From Sedimentisphaerales bacterium (GTDB lineage Bacteria; Planctomycetota; Phycisphaerae; Sedimentisphaerales; SM23-30), in NCBI GenBank assembly GCA_963666285.1, contig OY762711.1: 64,000 nt of DNA. The stretch is one strand, 5' to 3'. Positions within the stretch are counted from its first letter, which is position 1. Every line of letters starts with the position of its first letter. Below are positions 1 through 64,000 of this stretch, in pieces. The position numbers were made by a program, and so were the translations under genes. Below the pieces are notes generated by a model. The model ran no database searches. It was not told the origin of the DNA and saw only the letters and a list, made by a program, of their open reading frames with translations.

Positions 1-149
1 AAGAAGGCTATTGGATTGGCGAAACCGAGGATTATTTCTTTGTTCCTACTGCTGAAATCAGGAAACGTGCCGACCTTAACGACGATGCACGGGTTAATAT
101 TATTGATTTTGAGATTCTTGCTTCCCAATGGCTCGATGATCTCAACTAA
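1..149 (+). CDS. 3' end of a secreted protein with a dockerin-like C-terminus (partial)
   Basis: Frame from nt 3 reads EGYWIGETED...ADLNDDARVNIIDFEILASQWLDDLN*, a D-x-N-x-D-x-x-V-N-x-x-D dockerin/EF-hand-like motif. Confidence 0.75.
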   Translation, partial: EGYWIGETEDYFFVPTAEIRKRADLNDDARVNIIDFEILASQWLDDLN

Positions 150-439
150 AATTTATACTAGCTAACAGTTCACTACAATGTCCCGGGAAAGTAGATATTG
201 CTTTTGCTTAACCGGTATTTTTATTTTAATATATATACCCATAACAGTTGAAAATGTTGAACATTCAAAAGTGCGCCATGTTTATGATGCGAAGCATAAA
301 CCGCACCTATATCAAATGGTCCTGTTTTGAGAGCCGTTTGATTATATTATGTTTGAATTATTACTTTTTTGAGTAGAATATTTATAGATGGCTCATTTCA
401 GTTCTTTGGCAGTTTTGGGTTATGTTATTAGGATATCAA

Positions 440-2542
440 GTGAAATCAAAATTATTAAGAAACTTTGTATTGTTTGTCTTGCTGACTTATGTTATTGCCC
501 CAACTACGCTTCTGGCCGAAGATGGATACAGGTTATGGCTGCGATATGAAACTGTTAAGAATTCAATGCTTGCTCAGGATTATAAGCAAATAGTCAAACA
601 GGTTGAAATATCGAAGTCTTTGGACAATTATGATGTTATTAAAAATGAGATAAGTTCAGCTTTAACTGGCATGTTGTCAGGTCAGTTCTCCTTATCTGAT
701 ACCATCACAACCAAAGGTACATTATTAATCGGTACCTTTGATTGCTCAAAATATATCTCCCAGTCAATAGATCCTGATATTATTGCTGAATGTGGTTCTG
801 AGGGGTATTTGATATTATCAACCGGCAAGAGCGATAGTAAGCAAATAATTATTGCCGCTAATACCAGCAGGGGGCTGCTTTACGGTACTTTCCATTTCCT
901 GAGGTTAATGCAGACCGGCCAATCATTGGAAAATCTTTCCATATTGCAGAATCCTCGGTTACAAAAGCGGTTACTCAATCATTGGGACAATCTTAATGGC
1001 TCTGTAGAACGTGGTTACGCCGGCAAATCGATTTGGAAATGGGATAATCTTCCTCAAAATATTGACCCGCGAATAAAAGACTATGCTCGTGCCAACGCTT
1101 CTATTGGCATAAATGGTGTCGTATTAAACAATGTTAACAGTCAGGCCGAGATTTTAAGACAGGACTATCTGGCAAAAGCTGTCGTTATTGCCGACATTCT
1201 GCGACCTTACGGCATACAAATATATTTTAGCGTCAAGTTTACCTCGCCAAAGCAAATCGGGGGACTGGATACTGCCGATCCTTTAGACCCGCAAGTTATT
1301 CAATGGTGGCAGGACAAAGCAGCAGAAATATATAAGATTATCCCGGATTTCGGCGGGTTCCTGGTTAAAGCCTATTCCGAAGGCCAGCCCGGCCCCCAGC
1401 AATATGGTCGCAGCCATGCCGATGGTGCCAATATGCTGGCCCAGGCTCTGGCTCCTTATAATGGTATCGTAATGTGGCGTTCCTTTGTATACGATTTGTC
1501 TATTGATTCTGACCGTACCAAATGTGCTTATCTGGAATTTGTTCCCTTGGATGGCAAATTTGATTCAAATGTATTGATCCAGACCAAAAACGGTCCTATA
1601 GATTTTCAACCCCGCGAACCTTTCAGTCCTTTATTCGGTTCCATGCCAAAAACCCCTCTAATGATGGAGCTGCAGATTACCCAGGAATACTCCGGGCAGG
1701 CCCAACATCTTGTTTACCTTGCTCCGCAATGGAAGGAAGTTCTCGATTCCGACACTTATGCCAACGGTCCCGGCACAAAAGTATCTTCTATTATTGATGG
1801 TTCCGCCGAATCGCATTCTATATCTGGCATTGCCGGTGTTTCCGGCATAGGCTCGGATCGTAATTGGTGTGGCCACCATTTCTCTCAGGCCAATTGGTAC
1901 GCTTTCGGCAGACTCACTTGGGCCCCGGACCTTAAATCCGATGATATTGCCCGAGAATGGATAAAAATGACCTGGTCCGATGACCCGAAAGTAGTTGATA
2001 CTCTTTCTGAAATTATGGCTTGTTCATGGCCCGCATGTATCGATTATATGACACCGCTCGGCTTGCATCATCTAATGCATGAAGGTCATCATTATGGCCC
2101 TCAGCCCGATTACGTCCATCCTGTCAGGCATGACTGGAGCTCTACATATTACCATAAAGCCGGCAAAGATGGCATTGGCTTCAATAGAAGTTCCACCGGA
2201 ACAAACGCCGTTAATCAATATCATCCGCCTTTGAACACTATTTGGGATTCACCTGAAGCATGTCCGAACGAATATTTGTTATGGTTTCATCATCTGCCAT
2301 GGTCCTATCGCATGAAATCAGGCGATACTCTATGGCATCAGTTACAAACCCGCTATAATTCCGGCGTTGACGAAGTCAGGGATATGCAGAAAATGTGGCT
2401 GTCTCTATCTGGCAAAATTGACCACGAACGTTTCGAACATGTAAAAAAGAGGTTACAGCTGCAGCTTGAGAATGCCGAAATATGGCGTGATACCTGCTTA
2501 AAGTATTTCGGGCAATTTGCTGACAAATCTGTTACGAATTAA
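440..2542 (+). CDS. aguA: Alpha-glucuronidase, GH67, with signal peptide
   Basis: EDGYRLWLRY, RLLNHWDNLNGSVERGYAG, ARANASIGINGVVLNNVN, KNGPIDFQPREP, ELQITQEY; GTG start at 440 preferred over 422. Confidence 0.93.
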   Translation: MKSKLLRNFVLFVLLTYVIAPTTLLAEDGYRLWLRYETVKNSMLAQDYKQIVKQVEISKSLDNYDVIKNEISSALTGMLSGQFSLSDTITTKGTLLIGTFDCSKYISQSIDPDIIAECGSEGYLILSTGKSDSKQIIIAANTSRGLLYGTFHFLRLMQTGQSLENLSILQNPRLQKRLLNHWDNLNGSVERGYAGKSIWKWDNLPQNIDPRIKDYARANASIGINGVVLNNVNSQAEILRQDYLAKAVVIADILRPYGIQIYFSVKFTSPKQIGGLDTADPLDPQVIQWWQDKAAEIYKIIPDFGGFLVKAYSEGQPGPQQYGRSHADGANMLAQALAPYNGIVMWRSFVYDLSIDSDRTKCAYLEFVPLDGKFDSNVLIQTKNGPIDFQPREPFSPLFGSMPKTPLMMELQITQEYSGQAQHLVYLAPQWKEVLDSDTYANGPGTKVSSIIDGSAESHSISGIAGVSGIGSDRNWCGHHFSQANWYAFGRLTWAPDLKSDDIAREWIKMTWSDDPKVVDTLSEIMACSWPACIDYMTPLGLHHLMHEGHHYGPQPDYVHPVRHDWSSTYYHKAGKDGIGFNRSSTGTNAVNQYHPPLNTIWDSPEACPNEYLLWFHHLPWSYRMKSGDTLWHQLQTRYNSGVDEVRDMQKMWLSLSGKIDHERFEHVKKRLQLQLENAEIWRDTCLKYFGQFADKSVTN

Positions 2543-2551
2543 GAAGTCTAT

Positions 2552-2880
2552 GTGCAAACCGAACTTCAAAAAATTTCGATAAAGGAAGAGATCGGCTATG
2601 GTCTGGGCGACACCGCCTCAAATCTGATCAGGAAGCCGATGTTATTTGCGTTATGGCGTCATACATCGAAATTTACGGCATACCTTCTAATACTAATCGA
2701 TGGCTCTTACTAAATGTTCTCCGTGATGAATGGGGGGCAAAGGCTATGTTGTTTCTGATTATTATGCCGTGCGACAGCTGAACAAGTGGCCGGAAATCTT
2801 CGGCCGGTTCTTCGATCAATATGGATTATGTCGTCGAACCCGGTGAATTTGAGATTATGATCGGCTCATCTTCACAAGAC
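2552..2880 (+). pseudogene. Fused remnants of a GPH-family MFS sugar symporter and a GH3 beta-xylosidase/glucosidase
   Basis: 2552: MQTELQKISIKEEIGYGLGDTASNL (GPH N-terminus); then VMASY...NRWLLLNVLRDEWG / KGYVVSDY (frameshifted GH3 nucleophile region); then MDYVVEPGEFEIMIGSSS (GH3 C-terminal Fn3 end). Confidence 0.8.
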
Positions 2881-2927
2881 TCATATAATTTTGACAGTCC
2901 GGTAGTTTATATTGAACATGGTAGATA

Positions 2928-4082
2928 CTATTTGCACATCTTTTTTCTGTATTCAAAAGGTGTCATACCTGTTTCTTTTTTAAATATCCGGGAGATATTT
3001 TTTATATTATTAAATTCCATCCTGTATGCTATTTGCTCAATAGTTAGATCTGTTTTGACGAGCTGACGGGTCATTTCTGCGATTCTTTCTCTGCGGATTT
3101 CTTCGGATATGCCGCGATTCAAAACTTTATGAAATCTCAATTGAAGTGCTCGCAATGATAACAGGGAATTCTTTTGTACATCAGAAACAGAGATCGATCT
3201 TCTTACGTTATTTCTGATATAATGAATGGCATTTGCAACCTCTTCATCATTGATCTCAAGAATGTCAGTAGATGCTCTTTTTATTATTCTTATCGGGCGA
3301 CAGGTTAGTTCTGAGGTATCTATTGCCTTTCTTCCGATCAGCATCTTATCTATTATTTCAGCAGCATTGTATCCTACCGCTTCAAAATTCATTTCTATAC
3401 TGGTTATCGGTGGGTTTGAAAGTGAACAGATCATATCATCATTATCGACTCCGATGATTGCTACTTGTGATGGAATCTTTAAATTACATACTCGGCATGT
3501 TTCTACTAGTTTGTATGCTCGTTCGTCGTTACATGCCATTATTGCAACTGGTATCTTCAATGACTTCAACCATTTGATTAGGCAGTCTTTGTCGACAGAA
3601 TCGTCTGGTGCTATTGAGTAATTAAAGTTTGCCGAACATATTGTTTGAGAAAATGAACGTTCGCGAATCTTACTCCAGCTGTATTTCATACCACAAAAAC
3701 CAAAATTCTTGAATCCTAGGCCGATCAGATATTCTGCCGCCATTATGCCGGTATTAATATCCTGTGATAAATTAATTATTCCGTCATTAAGTGTCGAAAC
3801 AGGTATAGCTACGGTTGGAAATGATTGTGAATGAATTTTATTTAGTAGTATCTTATCGTCTGGTAGGTATCCAATTAAACCATCAGCGTCAAGGTTAATG
3901 AGTTTTTGCCATATTTCATCGCTTGTTGAATTTCCGGAAAACGGCATTTTTTGAAACAAAGGGCTAAATCGATAAAAATCCCATTCGCCACGAAGATTAG
4001 CATAATTAATTATACCGCGAATAAAACCTCTGTCTGCGGCACGGGAACTGTCTAACATTAATATGATTTTACGTTTTTTCAT
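2928..4082 (-). CDS. xylR: XylR-type regulator (periplasmic-binding-protein-like sensor plus C-terminal AraC HTH)
   Basis: PVAIMACND, VAIIGVDND, PPITSI; C-terminal ISRIFKKETGMTPFEYR; ATG at 4082 preferred. Confidence 0.85.
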   Translation of the reverse strand: MKKRKIILMLDSSRAADRGFIRGIINYANLRGEWDFYRFSPLFQKMPFSGNSTSDEIWQKLINLDADGLIGYLPDDKILLNKIHSQSFPTVAIPVSTLNDGIINLSQDINTGIMAAEYLIGLGFKNFGFCGMKYSWSKIRERSFSQTICSANFNYSIAPDDSVDKDCLIKWLKSLKIPVAIMACNDERAYKLVETCRVCNLKIPSQVAIIGVDNDDMICSLSNPPITSIEMNFEAVGYNAAEIIDKMLIGRKAIDTSELTCRPIRIIKRASTDILEINDEEVANAIHYIRNNVRRSISVSDVQKNSLLSLRALQLRFHKVLNRGISEEIRRERIAEMTRQLVKTDLTIEQIAYRMEFNNIKNISRIFKKETGMTPFEYRKKMCK

Positions 4083-4553
4083 ATAAACAACCTGATTCAA
4101 TGAATTTGAATGCAATATACCAACTGGTCTGTTCTGTGTCAACGGTTTGCGCATATTGATGAAAAAACATGCGCTAAATTATCGTTTAGTTTAATACTAT
4201 TAACCTTATTTGTTTCTGGTTTGTGATATTCATACAGTATGATCTTTGCAATCATTATCTAAATGATTTTGTTGGTTATGTTGTAAAGCCTTTCAAAAGT
4301 TATAGTTAAATGTCTCGTGCAACATTTGCTATAACCGCATTCTTAGTAGCTGCATACTATTGTAATTTCGTATTTGGAATTGATTCCGGTCAATTCAAAT
4401 AGCCACTAATTTTGTTTACATTACTTTCTATTGCGCATATGTACGATATTATTGCGCACTTTGGGGTACTATCTATTTGTGCTAGTGTTAGAATATTATT
4501 ATCTAATTTTTAATCAGATAATTGTGTTCACCAAATATATAGGAATTAATCAT

Positions 4554-5420
4554 ATGGTTAAACCTAATGCAAAAGCATTTACTCTTATCGAATTATTAGT
4601 TGTAATTTCGATTATTGCATTGCTTGTCAGTATTCTTATGCCTGCACTTAATAAAGCTAAACAGCAGGCTACTATGGCGGTTTGTCTTAATAATGAAAAG
4701 CAGCTTGTTGTTGCCTGGACTATGTATGCTAATGAAAATGATGATATTATGGTCAGACCGCAGGCACTAAACGGTGACTGGGGTGACTGGGTTAGCTGGC
4801 CGCAGAATATTGATGGAACTGATGTGCCTTCTTCTTCTTTTGACCAGTACGCTCCTGTGTGTGGCTCGGAAGAGGAAAAAAACGGAATTGAAAATGGTGC
4901 GTTGTTTAAATACTATCAAGATCCTGAGCTTCTGCATTGCCCAGGAGATAAACGTGCCTTAAAAGAGCCTGCTGCTTCCGTTGCTAAATCTTCTGGGATG
5001 GGTGCCTGGCGAACATATTCTATTGTCGGTGTTTTGAATGCCAGGGGATACGGCACTAATAACAACCTTTCTAGCGTTTCAGGTGCTAAAGTCATTAGAA
5101 ATGCTTCCCGTATCAAGATACCGCAGGAAAAATATATATTTATCGAAGATGGCGATACACGCGGTTACAATCTTGGTGGCTGGGAAATCGATCCTTCTCA
5201 ATCTCCTTACATGCAGTTTATTGATAATATCGGGATTTACCATAACGATAAAGGTACTTTTGGTTTTGCTGATGGACACGCAGATGTTCATCAATGGGAA
5301 GATAAAGATACTATTACACATTTTCGTGATATGCTCCAGACTGGTTCTGGTTTCTATTGGTCTGATACAAGTGCTAATCTTGATGTTGAATGGCTTTGCA
5401 GGCATTATCCTTCAAAATAG
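4554..5420 (+). CDS. Prepilin-type N-terminal cleavage/methylation protein with H-X9-DG motif (DUF1559-like)
   Basis: KAFTLIELLVVISIIALL; C-terminal YHNDKGTFGFADGH. Confidence 0.9.
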   Translation: MVKPNAKAFTLIELLVVISIIALLVSILMPALNKAKQQATMAVCLNNEKQLVVAWTMYANENDDIMVRPQALNGDWGDWVSWPQNIDGTDVPSSSFDQYAPVCGSEEEKNGIENGALFKYYQDPELLHCPGDKRALKEPAASVAKSSGMGAWRTYSIVGVLNARGYGTNNNLSSVSGAKVIRNASRIKIPQEKYIFIEDGDTRGYNLGGWEIDPSQSPYMQFIDNIGIYHNDKGTFGFADGHADVHQWEDKDTITHFRDMLQTGSGFYWSDTSANLDVEWLCRHYPSK

Positions 5421-5572
5421 TCGATAATGTATTTTGTAAATACGTTTTGCATCATTATATATATTATATTGTTCGGTAATCTGTTGGATGTATTTCAGTT
5501 ACTTTATTCATCGCTGGCATTTCTGGCTGACGTTGATATTTATTGTCACTTTTTAAGTTGAAAGGAAAGAAA

Positions 5573-7213
5573 ATGAAAAAGTCAGGTCTGTTATTAGTAT
5601 TATTAACCTTTTTGTGTGGGACTGTTTTTGCAGCAGATTCCAACTGGAATGTCGAGTCCGGCAATTGGTACGATGACGAAAACTGGTCTGGAGGAAAGCC
5701 TGTTCTGTCTGACACCAGCGGATATATCAATATCAAAAAGAGTAGCACTTCGGTTTGTACTCTTAATACCGATGAAGGATTGTTCAGCAAACGTTGGATT
5801 ATGCAGAATGGTCAGACTTTAAATATTGAAGATGGTGGATCATTTGGTGCTACTTGGTCTCGTTGTGGCCGTGGGTCTGCTTCATTTGTAAATCTGACCG
5901 GAAGCGGCACATTCATTATGAATAATGATGATTTGTATCTTGGCCTGGAAAATGGTTCCATGGAATGGAAAATGTATGATTCAAGTACGCTTTCTGTCCA
6001 GGGCGATGACGGTGATGATAGTGATGAACTCTATCTGGGCGAAGATGGAGGCACTTGTTTGTTCCAGTTAAATGGTTCAAGCATAACCGTTAATGTTGAT
6101 CGGGTCCATGTTACTGCCAATAGTGCCGGTGGTTCTGCAACTGTGGGCTATGTTATGGATGCCGCTGGTGCCAGCCCTATTGTTACCCAGCGTTTATATA
6201 TTGGCGAAGCTGGTACAGCGTATCTGAATGTTTCTGCTGCTGAAGAACTTGCTCAGCAGGATATTGTACTTATTGAAGTTACTTCTAGTTATTCAATCGG
6301 CGGTAATGGCGTTTTTGATGCTTTGAATGACGGTCCTGCTGATGAAGGTTCTCTCATTCTTCTTGGCGGCAATCTGTATTCTCTTACTTATTCTTATAAT
6401 GCTAGTGATTCATACAATAACGATGTTGCCCTGGTATTTGTTAGAGCTGCTAAAAACATGGCAAACACACCGGATCCGTATGATGGTGAAGTACTTTCAA
6501 GCAGTCCGTTAACTCTAAGCTGGACTAATCCGGACCCTAATGATGGTTCCAGCGATATCGTCTGTACTGTATATCTGGGTACTTCTGAGGATCGTTCCGC
6601 TATGGAATCTGTTACTCTTGCACCTAATGTGACTACAGTTGATATAAATGAAGATAATTTCCCAACCTGCGGTATTCAACCGTTGCCGGATGCTAATGAC
6701 TATTACTGGTATGTATCTTGTGAAGATGCCAGCCCGGGATTTGATTCTGAGTCTGGTATTGGGCTTACCTGGACTTTTTCTACTGACTATAATTTTCCAC
6801 CAGTAGTTGATGCTGGTGCAGATCAGGTTATATGGGGTTTACCAAATGTAATTAGTTTGGAAGGTGTAATAACTGATGATAATAAACCTGCCGGGGCTTC
6901 TATTACAGTTGAATGGTCTCAGGTTAGTGGTCCTGAAGTAACTATTGATTCTCCTGACCAGATAGAGGCCACTGTATCGGTCACTGAAGCAGGTATATAC
7001 GAATTTATGCTTTCCGCTGATGATAGCGACAAGCAGGCTTCTGATACTGTTGAAGTTATTGTCGGTTCTGATTCATGTGAAGCTTCTTATCTGTCTGGTA
7101 CCCCATATAATACCTATGACTTCAATCAGGACTGTGTTGTTGATGTTCTCGATTTTGTTGATTTCGCCGAAAATTGGCTGAATTGTACCAATACCGAAGA
7201 AGGTTGTAATTGA
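5573..7213 (+). CDS. Secreted acidic beta-rich protein with PKD-like domain and dockerin-like C-terminus (paralog 1)
   Basis: Signal peptide; NFPPVVDAGADQ...WSQVSGP...GIYEFML; DFNQDCVVDVLDFVDFAENWL. Confidence 0.8.
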   Translation: MKKSGLLLVLLTFLCGTVFAADSNWNVESGNWYDDENWSGGKPVLSDTSGYINIKKSSTSVCTLNTDEGLFSKRWIMQNGQTLNIEDGGSFGATWSRCGRGSASFVNLTGSGTFIMNNDDLYLGLENGSMEWKMYDSSTLSVQGDDGDDSDELYLGEDGGTCLFQLNGSSITVNVDRVHVTANSAGGSATVGYVMDAAGASPIVTQRLYIGEAGTAYLNVSAAEELAQQDIVLIEVTSSYSIGGNGVFDALNDGPADEGSLILLGGNLYSLTYSYNASDSYNNDVALVFVRAAKNMANTPDPYDGEVLSSSPLTLSWTNPDPNDGSSDIVCTVYLGTSEDRSAMESVTLAPNVTTVDINEDNFPTCGIQPLPDANDYYWYVSCEDASPGFDSESGIGLTWTFSTDYNFPPVVDAGADQVIWGLPNVISLEGVITDDNKPAGASITVEWSQVSGPEVTIDSPDQIEATVSVTEAGIYEFMLSADDSDKQASDTVEVIVGSDSCEASYLSGTPYNTYDFNQDCVVDVLDFVDFAENWLNCTNTEEGCN

Positions 7214-7266
7214 TTTTATAGATAAATATTATCTTTATTTAGATATATATGGAAAGGAAAGAAATA

Positions 7267-8904
7267 ATGAAAAAGTATGGACAAATATTAATGTCATTAT
7301 TCTTGATGACATCTGCATCGTTTGCTGATGTAGATTGGAACGTTGAAACCGGTTACTGGTCCGATGGTGCAAACTGGAGTACTGGCGTCAAACCTGATGG
7401 TTCTCAGGCTGTTAACATAGGTAAAAGTTCTACCTCCGTCTGTATAATAAATACTGACGAAGGCTTGATTGGGGCTAATAATTATATCCGCAATGGCCAG
7501 ACACTTGAGATTGTCGACGGCGGTCGCTATGGAACTAAATGGACCAGGTGGGCTGATGGATCTTCTGCGACTATCAATATGTCTGGTAATGGAACTTACG
7601 TATTGAATGATGATGACCTTTATATCGGCTTTAATGGTGATTGTGTAGTTACTATGAGTGATACAAGTCTGATCACTGTACAGGCGGATGATGGCGATAT
7701 GAGCGAAGAATTATACATTGGTGATGGCGGAAATGCTCTTCTCCAGCTTAACGGATCTGGTGTAAAGGTTGAACCTGACCGTATCCATATCGGTTATCAG
7801 AGATTCGGCACTTTTGGCGGGGATGTGACTCTTGAATATAATATGGACGCCGGTGGCGCAGGACAGATTGTTGTACAGCGGGCCTATATTGCTGAAGCCG
7901 GTACTGCTAATCTATTAATCACTGCCTCAGATATCACCCCCGAAAGTGACATTGTCCTTATGGACGTTACTTCTGGATATTCTATTGGTGGTAATGGTGT
8001 TTTTGACACCCTAAACGGTAGCCCGGCTGTTGAAGGTGCTGAAATACTGGTTGGCGGCAATATATATGCTCTTACATATTCTTACGATGCAACTGGAGAT
8101 TCTGGCAGTAATGATATTGCATTGCTTTTTGTCAGATCAGGTAAATATATGCCGATTTCTCCTGAACCTGCTGACCGTAGTTCTGTTGAAACCAGTCCTT
8201 TGACTCTAAGCTGGAACAATCCTGATCCAAATGATGGCACCAGTGATATTACTTGTACTGTATATTTCGGATTATCGAACGACCGCTCTAAGATGGAATC
8301 TGTCACATTGGCTCCAAATATATCAATGGTTGATTTAGATCAGGCTAATTTCCCGACCTATGGTATTCAGCCGCTGCCGGATGCCAATGACTACTATTGG
8401 TATGTTTCTTGCGATGATGCCAGTCCGGGTGTTGACCTGGAAAATGGTGTTGGTATGACCTGGACTTTCTCTACGGATTATAATTTCCCACCTGTTGTTG
8501 ATGCCGGAGATGATCAGGTCCAATGGGGACTGCCGGGTGTTATTAATCTGGTTGGTGTTGTTACCGATGATAATAAGCCCGCCGGAGTTGAGTTGACACT
8601 TGAATGGACCCAGGTTAGTGGCACGGAAGTTTCCATAGATACACCTGATAAGGCAGAGACAACTGTTTCAGTTACCTCGGCTGGGGTTTATGAATTTCAA
8701 CTGACAGCTGACGATAGTGTCAAACAGAGCTCTGATATTGTCAAGGTTGTTGTTGGTTCTGACTCTTGTGAAGCTTCTTATCTAAATGGTATTCCGTATA
8801 ATGATTTCGACTTCAACCAGGATTGTATCGTTAACCTGATCGACTTTGCTTCTATCGCGGGGCAGTGGCTCAATTGTACCGATACCATAGTAGGTTGTGA
8901 CTAA
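7267..8904 (+). CDS. Secreted protein, tandem paralog of 5573-7213
   Basis: Collinear shared blocks (SSTSVC, NTDEGL, YSIGGNGVFD, GIQPLPDANDYYWYVSC, WTFSTDYNFPPVVDAG, DFNQDC). Confidence 0.8.
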   Translation: MKKYGQILMSLFLMTSASFADVDWNVETGYWSDGANWSTGVKPDGSQAVNIGKSSTSVCIINTDEGLIGANNYIRNGQTLEIVDGGRYGTKWTRWADGSSATINMSGNGTYVLNDDDLYIGFNGDCVVTMSDTSLITVQADDGDMSEELYIGDGGNALLQLNGSGVKVEPDRIHIGYQRFGTFGGDVTLEYNMDAGGAGQIVVQRAYIAEAGTANLLITASDITPESDIVLMDVTSGYSIGGNGVFDTLNGSPAVEGAEILVGGNIYALTYSYDATGDSGSNDIALLFVRSGKYMPISPEPADRSSVETSPLTLSWNNPDPNDGTSDITCTVYFGLSNDRSKMESVTLAPNISMVDLDQANFPTYGIQPLPDANDYYWYVSCDDASPGVDLENGVGMTWTFSTDYNFPPVVDAGDDQVQWGLPGVINLVGVVTDDNKPAGVELTLEWTQVSGTEVSIDTPDKAETTVSVTSAGVYEFQLTADDSVKQSSDIVKVVVGSDSCEASYLNGIPYNDFDFNQDCIVNLIDFASIAGQWLNCTDTIVGCD

Positions 8905-9044
8905 TATAAGAAACTCAAAGTGACAGGTTTTACATTTGGTTTTGATGTAACAAATTCTAATACAATTTGATATTAACAAAATAATAGCCTGTCGCTTTGC
9001 GGCAATCCATGCCTAATAATTAAAAAATCTAATACTTAATACCT

Positions 9045-9071
9045 CTCAAACTGACCATCGGTCAGTTTGAG
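9045..9071. terminator. Perfect stem-loop, probable terminator
   Basis: ctcaaactgacc-atc-ggtcagtttgag downstream of the paralog pair. Confidence 0.5.
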
Positions 9072-9285
9072 AATTTAAGAATAATTTACTTACGATTTAA
9101 TTCTGTTATGTCCCGGGTTTGCTTTACATTGAGCATTCCCGGGATTATTTTATAATTTGCAGACTCTCTTGCATACACTATACAATTGCGAACATTTTTA
9201 TCTCTTAAATTGAAAATTTGCTTCATGCCAGTTTTCGAAAATTATTTTCGCCAAAAACTTCTAACTTCTCGCATCTTACTTCTAA

Positions 9286-10620
9286 CTGAACTTTTGCAAA
9301 ATTAGGGTAAAGCTAATTGTACTTTAATACGTTTAAAACTTGTTCCGTTGGATTCGATTTGATCAACCACCCAAGCGATTGTATTGCTGAGAGTTTCTCG
9401 CATAACTGCCATACAAGATTGTCCTATGGTCGTCAGGCGTTCTCGTGCCCATTCACACACACGGTTCTGCTGCATTTGAGTCAAAAGTACGCTATACGCC
9501 AGAAACACCATGTACATGTGTCTTGTCTGACCCAGGCCGCTTCTAAGCTGACAGTCGCCCATGCCCAAATACTGCTTGCCGTCTCGATGAAAGCACTCTG
9601 TGCCTTGCCAGCGGCAGCGATAGACCTTCAGGATACGAATCGCTTCCCAGTTGCATCGATTGCAAACCAGAATCTTTTTAGGTTCAATATCATTCTTTTT
9701 ATGCCAGATAATCAGGATACGTACTTTGTGGTCTACACCAGGAATCCTGATACTTTTAGTAAAGTAATATTGGCGATGCTTGCCAATAGTTATGAGTTTT
9801 TTGATTTCAGGGTCAATAGATTTGGCTACTTCTTCAGCCTTTATTACTTTGCCCTGAAATATAGTCTTACGATTTGTTTTCAAATCACCAACATAATTAC
9901 GTTCATACTGGTTTATATGGTTAAGGTTGTCGCTATGGGTAAACCAGCTATCGAAGGTAAAGTCACCGGGAATATCGTTAGCTACAGTCCAGTCAACCAG
10001 ATTGCGGAAAAGGATATTATGATCCTGAAATTCAATGCCCCGTTCCAGACAATCTTCTTTTTTGACAAATCTGTAAAACTCCAAAGGATAATGTTTCCCG
10101 GAATTACAGACATAATTGGCTATCAGGTAATCATGGGCTATTTTATTACGTTGATCTGCATGATCCCAGAAATATCCTACATCCTCAATATGTTTACCAC
10201 TATGGTCTATCAGAACATTATCAAGGGCAATAACCCCAGAATCGCTATATCTGGTTTTAGGGTCTTTCTGCAGCCACTCCAGTCTGGCAGTGTTAAGCGA
10301 TTCTTCGTCCCATTCAACATCGGTGAGAAACCGGTTGAGACAGGATTGATCAGAGGCAAATGCAAATTCCCTGTTGATGGCAGAGACGTTTTTCTTGCGG
10401 GCAATGATAAGACCGGTGATATACTCAGCAAAATGACGACGTTCAGGCTCATTTTGAAAATGATCGCCAAATTCATCGACAGCTTGCTGGACTACTGTAG
10501 GGTATTGTACTATAGCTGGCATACCAAAATCCTTTCTGGGTTTTCGGAGTGCTCTGCTATCAAATTTTATCGGTCTATACCACATTTTAACGTTAATTTT
10601 TTAATTTTGCAAAAGTTCAG
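9286..10620 (-). mobile_element. Complete IS701-family insertion sequence
   Basis: Perfect TIR ctgaacttttgcaaaatta (9286-9304) / taattttgcaaaagttcag (10602-10620); direct flanks ttctaa at 9280-9285 and 10621-10626. Confidence 0.88.
9302..10522 (-). CDS. IS701-family DDE transposase
   Basis: HFAEYITGLI, DQSCLNRFL, VIALDNVLIDH, FTFDSWF, YRCRWQGTECFHRDGKQYLGMGDCQLR. Confidence 0.88.
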   Translation of the reverse strand: MPAIVQYPTVVQQAVDEFGDHFQNEPERRHFAEYITGLIIARKKNVSAINREFAFASDQSCLNRFLTDVEWDEESLNTARLEWLQKDPKTRYSDSGVIALDNVLIDHSGKHIEDVGYFWDHADQRNKIAHDYLIANYVCNSGKHYPLEFYRFVKKEDCLERGIEFQDHNILFRNLVDWTVANDIPGDFTFDSWFTHSDNLNHINQYERNYVGDLKTNRKTIFQGKVIKAEEVAKSIDPEIKKLITIGKHRQYYFTKSIRIPGVDHKVRILIIWHKKNDIEPKKILVCNRCNWEAIRILKVYRCRWQGTECFHRDGKQYLGMGDCQLRSGLGQTRHMYMVFLAYSVLLTQMQQNRVCEWARERLTTIGQSCMAVMRETLSNTIAWVVDQIESNGTSFKRIKVQLALP

Positions 10621-12152
10621 TTCTAACTCTTCTCATAATTCAGGTGCAGCAATTTTGGTATGAACTTTTCTTACGCGACAGCTTTAAAATAAGTTGTGAG
10701 CGACAGCGAATTATTCCTGATGTCAACGTACATCAGGACACCTCAATTCTTCACCCGCTTGCGACATGCGAAGCATACTTAACTTTTCGTTTTTCACTCA
10801 ATTATCTGGTCTGCCCACAATCCAAAAAAAACAACTTACGTCAATCTCCGTAAATTTCTCAACCCGTCGTTATCCTTACCGCACCCGTTATAACATCTCC
10901 GCACTCTTCAATTTCATTCCGTTTTTTTAACTCTTCCTTCACCTAAATACTCTCACTTATAAATCAATTAGCCTTGCCAAACCCGTTTAAAAAAGGTCGC
11001 GCAGCGACACCTTCACATCATTGGACAAGTCCAATGATGTGCCAGAGTGCGTAGCACGTATTTATCTTCCTCCTGTTCTACTGTTCTACTGCTCATCTGC
11101 TCTAAGCTCTAAGCTCTAACGACCTTCCGTCGCTCGGCGTAGTCGTATAAAACAAGCTGTCCGCGAAGCGGATACCATAATTTTTCACTTTTAATTATTC
11201 AGTTTTTATTGAGCGTTGTTTATATTAAAGACGAAGTTTTCGTCGTTGTTATGTTTTATCGAGAGCTGATTTTTGCTGGTTCTCATTTTTTGTCGGCTCT
11301 CTACAATTGGACGGTATGTCGAAAGTGCGCTGATTTTTTTAGTGGTCGTGTTGGTTTGGAAGATTGTAAGGTGTTTGTAGTAAGCGGGATAAAATTTTTT
11401 GGAATTATAGATTTTCGCGATTTGGTTGATGTAAAAACGCGGTGATTTTTTCTTTGAAAAAATCAAGTGAAGAATTGCGGTGTCGCTTCGCGACGGCTAA
11501 TTAATGGGTGACGGGAGGTGTGCGGCATATATACGGGGAAGCGCGGCGGGTGGACGGAGGTGAAAAGGCAAATGGATTTGAACGGCGGTGAATTGCGGTA
11601 AACGGACAGTATACGGCGGAGCGTTGAATGGGTGCGGCGGTATACAGACGGGAACGAAGCGGAGACGCGATGAGCTACGCTAAATGAAAAATGAATAATT
11701 AAAAGTGAAAAATTAAGGTGTTCGCCTGGCGGCTCACGGCTTGTTTAAAATTAGAACAGATGACAGTAGAACAGGCAATCAGCAGCGAGCTACGAGCGGC
11801 CAGCTGTCAGGAAATACGTGCTACGCACTCTGGCACATCATTGGACAAGTCCAATGATGTGAAGGTATCGCCTAGCGGCGGAGCTAATTTAACATGCTAA
11901 CGCATATGTGGGGTAGGTTAGCGATAATTGACTAGTGGGTCGGGGAGGAGGTGTGGCGGAGGAAGAAATTTACCGAGATTTGTCGTAATTTGTTATTTTT
12001 GGGTTTTGGGCGGACCAGATAATTGAGTGAAGAACGAAGAACTAAGAGTGAAGAATTGAGGTGTTCGCCTAACGGCTCACGGTTTGTTTTAAGGCTGTCG
12101 CGTAGGTAAAGTTCAATCAAAATTGCGGCACCTGAAGGATGAGAAGAGTTAG
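10621..12152. repeat. Nested imperfect inverted repeat of modular REP-like units (A-B-C-D / D'-C'-B'-A')
   Basis: Reverse-complement pairs: A 10621-10692 / 12086-12152; B 10793-10859 / 11964-12031; C 11011-11063 / 11812-11864; D 11178-11201 / 11692-11715. Confidence 0.8.
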
Positions 12153-12312
12153 AAGAAAGAAGTGAGAGTTTTAAACCGGTTCGTTCAGGACATGGGTAAC
12201 GGTTGAGTGTCAATACATAGGTAAAATAGCTTATGTTTTTGAAATATTATTATCAAGACAATAGACATTACAGTATAATAGCAAACTTAGTGCCAAACAG
12301 GTTTGGGACGGC
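12106..12312 (+). repeat. Direct repeat copy 1 (IS481-like end plus sigma54-like motif)
   Basis: Near-identical to 17624-17844: gtaaagttcaatcaaaattgcggcacctgaa...gttcaggacatgggtaacggttgagtgtcaatacataggtaaa...gcaaacttagtgccaaacaggtttggga. Confidence 0.9.
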
Positions 12313-12663
12313 CACTATAATTTCTCTGCCAGGAAGAAAAAAATATTATGAAAATGCCAAGAAAAATAAATAAACAATTTGAAAAAGTTCTTTTATTACT
12401 TTGTTGTGAAGAGGCTCAACTTTGTGTTCTATTTTTTTTGATAATAATAGACTCGATAGTTAGTTTATTTACTGTAACAAATTATAGGTATTTTATCATA
12501 ATCTTTCTATTTTATAGTATTTTTTGTTATTATATAAAAAAGAGTTATTTAAAAGATATATGTCTGTCTGAAAACCTTTTGTTTTTCTATAGTTTTATGC
12601 AAAAATTTTTATTTGTAACTCTTTGTTTGATATCAATTATTGGCATGTTTTTTACTATTTAAC

Positions 12664-12848
12664 AAGATGGTATTTAAGGTGTCCGGCGTCTACCAGAAAA
12701 TAATTTAGATGAGGTGATATTATTCTACGCAAACCCTACTGATATGCAATAGTGTGTTTCATGTTCTAGTGAATCATAACCTTATAATATTTATACTATT
12801 GCAGGAGTTGTTGGTAGTTATTTGAATAAAGGAATTGTAGTAAAATGA
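12664..12848 (+). pseudogene. Highly decayed Rhs/toxin-tip remnant
   Basis: NNLDEVILF resembles DNFLDEVLL at 15277; short frame PYNIYTIAGVVGSYLNKGIVVK* ends in an ATGA overlap with the ankyrin gene. Confidence 0.35.
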
Positions 12849-13960
12849 ATATAATTAAAGTAATAGCAGTTTTAATTTGTTTTCATTATTCTTGTTGGAG
12901 TCAAGCAATTCAATTAGAAGATGTTGATTCTTTGTTTGAAAATATTGGTAATAAGGTTGCGATTTCAACTAAGTTTCCTATTAAAGAGGAACTTAAAAGG
13001 CTCAGTGAGTATTATCCAGACCTTGTTGTTCAAGAGAAAGTAATGAATAATGTTTCTGGATATTTGTGTTATTTAGGAATTATTTACTCTCTTGATAAGC
13101 ATGGAATCAATGGGGGAACTTTACGTGAATGCAACAAAGATTTATGGCCGAATCTTGGCTTTGAAATAAGTGATGAATTTTCTCTCTTTGGTGACTATGA
13201 TATCGAATTGTCCATGGGGATTAAATCAAAAGCTATTGTGCCAAGTTTCAAAAATAACTGTGGCAATAATACTGCCGAATATACTCGCATGTTAAACGCT
13301 TATCTTATTGATGTTTACAAAGGAAGATCATGTATTGACTTTTGGAATAAATATATATCCAGGAATCATAATAGCATCGATGATTGGAGGGTTGATGGTT
13401 TACCTGAGTATGATATATCTCTTTGTTATGCTTGTTTTATCGGAAAAATAGATTTAGTAGAAAAAATTCTAAATAAGGGAGCTAAACCTGAAGATTACAT
13501 GCTAAACCGTTATGATTATATTCCTTTTTCAATTCAAATAGCCGCCCAAAAAGGATTTGATGAAATATTGGCTTTACTTCTTAATAAAACACCATCGAAT
13601 GTTCTGGAAAACCATAAAATAAAATATATTGATTTTACATACTTGAATAATAGGATATCCTTTTCTCCAGTCATTTCCGCAGCTGCAAATGGAAACTTAA
13701 GCTGTCTTGAAGTTTTAAGTGATTTTGGTTTTTACTTAAATATAAAAAATACTTTTGGAAATACAGCACTACATCGTGCTGTTAGAATGAATCGGAAAGA
13801 GGTTGTGAAATATTTAATAGATAATGATCTAGATCCACTTGAAAAAAATATGAAAGGTGAAACATCAATAGATATTGCTAAAAAATATAATGTCGATGGT
13901 GAAATACTTGAGATGTTGATTGGTTCGAGAGTGCAGTTGAAGGAGTCCACATCCGATTAG
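12845..13960 (+). CDS. Exported ankyrin-repeat protein, candidate immunity protein
   Basis: Signal peptide; SIQIAAQKG, PVISAAANGN, GNTALHRAV, GETSIDIA; AT-rich. Confidence 0.8.
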   Translation: MNIIKVIAVLICFHYSCWSQAIQLEDVDSLFENIGNKVAISTKFPIKEELKRLSEYYPDLVVQEKVMNNVSGYLCYLGIIYSLDKHGINGGTLRECNKDLWPNLGFEISDEFSLFGDYDIELSMGIKSKAIVPSFKNNCGNNTAEYTRMLNAYLIDVYKGRSCIDFWNKYISRNHNSIDDWRVDGLPEYDISLCYACFIGKIDLVEKILNKGAKPEDYMLNRYDYIPFSIQIAAQKGFDEILALLLNKTPSNVLENHKIKYIDFTYLNNRISFSPVISAAANGNLSCLEVLSDFGFYLNIKNTFGNTALHRAVRMNRKEVVKYLIDNDLDPLEKNMKGETSIDIAKKYNVDGEILEMLIGSRVQLKESTSD

Positions 13961-13981
13961 GCGTAAATTTGGCTATCATAA

Positions 13982-14329
13982 GAGACCAAAACCCGTTATT
14001 ATTATAATGGCCGGCAGCTGCTGCTTGAGGAAGTTAAGGATTCAGCGGATGTTGTATCAGGCCGAGAATATGTTTCCGGTAATGACTTGGATGATGCTTG
14101 TACAGAGGCAAAGGCATATGCGGCATCTAGTCAATGTTTATCTTACGTTGCGGAAAAATATCGTAGTTCGCGCCCTATAAATGCCCGTTTATCATCGGAG
14201 GAGCAGGGAGTATACGATGAATTAATGCGTGCTTCTATGGATGATTTTCAAGCCGCCGTTAACAATAAACAGAAATGTGAATTATATCAATTAAATCCTG
14301 ATTTGGTGGAGCCTTTAAAATCGAGGTAA
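13982..14329 (+). pseudogene. Rhs core fragment fused in frame to a toxin-tip fragment
   Basis: Start-less frame ETKTRYYYNGRQLLLEE...REYVSGNDLD then DACTEAKAYAASSQCL... Confidence 0.65.
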
Positions 14330-14334
14330 ACATA

Positions 14335-15198
14335 ATGTCATATTTTAAATTGCTAATAACAATATTGTTTTGTATTGAAGTATTTTTTTTAGAGGGGTGT
14401 AGTGTATCCAATTTTTACAGTAAAGCTGAATTTGAAATTGTATTAGCTAAATATCATAGTTTAATTGACAATGAAATTAGTGTAAGTAAAATTAGTGGAA
14501 ATTGGGATAGCGACTTTATTATATTAAATAATAAAAAAAATGTGGATTCACCTTCAACGAGAGGGATTTTCAGCATAGAAATTATTCCTGATATAGATGT
14601 TTTTTGCAATGGGTGTAAAAATGCTTGTGTTAATAATATTAAACTATGTATATGGGAAAATGGAGATGTATTCTGGAGTAACCGAACAAATACATTTTAC
14701 ACTAATATTGGCAAAGAAGTAGTTAGTCTGTGGCATGAATGTTTAGATAAGAAAAAACTCTTTTCTGGTAAATTTTCATCAATACAGTATTATGGGGATA
14801 AAATCAACAATAACTTTCTTCACTTTTATAGAATTTCCATACGTAATAGTAATGAATTTGTATCTATTGGTTTGGTTTGTGAATGGTGGAATGATACATT
14901 TTTTACCGGCAATATGAAGACTCATAAAACTGAATTTGTTTACGATAATGATATAAAATGGAATAATATTATATCATTTTTGAATTCCATTAATTTGAAT
15001 GAGCAAGATGTTTATGTTTTAGATAATGATAAAGATTTTTGGATAAAAAATGTTGCATTTTATAATTTATTGCCATATCCAATGTTTTGGATAAATCCAA
15101 AATTAAATAGTGGATATTGTAAATGGAATGAGGCTGTTGAGCGAAAATGGCTTGATAATCAATTGAGTTTTGAGCTAAGCAGGCAATTTCCGCAATAG
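14335..15198 (+). CDS. Lipoprotein, candidate immunity protein (paralog of 16506-17390)
   Basis: Lipobox-like LEGC; shares CIWENGDVFW, R(I/V)SIR, WW, VYVL, NLLPYP with 16506; starts 5 nt after the toxin-tip stop. Confidence 0.7.
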   Translation: MSYFKLLITILFCIEVFFLEGCSVSNFYSKAEFEIVLAKYHSLIDNEISVSKISGNWDSDFIILNNKKNVDSPSTRGIFSIEIIPDIDVFCNGCKNACVNNIKLCIWENGDVFWSNRTNTFYTNIGKEVVSLWHECLDKKKLFSGKFSSIQYYGDKINNNFLHFYRISIRNSNEFVSIGLVCEWWNDTFFTGNMKTHKTEFVYDNDIKWNNIISFLNSINLNEQDVYVLDNDKDFWIKNVAFYNLLPYPMFWINPKLNSGYCKWNEAVERKWLDNQLSFELSRQFPQ

Positions 15199-15254
15199 GC
15201 AAATAAGTATCCGACTGTAAATAATTGCATTTTAATTGATTTAGATCCAGAAAT

Positions 15255-16405
15255 TTGGTTAAAAATAATGTTTACGATAACTTTCTGGATGAGGTTCTGT
15301 TACATAGGGCTACTGACGGAACTGAAGTCAGGTATTACCTGCACGATCATTTGAACAGTCCGGCAGCGTTAGCTGAATGTACAGAAGAGCATGAACAACA
15401 CCATGTAAGTGATGAAGGAAGATATATGAGAGCGCCAAGCGAAGCTAATGTAGTCAAGCCGGCCAATCCGGCATGGGTAAGGGCTAGCCACCCGCCCATT
15501 ACAGCACCGGGCGTGCAGAGAGGTAACGAACTGTACGAAGCCCCGGGAAAGGAGTTTGTCAGCCACAACGCAAGTGAAGGTGTTGAGCCCCGAAATTATT
15601 CCTTATCGCATCCGGGCCAGGGTTTTCATATGCCTGAAGCCAATATCGATATATGCGAAATACGGCGAGCATCTATCGACGAGCCGGGGTCTGAGTCCGT
15701 AGCGGGCAAACGAACTGACTGCATTGGAACTTGGGAGAACCGAAGTGCTCCGAAAGGAAGCGGCCAAGGAGCTGAAACCGTGACGCGGCCGTATGGCATT
15801 TTGGTAGTCGGACTGACTCATAGTAGAGGAGTAAACAGGGTAATGCCTGTTGAGTTTCGAAGTTTGAGGCACTCGAAGGGGTCAGCATTAATGTGTAAAG
15901 GCGAAACAGGATATTGGCCAGGCACTGAACTGGAAGAAACCATGAACGTTCCACAGCGTCTTCTATCGGAGACTTCTACAAGGCACATTACTTTGCCTTA
16001 TGTAGCCGTCAAAGTGAGCATTAATGAAGAGCCGGATGAGGGAAATCTTCAAGTCCGGTTCAGTGAGGGGCATGCGTTTCCTTGCACAAAATATAATGAA
16101 ACTCAGAATTTGTTAAATTAATGAAAGGAGGCGACATGCCTACTCGACACTGTTTAGGCCAAGACCCGAACCCAAGAAAAGGAAATAATAGGGAAAGAGC
16201 GTATTCAGACGCATGTTCTGAGGCAGGAGCATTCGATGCGAGTTATCAATGCCTCATGAAAAATGCTGTACTTGCAAGAGAGCTAGGAATTAGCGATGAG
16301 GTAATAGAACGTTTGGAAGCTCAAGCAAATCTAGATTCTAAACAAAGTAGTAGGCAAGCAACAAGATGTAGGCAGATGGGAGAAAGATATGGTTATAACT
16401 GGTGA
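15255..16405 (+). pseudogene. Orphan Rhs fragment plus HExxH toxin tip, split by a group II intron (exons 15255-15429 and 16149-16405)
   Basis: DNFLDEVLL...YYLHDHLNSPAAL (Rhs core); CTEEHEQHH; joined exons read GRYM-N-CLGQD...DACSEAGAFDASYQCL in frame. Confidence 0.7.
15430..16148 (+). mobile_element. ORF-less group II intron, 719 nt
   Basis: 5' GAGCG (canonical GUGYG); DV gagccggatgagggaaatcttcaagtccggttc 16029-16061; DVI gagggg...cctActcgac with bulged A16142 and AC end; candidate EBS1 tcatat 15626-15631 complementary to exon end atatga 15424-15429. Confidence 0.88.
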
Positions 16406-16505
16406 GAATTGTACTTGATTTTTCTACTCATGTTTTTGGATATGGAAATATGAAAACTTGAACATTAAACATAAGTACGGCAAGCTAAGGAATTAATAAT
16501 AAATT

Positions 16506-17390
16506 ATGAAATATATCATTGTGGCTACATTTAGTATTATTTTATTATCTGGTTGCAACAAGCCAGAAACAATGCAATTGTTATCAGAGTATCAGAGTGC
16601 CTTTTCTCCAGATTATTGTTCAGCAATTAAGTTAGACTTGACATATTTTGATAACCAATCGCTAATTCAAATGGCTTCAGAGTCAAAAATACCAAATATT
16701 AAATATTATGATTTTTTTGCGTTGGAAATATTGGACAAACATAACTCAAAATCCCCAAATAAAATACCTAATTTAGACAAGTTACTCTTACCAGACACGA
16801 GGGTACCTTCTAATTTAGACAAGTTGCTCTTACCTGACACAAGGGCGATTATCGAGATTGCAGTTAACTGTAGTAACCATTGTTACAATCATTGCAGTTG
16901 CAATGGTTCTGTCGGTTGGCCAAGAGTTTGCATATGGGAGAATGGGGATGTATTTTGGAATCTCAATCGTTATGTTTTTTATTTTAAATTAGAAAGAGAA
17001 ATAGTTAATAAATTTCACAAAATAATTCAATCATCGAATTTATTTGACAAATGCAATAAGGATTTATTTGTTTATTGCGATGAGAAATTTCCTGACTCAT
17101 TTTACAATAGAGTTTCAATAAGGTTGGATGATAAATTTATATCTTTGTGTTCCTTCTCTTCTTGGTGGAAAAACGGTTTCTTTTCTCCGAATCTCTATAA
17201 AGATTGTTATTACATAAGCAAGCCAGAAGTTGATATCTTATATGATTTGGGAGAAATTTTAGCTGACATAGATTTGTCAAAATATGAGGTTTATGTATTA
17301 TATTTAGATAATCAAAAAAGTTTTTGGTGGGATAAAATAGGTTCGCGAAACTTATTACCATACCCAACTATTACGTGTCTTACTCAATAA
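16506..17390 (+). CDS. Lipoprotein, candidate immunity protein
   Basis: Lipobox LLSGC; paralog of 14335; internal 42-bp tandem duplication. Confidence 0.72.
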   Translation: MKYIIVATFSIILLSGCNKPETMQLLSEYQSAFSPDYCSAIKLDLTYFDNQSLIQMASESKIPNIKYYDFFALEILDKHNSKSPNKIPNLDKLLLPDTRVPSNLDKLLLPDTRAIIEIAVNCSNHCYNHCSCNGSVGWPRVCIWENGDVFWNLNRYVFYFKLEREIVNKFHKIIQSSNLFDKCNKDLFVYCDEKFPDSFYNRVSIRLDDKFISLCSFSSWWKNGFFSPNLYKDCYYISKPEVDILYDLGEILADIDLSKYEVYVLYLDNQKSFWWDKIGSRNLLPYPTITCLTQ

Positions 17391-17623
17391 TGTGTGTCAC
17401 GAAGGTAAGTGAAGGGTGCGGGGATATAAGAATGAGGGTATGGCGGGTTGCGGTGGTAGTGCGGCGGGGAGGGGATTTTGCGAAATTTGGCGTAAGTTGT
17501 TATTTTTGGAGATTGGGCGGACCAGACAGGTGCCGCTATGCGACAAGTGAAGAGTGAAGAATGAAGAGTGATGAGTTGCGGTGTCCGCATTCGCGGACGA
17601 CTTATTTTAAAGCTGGCGCAGGA

Positions 17624-17844
17624 GTAAAGTTCAATCAAAATTGCGGCACCTGAACTCTGAGAAGAGTTAGAAGAAAGAAGCGAGAAGTGAGAAGTGAGAG
17701 TTTTAAACCGGTTCGTTCAGGACATGGGTAACGGTTGAGTGTCAATACATAGGTAAAATAGCTTATGTTTTTGAAATAATACTATCAAGACAAAAGACAT
17801 TGCAGTACAATAGCAAACTTAGTGCCAAACAGGTTTGGGATGGC
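17624..17844 (+). repeat. Direct repeat copy 2, preceded by further B'/A' module copies (17480-17700)
   Basis: Near-identical to 12106-12312. Confidence 0.9.
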
Positions 17845-17880
17845 TCACTTTGAATCCTTTCTTTTGGCAGTGCTGTTTGG

Positions 17881-19005
17881 TTAAAATGGAATTTCATTAT
17901 CTACTATTGGTTCATCGTAGCGTTTGATTGAATCAAGTCGTGTTTGCAAATTAGCAATAAAGATTTTTTGTTTTTCAAGTGAAGAAGTTTTTAATAGGTG
18001 TAGAAAAGATTTGATTTGGTTAACCGGAAACTTTGAGTTTCTTTCAAAATAATATCTACCATCTACAAAGCATCTTACAATATGTGGGGAATAAGGGACG
18101 TATTCTTCTAAGATCATTTTTCGGTACGCATCTTCGAGTTTTTTTAATATTTGAGGTATATCATCATAGTATTTTGCTCCTTTTTCAATTCTTGATATAC
18201 AACATAATAGAGAATCAGCGAAAAATCTATAAGATAATTTCTCATTTTCATTGAAATCAATTTCTAAAAACATATTGCTATTAATACTCTTTTCAATGTC
18301 GAAAAAACTTTGTATTCTTGTGGCGTCATCTTTGTTACACATTTGTAGGAGTAATTTATTATATACAAAGGATTCTATATTGTTTTCAATAATAATTTGT
18401 TGGAATAATTTACCAATGAAATATATTTCAGTAGTGAAATCGTATAGAGCTGAATCAAATTCGTTTGGAGGTTCGCACCATGAATTCACACTTGTACTTT
18501 TATAATAATCTGTTATTTCTGTGATTTTTTTACTAAAGCCAAAATCAATTATTTTAACATTTCCATCAAATGTGATCATGATATTTGATCTGCGTATATC
18601 GCGGTGTAGAATTTTATTTTTTTCCAGGTGACTAAAACCGTCTATAACTTGAATGAAAATTTCATTAATTCTTTCTGGATTTTCACTAAGATAAGCTTCG
18701 AAGTCATCGCCGTCAATATGTTCCATAAGAATAAATCCAGCACACTGATCTGGATATAAAAAATAATTGAATACTCTAACAATATTAGTATGGTAAATCT
18801 GATGTAGTAATTTAATTTCTTGTCTAAATTTATTAAAAAGTAGTATTTTTTCTTCTTCGTTACTTGGTTGAAACTTTTTGCATACAAATCTTTCTTCAAT
18901 TAATGGATCATAAAGGAGGACTGTTTTACCGCATGCACCTTGCCCTAACTCTTTTATAAGTTCGAAGTCTTTAGCTCGTGTAAACTTGATTATATCATTT
19001 TCCAT
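17881..19005 (-). CDS. Stand-alone Hanks-type Ser/Thr protein kinase
   Basis: LGQGACGKT, VCKKF, HRDIRRSNI, IIDFG; AT-rich; C-terminus DNEIPF. Confidence 0.85.
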   Translation of the reverse strand: MENDIIKFTRAKDFELIKELGQGACGKTVLLYDPLIEERFVCKKFQPSNEEEKILLFNKFRQEIKLLHQIYHTNIVRVFNYFLYPDQCAGFILMEHIDGDDFEAYLSENPERINEIFIQVIDGFSHLEKNKILHRDIRRSNIMITFDGNVKIIDFGFSKKITEITDYYKSTSVNSWCEPPNEFDSALYDFTTEIYFIGKLFQQIIIENNIESFVYNKLLLQMCNKDDATRIQSFFDIEKSINSNMFLEIDFNENEKLSYRFFADSLLCCISRIEKGAKYYDDIPQILKKLEDAYRKMILEEYVPYSPHIVRCFVDGRYYFERNSKFPVNQIKSFLHLLKTSSLEKQKIFIANLQTRLDSIKRYDEPIVDNEIPF

Positions 19006-19040
19006 TTTATGTCCTAAGTCTCATGAAAATATTTGTTGAG

Positions 19041-19403
19041 TTATCCGCCGGCGAGTTTGACCTTGTAGCCAAGAGCTTCGAGTTCGGATTTGAGCCTGTC
19101 GCGGTTGTCGCCCTGGATCTCGATCGTACCGTTTTTGCATGTTCCGCCGGTTCCGCATTTGGTTTTGAGCCTGGTGGCGAGCTGTTTGAGTTCAGCTTCG
19201 GGTAGGGGGATGCCGGTGATAATGGATACGCCTTTGCCTTTGCGGCCCTTGGTTTGTCGGGCGATGCGTACAATGCCGTCAGTGGCGGGTATAAGCTTCG
19301 ATCCGGCCTTGCAAGAGCATTTGTCTTTTGGTTGGCCGCAGTCGGGGCACATTGTGCCGTGGTCGGTAGAATATACTAGTCCTGAGTTGTTGTTTCTGTT
19401 CAT
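19041..19403 (-). CDS. yciH: SUI1/eIF1-like translation factor YciH
   Basis: LVYSTD, KGRKGKGVS, LKTKCGTGGT, IEIQGD. Confidence 0.92.
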   Translation of the reverse strand: MNRNNNSGLVYSTDHGTMCPDCGQPKDKCSCKAGSKLIPATDGIVRIARQTKGRKGKGVSIITGIPLPEAELKQLATRLKTKCGTGGTCKNGTIEIQGDNRDRLKSELEALGYKVKLAGG

Positions 19404-19642
19404 TTGCGATATTTTAATGGAAATTGAGATATATGGCTACCTCAAAAATTTCATTTTGGGCCAGGGGCAGACGTCGATAATTCAGTAGTGAAGCAGGGGT
19501 GGTGTGTTTTTTGCGGAGAGGCTTGATGGTGAATATATGTCATGGAAAGATTTTGGCCGGTGAAGATTGCAGGGGGGAAAAGAAAAGGCGAATATGCGGT
19601 TTGCACATTCGCCTGTGGATATAATTAAAACTGGTGTAAGAG

Positions 19643-20506
19643 TTATTTCCATTCCTGTATATCGGGCATAAAGGTTTGGGCCCATCCGCTATTGGCAAGC
19701 TGCCTGATGCTGTCGCCAGATGAAAATGTTCTGACGCTAGCGTCAAGGTAGCCGGCGTTAAGTTGTATTTTTTGCAGGGTCGTTTCGTTATCTATATCGT
19801 TTATAGTTCCTGCGCCGGTAGATCCTGCATAATAAGGAAAACCGTCGATTATCTGCTTACTGGCACCTTTGAAATTATGAGTACTGTACCATGTGTTTTT
19901 CGGGCTTAAAGCGCCAGAGAAATTGAAAGAATCGGATACCAGAAGTTGATTTTTTGAGTTTTTGCCAGGCCCTTTGAACGGTTTGGACGGCAATCTGGAA
20001 TCCGGATCATTATCAGAATTTATGGCAGGTAAGTCAGCAAACCTGTTATAGTTCCAGAATAAATTGTATGAGCAGTAAAAGTCATCACTTATATTGTTGA
20101 ACCAGTCATCGATATTCTCATATATTTCCTGGTAAGTATATTCCACACCGCCAAGATTCTTTGTCATAGAAGAATCAAAACCTGATACCGGGCACATGAA
20201 AATGCTTACATCCTGAAGGTATTTACCCAGATATTTGAATTGATAAGTATCGCCAGAAGCTTTATTTCTTGCCAGCAGGCACGGTCGAGCTGCATTAGAG
20301 GATGATGGCGGGAGGGTGTCACTATTGTCGGCGGCATAAGTGCTGACACCAATAACCAGTTGGTGAATGTTACTGGAGCATACAACCATCTTTGCCTGTT
20401 GGCGAGCCTTGCTTAATGCCGGCATAAGGATAGAAACCAATAGTGCGATAATAGAAATAACTACCAGCAGTTCGATAAGGGTAAAAGCCTTGTTTACTTT
20501 TTTCAT
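19643..20506 (-). CDS. Prepilin-type N-terminal cleavage/methylation protein (DUF1559-like)
   Basis: KAFTLIELLVVISIIALLVSILMPALSKARQQA; NAGYLDASV. Confidence 0.88.
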   Translation of the reverse strand: MKKVNKAFTLIELLVVISIIALLVSILMPALSKARQQAKMVVCSSNIHQLVIGVSTYAADNSDTLPPSSSNAARPCLLARNKASGDTYQFKYLGKYLQDVSIFMCPVSGFDSSMTKNLGGVEYTYQEIYENIDDWFNNISDDFYCSYNLFWNYNRFADLPAINSDNDPDSRLPSKPFKGPGKNSKNQLLVSDSFNFSGALSPKNTWYSTHNFKGASKQIIDGFPYYAGSTGAGTINDIDNETTLQKIQLNAGYLDASVRTFSSGDSIRQLANSGWAQTFMPDIQEWK

Positions 20507-21047
20507 ATGCCATTCCTCCATGGAAGCAGGGTTTATATTAAACAATTATTAATAATACCCCCTCAGATATAATTAAGGCTGCTTTTACGATTTTATAGTT
20601 TTTATTTGTTATGTAGTGTTTGTGGCTCTTTATGTTAAAATAATGTATTTAATAGTTATATTTTCTTAATGTCAATGATAGCTTATATTTATGGTAAAAA
20701 ACAATAGACATAAGTAATGGGATGATGGATATTCGTGTTGAATTGAGCGGAGTTTCAGACTTTGCGTGGTCATTTATTGATAACAATACATATAATGTGT
20801 GATTTTCTCCGATTGCCCGGAATGATAATGTAATCATTTATACCATGCTCAAACGGGCATTTTTAACTGTTATAGGAATAATCAAATATCAGAATATCAT
20901 TTGAAGTGTTTTGGCAATTGCACTTCAAACATAAATTGTGCATAATATCCATTAAACTTATGGGCAGCAAGGCTATTTTCTGTAACAGAAAAATTAAAGT
21001 CATTCAGCTGCCTTATGCTATATGGTAATAATATGTGAGTAATAATA

Positions 21048-22049
21048 ATGGCAGTTAAGAGAAAAACAAAAATCAGTCTTTTGCGTGCAGTGATAATGAT
21101 CGTGGCTGCGGGAGTAGCGTATTTCTATTTGTTTCATTATTATAACATAGTGCAGCCGGGAGATTTGTCAAAATGGAATAAAAATGAAAATGGTATCTGG
21201 CTGAGCAGGAACTGGTTCAGGGAGCCGGTGAGTAAGATGACAGATGATGAGCTTGAGGGTAAATTAGCCGAGTTTAAACGAAGGGGGATAAAATATCTTT
21301 ATCCACATGTTTGTCCGATGGATAACAGCGGAGAACTGCCGGAAGTTAATGATGAACAGGTGAGACGTTTTTTGAGGGCGGCAGGTGATTATGGCGATTT
21401 TTTTGAGATAATGCCCTGGGTGGGCGGAAGTTTGAATACGGTCGATTTGTCAAATAAAGAGCAGATGGAAACGTGGAGTAAAGCGGTTAAAGAGCTGGTG
21501 GAAAAGTATGATCTACCGGGAGTGAATGTAAATATTGAGCCTTTGTCGCATGGAGACGAGCTGATATTGTTATGGCTGAAAACATTGCGTGATAAGCTTG
21601 GAGAAGATCGCAAAATTTCCTTTTGCGGGATGAGGTCTGAAACAGAAATTCCGCTTGGAGGAGAATTTGCACTTTGGACGGTGGAAGATTATAAAAAAGC
21701 AGCAGGGTATGTTGACCAGATTACTGTGATGGGGTATGACACCGGTCGCCGTGCATCGTTGAAGTATGTACGATGGGTAAAAAGGCAATTGAAAGATGTG
21801 GTGGATGCAGTTGATGAGGGAGGGGCGGGAAAGTGCAGGCTGCTTTGGGGTGTGCCGACGTATGAGGATAACGCTGATTATTTTGATCCCAAAGCAGAGA
21901 ATATTCGGACGGCATTTTGCGGGCTTCAAGGGGCATTGAAGTCAATCGGGACAGATTCGTGTTTTGATGGAGTCTGTGTATATGCCGGGTGGACGACTGA
22001 TGATAGTGAGTGGGAGATATATGATAAGTGCTGGCTGGGAGCGGATTAG
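21048..22049 (+). CDS. Membrane-anchored GH18-like TIM-barrel protein
   Basis: N-terminal TM; GVNVNIEP (degenerate DxxDxDxE), ITVMGYD, LLWGVPTY. Confidence 0.6.
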   Translation: MAVKRKTKISLLRAVIMIVAAGVAYFYLFHYYNIVQPGDLSKWNKNENGIWLSRNWFREPVSKMTDDELEGKLAEFKRRGIKYLYPHVCPMDNSGELPEVNDEQVRRFLRAAGDYGDFFEIMPWVGGSLNTVDLSNKEQMETWSKAVKELVEKYDLPGVNVNIEPLSHGDELILLWLKTLRDKLGEDRKISFCGMRSETEIPLGGEFALWTVEDYKKAAGYVDQITVMGYDTGRRASLKYVRWVKRQLKDVVDAVDEGGAGKCRLLWGVPTYEDNADYFDPKAENIRTAFCGLQGALKSIGTDSCFDGVCVYAGWTTDDSEWEIYDKCWLGAD

Positions 22050-22129
22050 ATTAGGGTTGCTAAAACTGGCAGGTCCAGTTATGATGTAGTTTTGCAGATA
22101 TGCCAGAAAGTGCTAGAAACAGAGGTAGA

Positions 22130-22711
22130 ATGATGTCAGATAAAAAGACAAACGGCGTGGATAAGAAGCGGATTGAAGCTGCTGTGCGTGAGATATTGAT
22201 TGCGATAGGTGAGGATCCTGACCGTGAGGGCTTGCAGGCGACGCCAGAGCGGGTTGGGCGAATGTATGAGGAGCTTTTCGGCGGGCTGCATTCCGACCCT
22301 AAAGAGCATGTTGGAAAGGTTTTTACCGAGCAGTATGATGAGATCGTATTGTTGAAGGATATTCCGTTCCATAGTATGTGTGAGCATCATATGCTGCCGT
22401 TTATGGGTACTGCACATATAGCGTATTTGCCGAGAGGGCGTGTGCTTGGCGTTAGTAAGCTGACTCGTATATTGAGCTGCTTTGCGTTGAGGCCGCAGGT
22501 TCAGGAGCGGCTGACGAACCAGATAGCACAGTTTATTATGGATGAGGTTGATGCACGCGGGGTAGCGGTAGTAATTGAAGCTACCCATACTTGCATGACT
22601 ATCAGGGGGGTAAAGAAGCCTGGAGCGGTAATGGTGACATCTTCGATGTTAGGGACGTTCAGGAGCGACCCACGCAGCCGGGCTGAGGTAATGAGCCTGA
22701 TCAAGGGCTAG
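22130..22711 (+). CDS. folE: GTP cyclohydrolase I
   Basis: [41 protein letters not shown]. Confidence 0.96.
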
Positions 22712-23191
22712 AGGCAGTATATAGCCTGGGCATGGTGTTAATATAGGAAGTGTGTGTTGGTGATGTTAAGGTTTTTGGTTTAAAATGAGTAGAGTTTGCG
22801 GATTATGATGCCGTGTGAGAGTAAAAATTTTGCATGTTGTTTTTTTAAGCATTATAGTGAACCATTTACCTTGACAGTGCTAGTGAGGTTTTATTAAAAT
22901 AAATTTACATTCAGGAGTTAATCTTGTATTTCTCCTATAATAGAGAAATCTCTGAGTAGAATATCTTTCTGTTTAAGAATTAGTGAAGTTTAAGATTTTA
23001 AGGAAACCTTTATCAGGATTTTTGTTCATGCAACAAGAGCAATTTCCATAGGTGTCCTTGAGGATTTTTTTGATATTATCCTGATAATATTTCCGGGTAG
23101 TATTTTAAAAAAGATTCTTGCAGGAAGTTATTGTTACGCGTTATGCGTTTGTTTTTTTTAATTGAAATTTGTTTTGAAGAGGATCGAAAAG

Positions 23192-24133
23192 ATGAGAAAA
23201 CTGATTTTGTGTTTGATGGCTTTAGGAATTTCAGCCGCGAGTGTAAATGCATCGACAATGGCCTACTGGCGTTTTGAAGATGGTGCAGCAGGTACCCAGG
23301 TAACACACGGCGGCGCATCTGATGGTGTGTATTATGAGGGTGTTACGGATAGTTCGGGCAATGGAAATGGCTTGTCAGTCTGGGCAGAAGGCTGGGCCGG
23401 TTTCGAGTACAGGTCAAGTGTTGGAATAGACACAATTACATCAACAGGCGAAGATAATAATTACAGTGTAAAGAATTCAGGTTCATATCCTGCAATGTTT
23501 ACAGAAACCGGTTCTGCACTGCAGACATGGTCTCCAAGTGAATGGACAATTGAGGCGTCGTTCAAGCTGGAGAATGGCGGGCATAAAACTATTGTTGGAC
23601 GTGACAGTTGGGGCGCAAATGCCGGCAATCAGGACCTGGCTGCTTTATATTTGCAGGCAGTACCAGATAATGGTCTTGCGATCAAATATTGTGACGTTTC
23701 AGGTGTATGGCATGAAGCAATATCCGCTACAAATATCTTTGTAGGTTTTGACTGGGCATCTGATCCTGATGGCACAGATGCTCCATGGTATAGCGTTGCA
23801 GCAACGTGTGATGGTTCTACATTGTCACTTTACCTGACAGATATGAGTACAGGTGTCTGGAATCTGATAGCTCAGACCGACCTAACACTAAGCGGCAGTG
23901 CTGACACAGCACTTTCAGCGGGTGCCGGTGACGGCGGTGACTGGGACGCCGGTAATTTCTCAATAGGTCGCGGTCTTTATGCCGGTAATCATGGCGATAG
24001 AGCTTATGGTTATATTGATGAAGTTCGTCTAAGTGATGCTGCTTTGACAGTAGATGAATTCCTGGTACCTGAGCCAACAACAATGGCTCTGCTGGGTCTT
24101 GGTGCACTGGCAGCGTTAAGAAGGCGCAAATAG
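23192..24133 (+). CDS. LamG-like domain PEP-CTERM protein
   Basis: AYWRFEDG, WTIEASFK, GYIDEVRLSD; VPEPTTMALLGLGALAALRRRK. Confidence 0.9.
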   Translation: MRKLILCLMALGISAASVNASTMAYWRFEDGAAGTQVTHGGASDGVYYEGVTDSSGNGNGLSVWAEGWAGFEYRSSVGIDTITSTGEDNNYSVKNSGSYPAMFTETGSALQTWSPSEWTIEASFKLENGGHKTIVGRDSWGANAGNQDLAALYLQAVPDNGLAIKYCDVSGVWHEAISATNIFVGFDWASDPDGTDAPWYSVAATCDGSTLSLYLTDMSTGVWNLIAQTDLTLSGSADTALSAGAGDGGDWDAGNFSIGRGLYAGNHGDRAYGYIDEVRLSDAALTVDEFLVPEPTTMALLGLGALAALRRRK

Positions 24134-24164
24134 TCTTTTAAGGCAAAAAAACGTACGATTAAAT

Positions 24165-24200
24165 AAGCAGGCGGCTCTTTTGGGGCTGTCTGCTTTTTTT
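24165..24200 (+). terminator. Rho-independent terminator
   Basis: aagcaggcggctc...gggctgtctgctt plus T tract. Confidence 0.8.
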
Positions 24201-24560
24201 ATGGGTTGGTAATGAGTGTTAGTAGAGGTTTGGAGCGGTAAGCAATTTATCTCCTGTGGAAGAATTTAATATGCTATTACATAAAAAATAAATACACAAA
24301 TGAAATTTAATGATATGATAAATGTTTGTGTAATTTGAGATTTTTTAGTAATTGCATCTTAATATGACAAAACAATATGTCTATGCTTTAACATGATAGT
24401 TAAGTTTATGAATATATATTATTACTCCATGAAGAGTTAAGTTTTTTCTCAAGTTTGTTTTATTGTTGTCGCATGTATGCAACAGTACAATTCTATATAT
24501 TACTCCTGGTGTTGTATTAGGAAATTATTTAGATAAAAGTATAACCTGCAGGGAGCTAAG

Positions 24561-25031
24561 ATGACGGTGAAAAAGATAAAGATAAAGAAAAAGGCAATTA
24601 TTATCTTGATGTTTGTTGTGGTGTTCATGCCGTTACCATTGAGTGAAAGGACGCTAATGTATGTAATGGATTTCTCTCTGGATGCGGTAATAAATAATAA
24701 GCCAGTTTTGACAATAAGAGGGTATGAAAGGTTCATAGAAGACTACGATATAGAAAATAATGGAAAATTGTATTATGTAAATGATATTGGAATATCTGAT
24801 GATATATTTCTAAATCGTAATTTATTAAAACTGCCAGAAAACTATTTTCCTAAATATGAAAAAGGTGAAGCTATAGTTGGTTTTACGTATTTTGATTTTG
24901 AAGGAAATAAAAAGACATTATTGGAATTCAATTATGAATATGGTTTGCTTGCAGGGCAGGGGTATGATGTGGTCATCTATCGGACATTATTTTTTACAGT
25001 TCCTATTTATATACATACTTGGGTTTCTTGA
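24561..25031 (+). CDS. Hypothetical membrane-anchored protein
   Basis: 156-aa AT-rich ORF, GGGAG RBS, N-terminal hydrophobic segment. Confidence 0.55.
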   Translation: MTVKKIKIKKKAIIILMFVVVFMPLPLSERTLMYVMDFSLDAVINNKPVLTIRGYERFIEDYDIENNGKLYYVNDIGISDDIFLNRNLLKLPENYFPKYEKGEAIVGFTYFDFEGNKKTLLEFNYEYGLLAGQGYDVVIYRTLFFTVPIYIHTWVS

Positions 25032-25062
25032 TCTAAAATTATAATTTTTTCTAATATTCTGC

Positions 25063-25091
25063 TTGCCTTGTGACGATGAAAAGTATATATT
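25063..25091 (+). promoter_or_regulatory. Sigma70-like promoter of the leu leader
   Basis: TTGCCT-N17-TATATT. Confidence 0.5.
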
Positions 25092-25099
25092 AAATTGAA

Positions 25100-25222
25100 A
25101 TGGAAACTAAAACAGCACAAGTAAAAACATTTTTTAACGGCGTTAACAGTCGCCGTGCAAATGTTTTACGCGCTGAACTCCTTCCTCTCTTTGGTCTCGG
25201 TCTCCTAGCCCTTTTGGGCTAA
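25100..25222 (+). CDS. Leu-rich leader peptide (40 aa) upstream of leuA
   Basis: METKTAQVKTFFNGVNSRRANVLRAELLPLFGLGLLALLG*; 9 Leu in the last 18 codons. Confidence 0.72.
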   Translation: METKTAQVKTFFNGVNSRRANVLRAELLPLFGLGLLALLG

Positions 25223-25394
25223 TATTAATCAAACCACGAGACATATTTGTAATTCCGCATAGATTTTTGTATATCCGCTTAGGTTCTGGATTTTTAAATC
25301 AGAAGGCGTTATAATACACAGTTCGTTTGTGTCTGATATGCAGAAATGCGGAGCTAGACCAATCATAACCAATTGAAAATATTGGAGATATAAA

Positions 25395-26927
25395 ATGAGC
25401 AGTAATAAGAATAGAGTAGTAATTTTTGACTCGACCTTGAGAGATGCCGAGCAGGCGCCGGGGGCGAGTTTGAATATTCCCGAAAAACTGGAGATAGCAC
25501 AGCAGCTGGCGAGATTGGGAGTTGATGTGATCGAGGCAGGTTTTGCTGTAAGTTCACCGGTGCAGTTTGAGGCTGTAAACCTGATTGCCAAAGAGGTAAA
25601 GGGCCCTGTAGTAGCGTCGCTGGCACGAACAGTGCAGAAGGATATTGATGCCGCGGCAAAGGCACTTGAGCCGGCTGAGAAGAGTCGTATTCATACTTTT
25701 ACCAGTACCTCCCCGGTACATATGGAATATATGCTGAAAAAGACTCCTGCCGAGGTATTGGCCAGTGCAGTTGAGGCGGTGAAGTATGCCAGGAAGTTTA
25801 CTGATGATGTTGAGTTCAGTGCCCAGGATGCTTCGCGAAGTGACCTGATGTTTCTGCGAGAGATAGTAGAAGCGGTGATTGAAGCCGGAGCGACTACGAT
25901 TAATATCCCTGATACTGTAGGATATGCAGTACCGGATAAATTTGCGGCGATGATAGCAGACCTGATTGAGAATGTACCGGGTGGTAAGGATGTAATATTC
26001 AGTACACATTGTCATAACGACCTGGGATTGGCAACGGCAAATTCACTGGCCGGCGTTCATGCCGGTGCTCGTCAGATAGAATGTACGATTAATGGTTTGG
26101 GCGAACGTGCCGGAAACGCATCGCTGGAAGAATGTGCGATGGCGATAAAAGTTCGTCAGGATTTCTATGAATTGTATACCGGGATTAATACAGAAGAGAT
26201 TTATCGTACCAGTCAGATGGTGTCGCGTTTGATGGGTATTGAGGTTCAGCCTAACAAAGCGATTGTAGGTGAGAATGCATTTGCCCATGAGTCAGGAATT
26301 CACGTTGATGGCTTGCTGAAGAACCGTGAGACCTATGAGATTATGACACCTGAATCAGTAGGTGTGACTTCTAATCGTATGGTAATGGGTCGTCATTCCG
26401 GCAAGCATGGTTTCAAGAAACGTTGTGAAGAGTTAGGCTTTGATTTGACAGCCGGTCAGATTGACGAAGCGTTTGAAAAATTCCTGGAGCTGGCAGATAA
26501 GAAGAAGGAAGTCTATGACGAAGATATCTGTTCGATCCTGGAAGTTGGGATGGATACCGCTTACAGTACATATAAGCTGGACTATTTGCAGGTAAGTTCC
26601 GGTTCCGGTACAATACCAAGTGCTACCGTGCGTATAATTCAAGGCGATCAAGTTCTTCAGGCGGCAGCCTGGGGCGACGGCCCGGTTGATGCAGCGTATA
26701 GTGCAATTGAGCAGGCGACCGGTTTGGATGTACACCTGGATAAATACCAGATACGTGCGGTTACAGGAGATTCAGCGGCACAGGGTGAGGCAGTGCTGCG
26801 TATAACCAGTGACGGTAAGATGTTTACCGGTCATGGTGTGAGTACAGATATTGTCGAGGCTTCAGCTAAGGCGTATATAAGTGCTTTGAATCATATGCTG
26901 CGTTTCAATGAGTTGAATAAGAAGTAG
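25395..26927 (+). CDS. leuA: 2-isopropylmalate synthase
   Basis: IFDSTLRDAEQ, HCHNDLGLA, GERAGNA, AHESGIH, C-terminal regulatory domain. Confidence 0.96.
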   Translation: MSSNKNRVVIFDSTLRDAEQAPGASLNIPEKLEIAQQLARLGVDVIEAGFAVSSPVQFEAVNLIAKEVKGPVVASLARTVQKDIDAAAKALEPAEKSRIHTFTSTSPVHMEYMLKKTPAEVLASAVEAVKYARKFTDDVEFSAQDASRSDLMFLREIVEAVIEAGATTINIPDTVGYAVPDKFAAMIADLIENVPGGKDVIFSTHCHNDLGLATANSLAGVHAGARQIECTINGLGERAGNASLEECAMAIKVRQDFYELYTGINTEEIYRTSQMVSRLMGIEVQPNKAIVGENAFAHESGIHVDGLLKNRETYEIMTPESVGVTSNRMVMGRHSGKHGFKKRCEELGFDLTAGQIDEAFEKFLELADKKKEVYDEDICSILEVGMDTAYSTYKLDYLQVSSGSGTIPSATVRIIQGDQVLQAAAWGDGPVDAAYSAIEQATGLDVHLDKYQIRAVTGDSAAQGEAVLRITSDGKMFTGHGVSTDIVEASAKAYISALNHMLRFNELNKK

Positions 26928-27170
26928 ATAATCAAACTAAGATTCGGTTTGAAATAAGTGAAAACAGGAAGTGAAGTTGCGTTATTAGCCTGGCGGCTCA
27001 CTTTTGATTTTAGGCTGATGCCTGGTGAAACTCTCAATGAGTCAGGTTGATCCCTAGCAGATATTATTGTAAGTGAAAGACTAATGACAAATAGTTCAGG
27101 TGCTGTTTAGCGTTCGAACAAAAAATATAAGGTATAAATACCGAACAATATAACAGGAGATCAAATTACG

Positions 27171-28436
27171 ATGCCAATGACAATAACTGAAAAAATCTTT
27201 GCTGCACATTGCGGCGAAAATGAAGTTAAGCCGGGTCAGTTAATTGAAGCGGAAGTTGACATAATGATGTGTCACGATGTGACAACACCGCCAGCGATTT
27301 CAATGCTAAAGAATGCCGGAATCCCTCCGATTTTCGATCCGGACAGAATTGTAGCTACCCCTGACCATTTCCAGCCGGCTAAGGATATTAAATCAGCCGA
27401 GCTGCTGAAGCGTTTTGATACATGGTGCCGGGAGAATAACCTGAAGCATTATTATCCGGTAGGTAAAGCGGGCGTATGTCATGCGCTATTGCCGGAGCAG
27501 GGTCATATTCGTCCGGGTGAGATCATAGTAGGCGGCGACAGTCATACCTGTACTTATGGCGCGTTGGGAGCGTTCAGTTCCGGTGTAGGTTCAACAGATC
27601 TGGCAGCAGCAATTGCAACCGGCAGTTTGTGGTTCCGTGTGCCAGAGAGCATGAAGATCACATTGAAGGGTTCGCTGAAGCATGGCGTATTCAGTAAGGA
27701 TATCGTGCTGGATGTAATCCGCCAGATCGGTACCGATGGTGCCCGTTATATGGCAATGGAATATGTAGGCGATACATTAGCCGAGCTGAGTATGGAATCC
27801 CGAATGACAATTACCAATATGGCAATTGAGGCCGGCGGCAAAAACGCGATTATGGCAGTTGATGATACCGTTCGCGAGTATCTGAAGGGGCGTTTGAAGA
27901 ATGATGCTCCTTATAACGAGTATCAGTCAGACCCTGATGCCGAGTATGCGAGCTTTGTAGAGGTGGATTGTGATAAGCTGGAGCCGCTAGTAGCGTTGCC
28001 GCATCTTCCAAGTAACGGCAAGCCGATTGGCGAAGTAAAAGGCATGGCAATGGACCAATGCTATATAGGCAGCTGTACAAATGGTAGAATCGAGGATCTT
28101 CGCCTGGCAGCTCAGATTATGAAGGGCAAGCAGGTTGCAATTCGTACCATAATTGTGCCAGCAACACCAGATATCTGGGCGGCAGCTTTGAAGGAAGGTC
28201 TGCTGCAGATATTCTACGATGCAGGCTGTGTGGTATCAGCTCCAACTTGTGGTGCGTGTCTGGGTGGCTTTATGGGTGTTCTGGCAGCAGGCGATAAATG
28301 TATCAGCTCGACCAACCGTAACTTTGTTGGTCGTATGGGTCATCCTGAAAGTGAAGTATATCTGGCGAGCCCAGCGACAGCGGCAGCGTCTGCGATCGAA
28401 GGCAAACTTACAGACCCTCGTCCGTACCTGAACTAG
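27171..28436 (+). CDS. leuC: 3-isopropylmalate dehydratase large subunit (short type)
   Basis: [36 protein letters not shown]. Confidence 0.93.
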
Positions 28437-28493
28437 AGTAACGCAAACAGAAGAAATCAAAAAGAACAACTTCATGATTGGAGATGATAAATA

Positions 28494-28976
28494 ATGGCAA
28501 CAGCACATGTATATAAAAGAGATAATGTAAATACAGATGAGATTATTCCGGCACGTTATCTGAACACAGATGATCCGGCAGAGCTAGCGACGCACTGTAT
28601 GGAAGACCTGGATAAAGACTTTATGAACAAATGCAAGCCAGGCGATGTTGTGGTTTGTGGAGATGACTTTGGCTGCGGTTCGAGCCGCGAGCATGCTGTA
28701 TGGGCGATTAAAGGAGCCCAGGTTAAGGCAGTTATAGCCCAGTCGTTCGCACGAATTTTCTTTCGCAATTGCATTAATTGCGGTTTTTATCCGATCGAGC
28801 TGAAAGATGCGGTTAATCTTATAAATGATGGTGATGATATAGATATAGATCTTGTAAACGGAGTTATTAAGAATAACACACAAGGTAAGGATATAAAGTT
28901 CAATCCGCTTCCCGAGTTTGCAATAAACATAATTGACAACGGCGGGCTGTTGAAACACATCAGTAAGAAGCAGTAA
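28494..28976 (+). CDS. leuD: 3-isopropylmalate dehydratase small subunit
   Basis: NVNTDEIIPARYL, FGCGSSREHA, SFARIFFRN. Confidence 0.93.
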   Translation: MATAHVYKRDNVNTDEIIPARYLNTDDPAELATHCMEDLDKDFMNKCKPGDVVVCGDDFGCGSSREHAVWAIKGAQVKAVIAQSFARIFFRNCINCGFYPIELKDAVNLINDGDDIDIDLVNGVIKNNTQGKDIKFNPLPEFAINIIDNGGLLKHISKKQ

Positions 28977-29007
28977 TACGATATTAATGGTATGATTGAA
29001 CTTATGG

Positions 29008-29040
29008 GCAGTCTCGGCAAACATCCGGGACTGCTTTTTT
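29008..29040 (+). terminator. Rho-independent terminator after leuD
   Basis: gcagtctcgg-loop-ccgggactgc plus T6. Confidence 0.8.
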
Positions 29041-29228
29041 ATGCGCTGATAAGAAGGATGGTCGTGAAATGATCGGGTGGGCAAAAGAAAAACAGTCCCA
29101 GAGGTATAGAGCAATTTAATTTTTCATGTTCGCCTTATGCCTGTTGCGGCATAAATCAGATCAGAAAAAAATAAAGTACTCTTGTCTGAGACTGTTTTGG
29201 TATTTGAGTGTGGATGGTATCTGTAAAA

Positions 29229-30794
29229 CTAATCGTTGGTAGTTTTGAGATACTCTTCGGAAGTAACAAGTGAGTCCAGGATTTCCTGCAGCTCTTCCTG
29301 GGTTGTAGCACCGTTAATAACCAGTGCCGGTATAGTTTCAGAACCGGTCCAGATAAGGAAGCCTTGCCGATCTTCTTCAGGGGTGATTGAACAGCTGTCG
29401 AGAACGACTTTAGTCCACCATTTTTCCTGAGGGCCGCCGTGGTAGATGTAGTGTGTATCGCCAGAACTCAGGTAAGCACTTGTTCTGTCAACGTCATCTT
29501 TGAGAAACTGAACAAACATGCCATTGTAAGATTTGCTTTGGATAAGCATTACATGTTTATTGTCATTTTTGTTGAAATAGTCGATAATGAACATGCGATG
29601 TCCGGGGCTAGGCGGGTCAACCACATCATAAATCTTTCGTTCAGTACACCATTCTGGTTTTTTATTGAATACATAGGTTGGATATGCTGCTTTTTCTGCC
29701 ATGTGTTTTACGGTAACGTTATCTACATACATGTCAGAATTCATTGACACAGAAGAATCGGCAGCATTTTCGGTGTCAGCGTCAGCTAAAGTCCAGGAGT
29801 CGCTGTAATTGTCGATCTTTTCAGTGAGTTTGCGTTTGATGGAAATATGCTTGTTATCGGCTATGTAAAACTCCAATTCAGCCAGGCAGTCAGTATCGGC
29901 TTCGACTTTGAAAAGCCAGTAAGTATGTACATTACCATTTAGATCTTCGAAACCAGACCTGAATAGATTAACCTCTCTACCGTCTTCCATGGTATCTTCG
30001 CCGATTTGTTTGAAATTAAATTCACCTTCTCCGCCTTTGACACTCTGGCATATTCCCGCGGTGAACCCGAGGAATTCGGCAGGGGTAAGAGGTGCCCTGA
30101 AACTGTCTTTGGTCGGTTCTTTAATCCTTCTGATCTTACCGTTTTCACTGAAGGCTTCATAGACATCTATACCGTCCCAGGCATTACCCATTATTATTTT
30201 TCCGTCCTTTTCCATAACTCTTTTAAAGAAACCGGTGGTCGGATCGTACCATGCCTGATCGGTAATAGTGTAAGCTTCAGCAGTATCGCGAGCCAGTTTG
30301 AGCTGGTTCATTCTGAATTCACCATCACTTTTCAGGCTGGGGGTAGGCATCCAGTTATGGTTAAACCACAGGTCGGGTCCGGACAGTTTTTTTACATCGA
30401 CATCAGGGGTAAGTACACTTTCTTTGCGGTATTTTTCCGGTAGAGGTAAAACTTTAATTTCGGTAATAATGTGTGTAATGCCGGCGCTATTAAAGAAGGC
30501 ATTTTCAGCCTTACAGACGTTTTCCAGTATATGTAACGGATTGACTGTATTGGTGCCGGTGGAAGGCCAAAACAGGCCGATAGCGATAAGCAGCACAGCG
30601 GCTGCCGCTATATGAGTGATACGATTTTTCATGATACTACTCCATAGGTAGTGAGGCTGCTTTTGTTTTTCGGCTGCCGGCACATACTTTTCGAGCAGCA
30701 ATTTTTCCAGTTGCTCTTTATGCTGATGATTAACATTGTCGTCAAGCGGCAAGCTTATTATAAAATCTTCGAATTGTTTTTCGTTATTAAACAA
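29229..30794 (-). CDS. Putative membrane anti-sigma factor with a large extracytoplasmic domain
   Basis: Overlaps the ECF sigma stop; WSSIMKNRITHIAAAAVLLIAI transmembrane segment. Confidence 0.65.
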   Translation of the reverse strand: MFNNEKQFEDFIISLPLDDNVNHQHKEQLEKLLLEKYVPAAEKQKQPHYLWSSIMKNRITHIAAAAVLLIAIGLFWPSTGTNTVNPLHILENVCKAENAFFNSAGITHIITEIKVLPLPEKYRKESVLTPDVDVKKLSGPDLWFNHNWMPTPSLKSDGEFRMNQLKLARDTAEAYTITDQAWYDPTTGFFKRVMEKDGKIIMGNAWDGIDVYEAFSENGKIRRIKEPTKDSFRAPLTPAEFLGFTAGICQSVKGGEGEFNFKQIGEDTMEDGREVNLFRSGFEDLNGNVHTYWLFKVEADTDCLAELEFYIADNKHISIKRKLTEKIDNYSDSWTLADADTENAADSSVSMNSDMYVDNVTVKHMAEKAAYPTYVFNKKPEWCTERKIYDVVDPPSPGHRMFIIDYFNKNDNKHVMLIQSKSYNGMFVQFLKDDVDRTSAYLSSGDTHYIYHGGPQEKWWTKVVLDSCSITPEEDRQGFLIWTGSETIPALVINGATTQEELQEILDSLVTSEEYLKTTND

Positions 30795-31401
30795 GGCCTA
30801 CCTCCTTTCGAACTTTATTAGTAAGTTTTTTATTATTGTCGTGTTTGTTCATCAATTTACGCAATTTATCGAGTCCACGGGAAATTCTGCTTCGAGCGGT
30901 AGCTGCGCTGCAGCCGACAATATCGGCAATATCCTCAGATTTCATTTGTTCAAAATAACGTAAAGTGATAACAGTCTGGTAATCTGGTTTTAGTTTAGAA
31001 ATAGCGATTTTCAGATTGAGTAGATTTTGCGAGTTCTGAGAATTATCATTCTCAGTATAACAGTTGGGTGCAGTATGGCTGAGATCTTGCAGAATTTCAT
31101 TTCTGCGTCTGTTTTGTTTGATATAGCTGTTGATCTGGTTGGTCGCGATACGAAACAGCCAGCTGCCGAATTTGCTGTCGTCGCCATTAAACTGGTAAAT
31201 ATTTTCCATGGCTTTAACGAAAACAATAGCAGTAATATCTTCGGCGGTGGAGCGGTCGAATAATCGATGTTGACAATAGCGAAATACCTGGTCGTAATGA
31301 CGGCGGTAAAGTTCGATAAAAGCCTGCCGATTGCGTTTGGCACGATCAACCAGTGACCGGTCTGAAATTTTCAATTGTGGAGAGGCCTCTCCGTCTGACA
31401 T
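30787..31401 (-). CDS. ECF sigma-70 factor
   Basis: AEDITAIVF, FGSWLFRIATN, LRYFEQMKSEDIA, TARSRISRG. Confidence 0.92.
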   Translation of the reverse strand: MSDGEASPQLKISDRSLVDRAKRNRQAFIELYRRHYDQVFRYCQHRLFDRSTAEDITAIVFVKAMENIYQFNGDDSKFGSWLFRIATNQINSYIKQNRRRNEILQDLSHTAPNCYTENDNSQNSQNLLNLKIAISKLKPDYQTVITLRYFEQMKSEDIADIVGCSAATARSRISRGLDKLRKLMNKHDNNKKLTNKVRKEVGLV

Positions 31402-31631
31402 AATTTATACTCGCACTATTTTCAATTACTCATAATATATTGTAAATACATTATACGTAAAAGGTTAAGGATACTTAACTTACTTCTTTTTAGAAGTACC
31501 ATCTGTTACCGTAAATAATAACTGTCAAAAGGTAAAAATGCGGCAATAAATATAGAAAAAACAGAAAAATATCAAATAAGAGGCCTTTTAGCGATTTTTT
31601 CAACTTAAAAACTACGAAAATCAGGATGTGA

Positions 31632-32702
31632 TTATTTAATGTTTTTAAGGAATTCGACGAGTTTAATCTGGTTACGGCATCGCAGGATATTGTGGGTGTT
31701 GCTGCAGACCTTGAAATAAGTATCTCCGTTCAGGTAATCAGTCAAGAATCTGCATGCCAGAATATAGGTCATATACATGCCGCCAAACAGCAGGTGGTCT
31801 GTTTCGCATTTAGTGAGATAATCTTTGCCGCCGTCGATAAACCCTTCGATAATAGCTTCAATCATATCGAGTCTGAACATTTCATCAGGCAGTTCCATGT
31901 TTCTATCGTTATAAAAAGATGTGAGAGTAGACCTGATGATATCACCAATATCGTACATTACGATACCAGGCATAACGGTATCCAGGTCAATAACACAAAC
32001 CCCTTCACTGGTCTGGTCATCAATCATTATATTGTTGATTTTAGTATCATTGTGAGTAATTCTAACGGGTAGCTCCCCGGAATTTACCAGGTCAGAGATG
32101 ACATCAAAAATCCATCTATTATCCTGTATATATTTTACTTCAGTGATTACAGAGGGCAATCTGCCGGCAATGTTTTTTTTGACAGCTTCCTCAAATTGTC
32201 TGTATCTGGGTTTGCCATCGAGGAAGTTTGGTATGGTGTCGATTAAGGGTTCGCCGGGCAGGTCTGTAAGTTGAGAAATGAATTTGCTGACAGATTTTGA
32301 AGCTTCATAAGCCTGTTTGGTGTTATGATATTCATTGTGAGCGGTTGCCCCGTCAATAAATTTGCATAATCTCCAATAGTTGCCGTTATTATCCTTGTGG
32401 AAATATTCGCCATCATTACCACAGAAATAAAATCTCATTACCCTGCGATTAATATCCTCTATTCCCTGGTCTTCCAGCTTAATCCTGATATGTTCGGTAA
32501 CCCGAATAATATTAGTCATAACATCTTCGGGCCTGGTGAAGACATTATGATTGATTCTTTGCATGAAGTATTTTTTATCTGAGCTGCCACCGGCATGAAT
32601 AAGGTACGTGTCATTGATATTTCCATCACCGAATTCATTGCAGCTGATAAACTTTGATCCGGTGTCGAATTCACCGAAAATTGTATCTAAATTATGAAGC
32701 AT
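31632..32702 (-). CDS. APH-like sugar kinase (N-acetylhexosamine 1-kinase-like)
   Basis: GDGNINDTY, QRINHNVF, THNDTKINN, VIDLDTVMPG, RFLTDYLNGD. Confidence 0.8.
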   Translation of the reverse strand: MLHNLDTIFGEFDTGSKFISCNEFGDGNINDTYLIHAGGSSDKKYFMQRINHNVFTRPEDVMTNIIRVTEHIRIKLEDQGIEDINRRVMRFYFCGNDGEYFHKDNNGNYWRLCKFIDGATAHNEYHNTKQAYEASKSVSKFISQLTDLPGEPLIDTIPNFLDGKPRYRQFEEAVKKNIAGRLPSVITEVKYIQDNRWIFDVISDLVNSGELPVRITHNDTKINNIMIDDQTSEGVCVIDLDTVMPGIVMYDIGDIIRSTLTSFYNDRNMELPDEMFRLDMIEAIIEGFIDGGKDYLTKCETDHLLFGGMYMTYILACRFLTDYLNGDTYFKVCSNTHNILRCRNQIKLVEFLKNIK

Positions 32703-33071
32703 GGCCTAATATTTTACTTTATTATTAATAATTTGCACGAATATTCTGGTAATAAACTTTTGATATAATAACAGGTATTGTATTTGTGCTTGACAATTGC
32801 CGGTATCTAATATAGGATTGCCATAAGAGAAGGTTTTAAGTGTTAGGTATGAGTGTTTCCGGTTTGCTGGAAACAAAAAGTAATCTGTTAAATAGAAACG
32901 CTTGTGCTATGCGCATGCCGGTATCTGTAATTTTATCCGGTATATTTGAAAATTCTATATGTCCCTCAGTATTTATGAATTCCCTATATAAGATATGTAT
33001 TCTAAGGTGTTGGTAATACTTTAGTTATTTAACATTGGTTTATTGTTTTTTTGATATTTAGGAGCTTTGCA

Positions 33072-33986
33072 ATGGATAGAAGAAGTTTTATAGCCGCAGG
33101 AACAATAGCAGGAGCTGCCCTTGGTGCAGCAGCGTCAAGCAGTTCAGCTCAGCAGTTAGAAAATGGCACCCCATTTAAGTTGAAATATGCTCCACATCAT
33201 GGATTCTTTAAGCATCATGCCGGGGAAGACTATCTTAGCCAGCTGCAGTTTTCGGCAGAGGCAGGTTTCAGGGCATGGGAAGATAATAGTATGATGGGCC
33301 GACCTGTTGAATTGCAGACAAAGGCCGGTGCTTTGATGGAAAAGCTTGGAGTTGAAATGGGTGTTTTTGTTGCCCTTGCGGATTTCGGCAATAATGATAT
33401 GGTTACCAAGACAGATAAGGAATACCAGGATCATTTACGCGGTATAATGAAGAATGCGGTAGAGTGCGCCAAGCGAGTAAATGCAAAATGGTGTACGGTT
33501 GTCCCAGGAAAGGTTAATAATAAACTTGAACACGACTATCAAATGGCAAATTGTATTGAGAATCTGAAGGTTATGGCAGAAGTATGTGAGCCATCAGGCT
33601 TGGTTATGGTTCTCGAGTCTTTGAATTGGTGGGCTAATCATGACGGTTTATTTTTAACAAAGATACCACAGGCGTATCTTGTCTGTAAAGCAGTTGGAAG
33701 TCCATCATGTAAAATACTGGATGATTTATATCACCAGCAGATTCAGGAAGGCAACCTGATCCCTAATATGGAAAAGGCCTGGAGTGAGATAGCCTATATC
33801 CAGGTTGGTGATAATCCAGGCAGAAAAGAGCCGACATCAGGTGAGATTAATTATAAGAATATATTCAAGTGGCTGCATAATAAGGGCTACCAGGGTATTG
33901 TAGGGATGGAGCACGGTATGAGCAAAGGCGGCAAGGAAGGTGAAGCAGCCTTGATAAATGCGTACAGGGAATGTGATAGTTTTTGA
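33072..33986 (+). CDS. Tat-exported hydroxypyruvate isomerase-like TIM-barrel protein
   Basis: MDRRSF Tat motif; KILDDLYHQQI, DNPGRKEP, GEINY. Confidence 0.85.
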   Translation: MDRRSFIAAGTIAGAALGAAASSSSAQQLENGTPFKLKYAPHHGFFKHHAGEDYLSQLQFSAEAGFRAWEDNSMMGRPVELQTKAGALMEKLGVEMGVFVALADFGNNDMVTKTDKEYQDHLRGIMKNAVECAKRVNAKWCTVVPGKVNNKLEHDYQMANCIENLKVMAEVCEPSGLVMVLESLNWWANHDGLFLTKIPQAYLVCKAVGSPSCKILDDLYHQQIQEGNLIPNMEKAWSEIAYIQVGDNPGRKEPTSGEINYKNIFKWLHNKGYQGIVGMEHGMSKGGKEGEAALINAYRECDSF

Positions 33987-34000
33987 TAAGAGAGCGATAT

Positions 34001-34167
34001 TAAGGCAACCTCTGAAAATTGATTTTGAGCGACAAGTTTTTCTTTTGCCTGCTGACACGCATCGTATAAAACAGTGAATATAGCCCAATATGCACGATTT
34101 AATATTCCTTGTCAGCAACCAAAATCTTAAACTATTGCATCAAAAGCAATTTTCAGGGGTCACCTTA
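34001..34167. mobile_element. MITE-like element
   Basis: Terminal inverted repeats 34001-34028 / 34140-34167 (24/28 match); TTAA at both ends; no ORF. Confidence 0.65.
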
Positions 34168-34184
34168 ATCTTTAGTATAGAATT

Positions 34185-34985
34185 ATGAAATTGAGATATA
34201 TAATAATTATATTTCTGGCAAGCCTGTTGTTTTCCGGATGTCAGCTATTTAAGAAAAAAACTGTAGCAATGTATGATGACCGGATCATCGGCTGGTATAA
34301 ACTCAGCACTAAGACAATAGATGATGCTGTTGTAGAGGATGATGATACGCTTGTGCCGATACTAAAGCGCAATAAGCAATTTTATACAATTTGCCGTGGT
34401 TTTGAGATGCCATTGAATACATGTTCAGCCGGTCTGGAATGGGGTTTCACTCCATCCAGTATGGAAGGGACCATGTTTGTATTTTGCGGTCCGGGCTGGC
34501 CGTGTCATCTTAAGATATATGACAGGCAGAAGGCGGTTTTTGACTGGTATGAGCCAGGAAAGAAATACAAGCTGATAAAGGTTGCTGAGCCAGAAGGTCT
34601 GTCGTATACGGTTGAGTCAGCACCGGAAAATTCAGACGGTTTTATAGGAATATATCAGCCGGTATATTTCCCCTGGATGAGGGTGGAGATATCTAAGGAA
34701 GCTGACAAATATAATTATAAATATTCCGAGTTGAGGATAGTTCAGGAAGAGGCGAAATGGATAGCTATGGGAATGGCGGAAAGTGTATTGCCGCTGGATG
34801 AAGCCCAGGGTTTTCTGGTTATTTATCAGAAGGCAAAAAATTACTTGCTTTTCAGTAAGGAGCTTAGCAGATTTGAGGTGATAATTGGAAGTACGGGTTT
34901 GCGGATGCCAATGGTAAAGCTGACTTCTAGCGAAGAAACACCTCAAGTGCCAAAAGTTAATCTTGGCATACCAAGCTGGAATTAG
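34185..34985 (+). CDS. Hypothetical lipoprotein
   Basis: Lipobox LFSGC. Confidence 0.7.
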   Translation: MKLRYIIIIFLASLLFSGCQLFKKKTVAMYDDRIIGWYKLSTKTIDDAVVEDDDTLVPILKRNKQFYTICRGFEMPLNTCSAGLEWGFTPSSMEGTMFVFCGPGWPCHLKIYDRQKAVFDWYEPGKKYKLIKVAEPEGLSYTVESAPENSDGFIGIYQPVYFPWMRVEISKEADKYNYKYSELRIVQEEAKWIAMGMAESVLPLDEAQGFLVIYQKAKNYLLFSKELSRFEVIIGSTGLRMPMVKLTSSEETPQVPKVNLGIPSWN

Positions 34986-35205
34986 ATTGTTTGATATAAG
35001 ATTATAAAATATAGTGCTTTACAGAAGATGAGTTTGAATGTTTTGATAATATGTAAAGAGTTCATTTTGAAATGTAGACATTTTGGTTTCGGTTTGCTAG
35101 AATGATCTCCAAACTGCAGCATCTTGCCTGTGACTAGACTTTCAAATTCCGGCTCATATGTTTAAGAAAGAATCTTTATATTATCGATTAACAAAGGAAA
35201 AAAGT

Positions 35206-37647
35206 ATGAGATTTAAGTGTGTATTGTTATTTTTGGCATTTGTTTTTGCATCGAGTTCTATTTTAGATGCAGAGACGGTAAAGATGGTTCCATTTCAAAA
35301 GGTTAAAATGGATGATTCTGTCTGGCAGCCGAGAATAAAAATGCTGGTAAAAGATACTCTTCCCCATGCTTTTAAGAATACAGAAGTCGGTTTGAACCGG
35401 TTGCGTATGTGTGCAGAATACCAGGAGAAAAGCGGAGGTCCCAAGCCGGAGGCTCATCGTTTTAATACATCCGATCTGTATAAGGTAATGGAGGGCGGTG
35501 CGATGATGATCCAGGCTGAGCCTAATCCAGAGATAGAAGAGCTGATGGATAAGGCAGTGGATATTATCGCCCGGGCACAGCAGGAAGATGGATATCTTTA
35601 CGTTTCGCATATATGCGGTAATCCCATAGAGCATGAAATGGGGCCAAGGCCTTATTCTTACGTTGTCCACAGTCACGAGCTTTATAATATTGGTCATTTA
35701 TACGAAGCGGCGGTTGCTTATGCCCAGGCAACCGGCAAAACTAAACTGCTTGATGTAGCAGAGAAAAGTGCTCAGCATGTCAACAGGGTATTCTTTGAAG
35801 GCGATCCACGTTATAATGACGGCAAACCTGTTATGCAGGCACCCGGCCACGAGGAAATCGAATTGGGGCTGGTAAAGTTATATAATTATACCGGTAAGCA
35901 ATTGTATCTGGATATGGCCAGGAAATTTCTTGATATTCGTGGAGTTACATATGTTCCTAATGGTTCAAGAATAAATTCACCTGAATATGCGCAGCAGCAT
36001 GCGGCAGTTTCAAAGCAGACAGAAGCGGTTGGTCATGCCGTGCGTGCAACATATTTATATGCGGCAATGGCGGAAGTTGACAGCCTGTTGAATTCAGATA
36101 AATATTCAAATGCATTAAATTCTATCTGGCATAATATTGTTGATACCAAGATGCATATAAGCGGCGGTCTGGGAGCAGTTCATGGAATTGAAGGCTTTGG
36201 CCCAAGCTATGTGCTGCCGAATAGAAATACATACCTTGAGACATGTGCGGCAGTTGGTAATGTCTTTTTTAATATGAGAATGTTTCTGAAATATCACGAT
36301 GCCAAGTATGTGGATGTGGCAGAGGTGGCATTGTTGAATAATTGTTTGAGCGGCATAGGTCTTGATGGAAAGAGCTTTTTCTATCCAAACCCGTTGGAAG
36401 CAGATTTCGATCATAACCCGCGTTCGGGCTGGTTTGGTTGTGCGTGTTGTCCGTCAAATATTGCCAGATTGATACCACAGGTTTCTGGATATATGTATGC
36501 TACAGATGGCAAACAGCTGTGGTGTGCCTTGTATGGAAGTAACGAAACCAGTATCAATCTTAATGGAACAGATGTCAATATTAAGCAGAAGACAGAGTAT
36601 CCTTATGACGGCAGGATTATGTTTAATGTTGACCCTGTCGATTCAGTTCAATTTGATCTGAACCTGCGTATACCAACCTGGGTAGGCAACCAGTTTGTTC
36701 CAGGTGAGTTGTATAGCTATGCCGGCAGCCCGACATATTGGAGTTTGAAGGTTAACGGCAAAAAAGTTCGTTCGACAGTGAATAAGGGGTTTGTCTCTCT
36801 GGGCAGAACATGGAAAAAAGGAGATGTAGTTGAGCTTGTATTTGATATGCCAGTCAGGTTAAATACCTGTATTGACGAAGTGAAGGCAAATAATGATCGT
36901 GTTTCATTCACTCGCGGCCCTTTGCTGTATTGTGCAGAAGGAGTTGATAATGGCGGTGCGGTACAAAGGTTTTATATAGAACCAGAGAAGGTTTTAAATG
37001 GTGCAAAAATAAAAGAAATACAAAATGGTGTTTTAGTCGGTTTGCCTCAGATTATTATTCCGGCCAAGCAGAACCAGGGTAAATATTTTTCCGATACCAA
37101 GGTAAAGTTGATACCTTATTATGCATGGAGCAACCGTGACCGCAGTTCAATGATTACCTGGTTTGGCACAAAAGCTTCAATGACCCAACCTGATCCGAGG
37201 AGTCCCGGAGCAATGAAGTTTGCGGCGGTGAAAGCTTCGCATACATGGAGTGGTGATACGACAGATGCTATTCGTCTGCGAAATAATCCAGAGTCTTCAG
37301 CTGATACCTCAATCAGGCGGTGGACCAGCTGGCCGCAGAAAGGCAAAGCTCAGTGGGTGGAAATTTTGCTGGAGAAAGAAAGTACAATCACTGAAGTCGG
37401 TGTGTACTGGTATAACGATAATGGCGGAGTGCAGCTACCGGGTAAATGGCATATTGAAGTGCCGGCTAACGGAGGTTGGCAGAAGCTGGATATATATAAT
37501 ACAGATCAGTACAGCTACCTGGCGGACTGTTATAATATGGTTCATCCTGCCGAATTGCTAAAGACAGATAAGATTCGTTTAGTGATGGAACCGGTCCATG
37601 ATCAGACTTGTGTAGGTATATTATCCTTGAATATAGGAATTGAATAA
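35206..37647 (+). CDS. GH127 beta-L-arabinofuranosidase-like enzyme with C-terminal discoidin-like domain
   Basis: SHELYNIGHL, GHEEIELGL, GHAVRA, ETCAAVG, FFYPNPLE, CACCPSN. Confidence 0.9.
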   Translation: MRFKCVLLFLAFVFASSSILDAETVKMVPFQKVKMDDSVWQPRIKMLVKDTLPHAFKNTEVGLNRLRMCAEYQEKSGGPKPEAHRFNTSDLYKVMEGGAMMIQAEPNPEIEELMDKAVDIIARAQQEDGYLYVSHICGNPIEHEMGPRPYSYVVHSHELYNIGHLYEAAVAYAQATGKTKLLDVAEKSAQHVNRVFFEGDPRYNDGKPVMQAPGHEEIELGLVKLYNYTGKQLYLDMARKFLDIRGVTYVPNGSRINSPEYAQQHAAVSKQTEAVGHAVRATYLYAAMAEVDSLLNSDKYSNALNSIWHNIVDTKMHISGGLGAVHGIEGFGPSYVLPNRNTYLETCAAVGNVFFNMRMFLKYHDAKYVDVAEVALLNNCLSGIGLDGKSFFYPNPLEADFDHNPRSGWFGCACCPSNIARLIPQVSGYMYATDGKQLWCALYGSNETSINLNGTDVNIKQKTEYPYDGRIMFNVDPVDSVQFDLNLRIPTWVGNQFVPGELYSYAGSPTYWSLKVNGKKVRSTVNKGFVSLGRTWKKGDVVELVFDMPVRLNTCIDEVKANNDRVSFTRGPLLYCAEGVDNGGAVQRFYIEPEKVLNGAKIKEIQNGVLVGLPQIIIPAKQNQGKYFSDTKVKLIPYYAWSNRDRSSMITWFGTKASMTQPDPRSPGAMKFAAVKASHTWSGDTTDAIRLRNNPESSADTSIRRWTSWPQKGKAQWVEILLEKESTITEVGVYWYNDNGGVQLPGKWHIEVPANGGWQKLDIYNTDQYSYLADCYNMVHPAELLKTDKIRLVMEPVHDQTCVGILSLNIGIE

Positions 37648-37725
37648 AATGGAATTGGTTAGCATGTAGTTAGCTGATTAAATCGCGTAATTGTTTTATA
37701 TTGCTCAAAGAGATTGGAGTTTTAC

Positions 37726-38997
37726 ATGGAAAAAGGCGTTAATCGAAGAGATTTTGTAAAAAGTGCTGCAGCGGTGTCTCTTGGCAGTGTTTTAATTTCA
37801 GGCAGTAATTTATTTGCTGCCGGTTCTGATAGTATTCGTGTGGCTGTCGTAGGCTGCGGCGGTCGGGGTACAGGAGCCCTGGGTGATTTTCTTAACGCCG
37901 CCAAGCATATGAATATGCAGGTTGAGGTGGTAGGCCTGGCAGATTACTTCATGGGGCGTGCAAAGGGAGCAGCTCAGAAATACGGCATATCAGAAGATCT
38001 ATGTATCGAAGGGCCGCTGGCATATAAAGATATCATGAAGACAAATGCAGATATTGTAATCCTGGCAACACCGCCAATTTTCCGGCCAGTTCATTTTGAA
38101 GCAGCTGTTAATGCCGGAAAGCATGTGTTTATGGAAAAACCAGTAGCAGTTGACCTTCCCGGTATACGCCAGATAATAGCAGCCGGCAAGATTGCTTCTG
38201 AGAAAAAGCTAAGCGTTATAGCCGGAACTCAGCGTCGTCACCAGCAGCAATATGTTGAAACATACAATGCTATTCAGGCTGGAGCAATCGGCAAGATTCG
38301 TGCTGCTAATGTCTGGTGGTGCGGCGGTAAACTATGGTATCAAAAACGTAATCCGGGCGAAGATGATGCATCTTACCTGATTCGAAACTGGGTGAGTTTT
38401 GCAGAGATGTCCGGCGATCATATTGTTGAGCAGCATATTCATAATATTGATGTAGCGAACTGGTTTATCGGCAGGACACCAAAGGAAGCTAATGGTTTTG
38501 GCGGTCGTGCCCGCAGGCAGACAGGTAACCAGTTTGATTTCTTCAGTATCGATTTTGACTATGGAGATGATGTAAAGGTTCATAGCATGTGTCGTCAGAT
38601 TGATGGATGCTATACCCGAGTTTCAGAGAATTTTGTTGGTACTGATGGTTCAACATGGGGCAGTGGTCCTGACAGTCAGGGATATGCTAATAATGTTACC
38701 TATGCAAAGATGCAGGGGTATGTTGGTAATCCTTATGTACAGGAGCATGTTGATCTGTTAAAGAGCATTGTTGGTGGTAAAGCAGTGAATGTGTCGGAAG
38801 ATGTGGCAGCATCAAATGCGACAGCGATTATGGGTCGAATCAGTGCCTATACCGGTAACCTGGTGCGTTGGAAAGATATTATGGAAAACGAGAAATCTCC
38901 ATATTACAATATGGCAATGAGTCCCGGGCCGTTAGATTTCGAGACAGGCAGTGTAAAGGCACCGGCTGATGATGTTGCTCCTGTGCCAGGTAAATGA
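37726..38997 (+). CDS. Tat-exported Gfo/Idh/MocA oxidoreductase
   Basis: NRRDFVK; GCGGRGTGA; HVFMEKPVA; EQHIHNID. Confidence 0.9.
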   Translation: MEKGVNRRDFVKSAAAVSLGSVLISGSNLFAAGSDSIRVAVVGCGGRGTGALGDFLNAAKHMNMQVEVVGLADYFMGRAKGAAQKYGISEDLCIEGPLAYKDIMKTNADIVILATPPIFRPVHFEAAVNAGKHVFMEKPVAVDLPGIRQIIAAGKIASEKKLSVIAGTQRRHQQQYVETYNAIQAGAIGKIRAANVWWCGGKLWYQKRNPGEDDASYLIRNWVSFAEMSGDHIVEQHIHNIDVANWFIGRTPKEANGFGGRARRQTGNQFDFFSIDFDYGDDVKVHSMCRQIDGCYTRVSENFVGTDGSTWGSGPDSQGYANNVTYAKMQGYVGNPYVQEHVDLLKSIVGGKAVNVSEDVAASNATAIMGRISAYTGNLVRWKDIMENEKSPYYNMAMSPGPLDFETGSVKAPADDVAPVPGK

Positions 38998-39044
38998 GTT
39001 CAGGTTTGACACTTTTTGAGTGTGTGAAGATATATACAAACTAG

Positions 39045-39084
39045 AAATATTCGGGCTGAAAATATATTTGGCCCGGATATTTTT
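39045..39084 (+). terminator. Probable terminator
   Basis: aaatattcgggc...gcccggatatttt. Confidence 0.55.
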
Positions 39085-39568
39085 GTATATTTAGTCCTAT
39101 AAGCGACAATCGAAGCCCGTTTTTTTGTTGGGGAAGCTCAATGTGTGTCCCATAACTAATTCCTTAAAATAATACGCTTATAATGCGTTTTATAGGCTGG
39201 TTTTAAGAAAAGGTAGGTGAATACACTTATTTCGTACTAAGTGTCATGGGTGGGTTTCAAGTTTAAGGTATTAGCTAATTGCCATTATGTGGCGAATATT
39301 AGAGATATTATTGGACATATGTGTATTGGTTAAAAAAACAGGGTACTCAAACCGATTCTGCGACGTGCAGTTTGAATACCCCTTATAAGAGAGAAGAAGT
39401 TGTTAAGTTAGTATTACAATCGGTGAGGAGGGTAGGGAACTTAATAAAAAATTATAAGTTTTCTTCAAAAAAAGTATCTTTTTGACAAGTTCTTTTATTT
39501 TGAAAGGTTAATCAATAGCCAAATTAGTATATCGGGGCCCTCAATTATAAATTTTGTTGAAATTCAAT

Positions 39569-39601
39569 TTGACAAAGCTTATACATAGCACTACAATGTA
39601 T
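39569..39601 (+). promoter_or_regulatory. Sigma70 promoter of padR with an overlapping dyad (possible autoregulatory operator)
   Basis: TTGACA 39569-N17-TACAAT 39592; dyad atacat...atgtat 39581-39601. Confidence 0.6.
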
Positions 39602-39630
39602 AAGTGTGCTAGGTATTAAGGAGTATTAGT

Positions 39631-39972
39631 ATGAGTATATCAAAAGATTTAGTAGCAGCTTCTGCGACTCCGATGGTTCTGTCAATATTGTCAGAAGGGC
39701 CAAACTATGGCTATGCTATTATAAAAAGAGTTCATGATTTGTCCGGTGGGCAATTGCAGTGGACTGATGGGATGTTGTATCCTGTTCTGCATCGACTCGA
39801 GAAACAAGGATTGATTGAAGCTGAATGGGGTAAGTCTGAGGAAGGGCGAAAGCGAAAGTATTATCATATCAAAAAACAGGGAACCGAAAGGCTTGTTGGC
39901 CAGAAGGCTCAATGGGAAGCGGTTTATTCAACATTAAGACAACTATGGGAGGACAAACCATGTTTGACCTGA
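39631..39972 (+). CDS. PadR-family regulator
   Basis: NYGYAII, GMLYPVLHRLE, GRKRKYY. Confidence 0.92.
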   Translation: MSISKDLVAASATPMVLSILSEGPNYGYAIIKRVHDLSGGQLQWTDGMLYPVLHRLEKQGLIEAEWGKSEEGRKRKYYHIKKQGTERLVGQKAQWEAVYSTLRQLWEDKPCLT

Positions 39973-40655
39973 ATAAAGAAGTTGCAAAATGGAAAAAGAC
40001 TTTATGTGTAAATGATACATGCAGTGCGGCAGATGTTATTGAGCTGGAGAGCCATCTTTATGATTCGATGGCAGAGCTGAAAGCTAAAGGCCTAACAGAG
40101 CAGGAGGCATTTTATATAGCATTGCACAGGCTTGGGAGTCCGGATGTATTGGCTCATGAATACGGAAAAGTAAATGGCTCAAGAAGTTTATTGAATAAGC
40201 TAGTATATGCCGGGTTAGGTATTGTGGTATTAAATATAATATCTAATCTTAGTTCTATTTTGACAAATGGAATTCGAGTTTTATCATTTAGTATAGGCTT
40301 CAGGCCGAAAGATGTGGCATACCTGGGTATTGCAGCGCAGATAATTATTTTATTGTCTGTGCTGATATGCTGTTATTTTCTGTTAAAATATAAACGGTAT
40401 GGTATTGGAACTTTTTTGAGTAGTGTTTTTGGTAAAGTGTCTTTGGTGTTTCTTACTTTAGTACTGGTTGTTGGAAGTAGAGTATCGTCAATGTTAGAAT
40501 CGCTGTTATTGGTGCGTTCTATTGGAGCTTCTGAATTTGGCCAGATTTCACTTATTTCAAACTATTTCTACTTTGGTTATTCAATTGTATTTCCTATGGT
40601 GATAGTCATATTTGTTATGGTTTTTTGGCACAAAAACAGTGTTGTAAAAGGTTGA
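39960..40655 (+). CDS. Membrane protein with permease-prefix-type N-terminal domain (PadR partner)
   Basis: ELESHL...GLTEQEAF...RLG..LAHEY followed by several TM helices; overlaps padR. Confidence 0.75.
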   Translation: MFDLNKEVAKWKKTLCVNDTCSAADVIELESHLYDSMAELKAKGLTEQEAFYIALHRLGSPDVLAHEYGKVNGSRSLLNKLVYAGLGIVVLNIISNLSSILTNGIRVLSFSIGFRPKDVAYLGIAAQIIILLSVLICCYFLLKYKRYGIGTFLSSVFGKVSLVFLTLVLVVGSRVSSMLESLLLVRSIGASEFGQISLISNYFYFGYSIVFPMVIVIFVMVFWHKNSVVKG

Positions 40656-40672
40656 TGTTGGGTTAGATGGCA

Positions 40673-41806
40673 TTAGATTCTTGGTTTTCTAATAGTCTGG
40701 TCCTGATGCCTGGCGATATTGATAAGCAATCCCAGGGCAATAAAGTTGCAAACCAGACTGGTACCGCCGTAGCTGATAAACGGCAGAGTCATGCCGGTAA
40801 CAGGTGCCAGGCCGATAGTCATTGAGACGTTGACAAAGGTTTGAGCGGCGATAATCGCTGCGATACCAACGGCAACTAATTTACCGAATGGGTCTTTTTG
40901 TTCTGACGCTATTTCAGCGGCGCCAATGATAATAAGCAGATATAATCCCAGGATTGAGCTGCAGCCGACAATACCCCACTGGTGGCCAATCATAGCAAAG
41001 ATAAAGTCGTTATGTCTGTCGGGCAGGAAGTCGTATTTAACAAACAGGCCATCTTGACGCTGGCCGCTGATACCACCGGATCCGATACACATTTTTGACT
41101 TGTGCAGCTGGTAGCCTTTATCGTTGAGCCAGTCTACATCGGTAGTGTTTTGTTTGATGAGTCCTAAGATTCGCATTTTCTGATAATCTTTCATGAATAA
41201 GAGTCCCAGGGGAGATATCAGTAATGCAATCAATATTACCATGACAATATGCTTAATCTTTGTGCCTGCCATGAAGATCATGGCGAATAAGGTTGGGATG
41301 AAAAGCAATACTGTTCCCAGGTCAGGTTCCAGCAGAATCAGTACCATCGGGACGGCGCCCAGGATGAATGGGAATATGATGCCGTTTTTGAATAAAGAGC
41401 ATTCTCTATCCTTTAGGAACCAGGCCAGAGAGAGGATGTATGACAGTTTTGCCAATTCGGAAGGCTGTATTCTGAATCCGGCAAGGTTAATCCATCTGTA
41501 TGAGCCGCCGATCATGGGAACCAGGGAAGCGATACCAAGGTATTTACCAGCCAGTACAAGAGCCAGTAAAGCAATGGTTATCATATAGAGTAAGCTGCTC
41601 ATCCGGCCTAATTTTTTATAAGGTATATTAGCTGTGGTTAGTAATGCAAAGAAAGAGATACCGAGCCAGAAAATTTGTTTCATAAACTTGTTGGTATGGC
41701 CACTGGCATAAATACATGCCAGTCCGGTTCCAACAAGTCCGACAACAGCTAAGAGCATGATGAGTCTTAGCCCGCCAAGTTTTCCATTCCATATCAGGTT
41801 TAACAT
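40673..41806 (-). CDS. rodA: SEDS family protein RodA/FtsW
   Basis: IQPSELAK, EPDLGT, GYQ, HNDFIF, TGMTLPFISYGGTS. Confidence 0.85.
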   Translation of the reverse strand: MLNLIWNGKLGGLRLIMLLAVVGLVGTGLACIYASGHTNKFMKQIFWLGISFFALLTTANIPYKKLGRMSSLLYMITIALLALVLAGKYLGIASLVPMIGGSYRWINLAGFRIQPSELAKLSYILSLAWFLKDRECSLFKNGIIFPFILGAVPMVLILLEPDLGTVLLFIPTLFAMIFMAGTKIKHIVMVILIALLISPLGLLFMKDYQKMRILGLIKQNTTDVDWLNDKGYQLHKSKMCIGSGGISGQRQDGLFVKYDFLPDRHNDFIFAMIGHQWGIVGCSSILGLYLLIIIGAAEIASEQKDPFGKLVAVGIAAIIAAQTFVNVSMTIGLAPVTGMTLPFISYGGTSLVCNFIALGLLINIARHQDQTIRKPRI

Positions 41807-42341
41807 GCTTGTGTGATTTCTAGTTTGCTGCCTGGAGGTGAATATGTGTTTGTCGGAAAGAGCTATGGCTAATCTAGTCTCTTGCGAGTAAATTACAGGA
41901 GTGTAATCCGAATCAGGGCACTTGTTTTTCCAGGCAGTTTCTGTATATTTTTGTATTATTTCGTTAATTCGGGGCTAAAGAGCCGGTGTTTGTAAGTCGA
42001 TGATTTTATTGGTACTTATATAGCTTATAGCGATATTTGCAAATAAGTTTCAATGTTGGATTTATTATATAAGAATAGTAATTATTTGTCATAACAAAAT
42101 TTGTTTAGAGTGAATAATTATCGTCTTATAATATAGTCTTTACCAGTGGTAATTTTAGCGATAAATTACTAATTTGAGTTAAAATGAGTTGTAGGTGGGT
42201 TAGGTGACCTTAATTTTTGTTGTACTGTCTGGCATGATTTTGACTTTAGATTCGTTTATGTTCAAAATATTGCCGGTATGTGATGTGTTGGGCCCAATAA
42301 CTATTTTGCGGCAGGTTTGATTCGAATTAAAAAGGGGATAA

Positions 42342-44816
42342 ATGAAACTATCTTTCAAAAAAATTTATTTAATCACTTCAGGGGCTATTCTATTTGCCCT
42401 GTTTGTGTCTTTTTTGATAATATTTATATATTTCAATAATATGGATAATTTTGTTCAAAAAGAGCTGAAGAAATATAACAACGGTTTGGTTGCAAGTTCT
42501 GCTCTTGCGTATGAGATGTCTCTATTGTATAAAAATCTTGATGGTATTGAACGCAGGCAGGAAGATAATATTAAAGAGGCAATTGATGCTCTCGACAGGA
42601 TAAGAAATATTCTTTTAGGTCCTGCTATGAGTAACATGGATAATTCCGAGTTTGTAGAACATATGAGTAAGAATGAAAGTACATGCAGAAATACTATTTA
42701 TTCTTACAAGAATATGCTGCTCAATGATTTTGCTGATAGTGTTGCAGAAGATTCTTTCGCTTTAATGAGAAAGTCCTTGATTGATGCTAAAGCGGAAGCA
42801 ATGGCTTACAATATTCAATGTTGGGAGAATTTGAACAGTAGATCCGGGATGCTAATTGATCGTATCAGTTTCATTAAAATTATACTTATCTATTTTGGTG
42901 TGTTTATTTGTTTGTTTTTCTTTCTTGTTATGTGGAGCATGTATAGAATTCTCAGGTTCAGATTAAATTCCATTGTCCAGGTAGCTGAAAAAATCAGGCA
43001 TGGAAACTATTCCTGTCGAATAAATATGCAGGAAGATGATTTACTTGGTACAGTAGCTAAAAGTGTTGATTATATAGCTGACCATTTTGACAATAATGAG
43101 AAGGAAATGCATGAGGCAAAATCAGAGTTGGAGGAGTCATTGATTGCTGCTCGAAAAGCGGATGTGGCAAAAAGTGAGTTTCTGGCCAGTATGTCGCATG
43201 AGATACGCACTCCCATGAATGGAGTGGTTGGTATGACAGACCTTATGCTGACAACGGATTTGGACCAGGAGCAGTTTGAATATATGAGTGCAATTAAGGA
43301 GTCTGGCGAGACTCTTCTTGCTATAATTAATGATATACTTGATTATTCACGAATAGAGGCTGATAAACTTGAGTTGTGTAACGAGCCATTTAATCTATAT
43401 AAGTTAATATTGCATATAAAAACAGTAATGCAATTAGCTGCCGAAGAAAAGGAAATCCAACTTATAGTAGAATATGATAATCGGGATATTAAGGAATTTA
43501 AAGGAGATGTTGTTCGTATTGGTCAGGTATTAAATAATCTGGTCAGTAATGCAATCAAATTTACAGAGAATGGATATGTGAAAATTGCAGTTAGTATCGG
43601 GGAAGAGCAATTTGGCTGTAAATATCCGGTGAGTATTACTGTTTCCGATTCTGGTATTGGTATGGACAAAGAAACAATCGGAATAGTATTCAATAAGTTT
43701 ACGCAAGGAGATTCCTCTATAACCCGTAAACATGGTGGTTCAGGTTTGGGGCTATCTATTACAAAAGAACTTGTAAGTGCTATGGGGGGAGAAATTACAG
43801 TTGATAGCAATTTGGGTAATGGCTCCATCTTTAATGTGTTTATAATGTTGGAAAAAAGTGATGATGAAAATTACTTTAATGAAATTGAAGATCGTGCAGT
43901 ATCTGTTAATTCAACCGGGGTGAAATTACTTGTTGTTGATGATAGCAGGACTAATCGTAATCTTGCTTTGAAAATGCTGAAGAAACTAGGCTTTGATGCA
44001 GATTCTGCAGAAGAGGGTATCAAAGCGGTTAAAATGGCAGCAGAAGAAAGATATGATATAATATTTATGGATATTCAGATGCCTGGGATGGATGGTTTGG
44101 AGGCAGCGAGAAGAATAATGTCATTCAATAAAGAGAATCCGCCAGTTATAATTGCTCTTACGGCAAATGTTTTTGAAGAGAACAGGCAGGCATGTCTTGA
44201 TGCCGGCATGGTAGATATGATATGCAAGCCGGTAACTTTGAAAAAGTTTAGTGAGAAGTTATACAGTATGGTCGAGGTGGTGTTGCCGGATATTGATGAT
44301 ATGGGTTTGGAATCTGCGGGTCAGGATAATACTTTTTTGGGGGGTTCTGAATCAGGAAAGCTGCAAGAAGATGATGTTATGAAATTGTATCTTCCTGGTA
44401 ATGAAGAACTTAATGTTGAGCAGGCTATGAATTCCGTGGAAAGAGATGTCGAAAAAGTTAAAAATAGTTGTATAGATTATGAATCATTAATGGAAAATAT
44501 CGGTGGGGATAATAAGGTTGTTCTGGAATTATTCGAGAATTTCCTGGTAGAATCCCAGGAGTCTCTGGTGAAGATTATCAGGTGTTTTGAGCAGAAAGAT
44601 TCAGCCGGTATTGGAAGTCAGGCTCATGGTTTGAAGGGGATATCTTGGAGTATAAGTGCTGAAAGACTCAGCGAAATGTGTCTGCTGGTAGAAAAGGCCG
44701 GGAAATCAAATGATCTTTCTACTGTTAAAGAGTATCTGCCTAGGTTAAAAGATGAAATGCGAACCGTATTGAATGAAGTAAGGGAATACCTAACCAACAA
44801 TAGCAGCGATGATTAA
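42342..44816 (+). CDS. Hybrid histidine kinase (TM-HAMP-HisKA-HATPase-REC-Hpt)
   Basis: [41 protein letters not shown]. Confidence 0.93.
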
Positions 44817-44856
44817 GGTTGTGTAAGTTGTGTAATATAAGATGTTTGCGTAAAGC

Positions 44857-45540
44857 TTAGCAGGTAGAATGTCTATCGATGCTATGCCACCATTTGATAG
44901 CAAATTCTTTAAGAGAACCGGAGTCAACCAGGTTGAATTTGGTTTTAATATTGGCCCGGTGTGATTCTACGGTTTTAGTGCTGATATGAAGTTTTCCGGC
45001 TATGCTGCTGGTGCCCATACCTTCTCCAATTAGTTGTAAAATCTGGAGTTCGCGATCGGTGAGGCATTCTTCTGGGATAGAGCTGTTTTTATTTCTATTG
45101 CCAACAATTCCTGAAACCAGGTATTTGGAGATGTTTTTACTGAGGTAGATTTCGTTGTTTTTAACGGAATCGATAGCCTGTTTGATGTCTTCGAGTGGAG
45201 CGGATTTCATGATGTAACCCTTTGCGCCAGCACGAATTGAACGTTCAGCGAAGATTTTTTCATCTAGGAATGTTAGTACGAGAATGTGTGTGTGAGGTGA
45301 TATTGACCTAAGTTCTTTGATGAGGTCAATGCCGGCGAGAGAATCAGTGTGGGAAAGCTCTATAACAGCAAGGTTTACATTGTTGTTTGATGTAGTTTGT
45401 ATAGCATCCCTGACATCTCCGGTTTCCAGGATGATTTCGTGATTGCCGATCTGGTCTAAAAGAGTTATAAGTCCTTGTCTAAAAAGAGGATGACCGTCGA
45501 CGATAATGGTTTTGACTGTATTATTTACTGACGTAGACAT
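44857..45540 (-). CDS. NarL/LuxR response regulator with atypical receiver
   Basis: REC plus LTDRELQIL...KTVESHRANI; LAVIE at the phospho-Asp position. Confidence 0.88.
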   Translation of the reverse strand: MSTSVNNTVKTIIVDGHPLFRQGLITLLDQIGNHEIILETGDVRDAIQTTSNNNVNLAVIELSHTDSLAGIDLIKELRSISPHTHILVLTFLDEKIFAERSIRAGAKGYIMKSAPLEDIKQAIDSVKNNEIYLSKNISKYLVSGIVGNRNKNSSIPEECLTDRELQILQLIGEGMGTSSIAGKLHISTKTVESHRANIKTKFNLVDSGSLKEFAIKWWHSIDRHSTC

Positions 45541-45986
45541 AAGCGTCTCCCTTTGTAATTGGTACTGAACAACCAAATCTAATTTGAAAGAATTTTCACT
45601 TCTATAATCGCACAAAGTTTGAAAAAAGACAAGTGAAAAAAAGGTGTTAAAATAATTTTTTTGTATTATTTTTGTAAAATGTTTTTTAATAAGGATATAT
45701 ATCTTGTTGGTATTGTTCGCATTATAATAATAATTGCAGGTCTGGGTTTCGTATATGGAACAAAATTATAAGGGTTAAAAGGGAAAAATTTCCTATTTGA
45801 ACTTAAGCTCAAAAAAAACATATATATTATTGATGTTAAATTGATGTTTAGTGTCAAGAGTATATGTATTGATTGTAACTTTTTTTTTGGGAGCAATTTA
45901 TAGAGAATATAGCTAGTATTTATGTATAATAATTGTCTAAGAATTTCCCATTATTACAGGTAATTAATAGAAGGAAGAATTGATAT

Positions 45987-46976
45987 TTGATGTATCAAAT
46001 TAAGAAAAGAATATTAAAAATATTAGCCGAAAGTGAAGAACGGGTTTGCGACGAAGATGTGGCCGCAAAATGCGGCGTCAGCGTGGAGCAGGTGCGGAGT
46101 GTATGCGAAGCTGTCGCGGCGGCAAGAAGCGTTCAAATTGAAAACGGCGGCGAACGGAATGGCGGCGCCGGTAAGCGGAAAGCAACGTCGCTTATGCCGA
46201 CGGTTATCGAAGAGTGTGCGGAGGGTGTGTTGTTTCGTGAAGTTGTGCTGTTTCCAGAGACAGAAAGTACTAATGATGTGGCCTGGATGCATGCGGGCCG
46301 ACCAGATAGCACAGGTCTGGTAGTGCTTGCCGAGAGTCAGCGTAAAGGTCGTGGAAGATTTTCTGATCGAGTGTGGCAAGATGTGCCAGGTTGTTCGATT
46401 TTGATGTCTATGCTGCTTGATGGAGAGCAGGTAGATGGAGATATGCTGAGTGTTGTACTTGGTCTGGCGGCAGCGAAGTCGCTGGAGAAGGTTTGTGGTT
46501 TATCGGTTGGAATAAAGTGGCCAAATGATATCGTAGTGAGCGGAAAGAAGCTGTGCGGGATAATGGTGGAGTCCCGGTTTGTGGATGGCCGTCAGTGGTA
46601 TGTGCCGGGTATTGGAATTAATTGTAACCAGGGAGTAGATGATTTTTGTGACGAGCTGAAGGTTTCGGCGAGTTCGGTGTATATTGAGACAGGTAAACTT
46701 GTTGATCGAAATGTGTTGGCGGTATGGGTGTTGTGTGAGATAGATGAGCTGCTATCGGGAAGGGTAGCTCTAGATGAGGTTGTGCGGCAATGGCGTGAGA
46801 GAAATTGTGATGTTGGTCGTTTTGTGTGTTTGGAGTGTGATGGTGAGAGGTTTAGCGGTGAAGTTGTAGATGTTGAACCGCTGGTGGGGATAACATTGAA
46901 GCTGGGAGATGGCAGCGAGAGGGTGTTTGACAGTCGGACGACGACAATTGTGCCGCAGGACGGCAAGCTTTGCTAA
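45987..46976 (+). CDS. birA: Biotin--acetyl-CoA-carboxylase ligase
   Basis: STND, QRKGRGR, KWPNDI, KKLCGI, GIGIN. Confidence 0.92.
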   Translation: MMYQIKKRILKILAESEERVCDEDVAAKCGVSVEQVRSVCEAVAAARSVQIENGGERNGGAGKRKATSLMPTVIEECAEGVLFREVVLFPETESTNDVAWMHAGRPDSTGLVVLAESQRKGRGRFSDRVWQDVPGCSILMSMLLDGEQVDGDMLSVVLGLAAAKSLEKVCGLSVGIKWPNDIVVSGKKLCGIMVESRFVDGRQWYVPGIGINCNQGVDDFCDELKVSASSVYIETGKLVDRNVLAVWVLCEIDELLSGRVALDEVVRQWRERNCDVGRFVCLECDGERFSGEVVDVEPLVGITLKLGDGSERVFDSRTTTIVPQDGKLC

Positions 46977-47159
46977 GTGAAAAATGAATAATTAAAAGTG
47001 AAAAATTGAGGTGCTCGCTGGCGCGAGATTATTTTGAATCGCCTGCGGCGAGCCGGGGGAAAAAAGTAAAAGGTAAATTTAAAGTGTAAAGGGGTGCTAC
47101 GAATATAGGTAAGAAGTAAGAGGTAGGTGTTCTACGACGCAACGAAGACACGACATATT

Positions 47160-47623
47160 TAAAAACTTGCTAACTGGGGCATAGGTCTGCTGGAAAATCT
47201 CAAAGAAATGTTTAAGACTCTGCATAATGCAGATAAATATACAATAAAAGGCTATTCCGGTAAGATGGAGAGAATAAAAAACAGGTTTCTGAACAAAGTT
47301 AGCCGACCACCGGACCATAAACTTGCTAAAAAGCTTAGTCGGCGATTTTGGGATGATGCCTGGAAAACATACTTTTGCTTTTTGACCAAACCTGAAATCG
47401 AACCTACCAATAATGGTACAGAGCGAGAAATTCGCCATACCGTCATTGACCGCAGGATAACGCAAGGTACCCGCGGCACCATCGGCATGCACTGGTGCGA
47501 ACGCATCTGGACTACCATTGCCACCTGCAAAAAGCAAAATCGGAATGTGTTTGAATTTATTCATCAATCTATTCTGGCACATCAAAATAACTACAACCAA
47601 CCTAAACTTACGTGAACGGTTAC
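47160..47623 (+). mobile_element. IS66-family remnant (3' part of transposase plus right end)
   Basis: EPTNNGTEREIR..VIDRRITQGT, TCKKQNRN; terminal gtgaacggttac 47612-47623; left boundary approximate. Confidence 0.8.
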
Positions 47624-47838
47624 TGTTTTCGATATTTCATCACGTAACAGGCAAATAAGTATTCGAATCTAAATATTGGTTGTCCTTTTATTCAAACCAG
47701 CCTGCGTGACAAAAAAGTGTCTCAACGGTGCCCCTTTGTTGTACGTTTTGGCTTCAGTTGGTCTTCGCTTGGTGTAATAAGTTTTTATTTGTCAGTCATT
47801 AAGTGTTTATTTGGAGCTACTTAGAAATTTCGAATCAA

Positions 47839-47919
47839 ACTCTTATCCGTGGTTTTTAGGATCGAGTCCTAAATTGCGTATTTAATAAAGCCTTGTAATT
47901 CAATGAGTTACAAGGCTTT
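47839..47919 (+). other. Decayed tRNA-Lys(CTT)-like 3' half plus hairpin (att scar)
   Basis: actctta-tccgtgg...ttagg-atcgagt-cctaa T-arm-like; hairpin aaagccttgtaa...ttacaaggcttt 47887-47919. Confidence 0.4.
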
Positions 47920-48044
47920 CTCTATTTTAAATATTCCCTGAATAATGGCTGAGTACACAAGTGAACGCAGTTTTGACTTGGAATAGAGGAAAATAGAGTG
48001 GGAAATGAGGTTGTCCACCTAAAGACAAGGAAAAGTCAAAAGCT

Positions 48045-48087
48045 GACTGTCGATCTAAGGTTGAGGGTTCGAGTCCTTCGGGTTCAA
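48045..48087 (+). other. Decayed tRNA 3' half (His/Asp-like; att scar)
   Basis: ga-ctgtcga-tc anticodon-like loop; T arm gaggg-ttcgagt-ccttc; no 5' half. Confidence 0.45.
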
Positions 48088-48411
48088 TATGCGCAGAGGA
48101 TTATTATCATTTATTGTCTTTTCAAGAATTTATTTATAGAGTGACACAAGATAATGATTAGGAGTTTTTTTAATATCATGATATTTATTGTGAATATAAA
48201 GTTATTTTTATGTTATCTTTCATAAGTGGTTATTGGTAATGTTGTTACGTAGCAGTTATCAATTATTGCTTGTTGTTGATATGATTTGGTGTTTTTGATA
48301 TAATTAAACAGATAATTGTATGTTGATTGCAGTATGTGTATCTGGGGGTATTGATCGGAATAATGTTTTCTTTTTTGGATAAGCGGTAGGATTTGAAGAA
48401 AGCTGATTACT

Positions 48412-50091
48412 GTGGAAAAATGTTTCTCCAATAAAATATTAAAACTTTATTTAGAAGGTACTTGTTCTGAGTTTGAATGTGATAAAATTGCTAAACATAT
48501 TTTAACTTGTGATAAGTGCAGAACTAAATTAAGTGAACTTGAGCAGTGTACACCTGATGGGCTGGATGGAGTATTGGTTTCAAGTGATGATGTTGATGAT
48601 GGTAGAATTCCTGTTTCTACATGTTGCGGCACCATGCCAGATGTAACCAAGACGTTGGAAACCATGTCAGATGGATATGAGTTTTTGGGAGAGATGCCGC
48701 GAGGTGGGCAGGCGGTGGTTTATAAGGCAGTACAAAAATCAACAAAGCGTGTGGTTGCTGTTAAAGTATTACTTCAAGGCACTGAAGCTCCTAAGATAGC
48801 AAGGTATAGATTTGAAAAAGAAATAGAACTTGCTGCCAGTTTAAAGCATTCGAATATTGTAACTATTTTTGATAGCGGCATTGCACAGGGACTATATTTT
48901 TATGCAATGGAGTTTATAGATGGTGTTCAACTTGATGATTATGTGCAAAGAAATGGTTTTTCTGTTCGGGAAATTATGGAATTGTTTTTACAGGTTGTTG
49001 CCGGAGTTTCATATGCCCATCAGAAAGGTGTTATTCACCGTGATTTGAAACCAGGTAATATCTTAGTAGATACCAGTGGAAAAGCTCACATTCTTGATTT
49101 TGGCTTAGCAAAGGTGGTAGATAATGATTCAACTACGTTTGAAGGTTCTATCATGACATCTATAACTGGACAAGTATTAGGTACATTAGCGTACATGGCG
49201 CCAGAGCAAGCGATTGGAAAGGTTGATGATATTGATGTGAGAACAGATATTTATGCACTTGGTGTAATCCTTTATAAATTGATCACAGGTAAATATCCTT
49301 ATGATATTTCCGGCTCGGTATTAGATATTGTTAGGAATATTCAGGAAAATGAACCCGAAAGGCCAACAAAAAATGTAAAACTTCATAGTGATGTTGAAAT
49401 AATAATCTTAAAGTCTTTACAGAAGTTGCCACAATATCGATATCAGAGTGCATATGATTTATATAAGGATATTGAAAGCTGGTTGAATGGATATCCAATT
49501 GCTGCAAAAGCAGATAATTTACTCTATATAATCATAAAGCTGATCGCCAGATATCGTTATAGAGTTTCAATAGTGGGTTTAGTTACAGTTATCGTGATTG
49601 CTTTTGGTGCAATTTCAATTCAGCAATACTTAGAACAGCGTTTTGCCTGGGTAGCATACGATCAATTGTCCCAGGAAGCCCAAATTCAAGAGCAATTTAA
49701 TGAATCATTAATAAAGAAAAGCATGTTAAATATGTTTTTAATCGCATGGGATAAAGGGGATATGCAGCATGCCGCTGAAGTGCAGTTGTCTTGTATGCCT
49801 ATATTTAATGGAGATAAATATATAAAAAAGCTGGTATTGTCGCTAATGGAGTATCAGCAATTGGAAGAAAGAAGTGTAAGAGATTTTTATGGTCAAGAGT
49901 ATTGTTGGATAGCAAGTTTTATATTTGCTGAGAAGGAGCAAAAGGAAGGGGATTCCGAATTAGCGATTGATTTATATGAGAAAAGTCTGGAAGAATATTC
50001 CAATTCAGAAGAGTTAGGTAAACATGGATATGAATGGTTAGTGGAAATAATAAGAAATCAAAAACATAGCCTAGAGGTGGAATGTCAATGA
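48412..50091 (+). CDS. Membrane Ser/Thr kinase with N-terminal zf-HC2 (anti-sigma-like) motif
   Basis: HILTCDKC; RGGQAVVY, VAVK, HRDLKPGN, DFGLAK, GTLAYMAPEQ; TM; TPR-like tail. Confidence 0.9.
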   Translation: MEKCFSNKILKLYLEGTCSEFECDKIAKHILTCDKCRTKLSELEQCTPDGLDGVLVSSDDVDDGRIPVSTCCGTMPDVTKTLETMSDGYEFLGEMPRGGQAVVYKAVQKSTKRVVAVKVLLQGTEAPKIARYRFEKEIELAASLKHSNIVTIFDSGIAQGLYFYAMEFIDGVQLDDYVQRNGFSVREIMELFLQVVAGVSYAHQKGVIHRDLKPGNILVDTSGKAHILDFGLAKVVDNDSTTFEGSIMTSITGQVLGTLAYMAPEQAIGKVDDIDVRTDIYALGVILYKLITGKYPYDISGSVLDIVRNIQENEPERPTKNVKLHSDVEIIILKSLQKLPQYRYQSAYDLYKDIESWLNGYPIAAKADNLLYIIIKLIARYRYRVSIVGLVTVIVIAFGAISIQQYLEQRFAWVAYDQLSQEAQIQEQFNESLIKKSMLNMFLIAWDKGDMQHAAEVQLSCMPIFNGDKYIKKLVLSLMEYQQLEERSVRDFYGQEYCWIASFIFAEKEQKEGDSELAIDLYEKSLEEYSNSEELGKHGYEWLVEIIRNQKHSLEVECQ

Positions 50092-50801
50092 TGTTTTATA
50101 GGGATGGAATAAAAAAACATATTCATGGCTTTACTTTAATTGAGTTACTGGTGGTAGTTTCGGTCATTGGTCTGCTGGTGGCTATTATGATGCCTGCCTT
50201 AAGTAAGGCGAAAATCGCAGGCCGAAAAACCGTATGCTTAGTTAATCTAAAGCATATTGCGGCCGGCTGGATAATGTATCTGGATGATAATAATGAACAA
50301 TTCTTGCAGGGAGTAAATGTGCAGCGTACCTATGGCGGCTGTCGGGGAACTGAGTATCCGGATGCAGAGAGACCATTGAATAAATATCTGAATTATCAAC
50401 GGTTAGCTAAGGAAGCTGAGGTATTTCATTGTCCAGAGGATAATGGTAGAAATGCCAGAAACGGTAGGAATTATTATAAGGAGATAGGTTCGAGTTATTT
50501 AACTAATCAATGTCTGATCGGTAATACTTCGGTTTCTTTACCGGAGGCGGACATTAGAGCTAAGGTTAACAACGTTCTGCCAGGTTTGACTTTAGGGAAA
50601 GTTGTTAGGCCAGCAGAAGTGCTATTGCTGGGCGATACTGACTGGTGGACTCAGCTTATGTCAACTGGGCCTCAGGGACGATATTGGCATGGGAAAGAAG
50701 ATTGTTATAATATGGCCTATTTGGATGGCCGTGCGATGGATGTTAAGATAGAAAAGGGTAATTATATTACTTGTAATTATAGAGTTTTGCCTTTTAAATA
50801 A
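50082..50801 (+). CDS. Prepilin-type H-X9-DG protein (DUF1559-like)
   Basis: HGFTLIELLVVVSVI; WHGKEDCYNMAYLDGR; overlaps the kinase stop. Confidence 0.88.
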   Translation: MSMMFYRDGIKKHIHGFTLIELLVVVSVIGLLVAIMMPALSKAKIAGRKTVCLVNLKHIAAGWIMYLDDNNEQFLQGVNVQRTYGGCRGTEYPDAERPLNKYLNYQRLAKEAEVFHCPEDNGRNARNGRNYYKEIGSSYLTNQCLIGNTSVSLPEADIRAKVNNVLPGLTLGKVVRPAEVLLLGDTDWWTQLMSTGPQGRYWHGKEDCYNMAYLDGRAMDVKIEKGNYITCNYRVLPFK

Positions 50802-50818
50802 TAAAAAATACGGGAATA

Positions 50819-53800
50819 ATGATTATGACAAGTGGCTACCAAAAAAGAATAGTTATCAAATTAGTTATGTTGGTATTGTTGTTTACTTCCATAAATTCCA
50901 TGGCAGGATGGGTTGAAATTACGAAAGACTTATACGCATATGACATTAATTCATCTGGTAAATGGGAAAATGATTCATATGCAAAAGGAGATAATGATCA
51001 ATTTGCGAAAAATGATGCAGATACTGAATGGTTGAAAGTAGCATCTTTTGAAAATCTTGACATTAGCTCAACAACAATAATCAAAAGAGTAGCTATCAAT
51101 GTTAGTTGTAGATATGACAATGGAACTTCTGGCTATATTGTTGGAAAGCTGAGAGTCCCATTAGCAGGTTATGAAGGACCAGAATTATTGTCAAATAATT
51201 TTACAACTTCAAATTATGAATTTGCATTAAGAATGGGTGGAAATGCAGATGTTACTAATGCTGTTGCCTGGAATGAAGCAAGGTTAAGGGATATTCGCTA
51301 CTGGGTACGTAGAAAAGGGCTAAACAATAATAATACTCCATTAAGAATTAAATGTATACGTTTAAGAGTTGTTTGTGATATGCCTGATTGGGATAATGAT
51401 GGGATACCAGATGAAGATGACCCTGATGATGATAATGATGGTTTGCTTGATCAAAATGATGATTGTCCCAAAGAATATCATCCTGGAGATAATGATGGAG
51501 ACCATATCTGTGATTATCATGATACCGATGATGATAATGATGGAATACCTGACATTTCAGATAATTGTCCCTGGCATAAAAATTCTCGACAAAATGATTG
51601 GGATGGTGATGGACAGGGGGATGCCTGTGATGACGATGATGACAATGATGGAATAAAAGATAGTAAAGATATATATCCTTATGATTACGATAATGATGGC
51701 GTAAAAGATGATGTGGATAATTGTCCTTATAATAGTAATACAGAGCAAAAAGACTATGATGAAGATGGCCAGGGAAATGCTTGCGATGCAGATGATGACA
51801 ACGATGGTATTCCTGATGAAGATGATCCATATTTAAGAGATGAAGATAATGATGGATATAGTAAAAGCGAAGATAATTGTCGATGGATATATAATCCTGA
51901 CCAGAGTGATTTAGATAGAGATGGTCAGGGCGATGCTTGTGATGATGATATTGATGGCGATGGCATTCCAAATGGGAGTGATCCATTACCTTATGATTTT
52001 GATAATGATGGTGTTCCAGCTTCTTCAGATAATTGTCCGACTGTTTACAATCCAGATCAGTGGGATTTTGATGGTGATGGAAAGGGTTTTGCCTGTGATG
52101 ATGATATTGATGACTATTTTTATGCAGAGGCGATTTCTGCAGCTGGCGCATGGCAAAATAAAGATGCTGTTGTTGGTAAGCCCAAAACAGAAGTCTGTAA
52201 TGTTTCGCCGCCAACTTATGCTTATAATGAAGATGGTTCAGATGAGACGTATCTAATTGCAACAAGGTTTGAAGAGATTCCAGACCTTCCGGTCGGCTTG
52301 GCGATCAAAGCAATCAAAGTGAATGTTTTGTGTCGGTATGATAGCGGTACTGTTGGGCATGTAAAAGTTAGTGTACAAGTGCCGGGTGATAGGGTGTTGG
52401 TGTTTGACTCTCCTGCATTTACAAGTTCAGATGATTGTGACTGGGTAATGTCGCAAGTTAATATTACAGATTATGTTGCTTTTGATTTTGTGAGACTTAA
52501 CAGTTTGCAAATAGGTGTCAGGCGAAATGCAAATACAAACAATAGTACGCTTAGGGTTAAAGGAGTGCGTATTAAAGTTATCATTGAGCCAGACGCAGAC
52601 TTTGATGGAGTTGGTGATTCAGTTGATAATTGCATGTATACAGCCAATGTAGAGCAGTATGATTTAGACAATGATTCTGTGGGTGATGCATGTGATGATG
52701 ACATTGATGGCGATGGAATAGCAAATAATAGTGACACATTCCCATTTGACTTTGATAATGACGGTTTTAATGATTGGGTTGATAATTGTCCTAAAGAGTT
52801 TAATCCAGAGCAGATAGATCGGGATGGTGATGGTAAAGGCGATTTATGTGATAATACACCATTCGATATGAAGCCATTATATGCTACTTTAATCCATGCA
52901 AACCCAGGATGGGAATATGGAAATGAGGCGACAGGTGAGCCTGCAACAATGAAATGTGATAGCGAAAACGATACCCCTCATTATGCGATAAATTCAAATG
53001 ATGGTGATAATTATGACAATGCATTGACAGCAATAGATTTTGACGAGTTAGTTCTTCCTGAAGGTTCAGCGATAGATAATGTCTATGTGGATATTCTTTG
53101 TCGATATGATAAATATACAACAACGTCAGGACAGATAGAAGTAGAGTGTATTATTGAAGACTCAACTTGTGGGGAAAGTGATAAGAAGGTGACTGTAAGT
53201 ATTGGTAATCCTAATTCCGAAGGCGATTGTGAATGGTTCACAAGCAGAATAGAAATTAGCAGGCTAATCAATGGGGAGTCAGGCAGGGTAAATAAACTCA
53301 GGGTCAAGGTCAGGAAGCTAGAGGCTAATAATACACTGAGAGTAAAGGCTTTCAGAGTTGATGTGCAGGTGACGGAAGGGCTTGTATATAATGAAACAAA
53401 AGGTGCCTGGTATGCGAAAATACAGCAGGCAATCAACCATGCAGAGAATTATTCTGTGATAAAAGTTAAGAAAGGCACATATTATCAGTCGATTGATTTT
53501 AGTCCTTGCGAGGAAGGTGTGGGTAAGTCTTTGCATCTAGAAGCAATTGAAGAAGGTTGTATAATAGATGCCAGTGGTGAAGATAAGCCTGTGATATCGC
53601 TGAAAGATAATGGTTGTGCAGGCTCTGTGATCAAGGGTTTTGAACTTGTGAACGGGAATGCTGTGAGTGATGGCGGCGGCATATATTGTGCAGCAGGTGA
53701 TGTGTTGATTCAAGATTGTATTTTTGCAAGTTGTAAAGCAGGTCGAAATGGAGGAGCAATATATATACAAGGAAATGGTGTTATTGTTAAAAATTGTATT

Positions 53801-56800
53801 ATAGACAATTGTATTGCTAGTGACAATGGAGGAGGGGTGTGCAATCAAGGAACAAATTGTTTAGTGCTGGATTCATCTATTTATGGTGGGACTGCAACGA
53901 GTAATGGTGGTGGCATATATTCAAGTGGAAGCATATCGTGCTCTGGTACAAGCATAGATAATAATAAAGCTATTGATGGAGCAGGAATATGGTCTTCAGC
54001 GGTTTTAGAATTAAGTGAATATTGTTCAGTAACTTCTAATGTTTCTTCTAGAAATGGTGGAGCTTTGTATAATAGTGGAAATGCAACAATAATTTCTTGT
54101 GAAATTAAAAATAATAGTGCAATAAATCAAGGCGGTGCATTATATACAAATGGGGAGCTTGATCTTATTGAATGTAATCAAGGTTTGGCTTTAGATAGTC
54201 AAAGTTATAGTTTTGTTAATGATTCTGAGGTTTGCATTACCGGTTCTAATGTTGGAAATGTTGATGCAGATGGTGCAACGTTATTTCTATCAGGGATAGT
54301 TAATCTTGGAAATAATAGTAGCTTTGATGATACTATCGTAAGTTTTCAATCTTTATCGCAGCTGTATTCTGGCTCTATAAGTTTATACAATTGTGATTTT
54401 GTGGGTGTAACAAGCTCAAATAATGTCATATTCTTAAATCCATCATCCAAGTTGATATTAAGAAATGGGGATGATCCAATATGTAATTTTAATAATGTAG
54501 ATATAAGAGTTAAGGTGGGTACAATTGCAAATTGGCCAGACATTCGGGTTGAATTGGGAGCTCAATTAGCTTTAAATTCTTCAGTTATAAATTTGAGTGG
54601 TTATGGTGATGATGAATGTTATATTGGTGATGGGCGAACTGTTGGTAAAATTAATATTTATGGTGAGATATCTGTTGGTGATAATTCTAAAGTTCATGCT
54701 GCAGATATAAATGTTTATTCATTAGAGATGGATGGGAAACAAAAAAATAATAAATTGAATATCTTGGAAAGTAGTACTGGTTATGGCGGTCAATTTTATG
54801 TGCGGAATAATAGTGAAATTACTTGTAATTATATTGTTTCAGAAGGTGACAGATATTTAGACTTTAATCCAGACCCAAGTGATCAAGTTTTGCCGATAAT
54901 TGAAGATAATGTTATTGATATAATATTTAAAGAGAGACAATTATCTGAGTATGGTACTATTCTTGAATTAAGGGCAGGTGATTATACCGATGAAGGCATT
55001 AGAAATGGATTTGAAAATCTATCTGGGGCACACAGATTATCGGAGTTTCCTGTATTTGAAAGTTGCTATGCAGACAATTGGGTTATTAACCAGATGGTTT
55101 TGAAAAGTGGGTTTGATAATAATAGGTTTATGGCAGCTAAAGTTAATTTAACAAATCGCCAAGGTTTTGATTTTCACCATGAAAAGATTAATGACATTGA
55201 TCCGGCAAATCGTCTGGATACAATTTATGTTAATGACTTAATCATGTATCCTGATACAGTGCTTAATACAGGGTTGCAGACTCTTTATTATAAAAACCTC
55301 ACATTGGTTGATGAATATGGGTGTGAAGTTGAAACTAATCCTTCGTTTTCAGTAGGTGAAGAGATGCAAAATGGTAGTAAAATTGAAGATGTACCGATGC
55401 TTGGTTTCTCGCTTGCAGTAATAGAAATGGATGATCAAGAAGAATTTGAAGCAAGAGTTCGTACCGGAGTTAGTGTTGATGGAGATGGGGAAGCAATAAG
55501 AGATTCTGAAAATGATGTAGCTTCTGGAGTAATGTTGATGAGTGCAAGTAAAGGTGAACTTTATGCAAAAGGAGCATTTGCTAGGGCAGGTGAAGAAGAT
55601 ATTCTTGTGCAGTTTGATTACAAGTTTGGTGTTGGCTGTAATAAAGATACTGAGCTTCTAGTTTACATGAGTGATGAACCAAAGGTGATATTAAATGGTC
55701 GAGAAGAAGGAAATTGGATCAAGCACCATAAGATTCTTGCAAAAATAATTCCGGCTAAAGATGGACGGCCAGGGTCTGTGAAAGGTGAAGAATATGGAGT
55801 CTTTTCTGGAGTATTCAAAAAGGGCCAGTTGAATTTCAGGTCTGGTACATTTATAGAGCTAGTTTTGAAAAATGGAGGAAAGGTTCGGATTGATAATTGG
55901 GATCCCAAGGTAGAATGCTTCAGTGGTACTTGTGGTGATTATGCTGGCTGGTATGCTGGAACTGAAAATGCAACTGAAATGACCGACTATTTATTGCTTT
56001 TGTCTGAAATAGGATTATTAGATCCATCATCTCATGATAAGGGTTGTCTTGACTTATTTCACGATGGTGTTGTTTCAGTTAATGATGCGATGTATTGGGG
56101 TACTCCAAATATGAAATGTGAACAACAGGAGTTGCAAAATATTTTATACTCATTTTCTCCATTGGAAACTACATTTGAGAATCAGGATGAACCAAATTAT
56201 TATGATCCCAATAATAATTATCCTGTATTAATTAGTGGTATTCCTGCAAATCCTGATATTAGTAATAGCCAAAGTGTCAAGGGTGAAATTTATGGCACAT
56301 TTTCCGGCGGAGATTTATTTTATCAAAAGAAATCTATAGCTGCAGGTCAATTTGTTTCCAATTCTTTAGGAGAGGTTTACCAGGTGGGTGCCGAAGGGAT
56401 TGTAAATTGTGCAAATGGTAAATATCTTGTTAAAGCTAATTCTTTTGATGGCGATATAATTGCCGATGATATTTTGACCGTTGATGTTGGTTTAATTTCA
56501 AATGGTGGTAGTGTTTTGTGTGACGCTGAATTTGCAGAAAATAGAATTGATGAGTTATATGTTGTACCTGTTGTGGTTAATACCAACACCGGAAGTTATA
56601 AAGCTGCAGCACGCTTGGTATTCAACAGTGAAGAAGACTACTATGTGGACGCTGTTTATGGGGTTAATCAATGTTATGATCCAAATGCCTATATGACAGA
56701 TCCTAATCAGCCTAGTATTAATCAAGAGCAAACAGTGTTTCTTTATGAACCACTAAATTCGGCAAATGTTGTTTTTGAGCCTGATTATCAAAGGGTGCGT

Positions 56801-57592
56801 GAGGTCGAAATTGATTCTATGGGTAATATATATTTGCTGACTAGTCATTATCTTAATAATAATAACTGGATATTGAAGTTTGCTAATGATGGTGCATTGA
56901 TTGAGAGAAAAGACTTAACAGTATGTGGTGTTACTTCTCCAAATGCTATGACAATTTGTAAAACAAAAACAGGCGAAGAAAGGATGTTTCTCTCAAGTTC
57001 TGTTGGGTATACAAGTATAGATCCTTGTAGTTTAGAAGTTGAATTGTATAGCTTCGGACTTGAACGGTTTGGGGAAGCTTTGCCCGTTGTCTCTAATATA
57101 TCATGCCCGGCTCCTGATGTTAGCGGTATAGATTATATTGATCATTATTCTGCGTTTGTTACTTCTATTGCTCAAGAGGAAAGTTCCTTAAATATTTATG
57201 TTGTTGGGTATACGGCACCGAAATTTAAGGAAGATATTGAATGGAGTGATATTTCCTTAAAAGAGGTATTTACAAGTGCTTTTCTTGCCGAGATTTCTTC
57301 TATTGATGGTGTAACCGATGCAGGTGGTTTAATTTATGAAGTAATGAGTATTGATCGAAGTAAGATACGTTTTCCATTGTCAATCAGATGTGTATCTCAG
57401 ATTGATGTTGAAGAATGCTCTTATAGCGACCTAAACCATGATGGTTACATTAATATGCTTGATTTTGCAGAGTTTTCTAAATACTGGCTTGATAATAACA
57501 CTCTGGCAGATATTTTGCCATATCCGTATAGTGATAATATTGTTGATGTATTGGACCTTAAAGAGCTGATAAGGTGTTGGCTTAAAGAATAG
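50819..57592 (+). CDS. 2257-aa secreted protein: thrombospondin type-3 repeats, GGAI beta-helix, dockerin-like C-terminus
   Basis: DNCP...QxDxDGDGxGDACDDDxD repeats; GGGIY/GGAIY/GGALY repeats; SDLNHDGYINMLDFAEFSKYWL. Confidence 0.85.
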   Translation: MIMTSGYQKRIVIKLVMLVLLFTSINSMAGWVEITKDLYAYDINSSGKWENDSYAKGDNDQFAKNDADTEWLKVASFENLDISSTTIIKRVAINVSCRYDNGTSGYIVGKLRVPLAGYEGPELLSNNFTTSNYEFALRMGGNADVTNAVAWNEARLRDIRYWVRRKGLNNNNTPLRIKCIRLRVVCDMPDWDNDGIPDEDDPDDDNDGLLDQNDDCPKEYHPGDNDGDHICDYHDTDDDNDGIPDISDNCPWHKNSRQNDWDGDGQGDACDDDDDNDGIKDSKDIYPYDYDNDGVKDDVDNCPYNSNTEQKDYDEDGQGNACDADDDNDGIPDEDDPYLRDEDNDGYSKSEDNCRWIYNPDQSDLDRDGQGDACDDDIDGDGIPNGSDPLPYDFDNDGVPASSDNCPTVYNPDQWDFDGDGKGFACDDDIDDYFYAEAISAAGAWQNKDAVVGKPKTEVCNVSPPTYAYNEDGSDETYLIATRFEEIPDLPVGLAIKAIKVNVLCRYDSGTVGHVKVSVQVPGDRVLVFDSPAFTSSDDCDWVMSQVNITDYVAFDFVRLNSLQIGVRRNANTNNSTLRVKGVRIKVIIEPDADFDGVGDSVDNCMYTANVEQYDLDNDSVGDACDDDIDGDGIANNSDTFPFDFDNDGFNDWVDNCPKEFNPEQIDRDGDGKGDLCDNTPFDMKPLYATLIHANPGWEYGNEATGEPATMKCDSENDTPHYAINSNDGDNYDNALTAIDFDELVLPEGSAIDNVYVDILCRYDKYTTTSGQIEVECIIEDSTCGESDKKVTVSIGNPNSEGDCEWFTSRIEISRLINGESGRVNKLRVKVRKLEANNTLRVKAFRVDVQVTEGLVYNETKGAWYAKIQQAINHAENYSVIKVKKGTYYQSIDFSPCEEGVGKSLHLEAIEEGCIIDASGEDKPVISLKDNGCAGSVIKGFELVNGNAVSDGGGIYCAAGDVLIQDCIFASCKAGRNGGAIYIQGNGVIVKNCIIDNCIASDNGGGVCNQGTNCLVLDSSIYGGTATSNGGGIYSSGSISCSGTSIDNNKAIDGAGIWSSAVLELSEYCSVTSNVSSRNGGALYNSGNATIISCEIKNNSAINQGGALYTNGELDLIECNQGLALDSQSYSFVNDSEVCITGSNVGNVDADGATLFLSGIVNLGNNSSFDDTIVSFQSLSQLYSGSISLYNCDFVGVTSSNNVIFLNPSSKLILRNGDDPICNFNNVDIRVKVGTIANWPDIRVELGAQLALNSSVINLSGYGDDECYIGDGRTVGKINIYGEISVGDNSKVHAADINVYSLEMDGKQKNNKLNILESSTGYGGQFYVRNNSEITCNYIVSEGDRYLDFNPDPSDQVLPIIEDNVIDIIFKERQLSEYGTILELRAGDYTDEGIRNGFENLSGAHRLSEFPVFESCYADNWVINQMVLKSGFDNNRFMAAKVNLTNRQGFDFHHEKINDIDPANRLDTIYVNDLIMYPDTVLNTGLQTLYYKNLTLVDEYGCEVETNPSFSVGEEMQNGSKIEDVPMLGFSLAVIEMDDQEEFEARVRTGVSVDGDGEAIRDSENDVASGVMLMSASKGELYAKGAFARAGEEDILVQFDYKFGVGCNKDTELLVYMSDEPKVILNGREEGNWIKHHKILAKIIPAKDGRPGSVKGEEYGVFSGVFKKGQLNFRSGTFIELVLKNGGKVRIDNWDPKVECFSGTCGDYAGWYAGTENATEMTDYLLLLSEIGLLDPSSHDKGCLDLFHDGVVSVNDAMYWGTPNMKCEQQELQNILYSFSPLETTFENQDEPNYYDPNNNYPVLISGIPANPDISNSQSVKGEIYGTFSGGDLFYQKKSIAAGQFVSNSLGEVYQVGAEGIVNCANGKYLVKANSFDGDIIADDILTVDVGLISNGGSVLCDAEFAENRIDELYVVPVVVNTNTGSYKAAARLVFNSEEDYYVDAVYGVNQCYDPNAYMTDPNQPSINQEQTVFLYEPLNSANVVFEPDYQRVREVEIDSMGNIYLLTSHYLNNNNWILKFANDGALIERKDLTVCGVTSPNAMTICKTKTGEERMFLSSSVGYTSIDPCSLEVELYSFGLERFGEALPVVSNISCPAPDVSGIDYIDHYSAFVTSIAQEESSLNIYVVGYTAPKFKEDIEWSDISLKEVFTSAFLAEISSIDGVTDAGGLIYEVMSIDRSKIRFPLSIRCVSQIDVEECSYSDLNHDGYINMLDFAEFSKYWLDNNTLADILPYPYSDNIVDVLDLKELIRCWLKE

Positions 57593-57856
57593 CGTGTCCA
57601 CTTTACAAACTCACAACGGGTACTTTACCGAACGGAAACGAATAATTCGCTGTCGCTCACAACTTATTCTAAAGCTGAAACATATGTTCGTTTAGTTTGA
57701 AACTGCTGTAATATTTAGATTTGCAATTACTTATGAATGGCATCTGTAAAACGATACATAAAAAACAAGAATACGATGGATAGTAGTGCTGATAAGAATT
57801 GATATGATATTTTGACGACTGTGAAAAGGGCGAAAAACACGAAATATGAGGTAAGA

Positions 57857-58552
57857 GTGAAGATACTAAGTTTTGATATTGAGATATCTGATATTTTTGA
57901 TCTGAAGCCGGGCGAGGATATTGAGAAGTATGCTCCGTTTCATATATCGGTGGCATCGACGGCGATACCGGGCGGTGAAGAGAAGGTATGGTATTCGGAA
58001 GGTGATGATGGTGTGCCGTTGAAGACTGTTAGCAAAGAACTGGCTAATGATTTACTGGTGTACCTGGAAAAGATGCAAAATGAAGGGTATATGGTGTGTG
58101 CGTGGAATGGTTTGAAGTTTGATCTGCAATGGATAGGTTATAATGCCGGGAATTTTGAGCTGGCGCAAAAGGTGGCGTTGCGATCATACGACCCTATGTT
58201 TCAGTTTTTTAATGCGAGAGGGTTTCCGGTTGGGCTGGGGGCGGTGGCAAAAGCGTTGAGGATTAACCAGGAAAAGCTGATGACAGGTGATAATGCCCCG
58301 ATAGAATGGGAGAGGGGGAATTATCAGCTGGTGATGGATTATGTTTTAGGTGATAGCCAGATTACTAATAAGATAGTTAGTGAGATTATCAATAGAAAAT
58401 CGATATCGTGGGTTACTAAGGCAGGGAAGGTCAGCAGTGAGTGGATTGGAAAGCTAAAGACAGTTGAGCAGGTGATAAAAGAGCCGGGACCGGATCAGTC
58501 GTGGATGAGTACGCCGATGAAGAAGGAAAGTTTTTATAGCTGGTTTCGGTAA
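57857..58552 (+). CDS. RNase H-like / DEDD 3'-5' exonuclease-fold protein
   Basis: ILSFDIE, AWNGLKFDL, DYVLGD; GTG start after GAGG. Confidence 0.7.
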   Translation: MKILSFDIEISDIFDLKPGEDIEKYAPFHISVASTAIPGGEEKVWYSEGDDGVPLKTVSKELANDLLVYLEKMQNEGYMVCAWNGLKFDLQWIGYNAGNFELAQKVALRSYDPMFQFFNARGFPVGLGAVAKALRINQEKLMTGDNAPIEWERGNYQLVMDYVLGDSQITNKIVSEIINRKSISWVTKAGKVSSEWIGKLKTVEQVIKEPGPDQSWMSTPMKKESFYSWFR

Positions 58553-58585
58553 AGAAAAATGTTTTTTAGTAGAACCACTGATAAG

Positions 58586-60126
58586 CTATGGTAACCGGAG
58601 CCTCCCGGTTAATTCAGGATCGAGTATAATATAATACGACGTCCTATTTTAAACGTGCTCGAAGCACAAACAATAAACCTTATTGGAGGCCCCAGTTATG
58701 ATTAAGTATATCGGATTAGATATGGATAGCAAGAAAACAGTTTCAATGGTATATGAAAATGGTACAGAGAAGTACGCGACATTACCTCCTGACATTGGCA
58801 GTTTGCAAGATTTTTTGATAAAGCATAAGTCTAAGAAGAATAAGGTATTTGTGGCGTTTGAGGTTAGCGGTTTGGCCGGTTGGATATATGATCAGATAGT
58901 TGACCTGGTGGATGAAGTGAAGGTAGTGAATCCCACCAAAGCTACCTGGATATATCGTACCAATAAGAAAAACGATCGAATAGATGCGCGTAAGATGGCA
59001 ATTTTGTACAGTATTGATGAATTGCCAAGTGTTTATATGCCAGATAAGGCGGTAAGGCAATGGCGTCAGATGATATTGCATCGCCAGAAGACGGTACGTA
59101 AAGTTGGTCAGACCAAGAATCAGATAAGAGCGTTGATAAAGAGCAATGGCTATTTAGTGCCAGAGCATAAAGGCACCTGGTGGAGCAAGAAGAATCGAGT
59201 CTGGATGGAGAGCTTAACAAAGTCAAAAGAAGATGTACTGTGGAGTCTTCAGTTGGAAGATTTACTTGAACAGTTAAAATTACTGGAGAATCAAAGAGAT
59301 AAGATAACAGCCAGACTGGATGAGAAGATAAAAGATAATCCTGGAGCTGAATTATTGATGAGTATTCCCGGGGTTGGTCCAAGGACAGCTGAGGCGATGC
59401 TTGCTTATACAGATGATATAGACAGGTTTAGTAACTATAAGCAATACAGTGCCTACTTTGGCTTAACGCCAAAGCTGGATGAGAGCGGTTCGACTCGCAG
59501 ATTGGGACATATCAGCAAGCATGGTCCGCAGGTAGTGCGATGGGCATTATGTGAGTCAAGCTGGCGTGTTGTGAGGTTTTGCCCGGCGATAAGGCAGTTT
59601 TATGAGCGGGTCATGGCCGGTCAGGACGGCAGGAAAAAGATAGCGATAGTTGCGGTAGCACGTAAGTTAACATCGATAATGAGAGCCATGTTGAAGACAG
59701 GCGAGATGTTTAACGCAGAAATGATAAATCAGGCTGCATAGAAGACAATATAATAAAGGCTGAGCGACTATGCCGTAAGATCCCGGTGAATGTCAATTGA
59801 AGTTTAAGTTTACTTAAAACCTCGTCACGAAGAATGGGAGTTATGGTCTGTATAAAGTTTAATGTGCCGCCGAATAAGGTGAGTACGAATAGGAGGTTAG
59901 GTCGTTGAATGCCTGCCAAAAGCAGCTCAGTTAATAAAATATGAGGCCTCTGCCTCAGCTCAAAAGCTAACAGGGTTAGCCCCTGTAACTTCTTACGCCA
60001 TCGGCATCAGCCCATGTTTGGGTGAGAGCTGACGCCGAGGCGACGAAGCTACAGGGGCAAAAACCCAGGAAATTTGATAAAAATGTAAAAAAGAAGAAAA
60101 ACAACTTGAAATGCTCCGGTTCATAG
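58586..60126 (+). mobile_element. IS110-family element, IS1111 type
   Basis: Sub-terminal IR aaccggagc 58593-58601 / gctccggtt 60113-60121; AG core at both junctions; ~385-nt 3' non-coding region. Confidence 0.8.
58698..59741 (+). CDS. IS110-family DEDD recombinase/transposase
   Basis: YIGLD, FEVSG, KNDRIDA, SIPGVG, YFGLTP..ESG, GHISKHG, VAVARKL. Confidence 0.93.
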   Translation: MIKYIGLDMDSKKTVSMVYENGTEKYATLPPDIGSLQDFLIKHKSKKNKVFVAFEVSGLAGWIYDQIVDLVDEVKVVNPTKATWIYRTNKKNDRIDARKMAILYSIDELPSVYMPDKAVRQWRQMILHRQKTVRKVGQTKNQIRALIKSNGYLVPEHKGTWWSKKNRVWMESLTKSKEDVLWSLQLEDLLEQLKLLENQRDKITARLDEKIKDNPGAELLMSIPGVGPRTAEAMLAYTDDIDRFSNYKQYSAYFGLTPKLDESGSTRRLGHISKHGPQVVRWALCESSWRVVRFCPAIRQFYERVMAGQDGRKKIAIVAVARKLTSIMRAMLKTGEMFNAEMINQAA

Positions 60127-60340
60127 GATGGATACGGATTTAAGAATTGATATGATAGTTTTACGACCACGAAAAGGGCGAAAAGACACGAAAAAACTGT
60201 TTTTGGGATTTTTGCTGGATTATTGTGAGTTTGGTGTTAAAATCGAGTGTGTGTAGTAGTTAATGGCAGGGAAGAATGTCTGTGCCGATAGCTATGATAT
60301 ATTGGGTAATTGTGGTAATTTGAAAAAGAAAGGTAAGGTT

Positions 60341-61168
60341 ATGGCTAAGATTGCAAAGAAAGTAAATGAAAGATTTTTAAAGTCGGTAAGTAAATTTCAG
60401 AAAGTCTTACAAATTGCAAATGATCGGGATGTCAATGAGTCTGATACAGTTTCTATTTTGACAGATATTTTTAGTGAAGTATTTGGTTATGATAAGTATC
60501 TTGAAATTACAAGAGAGTTTGCGATCAGGAATACTTATTGCGATCTAGCGTTGGTAGTAGACGAAAAAGTTCAATATCTAATTGAGGTTAAAGCCATTGG
60601 AATTCAATTAAAAGATGACCACATGCGGCAGGCTTTAGATTATGGTGCTAATCATGGTATTGAATGGATTATCCTGACAAATGGTATTGAATGGAAAATC
60701 TATAAAATTAGATTTGAGAAGCCAATAAACTATGATGTTGTCTGTTCGTTTAATTTTATGGATTTGAGTGCCAGATCTGATAAAGATCAGGAACTGTTAT
60801 TTATTATTGCCAAAGAAGGTTTAGTTAAAAATACTCGTAAAGAATATCTAGAAAAAACTCAAACCTTGAATCGATTTATTATTGGCGGGCTGATTTTTAG
60901 TGAACCTGTTCTTAATTCTATTAGAAAAGAACTTCGGAAGTTGTCAGATGGTATGAATGTTAATGTGCAGGATATTGAGAATATCATTAAAAATGAAGTT
61001 CTTAAACGGGAGATAGTTGAAGGTGATGATGCCAAGACCGCTATGTCCAGGATAAATCGATTCTATAAAAAAATGAATAAGGAAGCTCAAAAGAAGAAGG
61101 TTAAAGAGGTGAGTGAAGTGAAGGAAGGTGATACTGTTACTGAGGGTGAGGGGAAGGTGTTAGAGTAA
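60341..61168 (+). CDS. Stand-alone HsdR N-terminal-like PD-(D/E)xK nuclease
   Basis: NESDT, FGYD, CDLAL, LIEVK, QALDY, ILTNGIEW. Confidence 0.78.
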   Translation: MAKIAKKVNERFLKSVSKFQKVLQIANDRDVNESDTVSILTDIFSEVFGYDKYLEITREFAIRNTYCDLALVVDEKVQYLIEVKAIGIQLKDDHMRQALDYGANHGIEWIILTNGIEWKIYKIRFEKPINYDVVCSFNFMDLSARSDKDQELLFIIAKEGLVKNTRKEYLEKTQTLNRFIIGGLIFSEPVLNSIRKELRKLSDGMNVNVQDIENIIKNEVLKREIVEGDDAKTAMSRINRFYKKMNKEAQKKKVKEVSEVKEGDTVTEGEGKVLE

Positions 61169-61316
61169 TTGTGTGTAATATCTAGTGCATAAGAAAATGG
61201 TATTTATAGGGCATTTAGAATGAAGGATTGTCAATCCCGGAATTTTCACCATGGATTGGTAAATATTATATTTAAGTCTGGTAAATAATTTGAGTTATAT
61301 TAAAGGAGATTCTGGT

Positions 61317-63050
61317 ATGATGTTTTACTGCGGACCATACGAAGAAACATACACTTCAACAGGAAAACTGTCTGGTTATAGGGTAAGAGTTAAACATACC
61401 GGATTGAATGAATATAAATATCTATCTGCAAGGGACAAAGATGTTCTTGAAGGTAAAATTGATAATCAGAAGAAAAACTGGGAGAACAAATGGCAAAGAC
61501 ATCTTGAAAGATTAGAAAAAGAAAAAGAGTTGCAGGCTAAGTTAGAGTGTGAGCAGTTAGCTGGCGAAAAAACTAAACAGGCAAAAGAATCAATTCAGCA
61601 AATTGAAAACATATTACTTTATACATTAGACATTGATGATGCAGTTGATTGGGATTCAATAAAGAACACAACACCGTTTAAGATTGAGAATCTAAAACAT
61701 GAATTTCTCATTTTTAGGGAATATGATGGATATCCACTTGGTGCAACTAAATTAGACATTCCTTTCATGCCAGAAAAAATTGATTACATTAAATCAATAC
61801 CATTCTTTAAAATGATTATTGGACAAAGGGGAAAAATCAGGGCGGAACAAGAAACTCAATTTTATAAGGCGACAAAAGCATGGGAAAAAGAAAAAAGTGC
61901 TATTGAAGAAGAAAATGCGAAAAGAGATAAAGCTGTTATTGTGGTTCAGGATAGGTGGGAAGCAGAAAAAAAGAAATATGAGGATAAACAAGCTGCTTTC
62001 AATCAAAAAGTTGAATTTTTAAAAAAATCATATGAAGATAAAAACGCTGATGCCATAAAAGAATATTGTGAGATCGTATTAAATAACTCAGAATATCCAG
62101 ATTCGTTTCCGAAAGATTTTGACCTTCAGTATAACCCAGAAAACAAAATGCTGCTGGTTGACTATCAATTACCTTGCTTGAATGACATACCTAAACTTAA
62201 CGTGGTAAAATATGTTAAGTCGAGGGATGATTATGAAATTAAATATTTAAGTGAATCCGCACACTGTAAACTATTTGATTCAGCAATATATCAGATAGCA
62301 TTAAGAACGATCCACGAGCTTTTTGAGGCAGACGTTATTAATGAGATATCTGCGGTTAATTTCAACGGAATAGTAACTGATGTTAATCCCGCAACAGGAC
62401 ATGAAGAGTCAAAATGTATTATATCGGTTCAAGCCCAAAAAGAACCATTTTTGCAAATCAATCTGGCACAAGTTGACCCAAAACAATGTTTCAAATCATT
62501 AAAAGGTGTTGGTAGTTCCAAGTTAAGCTCCATGACGGCAGTAAGTCCAATTATGGAGATAGATAAAAGAGATAGACGTTTTGTTGAACATTATGCTGTT
62601 GCTTCAGAAATAGATGACACATGCAATTTAGCTGCTATGGGCTGGGAAGACTTTGAACATTTGGTCAGGGAGATTTTCGAAAAAGAATTTGTTGAGCAAG
62701 GTGGTGAGGTAAAAGTGACGCGAGCGTCTTCAGATGGAGGAGTGGATGCGATTGCATTTGATCCAGATCCTATTCGAGGAGGTAAAATTGTTATCCAGGC
62801 CAAACGATATACAAATACTGTCGGAGTATCAGCTGTTAGAGATTTGTATGGAACGGTAATGAGTGAGGGGGCGACAAAAGGAATACTTGTTACCACAGCG
62901 GATTATGGTCCCGATTCATATGAGTTTGCCAAAGGGAAACCTCTAACATTGCTTAATGGATCTAATTTGTTATTTCTTTTAGAAAAACATGGCCATAAAG
63001 CAAAGATAGATATTAAAGAAGCAAAGAAAATATTGAAGGATAAAGTATAA
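61317..63050 (+). CDS. Mrr-family restriction endonuclease with long coiled-coil N-terminus
   Basis: WEDFEHLV, DGGVDAI, IQAKRY, VRDLYG, KGILVTT. Confidence 0.85.
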   Translation: MMFYCGPYEETYTSTGKLSGYRVRVKHTGLNEYKYLSARDKDVLEGKIDNQKKNWENKWQRHLERLEKEKELQAKLECEQLAGEKTKQAKESIQQIENILLYTLDIDDAVDWDSIKNTTPFKIENLKHEFLIFREYDGYPLGATKLDIPFMPEKIDYIKSIPFFKMIIGQRGKIRAEQETQFYKATKAWEKEKSAIEEENAKRDKAVIVVQDRWEAEKKKYEDKQAAFNQKVEFLKKSYEDKNADAIKEYCEIVLNNSEYPDSFPKDFDLQYNPENKMLLVDYQLPCLNDIPKLNVVKYVKSRDDYEIKYLSESAHCKLFDSAIYQIALRTIHELFEADVINEISAVNFNGIVTDVNPATGHEESKCIISVQAQKEPFLQINLAQVDPKQCFKSLKGVGSSKLSSMTAVSPIMEIDKRDRRFVEHYAVASEIDDTCNLAAMGWEDFEHLVREIFEKEFVEQGGEVKVTRASSDGGVDAIAFDPDPIRGGKIVIQAKRYTNTVGVSAVRDLYGTVMSEGATKGILVTTADYGPDSYEFAKGKPLTLLNGSNLLFLLEKHGHKAKIDIKEAKKILKDKV

Positions 63051-63558
63051 TCAACATATAGTTGATTTTTTCCGTTACTTAATGAAATCTGACTGTATCT
63101 CAATAAGACTTATAAATAATTATTTAACAGTTTATATGACATATAAGGCGTTTTATGAAAATTGGAATAAGAAAACCTTCGGTAAAAAAATAATCAAAGC
63201 TAGAACAACAGGAAAATTAAAAAGGAAAGTTAAAAAAAGTATTAATCCACTGCTGTGATGATGTAGGGTTGCGGATAATAATGGGACATATAGGACGTAT
63301 AAGACGTATAGGAAAATAGTAAGGAAGAATGGTGGGAAAGTCTGTAGGGCGGTTAGGACGATTGGGACAGTCAGGGCGGATGGTTGCAGGTAATGCATGG
63401 TTATGGTAGTAGCAGTTAGTGGAGAAGGTTGCTGATCGTGCTTGATATATATATGCCGAGCTCCGCCTGAGGCGGATTTCATTCAGCTCGGCGTTCCCAG
63501 GTTTACCAGCCGATGTACATGGCAGGTGGAATTAGGTCGAAAGTGATGGTATAAGTAA

Positions 63559-64000
63559 ATGGAACAAAAAGAAGATGTAAAGAAGCGGGTAATTATCTGG
63601 CAGATATTGCTGCTGCTGTTGTCGGTGTATGTGATAATCGAGATGGCGGTAGAGTTGTTTGTTAAGGTACCTGATGATACAGCAGAGCTGTTGTCTTATA
63701 TTGATACATTTATATGTATTTTGTTTTTGATAGATTTTGGGAATAATGCGGTCAGGGATAAGCTGAAATATTTGAAATGGGGCTGGGTTGACCTGATCTC
63801 GAGTATACCGCTGGTGGGTCCGCTTCGTTTTGGCCGGATATTCAGGATTGTGAGAGTATTGCGATTATTAAAGGCGTTTAAGAATACCAAGTCGGCGGTT
63901 TCGGCGATATTTTCAGATAAGGCTACGGGAGCGTTTGGTACGGTTGCTACGATCTCAATATTTATGATGATATTTTCGTCGGTAGCGATTTTGCATGTAG
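63559..64000 (+). CDS. Voltage-gated ion (K+) channel / ion transporter, runs off the window
   Basis: MEQKEDVKKRVIIWQILLLLLSVY...WGWVDLISSIP...RFGRIFRIVRVLRLLK (S4 Arg repeat). Confidence 0.85.
   Translation, partial: MEQKEDVKKRVIIWQILLLLLSVYVIIEMAVELFVKVPDDTAELLSYIDTFICILFLIDFGNNAVRDKLKYLKWGWVDLISSIPLVGPLRFGRIFRIVRVLRLLKAFKNTKSAVSAIFSDKATGAFGTVATISIFMMIFSSVAILHV

Follow-up and report, generated by a model that had tools for sequence, protein, structure and literature searches.

Group II introns at initiation and termination codons have been described in several settings. The clade that settles there was traced to Michel et al. 2007, as summarized in the available portion of PMC12584367, which also states that the process by which introns colonize start and stop codons is unknown. 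Its members, IIB1/CL1 introns such as Avi.groEL and EcKTE56.groEL, have inserted within or beside the start and stop codons of host genes (PMC12584367), as has the intron reported here, found in a 64,000-nt stretch of a Sedimentisphaerales bacterium genome (GenBank GCA_963666285.1, contig OY762711.1; "the window"). As far as that portion goes, the two differ in several ways. The Avi.groEL-type introns carry a 5'-subterminal insertion of 300-700 nt, whereas the window intron is 719 nt in all; they encode a CL1 RT with an endonuclease, whereas the helper RT of the window lineage has 450 aa and no endonuclease; they occupy housekeeping genes, whereas the window lineage is found in many unrelated genes; and no replacement Shine-Dalgarno (SD) sequence or AUG in domain VI (DVI) is mentioned for them. 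A large 5'-subterminal insertion is lacking in the window intron, on which the Rfam domain I model begins at intron base 34.

The TeI3/TeI4 introns of Thermosynechococcus elongatus include ORF-less copies that spread under a trans-acting "driver" RT, much as we propose below, and the insertion site of family F3 lies between a pair of start codons in an RT gene (PMC2882425, in the part available). Unlike the window lineage, these are IIB1 introns with an endonuclease-bearing RT and mostly intergenic or IS targets, and the downstream start is provided by the target rather than by the intron. Classes IIE and IIF share with our intron a small IIB-like ribozyme, a 5-nt loop in domain V (DV), and an RT-X protein without an endonuclease; EBS2 has been proposed to serve homing rather than splicing in them, and the accessible text on them mentions no start-codon targeting, unlike what we observe (PMC3753933, PMC3552965). 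The ORF-less intron C.te.I1 of Clostridium tetani has annotated start codons of downstream genes inside D5/6 and leaves 75-95% of transcripts unspliced, but the available part of its description concerns a single alternatively splicing locus, with no mobility and no start-codon targeting (PMC3919590). In their accessible portions, PMC4424553 gives three known target specificities and does not use the wording "start codon," PMC6003770 reports EBS-IBS pairing as a route by which a spliced intron can target its own mRNA, and PMC3851717 shows ribosomes binding to an intron rather than reading through it. We found no endonuclease-less lineage in the literature consulted that inserts after an ATG and supplies a restart, although Michel et al. 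2007 and Simon et al. 2008 may hold related remarks.

Identity and boundaries of the intron

The features of the locus are collected in Table 1. Two Rfam covariance models match above their gathering scores, RF02005 (group-II-D1D4-6) at 15463-15699 with 112.2 bits and RF00029 (DV-DVI) at 16027-16148 with 52.3 bits, and they confirm the ORF-less group II intron that a first-pass annotation had proposed. DV and DVI fold as expected (z scores of -4.9 and -5.0), and the Rfam match and the fold agree with the bulged A (16142) and the AC end (16148, an AY-type end) read earlier. The 5-nt DV loop is a feature shared by IIE and IIF. Between the end of domain III (15885) and DV (16029), domain IV (DIV) measures ~140 nt, close to the ~130 nt first estimated, and codes for no RT, as had been said. 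Excision joins the exons in frame, with 63 open codons before the junction and 85 after it, again as foreseen.

Table 1. Features of the intron and its surroundings (window coordinates)
Feature	Position	Strand	Basis or remark
Exon 1: Rhs remnant of 63 codons without the core; pre-core residues lead into HExxH	15240..15429	+	genome comparison
IBS2, Shine-Dalgarno-like AAGGAA	15415..15420	+	exact complement of EBS2
IBS1, holds ATG (15426-28) plus A	15424..15429	+	internal Met codon here, mimic of a start
Stop-free frame from exon ATG, 231 codons	15426..16121	+	ends at TAA 16119-21, overlapping in-frame ATG at 16121
ORF-less group II intron, 719 nt	15430..16148	+	Rfam matches; one of 8 near-identical genomic copies
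5' end GAGCG, U2A variant of GUGYG	15430..15434	+	common to the lineage
EBS2, anti-SD-like UUCCUU	15599..15604	+	exact complement of 15415-20
EBS1, anti-start-codon UCAUAU	15626..15631	+	exact complement of last six exon bases, 15424-29
EBS3 (U)	15692..15692	+	pairs with first base of exon 2
Domain III	15813..15885	+	stem ends set by inspection
Domain IV, short, no RT	15886..16026	+	5' part resembles start of relative's RT gene
Domain V, AGC triad, 5-nt terminal loop	16029..16061	+	RF00029, fold
Domain VI, long stem burying SD and AUG, bulged A 16142	16065..16145	+	fold
Intron-borne Shine-Dalgarno AAGGAGG	16125..16131	+	sequence of DVI
AUG within the intron at -13, reading into exon 2 in frame	16136..16138	+	sequence of DVI
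Exon 2: 85-codon orphan tip	16149..16405	+	no family match
Lipoprotein-like gene in immunity position, no known family	16506..17390	+	31% identical to 14335-15198

The proposed ends at 15430 and 16148 were fixed independently of that reading by three lines of evidence: the eight genomic copies have differing flanks, relatives that start with GTGCG begin at the identical column, and EBS3 covaries with its partner. The EBS3-IBS3 pair is Watson-Crick in 34 of 34 parsed family members (36 examined), with three pair types. Both of the candidate pairings, EBS1/IBS1 and EBS2/IBS2, hold up as exact complements. Among the matches listed, 39 of 105 loci could be parsed for a permutation comparison, in which cognate EBS1 pairing scored 4.41 against 3.23 for permuted partners and cognate EBS2 pairing was likewise better than permuted (0 of 300 permutations in each case); these loci are kin, so that the counts overstate independence, and the EBS1 scoring used one fixed register, in which shifted members, the window intron among them, were mis-scored.

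The canonical 5' GUGYG is absent, and GAGCG stands in its place, as noticed at the outset. All 11 full copies of the genome have GAGCG, RT-bearing ones included. For 118 metagenome relatives among the matches listed, the 5' ends are GTGCG in 86, GTGTG in 21, GAGCG in 10, and GAGTG in 1. Since GAGCG recurs in this way, it is a natural variant of the lineage and not a lesion.

Copies, helper RT, and mobility

A genome search for other copies and for an RT-bearing parent, the check that had been suggested, returned eight copies of the 719-nt intron and two RT-bearing relatives. Three of the eight are identical, one has a single difference, and four have two; the window copy belongs to the identical trio and differs from each of the remaining five by at most 2 bases, and its insertion is therefore recent. 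The RT-bearing relatives are 1929 nt long and 85% identical to the intron over the 5' 426 nt, and we judge the dependence on an RT in trans, which the first reading had considered, to be probably right. The genome thus records the recent spread of a non-autonomous intron to eight sites, with a helper RT present. It also holds one degenerate 648-nt copy and two fragments. That ORF-less sister (G000:C1:1613560-1614207) carries a 71-nt deletion, and its EBS1 match is poor; its host frame has stops at nt 12 and 90, and no gene follows it. A third intron-type RT (G000:C1:3875242-3875864) is unrelated and frameshifted.

The helper RT has 450 aa, with a YADD motif in one copy and YADN in the other. 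Its domain matches are to RVT_1 and, weakly, to GIIM (maturase) only, with no endonuclease family. The named references compared were of classes D, F-g3, and g1 (names from PMC3552965), and the identity to them is 30-32%. The identity to two unclassified plasmid RTs is 48% and 40%. The helper RT may be of class E, which is a tentative guess.

The 13 copies and fragments all point the same way with respect to the GC-skew arms, a count made without control for gene-strand bias; this agrees with the insertion into the lagging-strand template that PMC8919778, in the part available, describes for introns of this kind. In two pairs of copies (G000:C1:3631583/3634538 and 5267085/5274238), the partners are separated by 3 kb and 7 kb, which hints at local hops. 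Relatives of the intron are present in 12 of 60 related genomes, and viral contigs gave no intron match. In contigs from three runs of one study, possibly the source sample, the depth over the intron is 5- to 8-fold higher, and no joint across the intron was found in them.

Insertion at translation starts

All eight copies are preceded by ATGA and followed by A, so that the insertion falls one base past an ATG. Six of the eight lie in codon 2 of long genes, compared with 559 of 6060 genomic TATGA^A sites (a null of 9%; P = 1.4e-5), where a site was counted as start-like if the 30 codons before it held an in-frame stop and the frame after it stayed open for 100 codons or more. AAGG stands upstream in seven of the eight, an SD pattern chosen after the sites had been seen. 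Five of the six long target genes have Pfam matches: a prepilin-type leader, GH16/DUF3472, an esterase, an HlyD-type protein, and a transglutaminase-like protein. The seventh copy is within a short repeat-like stretch, and the eighth, that of the window, follows an internal Met codon preceded by AAGG. The window site was probably taken because it mimics an SD plus ATGA, and the position of this copy in a broken toxin-like gene looks accidental.

The same preference is seen in metagenome relatives, which were selected by a pattern drawn from the intron alone and comprise at least 118 loci, 117 of them with enough flank. Among the matches listed, 69 of 117 are preceded by ATGA, ATGG, ATGC, or GTGA, and of 104 distinct exon ends, 63 have RTG at -4. 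Start-targeting exons carry an SD-like motif ahead of the site in 51 of 68 cases and other targets in 4 of 46, and CC is found in the EBS2 loop of 12 of 26 start-targeting versus 1 of 13 other parsed loci, again among the matches listed. These relatives are kin, so the counts overstate independence. Four relatives with other targets (L134, L145, L158, and L172; exon ends AATC and AACG) have a frame open for ~500 nt from the first intron base, and L145 has a 1821-nt frame leading from the ribozyme into the RT.

A putative start signal in domain VI

DVI carries an SD and an AUG of its own. Because the insertion comes after ATG-N, this AUG is in frame with exon 2. In the seven other copies, the ORFs that begin at the intron AUG are 382, 515, 274, 518, 336, 156, and 8 aa long, and at six sites in three other genomes they are 485, 452, 351, 256, 467, and 237 aa long. 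With the start signal supplied by the intron, the genes that are hit can probably still be translated.

We compared DVI in 35 distinct members with both ends, 23 of them start-targeting. AUG and SD are both present in 23 of 23 start-targeting members versus 4 of 12 others; of the remaining eight others, five lack the AUG and three have AUG or GUG without an SD. The SD flag of the five AUG-less members is a false match on the DVI 5' strand. At one locus (L259; G485:C94, ~15800-15990, minus strand), nothing of the intron is left but its final ~22 bases, and the intron SD and AUG form the apparent start of a 351-codon leader-bearing gene. The remnant lies behind what we take, from the peptide, to be the tail of an IS200-type transposase. 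In the fold, SD and AUG are fully paired (unpaired probability ≤0.01), the AUG belongs to the branch-site stem, and only 4 nt separate the SD from the AUG. Removal of the DVI 5' strand in silico opened the AUG region only partly.

An open frame through the ribozyme

Within the intron, the frame of the host ATG runs for 229 codons without a stop, while the other two frames contain 14 and 20 stops; it ends with TAA at nt 690 of the intron, 3 nt before the buried SD. Only 1 of 20,000 shuffles was as open as the window frame, a figure that is overstated because the family inherits a stop-poor frame and that we set aside. Across the family, this frame has stops at 76 of 4280 codons, versus 232 of 4345 and 301 of 4331 in the other frames. 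Column shuffles gave 92.6 ± 4.3 stops where 76 were seen, and the other frames also fall below their own shuffles. No codon periodicity was found in the family's stop-poor frame. No stop occurs over nt 104-455 in 26 of 49 members, and reverse strands are also long-open (mean of 281 nt, versus 300 forward and 201 shuffled). A pair test on present-day sequences gave 19 of 71 for the open frame, and a weak simulation put the chance of mere frame retention, between the window copy and each relative, at 0.16-0.31. pN/pS is 0.47-0.70 in the open frame versus 0.81-2.25 in shifted frames, as calculated from three related sequences only.

The host frame usually closes early. Among the matches listed, it stops by nt 156 in all 56 start-targeting metagenome loci of at least 300 nt, and in 42 of these at nt 87. 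In the window lineage, the stops that the two sister types have at nt 12 and 90 are absent, and the host frame runs to nt 690. L150 and L246, the two ORF-less relatives that share the short DVI (79% and 81% identical), close the host frame at nt 87. A long frame then opens in them with an ATG at nt 104, a position at which 35 of 49 members have ATG and 6 have GTG. In both relatives one frame is open up to a TGA at the column of the window TAA, across a 3-nt indel in DIV, and the other two frames of L246 hold 22 and 14 stops. The frame ends at the same column, with TAA or TGA, in three of three intact members of the sub-lineage, and it stays open over the DIV-DVI region, where other frames hold 5-11 stops. 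In five other ORF-less members, which have a different DVI, it closes between nt 428 and 557. The RT-bearing relative L053, which starts with GAGTG, has independently kept the host-ATG frame open for 153 codons, to nt 459, near the RT start. In a public protein collection, the through-intron frame (15426-16118) appears as a 231-aa protein, in a cluster of seven unnamed members. Part of the openness is evidently inherited; inheritance does not seem to explain the run of the host frame to nt 690.

The Rhs remnant split by the intron

The locus resembles Rhs orphan toxin-immunity modules in its short Rhs-like run-up, variable tip, downstream lipoprotein-like gene, and two tandem modules, except that the core and its DxxG end are missing. 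Over 38 aa, exon 1 is 44.7% identical to the stretch just ahead of the core in one of the genome's other Rhs proteins (L273), and it lacks the ~108 residues that come next in L273, including the DxxG end of the core. None of the seven TIGR03696 matches in the genome falls at the window locus, and no Rhs body lies upstream of exon 1. Exon 2 has no Pfam match, no atlas match above 0.75, and no counterpart in 60 related genomes; homologues were not found in longer proteins, and at near length only exon 2 itself was recovered. The exons were searched separately, which lowers the sensitivity for tip homologues. A Cys/His-repeat protein that came up as a relative of exon 2 is spurious and has no HExxH.

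The first-pass annotation had read this locus as an HExxH toxin tip whose third zinc ligand is the E of a downstream motif. HExxH and a later CxEA motif are indeed in the sequence, and a zinc site made of HExxH and a downstream residue is possible; because exon 2 has no credible relative, the toxin with a third ligand is a reading of motifs only.

A probable retroelement specialized on translation starts, and rival explanations

The main point of the element is the combination of start-codon targeting, SD and AUG in DVI, and the open frame. The explanation that we favor, and hold to be quite probable on sequence grounds, is an endonuclease-less, non-autonomous group II retroelement that is specialized on translation starts and lets the host gene restart from DVI. 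The helper RT would mobilize the ORF-less intron in trans at the replication fork, EBS1 would read the start codon and EBS2 the SD, and such loops would offer thousands of candidate sites. The host gene would survive either through splicing or, if unspliced, through a restart at the DVI AUG that adds four residues to the N terminus. The window copy would then have hit a look-alike, an AAGG motif and an internal Met codon in an already broken Rhs remnant, and the separation of HExxH from what follows it would on that account be incidental. Targeting of its own mRNA by a spliced intron could also matter for this lineage, given the anti-SD and anti-AUG loops.

As an addition to this explanation, the stop-free frame may take ribosomes through the ribozyme up to the stop 3 nt before the buried SD, so that DVI would open and restart would be coupled; we give this coupling roughly an even chance. 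A ribosome relay that unwinds DVI is likewise a probable role for the open frame, the chances again standing near the balance. The fuller idea of a "translation-transparent" intron, in which SD/AUG mimicry finds the targets and a relay melts the branch-site stem to restart the host gene, is more tentative and falls slightly on the doubtful side. Under it, relatives would relay in steps (stop at nt 87, SD, restart at nt 104) and the window intron in a single frame; translation and splicing would be competitors for DVI, so that host expression would depend little on splicing, and the 3' end of an intron may remain as the permanent start of a gene.

An ordinary splicing-dependent parasite, whose host genes are expressed only after splicing and whose DVI signals and open frame are by-products of the stem and of descent, is in our estimate unlikely. 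Since SD and AUG are both fully paired and the AUG sits in the branch-site stem, structure alone could conserve them, and 7 of 12 relatives that do not target starts keep AUG or GUG; the loss of the SD, however, follows target class, and the gene of G485 keeps its 351-codon frame with only the last ~22 intron nt as its start. Descent would account for a stop-poor frame that lacks codon periodicity and is accompanied by long-open reverse strands, and the pair test and the retention chances given above leave room for it. It accounts less well for a frame that is open over DIV-DVI, keeps its phase across the 3-nt indel, and ends at the same column in three of three members, or for a lineage without the host-frame stop that all 56 listed start-targeting loci have by nt 156.

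We consider the role first suggested for this intron, a splicing gate that brings together the zinc ligands of an HExxH Rhs toxin, highly improbable. The exons are in frame, Rhs-like residues precede HExxH, a lipoprotein-like gene follows, and the product of an unspliced restart would be without HExxH. Toxin gating was nevertheless rejected as the main reading, given the ~108 missing core residues, the lack of a TIGR03696 match and of an upstream Rhs body, and a metallopeptidase tip that no homologue backs; and an intron identical to copies in unrelated genes, recently inserted into an already broken module, is no evolved gate. Even less probable is an inert fossil with a damaged 5' end, the outcome that had been named as the alternative. 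The departure of GAGCG from GUGYG and the degenerate 648-nt sister would suit it, but eight copies that differ by 0-2 bases at matched targets do not, nor does the presence of GAGCG in the two RT-bearing relatives and in 10 of 118 listed relatives.

Implications

The avoidance of genes by bacterial group II introns is commonly put down to poor splicing and lowered host expression (PMC6003770, in the part available). A lineage with loops that read the SD and the start codon, and with a restart of its own, would be a concrete and testable answer to how start codons are colonized. Whereas IIB1/CL1 introns at start and stop codons are known, an endonuclease-less start-targeting lineage with its own restart appears to be a new variant, and its start-codon targeting would be a second independent origin. 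As a small natural RNA, the intron could serve as a non-polar insertion tool. It is also a warning for annotation, in that gene prediction turns the frame across the intron into a 231-aa protein entry.

Neighboring genes

The lipoprotein-like gene downstream of exon 2 was found in none of 24 family genomes, and no homologue of the tip of the upstream module was recovered. A promoter scan gave nothing above chance (31 versus 23.7 ± 5.0). The lipoprotein-like gene contains a 14-codon direct duplication at ~16760-16850. Two tandem modules occupy window positions 13964-17390, each with an Rhs remnant and a lipoprotein-like or leader-bearing gene, the two latter genes being 31% identical; an ankyrin-repeat gene (12845-13960) precedes the modules. 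Farther out, as judged from translations, the flanks hold a transposase-like ORF (9302-10585) and a Ser/Thr-kinase-like ORF (17881-19005, minus strand).
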